Shown: positions 1 to 40,375 of the stretch, piece after piece
Layout: each line of letters begins with the position of its first letter
How positions within the stretch are numbered: position 1 is the stretch's first letter
DNA from: Candidatus Uhrbacteria bacterium
Lineage (GTDB): Bacteria > Patescibacteriota > Patescibacteriia > UBA9934 > GWF2-40-263
DNA: 40,375 nucleotides
Assembly: GCA_016235605.1 (NCBI GenBank)
Contig: JACRJW010000078.1
Location: forward strand, 1 to 40,375
Direction of reading: 5' to 3'
The notes under the pieces: generated by a model
Told to the model about the DNA's origin: nothing
The model's input: the letters and a program-made list of their open reading frames with translations, nothing else
Databases searched by the model: none
Program-made: the position numbers and the translations under genes

Positions 1-1
1 G

Positions 2-457
2 TTGATGCTCGCTGGCGTCCTGCTCCTGCCGGCGCTATTCGTCTCCGCGCAAGAGGGGGGACAAAACGGGCAGCAAGACCGTCCGGGCAAGCCTGGCGTC
101 CCGGTCCAGATCGTCTCGATCGCGACGGGAAGCAACGGTTCAGGGACCATCCAAGCGACCCTTGAGCGCGTCCCTGAAAAGGTTACGGAAGATTTCGGTG
201 TAGAGGAAGGAGATACACTGACGATCACCTTTACAGCTGAGACGACATTTTTTAAGGACAAAGAGGAAGCCACGATCAGCGACTTCGCCGTTGGCGATGT
301 GATTTTCGCCGCAGGTGACGTCAATCTCGAGGAGCTCACGGTTGCCGCAGACCACGTCTCGGACCGCCTGCCCAAGTTTACTCCAAAGTGCCAGCATGAG
401 GATGAGGAAGGGAATCCTGTTGATGAGCCCACCAATCAGTCAGACATTCGAGAATAG
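2..457 (+). CDS. Secreted hypothetical protein, DUF5666-like/OB-fold; may start upstream of the window
   Basis: Hydrophobic signal peptide (LLLPALFVSA|QE); segment TITFTAETTFFKDKEEATISDFAVGDVIFAAG resembles DUF5666 units; followed by a terminator. Confidence 0.6.
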   Translation: MMLAGVLLLPALFVSAQEGGQNGQQDRPGKPGVPVQIVSIATGSNGSGTIQATLERVPEKVTEDFGVEEGDTLTITFTAETTFFKDKEEATISDFAVGDVIFAAGDVNLEELTVAADHVSDRLPKFTPKCQHEDEEGNPVDEPTNQSDIRE

Positions 458-462
458 TGAGA

Positions 463-482
463 CCTGCTTGTCGGCAGGCAGG
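463..482. repeat. Short REP-like palindrome CCTGCTTG-TCGG-CAGGCAGG
   Basis: 8-bp arms with one G:U pair, intergenic, directly before the terminator hairpin. Confidence 0.6.
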
Positions 483-483
483 G

Positions 484-508
484 AGCCGGTCAAAGATGAC
501 CGGCTTTT
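484..508 (+). terminator. Intrinsic terminator
   Basis: AGCCGGTCA-AAGA-TGACCGGCT stem followed by a T-run. Confidence 0.75.
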
Positions 509-753
509 GGTTTGAATCTGTACATCTTTCCTGTACGATATTGGAGTCATAGAGGTAAAAGTGAAGAGCCAATGGCAGCGTTTGCATGTGGAATGATCTT
601 TGATGTCGCGCAGATCTTGTCTCCAACTTCCATGAGTATTCAGCAATGGCTTCTCTCCTCATCGCATCATTCGGTGCGGTTTTTATTTATCTTGTCACTA
701 TTGATCTTGTCACATTTGGAGTGCTGACTTTTTTTCGCCCCTGCGAAATTTTT

Positions 754-1281
754 TCAGCATTGTTTTTTTCCGAGATAGATCGTAACCCATTTTTGGAGCC
801 TCGCCGATATGACGAACTCCTTCACTTCCTTCAGCACGTCTCGATCTGTTTTCCACACGCTTTGCTGTTCTTGCTCGAAGCCGATATTTTTAAGAAAGTA
901 ACGGAAGGCATCTCTTCCGCTCTTCGCATCGACAGGGACATCGTAAAGGACTAGACAGACGTATCCATCCGGTAACCTGGGATGTTCTTGCATCGACTCA
1001 GTCATTAGCTCCAGCCTTCCTTGGTTGGATAACTCAACGAAAAGTCTCCTCTCGATCTTTTTGGTCTTGATGAGTTTTTTACGTTTCAGATACGCTAATC
1101 GGTTTCGATGTTCTCGACGTTCTTTCATTCTGTCTACAGCCAGCTGCTCCTCAGGATCAAGGCGGTACTGCCGCCTACTCGCCGACTGATGAAACAGTTC
1201 CATCGCCTCCGTTGTGCCATTGTCGATCATCCGCAAGAGGGATGTCATTGCTTCCTTACCTTTGGGTCGTTTCTTCTCCAT
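754..1281 (-). CDS. PaaX-like regulator with C-terminal Cas2-like ferredoxin-fold domain
   Basis: wHTH-like N-terminal part ending LSNQG, then VLYDVP...RDAFRYFLKNIGFEQEQQSVW, typical of PaaX-middle/Cas2-like domains. Confidence 0.75.
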   Translation of the reverse strand: MEKKRPKGKEAMTSLLRMIDNGTTEAMELFHQSASRRQYRLDPEEQLAVDRMKERREHRNRLAYLKRKKLIKTKKIERRLFVELSNQGRLELMTESMQEHPRLPDGYVCLVLYDVPVDAKSGRDAFRYFLKNIGFEQEQQSVWKTDRDVLKEVKEFVISARLQKWVTIYLGKKQC

Positions 1282-1561
1282 AGAGGATGTTGACTTTTTT
1301 TCGCAGGTGCGAAAATTTGTCAGTATTGACTCGGTTTAGTTTTGGGGAATGTATAAGATCTGAGCCAATGCAACTTTGGGCTAAGATTACTTTCATGTTG
1401 GTCAATGCAGCGAGCATTGATTTCAAATCAAAATCCCCCGAACACAAAAGCATGTGATTGGGGGAGGTTTGGAGGTTGAAATTTTTAGGGAAGTGTTTGG
1501 CTCACCTCACACATTCATAACATCATTGTTTTGACCTTCCGTCAAGGTTTGACTGGGGATA

Positions 1562-1570
1562 TGTTATACT
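1562..1570 (+). promoter_or_regulatory. Extended -10 promoter of cysS
   Basis: TG-T-TATACT ending 10 nt before ATG 1581. Confidence 0.6.
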
Positions 1571-1580
1571 CAATTTCGCT

Positions 1581-2951
1581 ATGATCCGCCTCTACAACAC
1601 CCTCACGCGACAAAAGGAGGAATTCAAACCGATCCATGAAGGCAAAGTCAGCTTGTACGCCTGTGGGCCGACGGTGTATTGGTTCGCGCACATTGGTAAC
1701 GTGCGACGTTATGTTTTTGATGACATTCTTCGTCGTGTTTTGGAATTTAATGGCCTTGAAGTGAAGCACGTCATGAACATCACCGACGTCGGTCATCTGA
1801 CAGGTGACATGGACGAAGGTGAGGACAAGATGATCGTCGCGATGCGTCGGGAAGGAAAGACCGCTCACGAGATCGCGAAGTTTTATACGGACGCATTTTT
1901 GCAGGACGTCGACCGACTGAATATTCGCAGGGCGAATATCTATCCCAAAGCCACTGACCATATTCCTGAGCAGATCGAGATGATCAAGCATTTGGAGAAG
2001 AACGGATATGCGTATCGAACTTCTGATGGGATCTATTTTGATACATCAAAGTTGGAGAATTACGGACGGTTGTCTCAACAACGCTCGGAAGAAAAAAAAG
2101 CGGGAGCTCGAGTCGAGATGGGAGAGAAACGTCACGCGACGGATTTTGCGCTCTGGAGATTTTCTGGTATGGGAAGTATTCGAGAAATGGAGTGGGAATC
2201 ACCCTGGGGAGTTGGTTTTCCTGGCTGGCACATTGAGTGCTCGGCTATGTCGATGAAATATCTCGACGTCCCCTTTGATATCCACACCGGCGGCGTCGAT
2301 CACATTGCCGTGCATCATGAAAACGAAATCGCTCAGACGCAAGGAGCCGAAGGCATTCTGGAAGCCAACTTCTGGATGCATAGCGAGTTTCTCACGGTGG
2401 ACAACGGCAAGATGAGCAAGTCGCTCGGAAACCTCTACACGATCGATGATCTGATCGCAAAGGGTTACGATCCGCTCGCGTATCGTTATTTCGTTTTGTC
2501 TGCGCATTATCGTTCCAAGATCAACTTCACCTTTGAGGCGCTCGACGCCGCGCAAAACGCTCTCACGAAACTTCGCGAAACGGTCCGTGATTGGGACGAA
2601 CCAGATGTCGGTTGTGCAGAGCTCGAGGAAAAATTTCTTGCGGCGATGAATGATGACCTTGGTACGCCCCAAGCTCTTGCGATTGTCTGGGAACTTGTGA
2701 ATGCGGATCTTCCCACCGGTGCCAAGGCTGAATCGATTCTGCGCATGGATCAAGTTCTGGGATTACGACTCAAAGAATACGTCGCTCACAGGGTGCAGGT
2801 TCCTTCTGTGGTGCAAGATCTTGTTGAACAACGAGAAGAGGCGCGAAACGCTAAGGACTGGAAGCGATCAGATGAATTGCGTAAACAGATCGAGATTCTT
2901 GGTTTCCTTGTTGAGGATACTCCAGGCGGTTCTCACATCAAAAAGTTCTAA
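1581..2951 (+). CDS. cysS: Cysteine--tRNA ligase
   Basis: [42 protein letters not shown] motifs. Confidence 0.98.
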
Positions 2952-3005
2952 AGATCGTGGGGATAACCCGCGGTTTTTTCTTTTTGTGGTAAAATAGAAA
3001 CGATT

Positions 3006-3530
3006 ATGGGTGATGGTAGAGAAAAAGATTTGCCAGTGGTAAAGCCGGTTGAAACGCCGGTTGTGGTTGACGCTGTTCGCGAGAGCGCTCCAGAGATGCT
3101 GGAGGGAAGTGAGACAGGAGAATCGCCAAAAGAAGCCGTGATGATGAAGGAGCCAAGGACAAGGGAGACGGCTGCGAGCGCGCCTGCGCCGGTTGTCTCA
3201 ATGCCTGTGCGCATCGTCCCCAAAGCCGGAGATCGCCTGACAAAAGAAATTGAAGACATTCTCTCCGAGGATCTCACAGACCTGTATCTTGCGATGCCTC
3301 CTGAGAAGCAGCAGCAATTCAAAACCAAAGGAGAGGAGACAACCTCAAAGGTTCGTGAGTTGGTGCGTGCGGCCAAGGTGAACGCGAAGAAAATTTTTCA
3401 ACTCATCCGTGACTGGCTGAAGGTCATTCCAGCTGTGAACCGATTTTTTCTCGAGCAAGAGGCAAAAATCAAGACCGATAAAATTTTGCTCGTGAGTGAG
3501 GAGGAGAAAAAACGAAACGAAACGATGTGA
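3006..3530 (+). CDS. Conserved hypothetical protein (low-complexity N-terminus, helical C-terminal domain)
   Basis: TGGTAAAAT extended -10 upstream; C-terminal WLKVIPAVNRFFLEQEAKIKTDKIL; stop overlaps next start. Confidence 0.8.
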   Translation: MGDGREKDLPVVKPVETPVVVDAVRESAPEMLEGSETGESPKEAVMMKEPRTRETAASAPAPVVSMPVRIVPKAGDRLTKEIEDILSEDLTDLYLAMPPEKQQQFKTKGEETTSKVRELVRAAKVNAKKIFQLIRDWLKVIPAVNRFFLEQEAKIKTDKILLVSEEEKKRNETM

Positions 3531-6076
3531 TGAGTCTACTTCAATCTGGTTTGCAGACAAGCGCACAACCTGCACGAGCGGTCACACAGGGGGATCTTTA
3601 TGTTTCTGGGCTGATCGTATGGTCCCTGTTGGGCCTGTTCGTCCTGATCGGTTCTTTGTTTCTTGTGAGGATGTTGTTACGTCGATACGCGCGGGCCAAA
3701 CAAGCCACGTTCAATCGAGTGACGCTTCTGGTGACGCTCCCAAAGTTTCGACGCGAAGAAGAAAGTGAACGGGGAGGGACAAAAGAACAAATCAAGGAAG
3801 AGATCGCCGCCGCTGAAATTTTTTTCTCTGCGGTGGGTGGGCTCAGGGCCCAGCATGGCTTCCACGCCTGGCTGTTTGGACGCAGTGATGAAATCGCGTT
3901 TGAGATCGTCTCCCACAACAAACGCATCAGATTTTACGTCTCGGTCCCTGTGGCGATGCGCCAGATGGTTGAACAACAATTGTCCGCTGCGTATCCAGAT
4001 GTCTACCTGGAAGAAGTCGAAGATTACAATATCTTCCAACCCACAGGCGTGATGGTCGGCAGTCATCTCGTGTTCCGTCGGCAAAGCGCGTTTCCCATCA
4101 AAACCTACACGACTCTTGAAAAAGATCCGCTCAATGCGATCACGAACATCCTCTCAAAACTTCCAGAGGAGGACGGGGCGGCGTTTCAATTTTTGGTGCG
4201 ATCTTCGTATGCCAGATGGCGCAAGCCCGGTATCAAGATCGCCAGCGACATGCAACAAGGAATGAAACTTGATGAGGCGATCAAAGGCAAAAAAGCAAAA
4301 AAAATAGATTTCCTGGAACTGGCAGGGTTCGGGGGCGATAAACCAAAGGAACCGGAAAAAGAATATCGTTTGTCACCGTTGGAGGATCAGATCGTGAAAG
4401 GCTTGCAAGAGAAGGCTAGCAAGGCGGGCATGGACGTGTGCATCCGTCTGGTGAGCGCTTCCAAAACCGCCGAGGCCGCACAATCTCTCATGCAAAATAT
4501 GCTGAACGCCTTTGCGCAGTTCAACATCTATGAGTACGGCAATTCGTTCGTAAAAGTGATCCCAAGGCGCAAAAAACGGATCATCCAAGATTTTATTTAT
4601 CGGACGTTTGATGAACGCAATACCGTTGTCGTGAATGCCGAGGAGATGGCGAGCCTGTGGCACTTGCCGCTCCCTTGGACGGATACGCCCAACATCCAGT
4701 GGCTCATCGCGCGCAAAGGCCCTGCGCCTGCCAACGTTCCAGGGCCTGAGGATGGCGATATCGAATTGGGCTACAACATGTTCCGTGGGATCAAGACGCC
4801 CGTGTGGATGAAAGCGCTCGATCGTACCCGACACATGTACATCATCGGCAAGTCCGGTTCTGGTAAGTCCCAGTTGATTGCCAGTCTTGCCTTGCAAGAT
4901 ATCCGCGCAGGTCACGGGGTCGCCGTCGTGGAGCCGCACGGCGATCTCATTGAACAGATCCTAGCGAACATTCCCAAAGAGCGTGTGGATGACGTGATCG
5001 TGTTCAATCCCTCCGACGTCGATCGCCCGATGGGTCTCAATATGCTGGAGGCTAAGGACGAAAGCATGAAGGATTTTGCGGCGCAGGAAATGGTGGCGAT
5101 TTTTTACAAGCTGTTTCCGCCTGAGATGATCGGCCCCATGTTTGAGCACCACATGCGAAACGTGATGCTAACCTTAATGGCCGACACAGAAAATCCAGGA
5201 ACGATCGCTGAGATTCCACGAATGTTTTCTGATGTTGATTTTCAACAAAAGTGGCGCGCAAAAGTCACCGATCCCGTGATTCAGTCCTACTGGGTGAACG
5301 AGGTGGACAAGACGTCTGACTTCCACAAGTCGGAAATGCTCGGCTACTTGATCTCCAAAGTTGGACGCTTTGTGGAAAATGAAATGATGCGGAACATCAT
5401 CGGCCAGACGCGATCGAGTTTTGATTTCCGCGACGTCATGGACAAGAAGAAAATTTTGCTCGTGAACCTCTCAAAAGGAAAAACCGGGGACGTGAACGCC
5501 GAGCTCTTGGGTCTCATCATCGTGTCCAAGCTGCAGATGGCGGCTCTCACACGCGCCGATATCCCCGAAGACCAGCGCCACGACTTTTATCTCTACATCG
5601 ATGAGTTCCAAAACTTCATCACGGATTCGATCGCCACGATTTTGTCCGAGGCGCGTAAGTATCGTCTGAACCTCATCATCGCCCACCAGTACATCGGCCA
5701 GCTCGTGAAAAATAACGACACGAAAATCCGCGATGCCGTGTTTGGCAACGTGGGAACAAACTTTGTCGCGCGCATTGGGCCTGAGGACGTAGAGACGCTC
5801 GAGAAACTCTACGCGCCGGAGTTTTCTGGGTATGATATGATCAACTCCGATAAGTTTACGTGGTATGTGAAGATGATCGTCGATAATGCCCAGATCAAAC
5901 CCTTTACGCTCAACTTCAAGCCGCCGCCAAAAGGAGATGTTGAGCTCGCGACCGCGATCAAAGAACTTTCGCGTCTCAAGTATGGACGGGATCGGGCGAT
6001 TGTCACGGCCGACCTTGCTGAGAGGATGCAGATGGTGAACCTGGGGCCGGTCACCACGAAACCTGGAGAATTTTAA
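3530..6076 (+). CDS. Membrane-anchored VirD4/TraD/HerA-like (DUF87) P-loop ATPase
   Basis: N-terminal TM helix; RHMYIIGKSGSGKS Walker A; LYIDEFQNF Walker B; EARKY; AHQ; GNVGT motifs. Confidence 0.9.
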   Translation: MSLLQSGLQTSAQPARAVTQGDLYVSGLIVWSLLGLFVLIGSLFLVRMLLRRYARAKQATFNRVTLLVTLPKFRREEESERGGTKEQIKEEIAAAEIFFSAVGGLRAQHGFHAWLFGRSDEIAFEIVSHNKRIRFYVSVPVAMRQMVEQQLSAAYPDVYLEEVEDYNIFQPTGVMVGSHLVFRRQSAFPIKTYTTLEKDPLNAITNILSKLPEEDGAAFQFLVRSSYARWRKPGIKIASDMQQGMKLDEAIKGKKAKKIDFLELAGFGGDKPKEPEKEYRLSPLEDQIVKGLQEKASKAGMDVCIRLVSASKTAEAAQSLMQNMLNAFAQFNIYEYGNSFVKVIPRRKKRIIQDFIYRTFDERNTVVVNAEEMASLWHLPLPWTDTPNIQWLIARKGPAPANVPGPEDGDIELGYNMFRGIKTPVWMKALDRTRHMYIIGKSGSGKSQLIASLALQDIRAGHGVAVVEPHGDLIEQILANIPKERVDDVIVFNPSDVDRPMGLNMLEAKDESMKDFAAQEMVAIFYKLFPPEMIGPMFEHHMRNVMLTLMADTENPGTIAEIPRMFSDVDFQQKWRAKVTDPVIQSYWVNEVDKTSDFHKSEMLGYLISKVGRFVENEMMRNIIGQTRSSFDFRDVMDKKKILLVNLSKGKTGDVNAELLGLIIVSKLQMAALTRADIPEDQRHDFYLYIDEFQNFITDSIATILSEARKYRLNLIIAHQYIGQLVKNNDTKIRDAVFGNVGTNFVARIGPEDVETLEKLYAPEFSGYDMINSDKFTWYVKMIVDNAQIKPFTLNFKPPPKGDVELATAIKELSRLKYGRDRAIVTADLAERMQMVNLGPVTTKPGEF

Positions 6077-6078
6077 TT

Positions 6079-6699
6079 ATGGACACCTTTCTTGATGAGG
6101 AAGAAGAACTGTTTGAAGCTGAACCGGACGCTCAGCTTCATGCCAACCGTGTGGAGCATGGCGACGTGCGCGGTCGTTTGGCGTTACAAATGTTGAAACA
6201 CGTGCGCGACTCCATGAATCATATTATCCAGCTGCTCGAGGAAGGTGATACGGCGCGAGCTACGCGGCACATGGTTGATTTTGTCTCGAGCAAGAAACGC
6301 ACGGAGACAGAGCTTGAGACCACTTCAGGTTCACGTGTCCTGGAAGGCGTCTTTGACGGCATGGCCATGGTGGGAGGTGACGGCGTGCGTTACGCGGTTC
6401 CAGAGAACTATGCGTCGAAGTCCAAACTGGTGGAAGGGGACATTTTGAAGCTCACCATCAAGCCCGATGGCACCAACGTGTTCAAGCAAATCGGCCCGAT
6501 TGAACGCAGACGTTTGGTGGGTGAACTCGCGCTGGATGCATCCACCCAGGAACCGGTTGTGATGTGCGGACAGGACGTGTATAAAGTGCTTGCCGCGACG
6601 GTTTCCTATTTTAAGGGGATCCCAGGCGATGAGGTCGTGATTCTTGTTCCAAGCGGCGGACGCTGTGTCTGGGCGGCGGTGGAGAGGATCAGTCATTAG
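6079..6699 (+). CDS. Conserved hypothetical protein
   Basis: 206-aa ORF tightly packed in the operon; VLEGVFDG..M, YAVPENYASKSKLVEGDILKL motifs. Confidence 0.8.
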   Translation: MDTFLDEEEELFEAEPDAQLHANRVEHGDVRGRLALQMLKHVRDSMNHIIQLLEEGDTARATRHMVDFVSSKKRTETELETTSGSRVLEGVFDGMAMVGGDGVRYAVPENYASKSKLVEGDILKLTIKPDGTNVFKQIGPIERRRLVGELALDASTQEPVVMCGQDVYKVLAATVSYFKGIPGDEVVILVPSGGRCVWAAVERISH

Positions 6700-6700
6700 T

Positions 6701-8158
6701 ATGTCCAAGGTCATTTATCGAATCTATCGACCAACCACCTTTGGGACCGTGAGCGGGCAAAACCACGTGGTCACTACCCTTCAAAACCAATACGCTTCTG
6801 AGTCCCTGGCTCATGCGTATCTGTTTACGGGTCCGCGCGGGGTTGGCAAAACGACGGTTGCACGGCTCTTGGCGAAGCTCGTGAATTGTTTGGACCCCAA
6901 AAAAAATGAACCGTGCAATACCTGTACGGCTTGCGTGGCGGTGAGCTCAGGAACGGCTCTGGATATGTTTGAGATCGACGCGGCTTCCCACACGGATGTC
7001 GAGCATGTGCGAGAGACGATCATTCAATCCGTGCGGTTTGCCCCAAGCTTGCTCAAAAAGAAAGTGTATATTATCGATGAGGTGCACATGCTCTCGGGAA
7101 GTGCGTTCAACGCGCTGTTGAAGACGCTCGAGGAACCGCCTGAGCACGTCCTTTTTATTTTGGCGACGACGGAGATCCACAAAGTTCCAGAGACTGTTAT
7201 CAGCCGTTGCCAGCGGTTTGATTTTCGAAAAATTTCGCCGGAGGGACTTGTGGGCCGCATGCAGGGGATTGTGAAGGAGGAAGGCGTACAGGTTGATCTG
7301 GACGTCCTTCAGGCCATCGCCAGGCACAGTGGCGGCTGTGCGCGTGACGCTGAAAGTTTGCTCGGCCAAGTCCTGGCGCTTGGTGAAAAGCGGGTCAGCA
7401 TGAAGGAAGCCTCGCTCGTTTTACCGGCAACGTCGTTGGTGTTGGTGGAAGAATTTGTTGGCGCCCTCTGCACCTCCGACGCACAGAGCGCCATCACCCT
7501 GTTGAACACCTATCTTGATCAAGGTGTCGATCTCCATCAGTTTCTTGCTGACACGACTTCCTGGCTCCGTGATCGGCTTCTTGCATCTGTGTCCCAGAAA
7601 GAATTTCAGTTTGCTCCAGCCTTTCTTGGCAAGACGATTGAGGAACTGTTGAGTGCTGAACGTCTGATCCGCTCTGAACACATTCCACAGTTACCTGTGG
7701 AGCTTGCGATTATCAGGATCTGTACAGGAAGAGATGAAGTGCCAAAAAATTTTAAGAAGCAGGAGGTTGATTCGACGTGTCCTCACGTCGAGAGGGCCTC
7801 TCCTTCTCAGGATGACACGACGGTCACGGTCTTTGATACGATCCCTGTGATTAGCCTCGACGAGGTCAAAGAAAAATGGCCGCAGGTGTACGAGCAGATC
7901 AAGTCGTGCAGCGCGTCACTCCCGCTGTTCATGAATTCATGTGAGCTTCGATCCGTTGCCGGGAACCGTGTCGAGATCGGTTTTGAGCACGACCTGTATG
8001 TCCAGACGGTGAACCAAGAAAAGAATCGTCGAACGATTGAAGATGTTTTTGAGAAAGTCTTGGGGAAACGGCTGAGCGTGAAAGCGATCCAGGCCAAGCG
8101 ACCTGAAGAAGCCGCCGTCCAAGAGCTTCTGGCAGAATTCGGTGGGAACGTTATCTAG
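6701..8158 (+). CDS. dnaX: DNA polymerase III subunit gamma/tau
   Basis: YRIYRP, HAYLFTGPRGVGKTT, Zn-binding Cys cluster, EIDAAS, IIDEVHML, NALLKTLEEPP, SRC; start moved to ATG 6701. Confidence 0.97.
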   Translation: MSKVIYRIYRPTTFGTVSGQNHVVTTLQNQYASESLAHAYLFTGPRGVGKTTVARLLAKLVNCLDPKKNEPCNTCTACVAVSSGTALDMFEIDAASHTDVEHVRETIIQSVRFAPSLLKKKVYIIDEVHMLSGSAFNALLKTLEEPPEHVLFILATTEIHKVPETVISRCQRFDFRKISPEGLVGRMQGIVKEEGVQVDLDVLQAIARHSGGCARDAESLLGQVLALGEKRVSMKEASLVLPATSLVLVEEFVGALCTSDAQSAITLLNTYLDQGVDLHQFLADTTSWLRDRLLASVSQKEFQFAPAFLGKTIEELLSAERLIRSEHIPQLPVELAIIRICTGRDEVPKNFKKQEVDSTCPHVERASPSQDDTTVTVFDTIPVISLDEVKEKWPQVYEQIKSCSASLPLFMNSCELRSVAGNRVEIGFEHDLYVQTVNQEKNRRTIEDVFEKVLGKRLSVKAIQAKRPEEAAVQELLAEFGGNVI

Positions 8159-8164
8159 GGAAAA

Positions 8165-8198
8165 GAAAAAACGATCGTCCAGTGACGGTCGTTTTTTC
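8165..8198. terminator. Bidirectional intrinsic terminator between dnaX and tRNA-Gln
   Basis: GAAAAAACGATCGTC-CAGT-GACGGTCGTTTTTTC. Confidence 0.8.
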
Positions 8199-8272
8199 TG
8201 GTTCCCGAGCAGGGATTCGAACCCCGATTGACTGGTTCAGAGCCAGCTGTCCTGCCTTTAGACGACTCGGGA
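8199..8272 (-). tRNA. tRNA-Gln (anticodon CTG)
   Basis: Minus strand TCCCGAG...GCTGG-CTCTGAA-CCAGT...GGTTCGAATCC...CTCGGGA-A-CCA; U1-A72 pair; CCA encoded. Confidence 0.95.
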
Positions 8273-8287
8273 GTGATAAGCGGCGAA

Positions 8288-8338
8288 ATTATATCGAGTT
8301 CAAGCGCTATTGACAAGGAGGGCTTATTCTGGTATTCT
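8288..8338. promoter_or_regulatory. Overlapping divergent sigma70 promoters (tRNA-Gln and zinc-finger gene)
   Basis: Plus strand TTGACA(8310)-17-TATTCT(8333); minus strand TTGTCA(8316)-17-TATAAT(8293). Confidence 0.75.
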
Positions 8339-8395
8339 CCTTCCACTCGCAATGCACACGGCTACGCGAGTTCTCCCTCAACCACGGGGAAACCA

Positions 8396-8587
8396 ATGCA
8401 GAATTGCCCGGATCCGCACTGCCACTTCAAGACCAACAAACCCGGAGGGATGGACTCTCACCTGAAGACGAACCCGCACCATCAGGCGGGCGCGAAGTTC
8501 CGGGAGTTCAAGGGACACAACGCCAACCAGAACAAGAAGTCGCCCAAGAACGGCGGCAAGGGTGGCGAGGGGGCACGCGCCAAGTAG
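8396..8587 (+). CDS. 63-aa C2H2 zinc-finger-like basic small protein
   Basis: C-x4-C-x12-H-x5-H (CPDPHCHFKTNKPGGMDSHLKTNPHH); own promoter, GGGGA SD, strongly C/G-ending codons, downstream terminator. Confidence 0.75.
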   Translation: MQNCPDPHCHFKTNKPGGMDSHLKTNPHHQAGAKFREFKGHNANQNKKSPKNGGKGGEGARAK

Positions 8588-8657
8588 CTCGTCAGCTCAG
8601 GACGACTCGGTCGAGCTCAGCTCGACGAGGGATGAGTCAGACATCCTCTCCTGCTCG

Positions 8658-8702
8658 CCCGCCCAAGCTTTTGGGGAAAAAGCAAGGGCGGGTTTTATTT
8701 TT
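8658..8702 (+). terminator. Intrinsic terminator
   Basis: CCCGCCC...GCTTTT-GGGGA-AAAAGC...GGGCGGG followed by TTTTATTTTT. Confidence 0.7.
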
Positions 8703-9567
8703 GTACAGCAAACTCAATAATCGCACCGGCAATGTCCTGTCCCGTCACTCTCTCCAACTCTTTGAACCCAGGGTTTGAATTCACTTCCAGGAGCAGTGGT
8801 CCTTTCAACGAACGGATGAGATCTACGCCGGCGATGTCGAGATCGAATAATTTTGCTGCGCGAGTCGCCAGATCCTGTTCCTCGTTTGTGAGGTTCACGA
8901 TCGATCCTGTTCCTCCGTTGGACGTATTGGCACGGACGTCTCCTTCAGGCGCGGTTCGCTCCATGGTCGCGAGCACACGACCGCCCAAAACAAATACACG
9001 GAGATCTTTGTGCTGTGTCTGTCCGATGAACTCCTCGACGATCATAGGATTGCCGTCTCGTACTGCAAGATACTCTGCGATCGGCTGGAGCGTTTCTGCA
9101 TCCTGCGCGTAAAAAACGCCTTTGCCATGCGTCCCAAACGCAACTTTCAGGATCACAGGGAAGCCAATGTCCTGTGCGATCTTGAGGGCGCCCTGAGGAC
9201 CTCGACAGACTCCCCATCGAGGACACGGCAAACCCTGCTCAGCAAAAAACACATGTTGAGTGATTTTGTTTTTGGCCCAGGCAAAACTCGGGGACGCGTT
9301 GATGACTTTGTAGCCGGCACTCACAAGCATCTGCACGGCGTACGTTCGCAAACTCGGTTCCTCGATAAAGTTGGGACGAGAGATGATGACGTCTAGGCGT
9401 GGGAGTGGTTGGTTCTGGTGGAGGATGTGTCCTTCCGTGAACGACAAATACGGCTCGTAGATTTTCACAAGCTGATGACCACGGGAAGCAGCCGCCGTCT
9501 CAAAACGGTCAGCGCCGGTGTATTGTTCCTGTGAGGGATCAGAGAAGATGAGGAGTCCTATGGTCAT
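8695..9567 (-). CDS. RimK-family ATP-grasp alpha-L-glutamate ligase
   Basis: FPVILK, GTHGKGV, EEFI, DLRVFVLG, RANTSNGG, AGVDLI, LLEVNSNPG motifs. Confidence 0.92.
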   Translation of the reverse strand: MTIGLLIFSDPSQEQYTGADRFETAAASRGHQLVKIYEPYLSFTEGHILHQNQPLPRLDVIISRPNFIEEPSLRTYAVQMLVSAGYKVINASPSFAWAKNKITQHVFFAEQGLPCPRWGVCRGPQGALKIAQDIGFPVILKVAFGTHGKGVFYAQDAETLQPIAEYLAVRDGNPMIVEEFIGQTQHKDLRVFVLGGRVLATMERTAPEGDVRANTSNGGTGSIVNLTNEEQDLATRAAKLFDLDIAGVDLIRSLKGPLLLEVNSNPGFKELERVTGQDIAGAIIEFAVQK

Positions 9568-9568
9568 A

Positions 9569-10627
9569 TCACTTTGCCATGGGGACACGCTGTGCGGCGA
9601 CAGGGTTCATTGCGTCGCGGTCGCTGAGGGCATCATGGAGCAGTCCGTCCAGCAGGATCTCGTTTAGAATTTCATGGACGGCTTCCACGTTTTCCGTCGT
9701 GTGCAGTCTCTCTTTGAATGGTCGCGCTCCTGGCACGCCACGGAAGTACCACGAGAGGTGTTTACGGAAGGTTTTGATTCCGGCAGGACCATATTGTTCG
9801 AGGTGATAGGCAAGGTGAGCCTTGATCACACGGATACGTTCCTCAAGCGTCACCTGAGTTGGGATCTTTCCCTGAAGGACGTCCGCGATCTGGGAAAAGA
9901 TCCAAGGGTTGCCCAGCGCTCCGCGGGCGATGAGGACGCCATCGGTTTTGGTTTGATTGAGCGCGCTCAGTGTCAATGGTGCCGAGTGGATGTCCCCGTT
10001 CCCGAGCACGGGAATCGAAAGCGTCGACTTCAATTCACCGATGAGGTTCCAATCAGACTGTCCTGAGTAGCCTTGGGTTTTTGTGCGGCCATGGATGGTG
10101 ATCATGTCGGCACCCGCGTCCTCGATCACTTTGGCAAACGCAAAACACTCACGAGGATCATCCCAGCCCGTGCGGATCTTGATCGAGAGCGGGACCATGA
10201 TCGCGGCTTTCATTTTTTTGATAATCTTGGTGGCGAGCTCAGGCTCCCGCATCAGCGCCGCGCCGTTGAAGTTGTGGACGATTTTGTAGACGGGACAGCC
10301 CATGTTCACGTCAAAGCCTTCTGGATGGTGCTCGGCCTCGATGATGCGCGCGGCTTCCGCCATCGTGTCAGGATCTGAACCGAACAACTGTTGCACGATA
10401 GGACGTTCATCTGGATGAATGTTGGTCATCGTGATCGTTTTGTTGTTTCTGCGGACGACGGCTTCAGAACTCACCATCTCTCGAAACACAATAGGAGAGG
10501 TGGAAAAGGTGGATACGGAACGCACCGTACGACAAAACGCCGAGTCGGTCATGTCGGCCATCGGCGAGAGGGCGATGATAGGGCGGGGGAGTGATTTCCA
10601 ATCCAGTTCCATAAACGGGGAGAGCAT
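9569..10627 (-). CDS. dusB: tRNA-dihydrouridine synthase (DusB family)
   Basis: LSPMADMTD, QLFGSDP, DVNMGCP, GAALM, IHGRT, GNGDI, ARGALGNPWIF, RKHLSWY. Confidence 0.95.
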   Translation of the reverse strand: MLSPFMELDWKSLPRPIIALSPMADMTDSAFCRTVRSVSTFSTSPIVFREMVSSEAVVRRNNKTITMTNIHPDERPIVQQLFGSDPDTMAEAARIIEAEHHPEGFDVNMGCPVYKIVHNFNGAALMREPELATKIIKKMKAAIMVPLSIKIRTGWDDPRECFAFAKVIEDAGADMITIHGRTKTQGYSGQSDWNLIGELKSTLSIPVLGNGDIHSAPLTLSALNQTKTDGVLIARGALGNPWIFSQIADVLQGKIPTQVTLEERIRVIKAHLAYHLEQYGPAGIKTFRKHLSWYFRGVPGARPFKERLHTTENVEAVHEILNEILLDGLLHDALSDRDAMNPVAAQRVPMAK

Positions 10628-10666
10628 AGTCGCTTTTTTGTTTTTCATCAAGTATAATCGGCTTAC

Positions 10667-11053
10667 ATGGAAAAAAATACATCCGCCTATTATCTGTACG
10701 GCGCGGCCGCGCTGGTCGTGGTTGGCTTGCTGGCTTTTGCCGTGACAAGAGAATCCGCCCCGTCACCCTACGACGGTTTTGCTCAGTGTCTCTCCGACAG
10801 CGGTATTAAAATGTACGGCGCGTGGTGGTGCCCGCATTGCCAGAATCAAAAAAAGCTTTTTGGAAATTCGTTTGACTTTGTGATCTACGTTGAGTGCTCC
10901 AACGCGGACAAGTCCATGAACCAAACGTGTCAAGACGCTGGGATCGAGGGCTATCCGACGTGGGAACTTGATGATGGAACACGATTGGGTGGCGAGCAGA
11001 GTCTTGAAACGCTCGCGGAACAATCCGGCTGTAAGTTGCCGGCGACGGAATAG
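10667..11053 (+). CDS. Membrane-anchored thioredoxin-like protein (VKOR partner)
   Basis: N-terminal TM helix; YGAWWCPHC; YVEC; GIEGYPTW with cis-Pro loop. Confidence 0.9.
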   Translation: MEKNTSAYYLYGAAALVVVGLLAFAVTRESAPSPYDGFAQCLSDSGIKMYGAWWCPHCQNQKKLFGNSFDFVIYVECSNADKSMNQTCQDAGIEGYPTWELDDGTRLGGEQSLETLAEQSGCKLPATE

Positions 11054-11056
11054 ACT

Positions 11057-11494
11057 ATGGGAAACAAACGGATCGTCATGGCGCTCTTCGTCCTCGCCCT
11101 CATCGGAATTGGACTTTCGACGTACTCCCTCCTGCACAATCAAGGGTTTGCTTCTGGGGTGTTTTGCACGATCGGGGAAAAGTTGAATTGCGACGTGGTG
11201 AATAAAGGACCTTACTCGGTCATGCTGGGCGTGCCCGTGGCGCTCATCGGGGTCATCGGTTATCTGTTTCTCGTTGCGGCAGCCGGACTGAAGCTCAAAA
11301 ATCCTACAGATAAAAGTCTCACGAAGTTCCTCACGCTCTCATCGATCGGCGGGTTTCTCTTCGCACTGTATCTCAGCGGCATCGAAGCGTTTATTTTGGA
11401 AACGTGGTGTCTCGTCTGTCTCACCTCACAAGTAACGATTTTCGCCATCATGATCCTGTCTCTTTTGCTCCTACATAAAGAAAATAGGTTGTAG
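11057..11494 (+). CDS. Vitamin K epoxide reductase (VKOR) family protein
   Basis: Four TM segments, loop Cys pair (FC...NC), LGVPVA motif, WCLVC active site. Confidence 0.92.
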   Translation: MGNKRIVMALFVLALIGIGLSTYSLLHNQGFASGVFCTIGEKLNCDVVNKGPYSVMLGVPVALIGVIGYLFLVAAAGLKLKNPTDKSLTKFLTLSSIGGFLFALYLSGIEAFILETWCLVCLTSQVTIFAIMILSLLLLHKENRL

Positions 11495-11534
11495 TCATTC
11501 GAATCCCTAATACCTACTCCCTACAACTTCATTT

Positions 11535-12932
11535 ATGAAACTCACATTTCACGGCGCGGCAAGGGAAGTGACAGGCTCATGCCATCAAGTCGAAGTACAA
11601 GACGCGAACGGTAAAACGCATCAGTATTTGTTTGACTGCGGGATGTTTCAAGGTGAGCACATGTGTGGAAGCAAAAATAAAGATCACTTCAAGTTTGATC
11701 CAGCGATGATTGAAGCCGTGTTTGTCTCGCATCCGCACGCCGATCACACCGGACGTCTGGCAAAGATCGTGAGCGAAGGGTTCAGAGGGCCGATTTACAT
11801 GGTTGAGCCGTGCGTGGGTTTGTCAAAACTGGTCCTGGAGGACGCGCATCACATCATGAAAGAGGAAGCCGAGAAATGTGGGAGCGAGATGTTGTACGAG
11901 ATGGAAGACGTGAATCGGGCCTTTGAACAAGTAAAGGCTGTGAGTTATCACGAACATCTGCAAGTCGCGCCCGGCATCGTGGTGATGTTTCACGAGGCGG
12001 GACACGTGCTTGGGTCCGCTTATATCTCGATCGATGCACCCGCCGACGCTTACGCCTTGGCGGGCAGGGAGGGAAAGCGACTCGTGTACTCAGGGGACAT
12101 CGGCAACGACAACGTGCCGATCCTGCCTGACACAGAACCCATGTCTCACGCGGACGTCGTGATCTGTGAATCAACCTACGGCCACCGCGAGCACGAGCCG
12201 ATCGAGCAACGTTCACGCCTCTTGAAGGAAGCCATAGTGCACATCATCCATGATCGTGGTGTGCTCATGATCCCCGCGTTTTCGATCGAGCGGACGCAAG
12301 AGCTGCTCTATGAGATCGACCAGTTGCTGCAAAAAGATTTGAAGACAAAAATCCCTATTTTCCTTGATAGTCCCATGGCGATTCGGGCGACCGAGCTGTA
12401 TCGCCAGTATCAAAATTATTTGAAGTTTGACGCACCGCTCGTCGCCCAGCCAGATAGGGATTTTTTTAGCTTCCCAAATTTGCGGGAGACGTTCAGCCGC
12501 GAGGAATCAAAAACGATCAACGACACGACGCCGCCCATGATCATCATCGCCGGGTCTGGCATGATGTCAGGCGGGCGCATCATGCACCACTTGCGTCGGT
12601 ATCTGCCGGACCACAAAAATCGTCTGCTCATCATCGGGTATGTTGCGAAAGGGACATTGGGTCGGCGCATTTATGAAGGTGCCAAGCAAGTGAAAATTTT
12701 TGGTGACGACATCCCTGTCCATGCCCATGTGAGCGCGATCGGCGCCTTCTCCGCCCACGGTGACATGAACAAACTCACGCGCTGGCTACGACCTGAGGAT
12801 GGCAAGGTTCCAAAGAAGATTTTTCTCGTCCACGGGGATCCAGAAGCCAAAGAAGTTTTCGCCACGCATCTGCGGCACACGTTTGGAACTGAGGTGGTGA
12901 TCCCCGAGTATCAGAGTACATACGAGGCTTGA
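11535..12932 (+). CDS. MBL-fold beta-CASP ribonuclease
   Basis: GAAREVTGSC, DCGMFQG, SHPHADHTG, AGHVLGS, SGDIG, ESTYG, FSAHGD, VHGD. Confidence 0.93.
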   Translation: MKLTFHGAAREVTGSCHQVEVQDANGKTHQYLFDCGMFQGEHMCGSKNKDHFKFDPAMIEAVFVSHPHADHTGRLAKIVSEGFRGPIYMVEPCVGLSKLVLEDAHHIMKEEAEKCGSEMLYEMEDVNRAFEQVKAVSYHEHLQVAPGIVVMFHEAGHVLGSAYISIDAPADAYALAGREGKRLVYSGDIGNDNVPILPDTEPMSHADVVICESTYGHREHEPIEQRSRLLKEAIVHIIHDRGVLMIPAFSIERTQELLYEIDQLLQKDLKTKIPIFLDSPMAIRATELYRQYQNYLKFDAPLVAQPDRDFFSFPNLRETFSREESKTINDTTPPMIIIAGSGMMSGGRIMHHLRRYLPDHKNRLLIIGYVAKGTLGRRIYEGAKQVKIFGDDIPVHAHVSAIGAFSAHGDMNKLTRWLRPEDGKVPKKIFLVHGDPEAKEVFATHLRHTFGTEVVIPEYQSTYEA

Positions 12933-12936
12933 GACA

Positions 12937-12965
12937 TTGACTCAGCAAGACCATCATGTTATACC
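12937..12965 (+). promoter_or_regulatory. Sigma70 promoter of the tRNA(CAT)-metG unit
   Basis: TTGACT-17-TATACC with TG extension; followed by leader hairpin ACCTGACGT...ACGTCAGGT (12969-12999). Confidence 0.65.
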
Positions 12966-13010
12966 GTCACCTGACGTCCAAGGCGGTCAAACGTCAGGTT
13001 GATGGATTCT

Positions 13011-13088
13011 GGCACGTTAGCTCAGTGGCTCTAGAGCGAAAGACTCATAATCTTTAGGTCACCGGTTCAAATCCGGTACGTGCCACCA
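13011..13088 (+). tRNA. tRNA with CAT anticodon (elongator Met, or Ile2)
   Basis: GGCACGT acceptor with G1-C72 paired (not initiator); AAAGA-CTCATAA-TCTTT; GGTTCAAATCC; ACCA end. Confidence 0.93.
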
Positions 13089-13159
13089 CTCTTCGGAGGA
13101 CGCCACCATCTGGAGGTGCCCCATTTCCTCACCGTCTACTTTCACCCATGGAGACAGGC

Positions 13160-14833
13160 ATGTCTCGAGAGATCTACATCGGTTCTGCTTGGCCCTACGT
13201 CAATGGGCCTCTGCACCTGGGTCACGTGGCGGCGCTTTTGCCCGCAGACGTGATTGCCCGTTACCATCGTCTGGTCGGTGACCGCGTGCTATGGACCTCG
13301 GGGTCCGACTGCCACGGCACGCCGATCACCGAACGCGCACGCAAAGAAGGCCGTACTCCCCGCGAAGTGGCGAAGGAGTTCCACGACGTCATTTCCCACA
13401 CGTTCGATCGTTTGGGATTTTCTTACTCGCTCTACTGGGCGACGATGGAGTCCGAGCACATCTCGTACGTTCAGGAAAGCTTCCGCATGTTGTATGATCT
13501 GGGCCTCATCATTGAGGACGACTACCAACATGCGTACTGTGCGCTGTGTCAGGATACCCGCACGGATCGCGAGATTACGGGTCGGTGTCCGCACTGTGGA
13601 AACGATGCACGCGGTGATCAGTGCGACACATGCGGGGAAGTGCTGAACCCCAGTGAGCTCAAGAACCCGGTGTGCTCCAAGTGTGCAGGCGCCATCACCT
13701 TCGAGATCACGCGCGAACTTTTCTTCGACCTGCCGGCGGTCGAGACGCGATTGCGCGAGTGGGTCACCACGCAAACGCACTGGCGCGACAACGCCAAGAG
13801 TTGGACGCAAGGGTGGCTCGATCAAGGCCTCAAGCCCCGCGCGATTACCCGGAAGATCAACTGGGGCATTCCTGTCCCTCTTCCTGGTTGGGAGGATCGG
13901 CGGATCTATGTCTGGTTCGAGGCTGTGCACGGGTACTGGACGGCGAGCCGGCAATGGGCGGTTGCACAGAACTCAAATTCGGAATCCTGGCGTCCGTTCT
14001 GGGACGCGGACAACCCGAATCTTCTCACCTACTACGTCATCGGCAAGGACAACATTCCGTTCCACACTCTGATGTGGCCAGCGATCCTCATCGCTGAGAG
14101 GCGTGCCCTTCCATGGCAGATTGTCGCAAGCGAGTACCTCGTGTTTGAGGATCGCAAGCTCTCAACCTCCAAGGGGTGGGTGCTCTGGGCGGATGACGCG
14201 CTTGACCGCTACGATCCGGATTTTCTTCGCTACTTCCTGATCGCACACGGTCCCGAACATCGCGATACGAACTTCACCTGGGATCGATTCGCTCTGTCCG
14301 TAAACGGCGAGTTGATCGACAACTACGGCAACTTGGTACAGCGCGTACTCTCCTTCGCCAGCAAGCGGTTCGACGGGAAGGTGCCGCTGGCGTTTGAACT
14401 CGACGAACGGGACGAGCAGATGCTCAACCGTGCGGACAACACTTTCGCGCAGGTGGGCAGTGCGATTGAACGCACGGAGTTCAAGCAAGCCCTTGAGATG
14501 ATCATGGCGCTCGTGAGAAGCGCGAATCAGTACCTGAACGACGCTGCGCCCTGGACGCAGATCAAGACTGACGCGGTGCGCGCGGGGACGACGGTCGCTG
14601 TGGCACTGAACGTGATCATGGCACTTTCAATCCTGACCGAGCCGTTCCTGCCGTTTCAGGCAAAGCGGGTGCGTTCCATGCTTCCGATGGCGGACGAGGA
14701 CTTCCGCTGGGCGATGCCTTTGCTCAAGACCGGCGTCCCATTTGGTGACGTACAGACACTCTTCACCAAGATCGAACCCTCCATAATCGAAGAGGAACAT
14801 CGACGTCTGGAGGCTCAGCTCAAGGGACTCTGA
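13160..14833 (+). CDS. metG: Methionine--tRNA ligase (two zinc knuckles, no C-terminal tRNA-binding domain)
   Basis: AWPYVNGPLHLGH, four CxxC pairs, WGIPVP, YVWFEA, IGKDNIPFH, KLSTS; GGAG SD before ATG 13160 (alternative start 13148). Confidence 0.97.
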   Translation: MSREIYIGSAWPYVNGPLHLGHVAALLPADVIARYHRLVGDRVLWTSGSDCHGTPITERARKEGRTPREVAKEFHDVISHTFDRLGFSYSLYWATMESEHISYVQESFRMLYDLGLIIEDDYQHAYCALCQDTRTDREITGRCPHCGNDARGDQCDTCGEVLNPSELKNPVCSKCAGAITFEITRELFFDLPAVETRLREWVTTQTHWRDNAKSWTQGWLDQGLKPRAITRKINWGIPVPLPGWEDRRIYVWFEAVHGYWTASRQWAVAQNSNSESWRPFWDADNPNLLTYYVIGKDNIPFHTLMWPAILIAERRALPWQIVASEYLVFEDRKLSTSKGWVLWADDALDRYDPDFLRYFLIAHGPEHRDTNFTWDRFALSVNGELIDNYGNLVQRVLSFASKRFDGKVPLAFELDERDEQMLNRADNTFAQVGSAIERTEFKQALEMIMALVRSANQYLNDAAPWTQIKTDAVRAGTTVAVALNVIMALSILTEPFLPFQAKRVRSMLPMADEDFRWAMPLLKTGVPFGDVQTLFTKIEPSIIEEEHRRLEAQLKGL

Positions 14834-14841
14834 CAACGTAT

Positions 14842-14869
14842 CCGGACACCACTCGTGTCCGGTTTTTTT
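14842..14869 (+). terminator. Intrinsic terminator of metG
   Basis: CCGGACAC-CACTC-GTGTCCGG followed by T7. Confidence 0.85.
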
Positions 14870-14903
14870 AATAAAATCCCTGACATGAGGTCAGGGGAGA
14901 AGA

Positions 14904-16256
14904 TTATCGGCCGGCGATGAGATGCTCGACCAGTGCGTTGATGCCGCCCTTTTCGAAGACGGCGAGTTTGCGGTGCGCCGGCGAGGTCGAGTCCAGAACG
15001 CGTTGCTTAAGAGGCGCGAGCAGAACTTCCTCGCCCAGACCGCGATATCGAAGACCTTCATCGGCGAGAGTGAGAACATGGTGTGCCGCTTTGGCAAGCG
15101 TCGGTGACCGCAGGCCCTGCATGAGAGCCGTCCTCTGCAGCGCCCGCCAGTCCTGATGCGTCTTGGACGAACGGACGAACGCGAGGGCGTTCTCGAGATT
15201 TTCGACGAGGCCGAGCGCCAGGGCGTCGGAAGCCACGGCGTCCTTGTTCTGACAGCTTGGGCGTACTTCGATGGTTCCGAAGGTGACGCGTGCTCGCGCC
15301 TGCCACCAGACCGTTCCTTCATGGTTGAGGTATGCGTTGCGCTTCTTTGGTTCCGAGAGGTTTCCGTTCTCCCGCGCGGACCAGTTCATGAACGACGCTC
15401 CCGGACTTTCGACTGACCGGCCATGAACGCGCACGATGAACGGCGCGTTGATCAGGAACTCCGCGAGTTCGGCGAAGGACGAAGGGGCTTGTTCCGTGCG
15501 AGCCGCTCCATTGGAGGAAGGCGGACCACACAGCACGTTGTCCCAGTAACCGTGATCGACGGTGAATCGGTACCAGGCATCCTGGCGTGTTGCCAGCATC
15601 CCCTCCGGATCCGGTTGACCCGCCCAGACAGGCGAGTTTGCGTTCAATGCGATGAACACGGCAGAAAGAGCGAGGAACATTTCCAAGACGGGGACGACCT
15701 CGTCGCGGGTGACATCGATGTGCACCTGCGAAGAGGCGGTGAGCGTGTTCATGTGAACCGTGGGAGGGAACAGACGGCGGAAGATTTCTCCGCGCCCTTT
15801 GGGTGCCCAGAGTTTTTCCGAAGGGAACGTCCTGGGCTGGATGGCGTAGTCCTGAAGCCGGAAGAAGCCGTGATCCGCCAGGCGACCGTCCAGGAAGCCG
15901 AGGATGTCTGCGCGCACGCCGACATGATTGAACAGGTTCCCCACATGCGGGAAGCCGATCTCGAGCGTCCCGTAGCCGACATCCATGCCGACTTCCAGAT
16001 CGTTTCGATGTACACCGACCGTCGCTCCAGTTACTGCGTCTTGCTTAGGTTTCCAACCGTCCTTCATGAGGTCATGAAAGAGTGGTGAGATGTCCACGGC
16101 GTATCCTTGAGCATCAACGACGATGAATTCCTCCTCGGGTCCCGTGTGACGGGGTCCGAAGAGTTCAGTCGGGAACGCCCCTTCGATGAGCTGCTGGACG
16201 AATGTGCGGACAGGCTGCGTATGAGCGGTTGAATCCACTTGGTTTTCTCCATCCAT
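14904..16256 (-). CDS. Glutamate--cysteine ligase family 2 (GCS2/EgtA-like) carboxylate-amine ligase
   Basis: GPEEEFIVVD, LEIG, TASSQVHID, ANSPVWAG, WWQAR..FGTIEVR motifs. Confidence 0.85.
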   Translation of the reverse strand: MDGENQVDSTAHTQPVRTFVQQLIEGAFPTELFGPRHTGPEEEFIVVDAQGYAVDISPLFHDLMKDGWKPKQDAVTGATVGVHRNDLEVGMDVGYGTLEIGFPHVGNLFNHVGVRADILGFLDGRLADHGFFRLQDYAIQPRTFPSEKLWAPKGRGEIFRRLFPPTVHMNTLTASSQVHIDVTRDEVVPVLEMFLALSAVFIALNANSPVWAGQPDPEGMLATRQDAWYRFTVDHGYWDNVLCGPPSSNGAARTEQAPSSFAELAEFLINAPFIVRVHGRSVESPGASFMNWSARENGNLSEPKKRNAYLNHEGTVWWQARARVTFGTIEVRPSCQNKDAVASDALALGLVENLENALAFVRSSKTHQDWRALQRTALMQGLRSPTLAKAAHHVLTLADEGLRYRGLGEEVLLAPLKQRVLDSTSPAHRKLAVFEKGGINALVEHLIAGR

Positions 16257-16279
16257 TCGGGTTCAAAGACGCGAGTTCT

Positions 16280-16347
16280 ATTGTAGTCACCCATAAAATA
16301 AGTGTCAATTCTGAACGCTTGACACTTTTTTATCCCTCCATTAACCT
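16280..16347. promoter_or_regulatory. Back-to-back sigma70 promoters for the GCS2 ligase and metK
   Basis: Minus strand TTGACA(16308)-17-TACAAT(16285); plus strand TTGACA(16319)-17-TAACCT(16342). Confidence 0.8.
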
Positions 16348-16408
16348 TCCCATGTCCGATATTCCGTCGGATGTTCGTCAACAATCAAGGCCAATTTCAG
16401 GAGTTACA

Positions 16409-17530
16409 ATGCCCCCTGACGACATGATGTCCGAGATGTCCATGGTTTGCCCTCTTCGCGGTGGTCACATCACCGTCGAGTCGGTCGGTCCTGGTCATCC
16501 CGACAAGGTGTGTGACCAGATCAGCGATGCCGTACTCGACGCGGCGCTCGCCGGCGATCCAAACTCGCGGGTGGCCATCGAGTCCACCGGCAAGAGCCGG
16601 ATCAAGCTCATCGGCGAGATGACCACGAACTCGGAGATCGATCTTCCGGAACTCGCGATGCGGGTCCACCGCGAGATCGGCTACCGCGACGACGAGGTTG
16701 GAGGCGTGGACGTGGACATCGTCAAGCAGTCGGGTGACATCGCCCAGGGCACCAATCTGAAGGTGAAGGGTGCCGGCGATCAGGGCATCATGGTGGGCTA
16801 CGCCGTGGATACCCCGGACTTCGACTACATGCCGATCGCCTACACGCTCGCGCGCCGTCTCATCCAGCGCCTCGACGCGGTTCGAAACGCCAGAACCCTG
16901 ACGTTCCTGCGTCCGGACTGCAAGTCGCAGGTGGTGATGCGCAACGGCAAGGTCGAGCGGGTGACCATCGCGACCCAGCACACCGCGGATGTGGAACTCG
17001 ACGAACTCCGCGAAGCGGTGCACCGCGAGATCATCGTTCCGGTGGTGGGCGACATCCCGTTCGACCCCCGCCAGATCAACGGCACGGGCCGGTTCGTGAA
17101 CGGATCCTTCGCGGCCGACGCGGGGGTCACCGGTCGCAAGATCGTCGTCGACCAGTACGGCCCGTGGGTTCCCGTGGGCGGCGGCGCCTTCTCCGGCAAG
17201 GATCCGAGCAAGGTCGATCGCACGGCCGCCTACATGGCGCGTCACATCGCCAAGACCATCGTCATGCGCAAGATGGCGACGGAGGCGGTGATCCACTTCG
17301 CCTTCACGATCGGCCTCACCGAGCCCGATTCGGTGGGTGTGCGCGTGTTCGGCGCCGAGGATCCCGAGTTCAACTTCGAGAACTGGATCCGCGACAACTT
17401 CCCGCTCTCTCCCGGCGGCATGATCGAGTACCTCGGCCTCACCAAGCCCGAGGGGTGGAGCTACCAGTCGGCCGCGTCCTACGGCCACTTCGGTCGCCCC
17501 GAGTTCCCCTGGGAGAAGGTGACCGTCTAG
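16409..17530 (+). CDS. metK: S-adenosylmethionine synthetase
   Basis: ESVGPGHPDKVCDQISD, GAGDQG, RPDCKSQV, GVTGRKI, GGGAFSGKDPSKVDR, YGHFGR; AGGAG SD before ATG 16409. Confidence 0.96.
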   Translation: MPPDDMMSEMSMVCPLRGGHITVESVGPGHPDKVCDQISDAVLDAALAGDPNSRVAIESTGKSRIKLIGEMTTNSEIDLPELAMRVHREIGYRDDEVGGVDVDIVKQSGDIAQGTNLKVKGAGDQGIMVGYAVDTPDFDYMPIAYTLARRLIQRLDAVRNARTLTFLRPDCKSQVVMRNGKVERVTIATQHTADVELDELREAVHREIIVPVVGDIPFDPRQINGTGRFVNGSFAADAGVTGRKIVVDQYGPWVPVGGGAFSGKDPSKVDRTAAYMARHIAKTIVMRKMATEAVIHFAFTIGLTEPDSVGVRVFGAEDPEFNFENWIRDNFPLSPGGMIEYLGLTKPEGWSYQSAASYGHFGRPEFPWEKVTV

Positions 17531-17556
17531 TCGTTCGACTTCCGTCGAATGGACTC

Positions 17557-17587
17557 CCGAGTGTGAAAGCACTCGGTTTTTTATTTG
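17557..17587 (+). terminator. Intrinsic terminator of metK
   Basis: CCGAGTGT-GAAA-GCACTCGG followed by TTTTTTATTT. Confidence 0.85.
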
Positions 17588-17619
17588 CCTTTCCTGCGGT
17601 CGCATCCTACACTGACTGC

Positions 17620-18597
17620 ATGAATTCTCCGTTTCTCCTTCCATCTTCTGTTTGTCATGTGCACGGCACGGAACCAGGGCCACGCGTGGTTGTGTTCGGC
17701 GGAACGCACGGAGATGAGACAATGGGCGTACAGGTGGTGCACAACATCCTGGAAGCGCTTGGATCTCCAGAGGGCGCGCCCACGGGGCAGATCACTTCTA
17801 CTTTCGTGAAAGGTGATCTCTTTTTAGGAATTGGAAATCCCGAGGCCGTCGCGTTAGGCAAACGCAGTGTCAGTGGAATCCGTGACCTGAATCGATGTTT
17901 CCATGAGACGTTTTTTAGCAGTCCTGAAGCCTTGAGGATTCCCGACCAGCAACGCGCGGCAGAACTCAAGGATTTGTTGGCGAGCGCTGATTATTTTTTT
18001 GATCTGCATTCCGTGACGGCAAAAGAAACCATTCCTTTCGTGGGACTCACGACGTTTTCTCCTCGACACGCCGAAGTGTGTCGGTCTATTCCCGTCCATC
18101 ACATCCTCGACGTTCAGGCGATCCTTGGACAGGACGTTGGGCTCGCGATCGCCGAGCTCACGCAGACGCCCACGACCTGTTCTTGGGTGAACCGTCATGG
18201 TGGTGTTGGGCTGGCCTATGAAATGGGTTATCAGGAAGATGCCGCATCCGTGCCGAGTGCTACGGCAGTGATCGTCAACTTACTCGTAAAGGTCGGTGTA
18301 GTCCACGGGAGGCTTCGGGAGATTTTGAAGGTTGATCGAGAACAAATAGACTCTGTGCCAGACCAACGTGTCTATCGTCTCGTGCATTGCGAGCGTAATC
18401 GTTTCCATGGGTTTCACTATGCACATCCCCGCTACACGCAAAGTTTTGCATCTGTGAAAGCTGGCGAGTTGATCGGTCAGTACGAGGATGGAGAAAAAGT
18501 GTGTGCCACTCATGAAGGTCTTCTTGCGTTTCCCGCAGGAGAGCAGACACTCACCAACAATCAAAGTCTTTTTTATCTTGCGGTACCCGTCTCATGA
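17620..18597 (+). CDS. Succinylglutamate desuccinylase/aspartoacylase (AstE/AspA, M14-like) family hydrolase
   Basis: GGTHGDE, GNPEA, RDLNRCF, DLHS, catalytic YEMG; true start at ATG 17620, not 17164. Confidence 0.88.
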   Translation: MNSPFLLPSSVCHVHGTEPGPRVVVFGGTHGDETMGVQVVHNILEALGSPEGAPTGQITSTFVKGDLFLGIGNPEAVALGKRSVSGIRDLNRCFHETFFSSPEALRIPDQQRAAELKDLLASADYFFDLHSVTAKETIPFVGLTTFSPRHAEVCRSIPVHHILDVQAILGQDVGLAIAELTQTPTTCSWVNRHGGVGLAYEMGYQEDAASVPSATAVIVNLLVKVGVVHGRLREILKVDREQIDSVPDQRVYRLVHCERNRFHGFHYAHPRYTQSFASVKAGELIGQYEDGEKVCATHEGLLAFPAGEQTLTNNQSLFYLAVPVS

Positions 18598-18622
18598 ACG
18601 TGGCAGAGCCTTTTCGCGCCAG

Positions 18623-18651
18623 TTGACGCATTTTTGAATCAGGAATAGGGT
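18623..18651 (+). promoter_or_regulatory. Putative sigma70 promoter
   Basis: TTGACG-17-TAGGGT, then GGAGG SD before GTG 18677. Confidence 0.5.
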
Positions 18652-18676
18652 TGAGGCGCCCAATAACGGAGGGCCT

Positions 18677-19927
18677 GTGTCAAAAGATCTTCCTGCCGTT
18701 TCGCCAGAAACCTTCTCCCTTCACGGCGGCTACGATCCCGCACGTAGTGAGGGTGCGGTGAAGCCTCCATTGTTCGCTACTTCCACGTTCGCGGTCAAGA
18801 CGGCCGTGGAGCTCGCAGGATGGTTCCGGCAGGCGTACGGCCTGGATGGCAAGCCCCCCAGTGCGCCCGACGGGCTCATCTACTCGCGCCTCGTGAATCC
18901 CGACCTGCAGATTTTCGAGGAGCGCTGGTCGGTGTACGAGGGCGCGGAGCAGTCCGCTCTGTGCGCGAGCGGCATGGCTGCCATTGTCACGGCGCTCCTT
19001 ACCTTGTGTCGGCCGGGTGATACGGTGCTCTACTCCGTCCCTGTCTACGGTGGGACGGACTACTTCATGGAGCACCTCCTTCCCGCGTTCAACATCCATA
19101 CGCAGTCGTTCCCGGTCACTGCCTCCGGTGAGGACGTGACCGCATTGATCGCTCAGTGTCAGCACGACGACCAAAAGGTGAAAGTCGTCTACCTCGAGTC
19201 GCCGGCCAACCCAACGCTTTCGCTCGCAGACGTGGGCGGAATCGCTCGGGCGGTGCATGCTCTGGGTGCATTGCGTCCAATGCTCGTCGTGGACAACACG
19301 GTGCTCGGACCTGTGTTCTATCGGCCGATGGAATTGGGCGCTGACCTCGTGGTCCATTCAGCCACCAAGTCGATTGGCGGGCACAGTGATCTCATCGCCG
19401 GCATCGTGTGCGGTTCCTCCGAGCTGATCGCTGGCGTGAAGGCGACGCGTACTATCTTCGGTACCATGGCCGACCCGCACACGGCATGGCTTCTGCTACG
19501 CAGCCTGGAGACCTACAAGGTACGTGTGGAAGCGGCCGAAAAGAAAGCCGAAAAGGTTGTCGCGTTCCTGCGTGTACATCCGACTGTGGAAGAAGTCTTC
19601 TTCCCGGACACGTGCGGCGGTGAACAGAGCGCATGCGCGCGCAGCCAGTGCTCGGGGCACGGGTCACTCCTTTCGTTCACGGTGCGCGGAGGCCGTGAAG
19701 CGGCGTACTGCGTGCTCGACCACCTGCGCGTGACGCGTCTGGCCGTGAGCCTGGGCAGCACCGAGTCGCTCGCCGAACATCCGCGCACGCACACCCATTC
19801 GGACATCACTCCTGCAGATCTCGACCGCTTCGGGATCACCGAGGGGATGATCCGTCTCTCCGTCGGTCTGGAAGATGCCGACGACATTATCGCCGATCTC
19901 GCGCAGGCGCTGAACGAACTGCTCTAA
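18677..19927 (+). CDS. Cys/Met metabolism PLP enzyme (methionine gamma-lyase / cystathionine gamma-lyase-synthase family)
   Basis: YSRLVNP, SGMAAI, YGGT, ESPANP, VDNT, HSATKSIGGHSD (PLP Lys), AVSLG, IRLSVGLED. Confidence 0.92.
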   Translation: MSKDLPAVSPETFSLHGGYDPARSEGAVKPPLFATSTFAVKTAVELAGWFRQAYGLDGKPPSAPDGLIYSRLVNPDLQIFEERWSVYEGAEQSALCASGMAAIVTALLTLCRPGDTVLYSVPVYGGTDYFMEHLLPAFNIHTQSFPVTASGEDVTALIAQCQHDDQKVKVVYLESPANPTLSLADVGGIARAVHALGALRPMLVVDNTVLGPVFYRPMELGADLVVHSATKSIGGHSDLIAGIVCGSSELIAGVKATRTIFGTMADPHTAWLLLRSLETYKVRVEAAEKKAEKVVAFLRVHPTVEEVFFPDTCGGEQSACARSQCSGHGSLLSFTVRGGREAAYCVLDHLRVTRLAVSLGSTESLAEHPRTHTHSDITPADLDRFGITEGMIRLSVGLEDADDIIADLAQALNELL

Positions 19928-20014
19928 CCTACGCATGGTGCACTCACTGAGTGCGCTTTTCTTTTTGGGCCACACTCGACGCTCATGGAGATTTCCGCTA
20001 GGATACCCTCGCTT

Positions 20015-21814
20015 ATGGCTGATCAGTCTCGCATTCGAAACTTCTGCATCATTGCGCATATCGATCACGGAAAGTCGACCCTGGCGGATCGGCTTTTGGA
20101 GTTAACCGGCACGGTGGATAAGCGCAACATGAAGGCGCAGATTTTGGATTCTATGGATTTGGAGCGCGAGAAGGGGATTACGATTAAACTCACGCCGGCG
20201 AGGATGGGGTACAAGGATCACGTCTTGAATCTCATCGACACCCCGGGCCACGTCGATTTTACCTACGAGGTTTCGCGATCGCTGGCAGCTGTCGAAGGCG
20301 CGATTCTTCTTGTGGATGCGACGCAAGGTGTTCAGGCGCAGACGATTGGAAACTTGTATCTGGCGATGGAGGAAAATCTCGAGATCATTCCCGTCCTTAA
20401 CAAAATCGATTTGCCAGCGGCTGATGTCGACGCCCGTGCGGCGGAGCTTATGCAACTCATCGGTTGCAAGCGTGAGGAGATTTTGTGTGTGAGCGGGAAG
20501 ACGGGCGAGGGCGTGATGGAATTGCTCGATGCGATCGTCACGCGCATTCCACCTCCTGCTGGAAATCCCACCGCTCCAACACGCGCACTCATTTTTGATT
20601 CTTTCTATGACGACTACCGCGGGGTGATGGCGTATGTCCGTGTGGTGGACGGCGCACTGAAAAAAAGACAGAAGGTAAAGATGATCGCCACGCATTATCA
20701 GCTCGAACTTTTGGAAGTCGGCGCGGTGACGCCAAACGGCTTGGTTGCCGCCCCCACGCTTGAGTGCGGACAGATCGGATACGTGGTCACGGGACTCAAA
20801 GAGATTAGTGGATGTCGCGTGGGAGATACGATTTCCACTCTGTCACTCAACGACTCAACGACTCAACCACTTCCTGGTTACAAAGAAGTGAAACCCATGG
20901 TCTACGCTGGAGTTTTTCCGCGTGAGGGCGACGACTTTCACAAATTGCGCGAGGCGATGGAGCGACTCAAGTTGAATGACTCGGCGCTCATCTACGAGCC
21001 AGAGCATTCACCGGCGATTGGATATGGATTTCGGTGTGGGTTGCTTGGAATGTTGCATTTAGAGATTTTGAAGGAGCGGTTAGAGCGTGAGTTCAACTTG
21101 AGCCTTGTGGTGACCGTGCCATCGGTTGGGTATGAAGTTGTTTTGCGCAGCAGGGAGACGCGGATCATCAAGTCTCCACTGGAGTTGCCCGACCCTTCAC
21201 ACATCGAACAGATCCGTGAGCCGTGGGTGAAACTCGATCTCGTGTCGCCGTCCGAATACATCGGCTCCATTATGACACTCATGCAAGAGTGGCGCGGCGT
21301 GTATACGACGACCGAGTATCTTTCTGGTGACCGCGCGATTTTGCATTATGAAATCCCACTCTCGATGGTGATCGTTGATTTTTACGATAAGCTGAAGAGT
21401 GTGACGGCGGGCTACGCGTCCATGAACTACGAGGTGATCGGCTATCGTGTGGCCGACGTGGTGCGCATGGACATGTTGGTTGCAGAGGAAGCCGTGGATG
21501 CGTTTGCGACGCTTGTGTATCGCGATGAGGCCGAGAAAACAGGTCGGCGTATGGCGACCATTTTGAAGGACTCGATACCAAAGGAAAATTTTGTCATCAA
21601 AATTCAAGCGGCCGTGGGAGGAAAGATCGTGGCGTCGGAGCGAATCTCGGCGATGCGCAAGGATGTGACTGCTGGGCTTTACGGGGGTGATGTGACACGC
21701 AAACGGAAATTGCTCGAGAAACAAAAGAAAGGAAAGGCAAAGATGGCGGCGCTGGGCAAAGGCAAGGTGAGTATCCCCACGGAGGCATATCTAAAAGTAT
21801 TGAAAAGGGAATAA
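20015..21814 (+). CDS. lepA: Elongation factor 4 (LepA)
   Basis: IRNFCIIAHIDHGKSTLADR, DTPGHVDF, NKID, GLLGMLH, RKDVTAGLYGGDVTRKRKLLEKQK. Confidence 0.98.
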   Translation: MADQSRIRNFCIIAHIDHGKSTLADRLLELTGTVDKRNMKAQILDSMDLEREKGITIKLTPARMGYKDHVLNLIDTPGHVDFTYEVSRSLAAVEGAILLVDATQGVQAQTIGNLYLAMEENLEIIPVLNKIDLPAADVDARAAELMQLIGCKREEILCVSGKTGEGVMELLDAIVTRIPPPAGNPTAPTRALIFDSFYDDYRGVMAYVRVVDGALKKRQKVKMIATHYQLELLEVGAVTPNGLVAAPTLECGQIGYVVTGLKEISGCRVGDTISTLSLNDSTTQPLPGYKEVKPMVYAGVFPREGDDFHKLREAMERLKLNDSALIYEPEHSPAIGYGFRCGLLGMLHLEILKERLEREFNLSLVVTVPSVGYEVVLRSRETRIIKSPLELPDPSHIEQIREPWVKLDLVSPSEYIGSIMTLMQEWRGVYTTTEYLSGDRAILHYEIPLSMVIVDFYDKLKSVTAGYASMNYEVIGYRVADVVRMDMLVAEEAVDAFATLVYRDEAEKTGRRMATILKDSIPKENFVIKIQAAVGGKIVASERISAMRKDVTAGLYGGDVTRKRKLLEKQKKGKAKMAALGKGKVSIPTEAYLKVLKRE

Positions 21815-21815
21815 C

Positions 21816-21926
21816 GACATCAGAGAAACCTCTAAATTTTCATCTCAGGTCTGTCCGACCCCACGCTGACTGTTATATGGGGCTCGCCAGACCGTTCAAC
21901 AAAAATTTAGAAGTTTCTCTCATGTC
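21816..21926. repeat. 111-bp element with 25-bp terminal inverted repeats (MITE-like or structured RNA)
   Basis: GACATCAGAGAAACCTCTAAATTTT and the reverse complement of 21902-21926 match 23/25; inner stems GGTCTG/CAGACC and CCCCA/TGGGG. Confidence 0.75.
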
Positions 21927-21933
21927 TAGGAGT

Positions 21934-23658
21934 ATGAAATGGACGGTCGCTGTGTCATTATCCGAAGCTGCACGCGCGTCGTTTCCAGAAATCGATCCGG
22001 TGTTGTTGCAGCTACTTTGGAATCGTGGAATGCGCACTCAGGAAGAGATTGATGTCTACCTTGGACCAGATTGGAGTCGGGATGCGTTTGCACCTGATCT
22101 TTTTTTGAGGATGAAGGAGGCGGTAGCTCGAGTTTTTCGATCGTTGGAGAGTGCGGAGGTCATCACCGTGCATGGCGACTATGATGCCGATGGTGTGTGT
22201 GGATCGGCGGTACTGCTCTCGACCCTGAGAGATATTTGTCGCGCACTGAGTTTTGATGAAAAAAAAGTAACGAGCTATATTCCGCATCGAGAAAAAGAAG
22301 GCTACGGGATGAGCGTCGGAACGATCGAACATCTGGGCGCACACGATCACACCAAGCTCGTGATCACGGTCGACTGCGGGATCAGCAACAAGCCGGCGAT
22401 TGGTCGAGGGCGAGAGCTTGGGATCGACACGATCGTCTGCGATCACCACACGATGCCCGCAGAACTTCCCGATGCGATCCTGATCCATCCACTCGTTCCT
22501 GGAGAAACGTATCCGAATAAGTTTTTGTGTGGAACCGGTGTGGCGTTCAAGCTCGCCAGCGCGCTTATCGAACAAGCCCGGCGACGAGGGGCGGCTTTTG
22601 TTGAAGGTCACGAGAAATGGCTGCTCGATTTGGTCGCGATCGCGACGGTGACAGACGTGATGCCGCTTACGGGAGAGAATCGTGTGTTGGAAAAATTCGG
22701 TTTGCTTGTTTTGAACAAGACCAAACGCAAGGGACTCGTGAAACTTCTTGAGGTTGCAGGGTCTACGATCGGTGAGCTCGACACAGTCTCGATTGGTTTT
22801 CAGATCGGTCCACGGTTGAACGCCGCGGGACGAATGACGCATGCGAGCGCGGCCCTTGAGCTTCTGTTGGAGGAAGACGATCTGCGTGCGACAACATTGG
22901 CGATGCAGCTGCACGAAACGAACATCGCGCGACAGAAAGCCTCACAGCAGATGTATGTGGAGGCGAAGGCACAGCTGGGCGATGTGAGCGGACAGAAGCT
23001 CCTTGTTGCCGTCCAGGATGGTTGGGGCGCGGGACTGGTTGGGCTGGTCGCAGGCAAGCTCCTGAACGAATATCATCGTCCGGTGCTCGTCGTCGGTCGA
23101 GATGGAGATACGTTTGTCGGCTCAGGTCGCAGTATCGAAGGGTTTGATGTGACTGCCGCGCTGCGAACGGCGAGTGAGTCCTTGGATAAATTTGGTGGTC
23201 ATCCCCAAGCGTGTGGATTTTCGGTGACCGGTGAGGAGCGATTTGCAAAGGCCGTCGAGGTCATGCAGGCGTTTGCGCAGGCGCAGATCGACGACGCTCT
23301 CCTGAGTCCATCGCTCAAGATCGATGCGGACATCCAGCTCGAGGATATCACGTGGAGGCTGTTTGAGCATGTGCAGAAGTTGCTCCCGTTTGGCACAGGC
23401 AATCCAAAGCCGCTGTTCATCTCCCGAGCGGTGAAAGTCGTGGCGTTCTCTGCCGTGGGAAAAGACGAGAGCCATCTCAAGCTGCGCGTTCAGTCAAAGG
23501 CTGGTAAAATAGTGGGCGCCATCGGTTTTCGTTTCGGCGAGTGGGTTTCCAAGTTGTCGCTTGGCTGCCCCATCGATCTTGTCTACGAGGTCGATGTAAA
23601 CGAATGGAACGGCAGTCGAGAGTTGCAGATTAAAATTGTCGATTTTGTATGCTCGTAA
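21934..23658 (+). CDS. recJ: Single-stranded DNA exonuclease RecJ
   Basis: GDYDADG, ITVDCG, CDHH, ATVTDVMPL, GPRLNAAGR, GSGRS, FGGHPQACG; start 21934 or 21922. Confidence 0.96.
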   Translation: MKWTVAVSLSEAARASFPEIDPVLLQLLWNRGMRTQEEIDVYLGPDWSRDAFAPDLFLRMKEAVARVFRSLESAEVITVHGDYDADGVCGSAVLLSTLRDICRALSFDEKKVTSYIPHREKEGYGMSVGTIEHLGAHDHTKLVITVDCGISNKPAIGRGRELGIDTIVCDHHTMPAELPDAILIHPLVPGETYPNKFLCGTGVAFKLASALIEQARRRGAAFVEGHEKWLLDLVAIATVTDVMPLTGENRVLEKFGLLVLNKTKRKGLVKLLEVAGSTIGELDTVSIGFQIGPRLNAAGRMTHASAALELLLEEDDLRATTLAMQLHETNIARQKASQQMYVEAKAQLGDVSGQKLLVAVQDGWGAGLVGLVAGKLLNEYHRPVLVVGRDGDTFVGSGRSIEGFDVTAALRTASESLDKFGGHPQACGFSVTGEERFAKAVEVMQAFAQAQIDDALLSPSLKIDADIQLEDITWRLFEHVQKLLPFGTGNPKPLFISRAVKVVAFSAVGKDESHLKLRVQSKAGKIVGAIGFRFGEWVSKLSLGCPIDLVYEVDVNEWNGSRELQIKIVDFVCS

Positions 23659-24053
23659 AAATTTTTACCGATGGAGGATCGCGGGGGAATCCGGGGCCGG
23701 CGGCGTCGGGAGCGGTGATTCAGTCTGCCGCAGGAGTGACGATCGCTCATGTCTCGAAATACTTGGGAAAGTCAACGAACAACCAGGCTGAGTACACGGC
23801 GATCATTATCGGACTCAAGAAGGCGCATGAGCTTGGTGCGACGTCGGTTTCGATGTTTATGGATTCTGAGCTCGCGTGCAAACAGTTAAACGGTGTGTAT
23901 CGCGTGAAGGATCCTGAGATCGCCAAACGGTTTTTGGAGATCAAAAACTTGATGCACCATTTTACACGAGTGACGTTCACCCACGTCCGCCGTGAGAAAA
24001 ACACACAAGCCGATGCGATTGTGAACAGGTGTTTGGATGCTCAGCATTGTTAG
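23649..24053 (+). CDS. rnhA: Ribonuclease HI family protein
   Basis: TDGGSRGNPG, TNNQAEY, DSEL, HVRREKN..AD. Confidence 0.92.
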   Translation: MLVKIFTDGGSRGNPGPAASGAVIQSAAGVTIAHVSKYLGKSTNNQAEYTAIIIGLKKAHELGATSVSMFMDSELACKQLNGVYRVKDPEIAKRFLEIKNLMHHFTRVTFTHVRREKNTQADAIVNRCLDAQHC

Positions 24054-24075
24054 CCGTGGTATACTGATGATCGTT

Positions 24076-25194
24076 ATGGGGCTCTTTGGGAAGAAAAAGC
24101 CAGACAGTTTTTTGGGGGTCGACATTGGAGCGAGCTCTGTTAAGGTTGTCGAGTTTGTAAACAAGAAAGGCCGCGCGACATTGCTGACGTATGGCTATGG
24201 TGAGCTTCCTACGGCTGAGGCAGGGGATACGTTGTTTGACAATCCCAAGGCTGCCGGCGAACTTCTTGCGTGTGTGTGTAAAGAATCTGGATGCACTTCC
24301 ACGGCCGTCATGGCAGCCCTGCCGACATCCAACGTCTTCTCGACGATCCTTTCCATTCCTGAAGTGAAAGACATGAGGCAGCGGCAATCGGTCGTGAATA
24401 CGGAAGTGGCAAAACTTTCACCGTTGCCACTGTCCGAGATGATCCTTCAGACGACGTTTTTGGACGATGTCGCCAAGCCTGACAAGAAAGCAGAAAAAAA
24501 GATCGGTGCCATCCCTGAGGCTCCCAAGGAAAAAGCAAAAGATTTTCGTGTCCTAGTCACCGGCGCCGCCAAGACGTTCATCCAGAAATACATCGAGACA
24601 TTCAAGGCGGCCAAGCTGAATTTGCAAGCGATTGATACGGAAGCCTTGGCGCTTGTGCGTTCGCTCGTGGGAAAGGACAAGGGCGCCATCCTGATGCTTG
24701 ATATCGGTTCCAAGCGCACGAACATCATCATCGTGGAGAAAGGGATTCCGTTTGTGTCACGTTCGATTACCATCGGCGGGAATACCGTTACCTCACAGTT
24801 GATGCGCACGATGGGGTTGTCGGAAATGGACGCGGATCGTGTGAAACGCGATCTTGGCATTGCGCCGAGGCAGGACACAGGCCTCGCCGGCGGGCTGCCA
24901 AAATTGCTTGAACCGATCATGCAACCGCTCTTAAACGAAATCCGTTACGCGTTTCAACTCTACGCCAACATGGAACTGGCACAGATCAAGAAGGTGGAAA
25001 AAATTATTGTGACCGGCGGATCCGCGCACCTCCCTCGCATCCCAGACTATCTCGCACAGATGTTGAATATGAACGTGTATCGAGGGGATCCGTGGGCGCG
25101 CGTGGTGTATCCGGCAGATCTTGCAAGCGTTTTGGAAGAGATCGGACCGCGGATGAGTGTAGCGGTTGGACTCGCGATGCGAGAAATGGATTAG
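24076..25194 (+). CDS. pilM: Type IV pilus assembly protein PilM
   Basis: GVDIGASSVKVVE, LDIG, IGG, VTGGSA, AVGLAMR (actin-like fold); TGGTATACT upstream. Confidence 0.9.
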   Translation: MGLFGKKKPDSFLGVDIGASSVKVVEFVNKKGRATLLTYGYGELPTAEAGDTLFDNPKAAGELLACVCKESGCTSTAVMAALPTSNVFSTILSIPEVKDMRQRQSVVNTEVAKLSPLPLSEMILQTTFLDDVAKPDKKAEKKIGAIPEAPKEKAKDFRVLVTGAAKTFIQKYIETFKAAKLNLQAIDTEALALVRSLVGKDKGAILMLDIGSKRTNIIIVEKGIPFVSRSITIGGNTVTSQLMRTMGLSEMDADRVKRDLGIAPRQDTGLAGGLPKLLEPIMQPLLNEIRYAFQLYANMELAQIKKVEKIIVTGGSAHLPRIPDYLAQMLNMNVYRGDPWARVVYPADLASVLEEIGPRMSVAVGLAMREMD

Positions 25195-25195
25195 T

Positions 25196-25573
25196 ATGGC
25201 ACGACCAAAAAAACGTAGTATCCTTTTGATCGATCAAGACGCCCATCTGCTGTCGATCTACGAGAAACGATTTGAGGCGGCAGGGTGGAAAGTGGCGAGT
25301 GCCAGAAGTTTTCCAGAGGGGAAAAAGCGGTTGGCGCGTTTGGTCCCAGACGCCATAGTGATGGATCTCCATCCTCTGGCAGGAGGGCTCATTTTCCTGG
25401 AGGATGCGTACAAAGATCCGCGCATGGCTTCCGTGGTTCGGGTGGTCCTCACGGACGTCGGTGATCGGCGGACGGTGAAAGAGGTCGAAGGGCTTGGCAT
25501 CAAAGCGTATGTGCTCAAAGGTCACGTTTCTCCCTCAGAGTTGATCAACAAAATTAAATCCTCCCTCGTATGA
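25196..25573 (+). CDS. Single-domain response regulator receiver
   Basis: ILLIDQD, PDAIVMDL (phospho-Asp), VLT, YVLK. Confidence 0.8.
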   Translation: MARPKKRSILLIDQDAHLLSIYEKRFEAAGWKVASARSFPEGKKRLARLVPDAIVMDLHPLAGGLIFLEDAYKDPRMASVVRVVLTDVGDRRTVKEVEGLGIKAYVLKGHVSPSELINKIKSSLV

Positions 25574-26073
25574 AAAATAAAAGAGGCTTTACGCTCGTCG
25601 AGATCTTAGTCATCGTGGCGATCATTGCACTGGTCACGACGTTCGCGGCTGTGGCCGTGAACTCTGCGCGTTCCAAACAGCGCGATGCCACACGGCTTTC
25701 CAATGTGCGCCAGATCCAGTCCGCGCTTGAGGACTCGTTTAACGAAACGAACACGTATCCAGACGGTACCCTTCTTCCGTTGGGGGATGCCACGCAGAGC
25801 GTCTGTCTTGGATCGAGCGGATTTTCTTCGGACTGCTCAAGCGAGGATTCTGTCTTTTTGCGCGTGGTGCCTGAGACCTACGAGGACGGACTGGACGGCA
25901 TCGTGACCTGTGGTGAACCGGCCCGCAGAGCGTTCTGTTATTCGGTGCGTGACGACGGCGATGCCTATGTGATTTATTTTGAACTCGAGAATGCTTTTTC
26001 TCCCGTTGGCCTACAAGCGGGCGTGAATTGTGCCACGCCGGATGGCATAGAAGCAGGAACGTGCAGTGATTAG
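25570..26073 (+). CDS. Type IV pilin / pseudopilin
   Basis: KRG|FTLVEILVIVAII class III signal; ARSKQRDATR; Cys-rich C-terminus. Confidence 0.92.
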   Translation: MKNKRGFTLVEILVIVAIIALVTTFAAVAVNSARSKQRDATRLSNVRQIQSALEDSFNETNTYPDGTLLPLGDATQSVCLGSSGFSSDCSSEDSVFLRVVPETYEDGLDGIVTCGEPARRAFCYSVRDDGDAYVIYFELENAFSPVGLQAGVNCATPDGIEAGTCSD

Positions 26074-26075
26074 GT

Positions 26076-28837
<2,762 letters not shown>

Positions 28838-28842
28838 TATAC

Positions 28843-28934
28843 AACCTTGAGCCTCGTCACGGCGCAGACCCTGCCGGTGCTCGCTGACGCTGCGCTGCCG
28901 ATCAGGGTCAGACGCCGTGCCACTCAAGTTTTTT
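28843..28934. other. Long interrupted intergenic hairpin between ligA and gatC
   Basis: Nested stems TTGAG/CTCAA, CACGGCG/CGCCGTG, GACCCTG/CAGGGTC, CGGT/GCCG, then T6. Confidence 0.7.
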
Positions 28935-28948
28935 GTTCGCCGTTACTT

Positions 28949-29254
28949 ATGAAATTTACTCGTGAAGAAATTCTCCAGATCGCCAAGCTCTCGCGTCTTC
29001 ATTTGGAAGAAGAAGAGGTTGAAGAATACCGTGAGTCCCTCGGCTCGATTTTGGATTACGTGGCGAAGCTTCAGGAGTTGAATACCGATGACGTGCCAGA
29101 ATTACAGCACGCGGCGAAAATGGAGAACGTCTTTCGAGAAGATGTGGTGGAAGGATGTGATGCCGATGTTCGACGTCGCGCGATTGAGAATTTTACAAAC
29201 AAGGAAGGGGATCTTCTAAAAGTCCAAGCGGTGTTTGAGGGACGCACAGAATAA
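28949..29254 (+). CDS. gatC: Asp/Glu-tRNA amidotransferase subunit C
   Basis: IAKLSRL, ILDYVAKLQELNTDDV, NVFRED; directly upstream of gatA. Confidence 0.93.
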   Translation: MKFTREEILQIAKLSRLHLEEEEVEEYRESLGSILDYVAKLQELNTDDVPELQHAAKMENVFREDVVEGCDADVRRRAIENFTNKEGDLLKVQAVFEGRTE

Positions 29255-29255
29255 T

Positions 29256-30701
29256 ATGGATGACTTGTTGACGGTCACGGTCGCAAAAAAACTACTCGAG
29301 AAGGGAACGATAAGTTCAGAGACGCTCGTGAGTATGTGCCTTGAACGCATCAAGGCTCAGGATGAAAAGACGCATGCATTTTTGGGTTTGTCGCAAACGG
29401 CCATTGAGGAAGCGCGTGCTATTGACGTGCGTCGCAAAGCGGGTGATGAGCTCGGTCCACTTGCTGGCATCCCGGTCGCCATGAAGGACAACATGCTCGT
29501 GCAGGGCTGGGAGTCCACAGCAGGCGCGCTCATTTTGGAGGGCCACAAGGGAGCGTACAACGCGACGGTCACACAACGATTGAAAGATGCTGGCGCGATT
29601 TTGATTGGTCGCACAAACATGGACGACGCGGCGATGGGATCCTCAACCGAGACTTCACATTGGGGGCCAACAAAAAATCCATGGGACACCACAAAAGTTC
29701 CAGGAGGCTCAAGCGGAGGTTCAGCAGCGGCTGTGGCGGCTGGATTTGTTCCAGTGGCCTTTGGATCTGATACCGGTGGATCGATTCGCCAGCCGGCGTC
29801 ACTCTGCGGAGTCGTTGGGCTTAAACCAACCTATGGCCGCGTGTCTCGTTATGGTTTGATCGCGCTCTCGTCAAGCCTCGATCAGATTGGTCTGTTTGCG
29901 CACACCGTGGAAGACGCTAGCCTCATGTTGCAAGTCATCGAAGGAAAAGATCCGCATGATGCAACGTCGGTTGATCTTACACAGACAACGGTTCCAGAGT
30001 TGATCGAGAAGGACGTCAGTGGATTGAGACTTGGTCTTCCAAAAGAGTACTTCCTCGAAGGCATGGATCCTCAAGTCAAAAAAACGGTGCTTGAGGCTGT
30101 CGAGCGTCTAGAAAAAGCGGGCGCAAAGATCGAAGAGATCTCGTTGCCGCATGCTGAGTACGCGCTCGCAACGTACTATATCATCCAGCCTGCTGAGGCA
30201 TCATCAAACCTTGGACGCTTTGACGGTTTGCGCTACGGGTATCACTCAAGCGGCCAGAATTTGAAAGAGACCTACGAGCGGACGCGCGGCGAAGGGTTTG
30301 GTAGGGAAGTGAAGCGCCGCATCATGCTTGGCTCCTACACGCTCTCGGCCGGCTACTACGATGCGTATTATCGCAAGGCGCTTAAAGTGCGGTCGCTCAT
30401 CAAAAAAGATTTCGATGACGCACTGAAAATCGTCGACGCGATCGTGACACCGACCAGTCCATCCGTCGCCTGGGGACTCGGCGAAAAATTCAACGATCCT
30501 CTCACGATGTATCTCTCCGACATCTACACCATCACCGCCAACCTCGCGACCATTCCCGCCATGTCGATCCCGTGTGGATTTGTGGATGACCTCCCAGTCG
30601 GTTTACAGATTATGGGCAAGCCGTTTGATGAGTACACGCTATTTAAGATTGGTGCGACGTATCAGTCACTGACGGATTGGCATCTTCGAACTCCTTCATG
30701 A
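29256..30701 (+). CDS. gatA: Asp/Glu-tRNA amidotransferase subunit A
   Basis: Amidase signature GIPVAMKDN, PGGSSGGS, GSDTGGSIRQPA, EVKRRIMLG, SAGYYDAYY. Confidence 0.97.
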   Translation: MDDLLTVTVAKKLLEKGTISSETLVSMCLERIKAQDEKTHAFLGLSQTAIEEARAIDVRRKAGDELGPLAGIPVAMKDNMLVQGWESTAGALILEGHKGAYNATVTQRLKDAGAILIGRTNMDDAAMGSSTETSHWGPTKNPWDTTKVPGGSSGGSAAAVAAGFVPVAFGSDTGGSIRQPASLCGVVGLKPTYGRVSRYGLIALSSSLDQIGLFAHTVEDASLMLQVIEGKDPHDATSVDLTQTTVPELIEKDVSGLRLGLPKEYFLEGMDPQVKKTVLEAVERLEKAGAKIEEISLPHAEYALATYYIIQPAEASSNLGRFDGLRYGYHSSGQNLKETYERTRGEGFGREVKRRIMLGSYTLSAGYYDAYYRKALKVRSLIKKDFDDALKIVDAIVTPTSPSVAWGLGEKFNDPLTMYLSDIYTITANLATIPAMSIPCGFVDDLPVGLQIMGKPFDEYTLFKIGATYQSLTDWHLRTPS

Positions 30702-31453
30702 TCCCTTATTTCCAATTATTGTCGTTTGATCTTGGTCCCATTCCTATCCAGGTGTGGGGACTTATGGTCGCCTTGGGAATTTTGGCGGCAACGTGGGTAG
30801 CTGCGAAGATGGCGAAAACGCGCGGACAGGATCCACAGGTTATTTGGGATCTGTCCGCTAGGGTGATCATCGCCGCATTTATCGGCGCCAGACTCATTCA
30901 CGCGGTTTACGAGCCAGCAACGTACCTTCAAGATCCTCTCGAATTTTTTCGTATTTGGCATGGCGGCTTCTCGATCATGGGAGGATTCCTCGGAGCGCTT
31001 CCGGCTGGCATCTGGTTCCTGCGCAAAAAATACGTCGATGTTTATGCCTACGCAGACACCGCCGTGTTCGGCCTCCCGCTAGGAATTTTCATCGGTCGCA
31101 TCGGTTGCTTCCTCATCCACGACCATCCAGGCACGCTTACCGATTTTGCTCTGGGCGTAAAGTATCCCGACGGCGTTCGTCATGACCTAGGTCTCTACGA
31201 TTCGATCAATGGATTGATTTTGTTCCTGCTATTCCTCTGGCTCGCTCATCGCAAGATGAAGACAGGAACGTTCGTTGTCGTGTTCCTTCTTTGGTACGGC
31301 GTCGTGAGATTTTTTTCTGACTTTCTTCGCGCCACCAACGGCCCGATTGTGGACACTCGATATTTCAATCTGACGCCAGCGCAGTATCTGGCCGTGGTGA
31401 TGGTGGTCGGGGGAGTGTGGATGTGGAGAAGGAAATTGCCGACGGAAGTTTGA
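30698..31453 (+). CDS. lgt: Prolipoprotein diacylglyceryl transferase
   Basis: IGARL, WHGGFSIMGG, GRIGCF, YGVVRF; multi-TM. Confidence 0.9.
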   Translation: MIPYFQLLSFDLGPIPIQVWGLMVALGILAATWVAAKMAKTRGQDPQVIWDLSARVIIAAFIGARLIHAVYEPATYLQDPLEFFRIWHGGFSIMGGFLGALPAGIWFLRKKYVDVYAYADTAVFGLPLGIFIGRIGCFLIHDHPGTLTDFALGVKYPDGVRHDLGLYDSINGLILFLLFLWLAHRKMKTGTFVVVFLLWYGVVRFFSDFLRATNGPIVDTRYFNLTPAQYLAVVMVVGGVWMWRRKLPTEV

Positions 31454-31495
31454 CAAAAAGCTCAACAAAAAATAGCCTAGAGACAAGGCTATTTT
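31450..31495 (+). promoter_or_regulatory. Promoter overlapped by a palindrome (terminator or operator)
   Basis: TTGACA-17-TAGCCT; AAAATAGCCT-AGAGACA-AGGCTATTTT inverted repeat covers the -10. Confidence 0.55.
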
Positions 31496-31526
31496 GATTT
31501 ATTAAAAGTCATTTTCATTCTCACCT

Positions 31527-32282
31527 ATGGCGCGTACACCGAAACTTTCTGAGGACAGCCTGGAACTCCTTGGACTGACCGCGAAGGATATGACCGTCTA
31601 CACGGCACTGCTCAAACTCGGTACAGCTCCACTGCGACGGATTGCAGAGGAGTCTGGCCATAATCGAGGCACAGTGTATGACGCGCTTAAGCATCTCCTT
31701 GATTTGGGACTGGTGTCCCACGTGGACGCCAAGACCCATCGATATTTCACGGCCGAGGATCCGCACAAGCTGCGAGGCCTCGCGACACGCCGCGAAGTCG
31801 CCATTCAAGAAGTGCAACTGAACCTTGCAGACGTCGTGCCGCAGTTGCAGGAACTTCTTGGGAGAAGCGCCCATCGTCCAACCGTGTGGTACTACGAGGG
31901 TGAACAAGGTGTGCGGGATATTCTTGAGGATCTTCTCAAGGTAACGGAGCGCGCAGATTCGAAATTGTTTCGTGTGTATTCCTCCGAAGGCATTCGTGAC
32001 CTGATTGCGCATGCCTGGCCAGGTTTCATCAAGCATCGTATTGCCAAACATGTTCGCGTCAGAGCGATTGCGATCGGCAAAGGCGGTCGTACGCACGGAC
32101 TCGATGAACGTAAATGGCTGTCGCAGTCCGACTCGGCGCCGTCGTACATTTTCATCTATCCAGGCAAGACCGCGTTTGTCTCACTTGACGATCGTCGTCA
32201 GCTATTCGGTGTGATCATCGACGATGAAGCCGTTTCGGCCACACAGGAGATGATTTTCGATGCCTTGTGGAAGATGATGTGA
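31527..32282 (+). CDS. TrmB-family transcriptional regulator
   Basis: LGLTAKDMTVYTALL..G, HTH (IAEESGHNRGTVYDALKHL..GLV), YYEGEQG, C-terminal IFDALW. Confidence 0.9.
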   Translation: MARTPKLSEDSLELLGLTAKDMTVYTALLKLGTAPLRRIAEESGHNRGTVYDALKHLLDLGLVSHVDAKTHRYFTAEDPHKLRGLATRREVAIQEVQLNLADVVPQLQELLGRSAHRPTVWYYEGEQGVRDILEDLLKVTERADSKLFRVYSSEGIRDLIAHAWPGFIKHRIAKHVRVRAIAIGKGGRTHGLDERKWLSQSDSAPSYIFIYPGKTAFVSLDDRRQLFGVIIDDEAVSATQEMIFDALWKMM

Positions 32283-32291
32283 TTTTGTTTT

Positions 32292-32350
32292 GGGGTCAGG
32301 TCGGGCTATGGGCTTTTTTCATAAAATAGCCCGTAGCCCGACCTGACCCC
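32292..32350. repeat. 59-bp REP-like palindrome (GGGGTCAGGTC arms) between convergent genes
   Basis: GGGGTCAGGTCGGGCTATGGGCT ... AGCCCGTAGCCCGACCTGACCCC, 22/23 complementary. Confidence 0.85.
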
Positions 32351-32357
32351 CATTCAT

Positions 32358-32720
32358 TTACCCCCAAAAACCTTTTGGACTTTTTGTTGAGGGTGGGGGA
32401 GAGACAGGCTTGTGTTCTGATTTGAGATTTTGGACGAACTGCGCGATTCTGTTCATTTCAGCTTCCACCAGCGGCCCTTCGTATTCCCCGGCGTGGGCTG
32501 AGGTCCCGTGGTAGCTCGCCGCCTTCTGGTCCACATGCAGGTTCACTTGTATGCCACCGCCGTGATCTTCGATGTAGGCGTGGTAGCGCGGAAACAGTTC
32601 ACCGGTGACGCGCAGGGTGTAGCTCAACTGTCCTTCATGTCCGCGATGTTCGCCGTAGCCCAGTCGTCGTACGAAACCGCGCGCGTTCTCACTCAGGGGG
32701 CCAGGAAAAAACTGTTTCAT
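32358..32720 (-). CDS. Hypothetical protein (paralog A)
   Basis: FPRYHA...NLHVD...H..EYEG.LVEAEM.RI; start overlaps the upstream stop. Confidence 0.8.
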   Translation of the reverse strand: MKQFFPGPLSENARGFVRRLGYGEHRGHEGQLSYTLRVTGELFPRYHAYIEDHGGGIQVNLHVDQKAASYHGTSAHAGEYEGPLVEAEMNRIAQFVQNLKSEHKPVSPPPSTKSPKGFWG

Positions 32721-33130
32721 AGTTTGGATCTGAAGGTAAACAAGATTTCAAAAAGGGAACGCTTCACTTTTTCTGGAGCCGTTGCCTTCATGTTCGAATG
32801 GTTGGGGCGATTGATTTCCCCGATCGTCTGTTTCCCACTGACCGCCTGCACGACTCGATGCATCTCCTCATCAACGCGCCCACCCTCGTACGCCCACGGT
32901 TGATCGTGGTTCCCTCTGTGGGTAATGCTGTCGAGTGCATCAAGATGGAGGTCGATCTCGATGCCATTTTCGCGAACGGATACCAGCGCATGGAACCGCG
33001 GAAACGGCGGGTCATTGAGACTTCGGTGATAGCATGATCTCCCAACATCGACACAATGCCGAACATAGCTCGCACGAGCCATAAGTGCGTCTGAGGTCTG
33101 TTTTTCTGGGTTGGGTATGAATCGACGCAT
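32717..33130 (-). CDS. Hypothetical protein (paralog B)
   Basis: FPRFHA...DLHLD...H...AYEG.RVDEEM.RV; start moved to ATG 33130, TACAGT -10 upstream. Confidence 0.75.
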   Translation of the reverse strand: MRRFIPNPEKQTSDALMARASYVRHCVDVGRSCYHRSLNDPPFPRFHALVSVRENGIEIDLHLDALDSITHRGNHDQPWAYEGGRVDEEMHRVVQAVSGKQTIGEINRPNHSNMKATAPEKVKRSLFEILFTFRSKL

Positions 33131-33216
33131 ATCCCACAAACACTGTACATGCTCTTGACAATTAAGCCAAAAATTTGGTTTACTTTTATTGCTCATGTGA
33201 GCAGGAGGTTCTCGTC

Positions 33217-33765
33217 ATGCGACATTATTTTTTTCTGGGCGCGCTTTCGATTCTCTCCGCGGTCAGCTTTCCCAGTTCCGCCTCAGCGTGTCCATGTGAA
33301 TGTCCGACGGCAGAGGAACCTGTGGCTGAACAGACGGTGACCATCACCGCGATCGAACAGCCCGAGATTCCCGCCGCGCGCCAGTTCGTTGTCGTGCCGC
33401 TCGATCCCGCATCCGTCGCAGGACAAGACGCCGTGAAGGTCGTCGCTGGCGTCATGACTCCAGAGCGTGTGACACATCGCGCCTTCGATGCCGAGATGAT
33501 CGAATCGACGTGGCTCGTTCCGTTCACGTGCGAGGAACTTGATCGCGTGGTCAACGCGGTCTATGCCCGTCACGGTTTTTTCTTCCCCAAGGGCGAAACT
33601 CGCGTCTCCTTCCTCCACTTCGACCTGCGCTATCAGCCCGACATGAACCAGAAGGTCATCCAGATCGAAGCGAAATTCACGAGCCAGGATCAGCTCACGC
33701 TCCTGCGCGCCGAGATGGCTCTGGAGAACCACAACTGCGTGAGCGAGGAGCGAAATGCAGACTGA
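33217..33765 (+). CDS. Secreted YARHG-domain protein
   Basis: AGGAGG SD; signal peptide ending ASA; ELDRVVNAVYARHGFFF motif. Confidence 0.85.
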   Translation: MRHYFFLGALSILSAVSFPSSASACPCECPTAEEPVAEQTVTITAIEQPEIPAARQFVVVPLDPASVAGQDAVKVVAGVMTPERVTHRAFDAEMIESTWLVPFTCEELDRVVNAVYARHGFFFPKGETRVSFLHFDLRYQPDMNQKVIQIEAKFTSQDQLTLLRAEMALENHNCVSEERNAD

Positions 33766-33846
33766 TCTTGTCCACCCGCGTTTCCCTAGGACACACCTGG
33801 GGATTTTCTTTTCCAGAAGACTTTGTTATAGTTTCGACCGTCTTGT

Positions 33847-33934
33847 GGAGAGGTCGCATAGTGGCCTAGTGCGCTCGCTTGGAAAGCGAGTATGCCGAAA
33901 GGTATCCAGGGTTCGAATCCCTGCCTCTCCGCCA
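33847..33934 (+). tRNA. tRNA-Ser (anticodon GGA)
   Basis: GGAGAGG acceptor; CTCGC-TTGGAAA-GCGAG; long variable arm; GGTTCGAATCC; GCCA end. Confidence 0.97.
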
Positions 33935-33935
33935 T

Positions 33936-33970
33936 AAAAAATCCACTGCTTTGTGCAGCGGATTTTTTTT
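33936..33970. terminator. Bidirectional intrinsic terminator
   Basis: AAAAATCCACTGC-TTTGT-GCAGCGGATTTTTTTT. Confidence 0.8.
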
Positions 33971-33980
33971 CGACACAAAG

Positions 33981-34385
33981 TCACTTCACCTTCACCACGC
34001 AACTTGCCAGAATGACATCGGGTTTGAAGCCTTCGATTTTTGCTCCCCTCCCTCTGCTTAAATCGCGCAAGACATTCATCACCTCGCCAGCGATGGCGCC
34101 GGTGCCGTGGCCGTAGATCACGCGGACCATCTTTCCAGGATTCTCACTGAGCAATTTGTCGATGCCAAACGCCACGTCCTCACGATGCATGCCGTGAAAA
34201 TCGACGTTGGGTAAGAGTTTGTCCATCATGGCGATGTTAAGCTGCTGGTCCAAAGTCATCTCCTCGTCCGGCTGGTTTTCACCTTTTTTGGCCGCCAGGC
34301 GTTCTTTTTTTGTTGGGGCGACCCAAGTGTCCAGTTGATCTTTTTTTGGCTGGGCTCCTCGTCCCATTTCTGCGCGTCTGCCCAT
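33981..34385 (-). CDS. Stand-alone Smr-domain protein
   Basis: VDFHGM...VRVIYGHGTGAI, matching the Smr LDLHG...IHGKG pattern. Confidence 0.85.
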   Translation of the reverse strand: MGRRAEMGRGAQPKKDQLDTWVAPTKKERLAAKKGENQPDEEMTLDQQLNIAMMDKLLPNVDFHGMHREDVAFGIDKLLSENPGKMVRVIYGHGTGAIAGEVMNVLRDLSRGRGAKIEGFKPDVILASCVVKVK

Positions 34386-34469
34386 AGGATTGAGCGGATA
34401 ATGTTTTTCAATACAGTGATTATACCAGATCGATTTATGAGCCTCGGTTATGGTAGGCTAGGGGACAGT

Positions 34470-36287
34470 ATGGACCCCAAGGATGAGATTAAACAAAAAA
34501 TTGACATCGTCGAGCTTGTGGGTGAGTACGTCCAGCTCAAGGTGGCTGGGTCTTCGGGACTGAAAGGGCTGTGCCCGTTTCATGGCGAGAAGACGCCGAG
34601 CTTCCATGTCTCGCGCGATCGGCAGATTTGGCATTGCTTTGGATGCGGCGAGGGAGGCGACTGTTTTGCCTTCACGATGAAGATGGACGGGATGTCGTTT
34701 CCCGAGGCGCTTATGCATCTGGGAAAAAAGACCGGCGTGGAAGTCCGACGCCTTCCGACGGTGGAGACGAATGCAAAGTCAAGAATGTATCAGGTGAATG
34801 AACTGGCGCAAAAATTTTTTCGAAAAGTGCTTTTGGATTCTGGGAGCGCGGCATCGGCTCGAGCGTATGTGGAGTCACGGGCTATTCCTCTGGAACTCGC
34901 GGAGCTCTTTGGAATCGGTTTTGCGCCGGACGAATGGGACGCACTGTCTCAATTTCTCCGCAAGCGCGGATTCTCCGAGGTGGAGCTCATCGAGGCAGGA
35001 GTCTCCCTGAAGAAAAAAAGCGGTGTAGGCGTGATCGATCGATTTCGAAATCGGCTGATGATTCCACTGCGTGATCATCATGGGAATACGGTTGGGTTTA
35101 CAGGGCGCTCGCTTCCGACCTACAACCTACAACCTACAACCTTCGATTCGCCTAAATACATGAACTCACCCGAGACGCCGGTGTATCATAAAGGTTCGCT
35201 CGTTTTTGGTCTTGATTTGGCCAAACGCTGCATTCGAGAGAAAGGTTTTGTCGTGATCGTGGAAGGGAATCTCGACGTGGTTGCCTCGCACAAAGCTTAT
35301 GTGGAAAATATCATTGCGAGCTCCGGCACCGCTCTGACACAAGACCAACTGATTCTTCTCAAGCGCTACACCGAGACAGCCGTATTTGCATTTGATGCGG
35401 ACGCGGCGGGATTTGCCGCAGCAAAAAAGGGGATCAGTCTGGCCCGTGGGCTTGGGTTTGATGTGCGTGCGGCGATTCTTCCAGACGGTGTGAAGGATCC
35501 AGACGAGCTGGTGCAGAAAGATCCGACCGCATGGAAAAATCTTGTTGAGAAGTCTGTGCCGATCATGGAATTTTTGATCGCGCACGTCACCAAGGGAAAA
35601 GATTTGCGACAGGTTGATGACAAGCGTGTCGTGGCCAAGGAACTCTTGCCAGCCATTTCTGAAATGTCGTCCGTGGTTGAGCGTGAGCATTGGCTGCAGA
35701 TCGTTGCGGACCTTTTGAGTATCTCGTCTGATCAGTTGCGTTCTTCCTTGCAGCCCAAACCCTCGGAGCCCTTGAAGCCCTCGCAGCCTTCGACGCCCTT
35801 GAAGCCCCTCCCAAAAGACGAACAAGCCCGCCGGCTTCTTTTCGGCTACGCGATTCAGACTTCATCACAGTTTCAAACCATCCTTTCGCGTTTAGAACCT
35901 TTTCTAACTTCCTACAACCTACAACCTACGACCTACGACCTTTCCCTGTGGATAACCCTTTACAAGCTCTCCCGCAGCGCGTATGATCCAAGCAGTCAAG
36001 CAGCTAAAACATCGCATTTTTCAAGGATTCGTACTCTCACGTCCGGTCATCCCCACCAAGAAGCCCTCGAGGCACTTCTTGATACATCACTTTTGATGGC
36101 CGAAGAAACGTTTGGAGACATCCCTGAATCACAGATGCTGCAGCAAATTGAACATCTTTTCTCTCTCTTGAACACGCTGAGTACCAGTCGTGATCGTGAG
36201 GCGTTGGCGCGAGCGTTGCGTCAAGCGGAGCTTGCGGGAGATGAAGAAGAAGTCAAGCGTCTTTTAAGTACCATGCCTCGATTATGA
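34470..36287 (+). CDS. dnaG: DNA primase
   Basis: [15 protein letters not shown] zinc finger, [37 protein letters not shown]. Confidence 0.97.
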
Positions 36288-37525
36288 AGAAGCCGCACAA
36301 GAAAAAAAATCGTTATCACTCGCAAAAAAAGAAAGTGGTAAAGCCACAGCAGAAGAAGAAAATGCAGGCGAAGAAATTTCCTGCGGTCAAAAAATATGTT
36401 CACGTTGCTGAGCCAAAGATCCGTTACAAGCGCGCGGAGCCGCCATCGGAGATCGTGCTTGAGAAACTCGTCGACAAGGGCATGCGCCGCGGGTACATCA
36501 CCGAGAACGAGATTCTTTTTACGTTTACGGATCTCGAGGACTATCTTGATGTCTTTGAGGATTTTTTGGATGAGCTCGAGCGCGTGGGTGTGCACTTTGT
36601 CGAAGTGAAGGAAGGCATCCTTGGTCGCGAGAAAGAACGAGGCGATGTGTACGACAAGATTCGCGTCAGTGAAGACGCACGTCGCACCGTGTTGCCAGAC
36701 ATCACGCAGGACTCCATCCAAATGTACTTGCGCGAGATCGGCAAGATCCCGTTGCTCACAGGAGAAATGGAAGTTGCGCTGGCCAAGCGTAAGGAACGCA
36801 ACGAAAAAGAAGCCGAGCGTCGGCTCATTGAGGCGAACTTGCGCCTCGTCGTTTCAATCGCGAAAAAATTCGTCGGCAAGTCCATGTCGCTCTTGGATTT
36901 GATTCAGGAAGGCAACATCGGTTTGTTCCGCGCCGTGAAAAAATTTGAATATCGTAAAGGCTACAAATTTTCTACCTATGCGACTTGGTGGATTCGCCAA
37001 GCGATCACACGCGCGCTTGCCGACCAGTCTCGCACGATCCGTATTCCAGTGCACATGGTGGAGACGATTAACAAGTTTCAACAAATTGAGCGTCAGCTCA
37101 TCCAAGACTTGGGACGCGAACCGCTCGCCGAGGAAATCGCCGCCGAAATGGGACAACCGATCGAGAAAGTTCGCCACATCCGAAAAATTTCACAAGAAAC
37201 GGTCTCGCTTGAAACGTCCGTGGGAGACGATGACGAAGATTCCAAGCTCGAAGACTTTATCGAGGACGTGAAAACAATCTCGCCAGACCGTACCGCCGCG
37301 CGTGAGCTTCTCAAAGACTACGTGAACAAAGCGATGGAAGGTCTCACTCCGCGTGAGCAGAAGATTCTTGAAATGCGCTTCGGCCTCACCGACGGCGTGA
37401 GTCACACCTTGGAAGAAGTCGGCCGCGAATTCGACGTCACCCGCGAACGTATCCGCCAAATCGAAGCCAAGGCGCTTGAAAAGATCCAAGCCAATCCTTT
37501 GATCGAGAAGTTGAGGGATTACTAA
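36284..37525 (+). CDS. rpoD: Primary sigma factor RpoD/SigA with Lys-rich N-terminal extension
   Basis: [64 protein letters not shown]. Confidence 0.97.
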
Positions 37526-37626
37526 ATGGGGTCAGGTCCGGAATCGGGAATTCGTTGGACACAAAACATTACCCGGTAACGTCGTTTTGGCTGAGCTGAG
37601 CCAAAATAGAAAACCGCCTGTCGCTT

Positions 37627-38058
37627 TTACAGCTTCAGACGGTAGAGGTTGGTGTCGCGAACGGCGAATCCAAGAGAGCGGTAGAGACGGTTCGCAGCCT
37701 CGCGTTCTGGCTCACTGCACAAGTCGATGCGTTCGATGCCGATCTCGCGCGCGTGGGCGATGAGCTGGAGCGTCAACTCTCTGCCGATGCCGCGACCGCG
37801 ATACATCCTGTCAACGACGACGTCCTCGATGTGGCCGCTCACGTGGCTGATCGAGAACATCGCGACCAACAGAGCCGTGCCGACGATATCTCCCTCAAGC
37901 TCGTCATCGCGAGCGACGACGAGCTCGTGGGTCAGAGCCGTCGTGTGGAGATCAGTGAGCGTGAGTTCACGAGGAGCAGAAGAGAGCTGTCGGATCAGCC
38001 GCACGAGTTGCGCGTGATCCTTGATCGTCGGATTGATGAGACGCGAGTACGTGATCAT
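37627..38058 (-). CDS. GNAT family N-acetyltransferase
   Basis: GHIEDVVVD..YRGRGIG acetyl-CoA motif; AANRLYRSLGF; ATGA overlap with the HAD gene. Confidence 0.92.
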   Translation of the reverse strand: MITYSRLINPTIKDHAQLVRLIRQLSSAPRELTLTDLHTTALTHELVVARDDELEGDIVGTALLVAMFSISHVSGHIEDVVVDRMYRGRGIGRELTLQLIAHAREIGIERIDLCSEPEREAANRLYRSLGFAVRDTNLYRLKL

Positions 38059-38702
38059 TTGGCACACTTCTGGTTGATGGAGAGAATCACATCGAGGGCT
38101 TGTGGTAGATCGTTCACGACATGATGTGCGTCGTCAGATCGGCGGATGTCGTCGCTCCGGCGAATTTGGATACGATGGACGTCTGGCGCGATCGTGGCCA
38201 CTTGCTCATGCTCCCGCGCGCTGTCGTCCAAGAAGACCACATGTCCCGATACCGATGCACCACGGAGGATGACAGCCTTTTCGCCCGCCGTTGTGAAGTG
38301 CATCTCACGGAAGAATCCAGCAGGACGATCCAGGCCGTCGATCTTCAACTGCTGGTACGCACGATCGCCGAAGGTGAGGATCGATCGAGTGAGTCCGTGC
38401 TGTTTGAGAGCCTCCAAAAAGGCTGTTGTGTCGCTGTAGTTGATAGCACCCGAACGCACCCTTGCCTGGAAACGTGCACGTAGTTCCTTTGCCCACTTCA
38501 AGTCTGGATCGACGTCCATGGCACGCAGATGTCCCTCGAGCGTGTAGAGGTCACCGCGTTCCCAGATCATCACTCCTTGTGCGTACACGTGATCCGCTTT
38601 CAGATTCAGCCGCTCGGCGAGCTGGTTGATCCAGAGCGTCTGCCACAGTGGAAAGACGTTTACGAGCGTGAGGTCAAGGTCAAGGAAAAGATGGAGGTGC
38701 AT
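38055..38702 (-). CDS. HAD-superfamily hydrolase
   Basis: Motif I FLDLDLTL, motif II LTFG, Lys in GEKA, motif IV FLDDS. Confidence 0.85.
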   Translation of the reverse strand: MHLHLFLDLDLTLVNVFPLWQTLWINQLAERLNLKADHVYAQGVMIWERGDLYTLEGHLRAMDVDPDLKWAKELRARFQARVRSGAINYSDTTAFLEALKQHGLTRSILTFGDRAYQQLKIDGLDRPAGFFREMHFTTAGEKAVILRGASVSGHVVFLDDSAREHEQVATIAPDVHRIQIRRSDDIRRSDDAHHVVNDLPQALDVILSINQKCAK

Positions 38703-39013
38703 CAGTTGATCCTGGTGGCGCGGAAGCGACCCTTGGCCAGTTCGCGGCCGTCGCGTTCGACCGTGAAGCCGCCTTGGATACCATCATCGCCCTGCTCGAT
38801 CACTCCGCGGACGCGGTGCTGTCTGGAACCGCTCGCGAATGGTGCGTCGGAGAATTGTCCATGTGCGTCGGCTTGAGCCTCTCCTTCGCCGTAGTCGCCG
38901 ATGCGGAAACGCGTGCGGCCGTTGCCGAGTTTTTCGATCTCGATGATCGCTTCTTGTTGTTGCCTCCCCGTTGGGGTGACACTGACATGACCACGATAAC
39001 GTTCAGAGGACAT
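38702..39013 (-). CDS. Hypothetical beta-rich protein (103 aa)
   Basis: GGAG SD before ATG 39013; TGATG overlap with the HAD gene. Confidence 0.7.
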   Translation of the reverse strand: MSSERYRGHVSVTPTGRQQQEAIIEIEKLGNGRTRFRIGDYGEGEAQADAHGQFSDAPFASGSRQHRVRGVIEQGDDGIQGGFTVERDGRELAKGRFRATRIN

Positions 39014-39035
39014 GGATGCTCCAGGACGAGGAGGG

Positions 39036-39064
39036 AGACTAGCATGAAGACAAATGGAGTTCAA
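39036..39064 (-). promoter_or_regulatory. Sigma70 promoter of the three-gene cassette
   Basis: Minus strand TTGAAC-17-TAGTCT with TG extension, 2 nt inside the right inverted repeat. Confidence 0.65.
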
Positions 39065-39180
39065 GAAATTCCCGATTCCGGATCTGACCCCGCATCAGCT
39101 GAAGTTGGCGCTTCCAAGCTCCTGCAACGATTTCAGGTGTGCTACGATATACCTGATGCAAGGTCGAACGATTAAAAATT

Positions 39181-39813
39181 ATGGAAAACGAAACGGAGGT
39201 GATAGCCCATGCACAACGTGATCCAGAGGCGTTCGGCCGGTTGTACGATACGTACTACCAGCCGACCTTTGGCTTTCTGTATAGTCGCACGGGCAACGCC
39301 GAGGTGGCGAAGGATTTGGTGAGTGAGACGTTTTTTCAAGCTCTGAAGAATCTGCATCGTTACAAACCGCGCAAGGGCGCCAGTTTCAAATCCTGGCTGT
39401 TCGCGATCGCGGTGGCGCAAATAGGCAACTACTATCGTAGCCGCTCTCGGTACCTCGAAGTCACCACAGACGAAGCGCCAGAGATCATCGGTCGCGAAGA
39501 CTTTCGGCCAGATGTTGCCTACCGCATGGGCGAAGACGCGACAGAGCTCGAGGGAAAGATCGAACTGCTCCGGCGCATGATGGCGAAGTTGAACCAACGA
39601 CAGCAGGATATTTTGACCTTACGATTTTTTTCACACATGAGCGTCCCCGACATTGCCGGTACGCTCTCCATGAAAGAAGGGACGATTAAATCACATATCC
39701 ATCGGGCACTGAAAAAATTACAGGTGCTTATGCTCTCTGAGAGAGAGGGAGCCATGCAGGAGGCGCAACCGCAATCAAAAAAAGAATATGAACCGAGAAC
39801 CGCTCAAAATTGA
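39181..39813 (+). CDS. ECF-type RNA polymerase sigma factor
   Basis: AFGRLYDTY, AKDLVSETF, FKSWLFAIA, region 4 IAGTLSMKEGTIKSHIHRA. Confidence 0.93.
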   Translation: MENETEVIAHAQRDPEAFGRLYDTYYQPTFGFLYSRTGNAEVAKDLVSETFFQALKNLHRYKPRKGASFKSWLFAIAVAQIGNYYRSRSRYLEVTTDEAPEIIGREDFRPDVAYRMGEDATELEGKIELLRRMMAKLNQRQQDILTLRFFSHMSVPDIAGTLSMKEGTIKSHIHRALKKLQVLMLSEREGAMQEAQPQSKKEYEPRTAQN

Positions 39814-40222
39814 AGAGATCCTCCAGTTGATGGAACGTGTTGATGTCCCTGAGGATACGACTCATCGCTACGAGCTTCGTCGCCGTCTTTTGTGCTCGCG
39901 GTTTTTTGAGACGGATCGTGTACCTCACCGTCGTTGGAATCGGTTGCTCACCTATACAGCTCCCTTGCTTGCTGGCGGGATGATGGTGGGTGTGTTCAGT
40001 TTGTTTGCGGTATCGACCTCTGAATCTATCGGGGCTCCCAGCTTGATCTCCTCCAATACCTTTGTGGGCCAGAGAGAGAGTGGACCTAAGCCGACGCTTA
40101 ATGCCTTTCTTTCAAGTTCGTCTGGACCGAGAGTTCAGCTAGCGGATATCGAGACGCTTGTGCCACAGAGGGCCGTGCGGTTTGTTCCTGTGTCCGAACA
40201 CACAGCCGTCTTGACACAGTAG
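39788..40222 (+). CDS. Putative single-TM anti-sigma factor
   Basis: Overlaps the ECF gene 3' end; cytoplasmic ELRRRLL segment, one TM helix, short C-terminal tail. Confidence 0.65.
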   Translation: MNREPLKIEEILQLMERVDVPEDTTHRYELRRRLLCSRFFETDRVPHRRWNRLLTYTAPLLAGGMMVGVFSLFAVSTSESIGAPSLISSNTFVGQRESGPKPTLNAFLSSSSGPRVQLADIETLVPQRAVRFVPVSEHTAVLTQ

Positions 40223-40315
40223 ACTTGTCCTGTGATGTTACAATTGCAGCAATTAGGGTTACCGCATAGCCTCCGTCGAAGCGTACGCTAGTGAAAGGCA
40301 ATAAGCCTTTTATCT

Positions 40316-40375
40316 ATGCAAACACGTCGAGCGGACTCTGAGCTTGTGCGTCTTAAACAAACAGTCCTCGACGAA
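40316..40375 (+). CDS. Possible 5' end of a CDS truncated by the window edge (MQTRRADSELVRLKQTVLDE)
   Basis: Open from ATG 40316 to the end; TG-T-TACAAT promoter-like motif upstream near 40234-40242. Confidence 0.4.
   Translation, partial: MQTRRADSELVRLKQTVLDE

Follow-up and report, generated by a model that had tools for sequence, protein, structure and literature searches.

Do the two inverted repeats that bracket a small operon behind rpoD in a Candidatus Uhrbacteria genome mark out a mobile gene cassette, or did each come to lie there separately? The window, the whole analysed stretch of 40,375 nucleotides from a 1.2 Mb genome (G000), carries a left arm at 37528-37552 on the plus strand and a right arm at 39067-39091 on the minus strand, inverted 25-nt sequences complementary at 24 of 25 positions. 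The left arm combines an outer 11-mer, GGGGTCAGGTC, with an inner CGGAATCGGGAATT, starts 2 nt past the rpoD stop codon (rpoD ends at 37525) and has 6 further identical copies in G000. The right arm belongs to the same subfamily with one mismatch (GATC for GGTC) and lies 31 nt upstream of a conserved ECF promoter block, GCAACGAT; both are solo copies. An inverted-repeat search of the window extends the pair to 37528-37560 and 39059-39091 (33 nt, 88% complementary, 1498 nt between), and the real arm is only about 25 nt long because the other 8 nt at the right (GTTCAAGA...) are ancestral DNA upstream of the operon, found in the related genomes G001 and G003 without an adjoining arm. Single arms fold poorly (-2.2 to -2.4 kcal/mol, z -0.9 to +0.4) and are not palindromes. 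A preliminary description of this DNA had already given the arms' length, match, spacing of about 1.5 kb and position behind rpoD, which the coordinates and match count confirm. It had also reported neither a target-site duplication nor a recombinase, in line with the bordering letters (TAAAT on the left, GCATC on the right), which show no duplication at the flanks of the pair, and with a tblastn search of the interval, which turns up no remains of a transposase there (best E 0.21).

Exactly three open reading frames, all on the minus strand, lie between the arms. The first, a small hypothetical gene (hyp, 38702..39013 in an ORF spanning 38702-39064, likely ATG at 39013), matches no family in Pfam or NCBIfam and only unnamed clusters in the Atlas (0.91). 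It is followed by a HAD-like hydrolase gene (38055..38702), whose PF00702 match is weak at 18.2 bits, under the cut-off of 26.4, and by a GNAT acetyltransferase gene (37627..38058 in an ORF spanning 37627-38067, likely ATG at 38058; PF00583, E 1.9e-17). The hyp stop overlaps the HAD start by 1 nt and HAD and GNAT share an ATGA, so the single coupled operon on the opposite strand that the preliminary description proposed stands. As to its promoter just inside the right arm and hairpins just inside the left arm, a consensus promoter and terminator scan detects neither under its criteria. A -35-like TTGAAC upstream of the operon is kept in both the same-genus genome G001 and the apparent sister genome G003. 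The genes of the operon point inward from one arm, and their G+C content (0.55-0.62) is somewhat above that of neighbouring genes.

The arms belong to a REP-like repeat family associated with a Y1/HUH (RAYT-like) transposase. Each repeat joins the outer 11-mer, which is invariant and in most cases follows a T, to an inner tandem 6-7-mer that varies. G000 contains 26 occurrences of the 11-mer (reversed control, 0) and 41 related genomes contain 266 (control, 3); its sequence is unchanged across an order. Inverted arm pairs enclose Y1_Tnp ORFs at two places in G000 (contig C56, 9857-10533; contig C111, 17800-18547), and in 11 relatives 18 transposase loci lie between convergent 11-mers 902-1022 bp apart. 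The transposases are about 285-300 aa long and score 44-47 bits against PF01797 (cut-off 23); an HUH (HYH) motif with a downstream Tyr motif can be seen in a G000 ORF. For an intact copy from a relative (46.9 bits) the best NCBIfam match is REP_Tyr_transpos (E 1e-20), the RAYT equivalog NF047646 as best match reaching 74.1 bits, under its cut-off of 80. A second Y1 gene, on contig C99, was rejected as the partner of these repeats, being of a different subfamily (34% identity) without matching arms.

Copy number of the repeat tracks the transposase across genomes: the motif is present in all 22 genomes with a strong transposase match and absent from 10 of the 19 without one. The transposase is multi-copy in several genomes, with five strong matches in each of two relatives (G012, G024) and several in two others (G031, G025). 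Tight inverted doublets of the repeat form hairpins of about 59 nt, three of them distinct in G000 (C9/C44; C56, 4666-4724; C59, 32292-32350). The last lies within the window as a REPIN-like, unstranded feature at 32292..32350 of the GGGCTA(C/T)GGGC subfamily; it folds at -31.7 kcal/mol (z -12), and the other of the two doublets folded reaches -35 kcal/mol (z -11). The REP/REPIN and RAYT guess of the preliminary description is thus largely borne out, both by transposase genes flanked by the same motif, the check it had proposed, and by the hairpin-forming pairs. All three copies of the family transposase in the G000 assembly are broken, none being intact, and the arms can therefore probably no longer move. 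The repeat is mainly extragenic, with 5 G000 copies inside ORFs.

Comparison of the locus across relatives bears on whether the operon is cargo. The rpoD gene (36284..37525, plus strand) forms the left border of a hypervariable locus, and the ECF promoter block with the ECF sigma gene (39115..39813, plus strand) forms the right one; in six family-level relatives rpoD is followed directly by the ECF sigma gene. In G001 the same GNAT-HAD-hyp set occupies the locus without arms, flanked by two genes, X438 and Y248, that stand where G000 has its arms. Window positions 37556-39068 align with G001 at 72.7% nucleotide identity over 1544 nt, and the alignment ends at the inner edge of both arms. Two metagenome contigs, L072 and L073, also hold the three genes here without arms, and a third, L071, has X438, GNAT and HAD adjoining a tight doublet, not bracketed by arms. 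G003 keeps X438, hyp and Y248, and another genome, G042, carries HAD-GNAT in a different context without arms. Amino-acid identities of the G000 proteins are 81% (G001), 82% (L071) and 57% (G042) for GNAT, 66%, 80% and 49% for HAD in the same order, and 79% (G001) and 76% (G003) for hyp. Since G001 has these genes at this locus without arms, the idea of captured cargo in a gene-shuttling unit, advanced in the preliminary description, fails; relatives holding the three genes here without the arms were the very observation it had named as contrary, and G001, L072 and L073 provide it.

A search for further copies agrees: no second set of arms plus cargo occurs in 61 relatives, in the genome contigs (2 loci) or in the metagenome contigs (3 loci), all of these loci being accounted for. 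The assembled contigs of one run, which contain 0.95 of the window's words, span each arm with the cassette in place and have no joint that bypasses 37528-39091 or closes it into a circle; the joints listed lie inside rpoD and come from other organisms. Assembled contigs drop rare variants, so this result favours neither side. Such inverted pairs can also arise without being cassettes, as a relative (G035) shows with a 1459-bp pair that spans murI and terminates within a murD-like ORF.

The borders themselves most likely are recurrent repeat sites, occupied here by two solo arms. Arms of species-specific subtypes are found just past rpoD in G000 and G003, and upstream of the ECF promoter in G000, G003 and L071. 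At the left border of G003, a solo arm of that genome's subtype lies 6 nt past a duplicated rpoD end, and at its right border a complete arm-Y1-arm element ends 8 nt away from the ECF promoter block; in L071 a tight doublet of another subfamily lies 30 nt from that block. Measured from the promoter block, the G000 and G003 right arms differ in position by 23 nt and therefore do not descend from the same insertion. The 3' side of pyrG shows a similar pattern, with a solo arm in G000, a doublet in G003 and neither in G001 or G002. The locus also gains genes: G003 has a 312-aa ORF associated with the rpoD-end duplication, G002 and L071 have a Nudix-like gene, and in G001 a 3' segment of GNAT is duplicated beside X438.

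These observations suggest an account of the arrangement in G000. The operon would long have been resident at the hypervariable rpoD-ECF locus and would not be cargo, and the arms would be solo copies of a REP-like family in which inverted pairs with a spacing of about 900-1000 bp surround a transposase gene of Y1/HUH (RAYT-like) type and tight pairs make hairpins. The arms would have settled at two sites reoccupied in related species, one just past a stop codon and one just 5' of the ECF promoter. X438 and Y248 were probably lost beside them in the G000 lineage: a CAGGCC-N4-GGCCTG hairpin after rpoD, present in G001, G002, G014 and, inside the solo arm, in G003, is missing in G000, which suggests that X438 was deleted together with the rpoD terminator, and Y248 likewise, right beside the arms. 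Recombination between arm copies or transposase-mediated adjacent deletion may have been the route, and the outcome would merely resemble a transposon. At the right junction, a search for remnants finds only CAAGCTCCTGC common to G000 and G001, and the 23 nt outside the right arm have no significant similarity to the G001 or G003 junctions (127 and 422 of 500 shuffles do equally well). We regard this whole reading, with solo arms at recurrent sites, a resident operon and flanking genes deleted beside the arms in G000, as likely. Several points speak against it: such a close pair is uncommon, the key node of the species tree is weak, the right arms of G000 and G003 stem from different insertions, the 23 nt outside the G000 right arm resemble neither junction, and the operon resembles a true element in its polarity and differs from its neighbours in G+C.

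If solo arms were placed at random, two of them would converge at so short a distance with a probability of about 1-9%, a range that depends on which solos are counted, some of those first counted lying inside genes. Two close pairs among 6-8 intergenic solos are rarer still (0.2-0.7%), so some link between paired arms is possible. The random-placement null is itself too simple, as relatives show both sites repeatedly occupied. The rarity of the pair would suit a non-autonomous mobile unit of arm, cargo and arm, REPIN- or MIC-like and moved in trans by a RAYT-type Y1 transposase. Such a unit would equally explain why the same repeat brackets a transposase gene, why the two arms hardly differ from one another or from further copies, why no target-site duplication is seen, as expected for HUH enzymes, and why the operon has the polarity from the arm that the transposase has in true elements. 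This explanation is nonetheless improbable, because the cargo lies without bracketing arms at the same locus in G001, L072, L073 and L071 at 66-82% amino-acid identity, typical of vertical divergence, hyp is at the locus in G003 too, no further copy is found in the relatives, genome contigs or metagenome contigs, and G000 lacks an intact family transposase. A further reading, in which a former arm-transposase-arm element had its transposase gene replaced by the three genes, draws on the convergent layout with inward-reading genes, which matches the transposase elements, and on the full element adjoining the ECF promoter in G003. It is scarcely credible, given that the interval holds no transposase remnant, that G001 homology fills the entire space between the arms, and that in G003 the solo arm at the rpoD stop is separated from the element by about 7 kb or more of other genes.

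Two independent insertions of solo arms into the short spacers of an ancestral rpoD, operon and ECF order would dispense with any deletion in G000, X438 and Y248 being later inserts elsewhere. The order of events depends on the tree: a dnaG+rpoD tree groups G003 with G001 (0.87), a topology on which the gain of X438 and Y248 in their ancestor is as parsimonious as loss in G000, and the gene gains at this locus and the duplicated GNAT segment beside X438 in G001 fit that view. The RpoC+PyrG and ECF+anti-sigma trees instead place G003 as sister to G000, and all identity values make it the nearest genome to G000; the key species-tree node is weak (FastTree 0.89, UFBoot 76). Moreover, G000 lacks the ancestral terminator of rpoD precisely where the inside of the arm begins to replace it, so a deletion is needed anyway. 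Independent insertion thus keeps a modest chance. The arms might also be kept for a host function, as protein-binding or insulating sites at gene borders, with their pairing round the operon regulatory. Occupied sites beside stop codons and promoters in several species, the invariance of the outer 11-mer across an order, and copies held in frame inside conserved genes would be consistent with this. It is very unlikely in view of the same operon without arms in G001, the copy number that follows the transposase across genomes, and single arms that lack structure. Integron attC sites, dif/Xer-type sites and Tn3-type ends were set aside, since what the repeats flank is a Y1 transposase gene, with neither an integrase nor a DDE gene accompanying them.

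A bolder idea, which we consider unlikely, is that the arms are working Y1 cut-and-rejoin sites, any two of which define a segment that can be excised, lost or exchanged. If so, the family would drive gene gain and loss at hypervariable loci of tiny genomes, the arm-operon-arm arrangement would be an excisable module caught between events, and the different subtypes at the same sites in sister species, together with deletions abutting the arms, would be footprints of this activity.

On the favoured reading of solo arms round a resident operon, the bracketed arrangement is an everyday side effect of selfish DNA of a familiar type, and inverted repeats round genes are insufficient for calling a mobile cassette where the repeat family also deposits single arms at favoured positions. 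The wider interest lies in the RAYT-like system itself, found throughout one order of Patescibacteria, with modular non-palindromic arms and multi-copy transposase genes, in-frame copies in conserved genes and different subtypes at the same sites in sister species; the literature searched gives no account of such a system in Patescibacteria. If the arms do promote adjacent deletions, they would provide a specific route by which genes are lost from genomes that are known to be reduced.

The closest parallel is the REP/REPIN-RAYT system, which, in studies of Pseudomonas and E. coli (PMC3337134, PMC5581495), shares the Y1/HUH gene between inverted copies of a scattered short repeat, tight inverted doublets forming hairpins with solo copies beside them, and a repeat abundance that follows the transposase. 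These studies regard REP singlets as decaying remnants and give RAYT genes of roughly 500 bp, against about 285-300 aa for the transposase here (PMC3337134, PMC5581495). A REP unit is a short imperfect palindrome, often tagged GTAG or CGTC, whereas the window's arms are non-palindromic, modular and lack a conserved GTAG across subfamilies. Unlike the single-copy, vertically inherited (domesticated) RAYTs, the transposase here is multi-copy with broken copies in G000, which makes it IS-like rather than domesticated.

Mobile insertion cassettes, a term reportedly used in work on Xanthomonas Tn3-like elements and the Bacillus cereus group, consist of genes carried as passengers by a pair of IS-type inverted repeats that enclose no transposase, MIC231 being an example. 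The arrangement in G000 has in common with them inverted repeats that match the lineage's autonomous element around non-transposase genes; it differs in showing neither insertion evidence nor a second copy nor a target duplication, and in having relatives that hold the genes at this very site without the repeats. Elements of the IS200/IS605 group and their transposase-less PATEs use a Y1 HUH transposase (PF01797), make no target-site duplication and have dissimilar subterminal hairpins but no terminal inverted repeats. The enzyme type and the expected lack of duplication agree with the present family, whose ends differ in being inverted arms of 25 nt that singly form no structure. Rickettsia palindromic elements are dispersed repeats with copies in frame inside protein genes. 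Copies of the present repeat likewise occur in frame inside conserved genes, namely MutY-like and Tgt-like genes and the murD-like ORF of G035, although the two differ in sequence family and host phylum, and a transposase is associated here.

The three-gene cassette between rpoD and the ECF sigma gene (37528..39091) is likely a pair of solo arms from a RAYT-like repeat family, placed at recurrent sites on either side of a resident operon. The left arm (37528-37552, 25 nt) begins 2 nt past the rpoD stop codon, and the right arm (39067-39091, 25 nt) matches it at 24/25 positions; a repeat search extends the match to 33 nt at 88%. Between the arms lie three minus-strand ORFs whose successive stop and start codons overlap; they encode a small protein without a known family (hyp), a HAD-like hydrolase with a weak PF00702 match (18.2 bits, below cut-off), and a clear GNAT protein (PF00583, E 1.9e-17). 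Both flanking genes are on the opposite strand. The sequence outside the arms reads TAAAT on the left and GCATC on the right, with no target duplication at the arm borders and no recombinase in the cassette, and the operon's G+C content (0.55-0.62) is somewhat above that of its neighbours (0.47-0.55). The architecture given in the preliminary description is thus confirmed in its arms, its single counter-oriented operon and its lack of a target duplication or recombinase; a consensus scan flags neither the promoter it placed inside the right arm nor the hairpins inside the left.

Both arms belong to a dispersed repeat family. The outer 11-mer, GGGGTCAGGTC, usually preceded by T, occurs 26 times in the window's own genome, G000 (1.2 Mb, 111 contigs), and a reversed control pattern does not occur there; the right cassette arm is a one-base variant of the family sequence. 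The inner part carries a tandem 6-7-mer that divides the copies into CGGAAT-CGGGAAT, GGGCTA-CGGGCT and TGGCTAT-TGGCTAT subfamilies, with additional versions in relatives, and the cassette's own 25-mer subfamily has 10 copies in G000. Copies are arranged as tight inverted doublets of 56-59 nt at three distinct loci (one at 32292-32350 in the window), as inverted pairs of 677, 748 and 314 bp, as solos, and as copies at contig ends. Taken alone, an arm does not fold (-2.2 to -2.4 kcal/mol, z about 0), and doublets make hairpins with almost perfect pairing (-32 and -35 kcal/mol, z -11 to -12). Across an order the outer 11-mer does not vary, against an inner tandem found in every subfamily (e.g. 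window 37539-37552 and 32303-32317), and at a MutY site each of the two repeat units shows an identical G-to-T change between G000 and L071, a locus of another species. This combination suggests two-part recognition, pairing a cleavage site with a binding site, the latter co-evolving with the transposase.

The family is linked to a Y1 transposase. In G000, the 677- and 748-bp pairs (C56 9857-10533 and C111 17800-18547) contain ORFs with Y1 HUH and Tyr motifs, an enclosed ORF matching PF01797 (E 2.6e-11), and the 314-bp pair on C61 encloses a C-terminal transposase remnant. All three arm-paired copies are broken or truncated; a fourth Y1 gene (C99) belongs to another subfamily and lacks these arms. 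Several G000 contigs end or overlap at arm doublets (C56:3-27, C95:5006-5030, and C9:76-131, identical to C44:11-66), so the repeat family has broken the assembly, and these breaks could have hidden an intact transposase copy. Relatives have intact genes whose open reading frames span about 285-300 aa, and convergent 11-mers 902-1022 bp apart enclose 18 transposase matches in eleven of them. A 299-aa representative scores 46.9 bits on PF01797, and among NCBIfam models it best matches the equivalog for REP-associated tyrosine transposases (E 1e-20, 74.1 bits against a cut-off of 80). Across 41 genomes, 22 have a strong transposase match (E <= 1e-40) and all 22 carry the motif, in 1 to 33 copies; among the other 19, the motif is absent from 10 and present in 1-6 copies in 9. 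The arm-flanked transposase and this co-occurrence bear out the proposed REP/RAYT-type identity. At L066 (G003:C3:55700-57700), two tight doublets surround both a transposase gene (299-aa ORF) and an additional 137-aa ORF of unknown function.

The available text of two papers describes REP/REPIN-RAYT systems by a transposase between inverted repeats, hairpin doublets, decaying singlets and repeat/transposase co-occurrence (PMC3337134, PMC5581495). The arm family shares these features as described there. Unlike those systems, its single unit is not a palindrome and its transposase is multi-copy rather than single-copy; with these two defining features failing and the equivalog score just under threshold, it is a variant rather than a member. 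No description of a REP/RAYT-like system in Patescibacteria was found in the literature searched, supplements aside, and in the accessible part of one preprint the KEGG term refers to an archaeal locus alone. The arm family has features worth a specialist's look.

The other half of the original interpretation, that the arms had captured the operon as cargo of an undescribed shuttling unit mobilised in trans, does not hold, since the same genes occupy the same locus without arms in relatives. In G001, the order is rpoD, X438, GNAT-HAD-hyp (81, 66 and 79% aa), Y248, ECF, where X438 and Y248 are genes flanking the operon; no arm is present at this locus, even allowing 7 errors in 25, and two metagenome contigs (L072, L073) share the layout. 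At the DNA level, G000 and G001 align (72.7% over 1544 nt) from 37556 to 39068, inner arm edge to inner arm edge, with a divergence resembling that of the core genes nearby (rpoD 3' end 90%, ECF region 78-82%). In another genus, the HAD-GNAT pair of G042 (49% and 57%) has a different context and no arms. Searches with the HAD protein or alignment against 61 relatives, genome contigs (2 loci) and metagenome contigs (3 loci) returned no further operon copies. The arm-operon-arm arrangement has the appearance of a mobile insertion cassette, but nothing in these comparisons points to arms and operon moving jointly.

The rpoD-ECF locus is itself hypervariable within the genus. It was once empty, as rpoD is followed directly by the ECF gene in six family-level relatives (G005, G007, G010, G014, G015, G018). 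G002 has only a Nudix-like gene there and G004 unrelated genes, and L071 carries X438, a Nudix-like gene, GNAT-HAD (82 and 80%) and a tight doublet of another subfamily before ECF, without hyp. In G003, which five proteins place closest to G000 (RpoD 96%, ECF 91%, DnaG 79%, RpoC 97%, PyrG 95%), the locus is split over two contigs. On the first (C4), rpoD is followed by a 312-aa ORF, a second copy of the 21 final rpoD codons, a solo arm and then the ancestral terminator of rpoD; the second holds X438, hyp (76%), Y248 (78%), a 331-aa ORF, a full arm-transposase-arm element and ECF. The 312-aa ORF, of no known family, lies between the true rpoD end and the exact 21-codon duplicate (L032:603-1640), and such a duplicate is the kind left where an element has integrated into the 3' end of a gene, carrying a copy of that end with it. 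Beside X438, G001 has a second copy of about 33 nt from the 3' end and stop region of GNAT (L033:1975-2100).

Arms also recur at particular sites. The rpoD stop carries a solo arm in both G000 and G003, in the same orientation and each of its genome's own subtype; the G003 arm separates the stop from a terminator hairpin that also occurs in G001, G002 and outgroup G014. At the conserved promoter block of ECF, the G000 arm lies 31 nt upstream, the L071 doublet 30 nt and the end of the full G003 element 8 nt, and these differing junctions show that they do not descend from one inherited insertion. At pyrG, 7 nt past the stop and before a conserved hairpin, G000 has a CGGAAT-subtype solo (C54:18538-18564) and G003 a full doublet of the GGGTTATGGGCA subtype (L082:3128-3188), with no arm in G001 or G002. 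Judged from the sequences at these three sites, the family reuses sites where solos and doublets replace each other, and both cassette arm sites are repeat-prone.

Chance pairing was gauged under random placement, counting a convergent solo pair within 1.6 kb or three genes. The probability is 5-9% for all 13 solos, 1.5-2.6% for the 7 of the cassette's subfamily and 1-3.5% for the 6-8 truly intergenic ones. For two close pairs, namely the cassette and the direct pair that surrounds a PP2C-like gene on C34, it falls to 0.2-0.7%. Pairing thus exceeds the uniform null, but that null ignores the observed site preference. The C34 pair (10970-11065 and 12050-12145) is a direct repeat of about 110 nt, comprising arm and conserved hairpin (TTCGTATATACGAA core), on both sides of the phosphatase gene. 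As natural controls, an inverted pair 1459 bp apart in G035 encloses murI and ends within a murD-like ORF, a P-loop kinase-like gene in G033 sits between a doublet of one subtype and a solo of another, and G022 and G024 hold non-coding intermediates of 343 and 498 bp. Among the matches listed, only the G035 pair and the cassette are convergent pairs above transposase size.

Gene loss probably adjoined the cassette arms in G000. The ancestral rpoD terminator is absent exactly inside the left arm, which requires a deletion adjoining it. X438 and Y248 are present in G003 and G001, X438 also in L071; with G003 as sister, both would be ancestral, and G000 would have lost each of them right beside an arm. 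An RpoC+PyrG tree (1418 aa; FastTree 0.89, UFBoot 76) and an ECF+anti-sigma tree (0.995) pair G000 with G003. Trees of dnaG+rpoD, next to the variable locus, pair G003 with G001 (0.87), and adding these genes flips the joint tree; window 34335-37525 supports a different sister for G000 than the unlinked genes do, a conflict that hints at recombination around the locus. Ancestral presence and arm-adjacent loss of X438 and Y248 therefore stand at about even odds. Such deletions might arise by recombination between arm copies, or by transposase cutting and rejoining. Alternatively, the arms may simply have entered short spacers, X438 and Y248 being later gains of the other lineages, which does not change the reading of solo arms beside a resident operon.

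Some arm copies lie within genes. Two are in frame in conserved G000 genes (C71:829-855, C10:18476-18502), with others in L034 near 3600 and L071 near 724, and they are translated alike as W-G-Q-V: a MutY-like protein has WGQVRNREFG, a Tgt-like protein WGQVGLRAFY. The MutY-like copy has the same position in G002 and L071. Within ORFs on C27, C29 and C83, the opposite strand is read (..DLTP). These in-gene copies resemble the in-frame palindromic elements of Rickettsia. In G035, an open murD-like ORF of 394 aa contains an arm (L062:1988-2016, on C37), with its inverted partner just beyond the murI stop.
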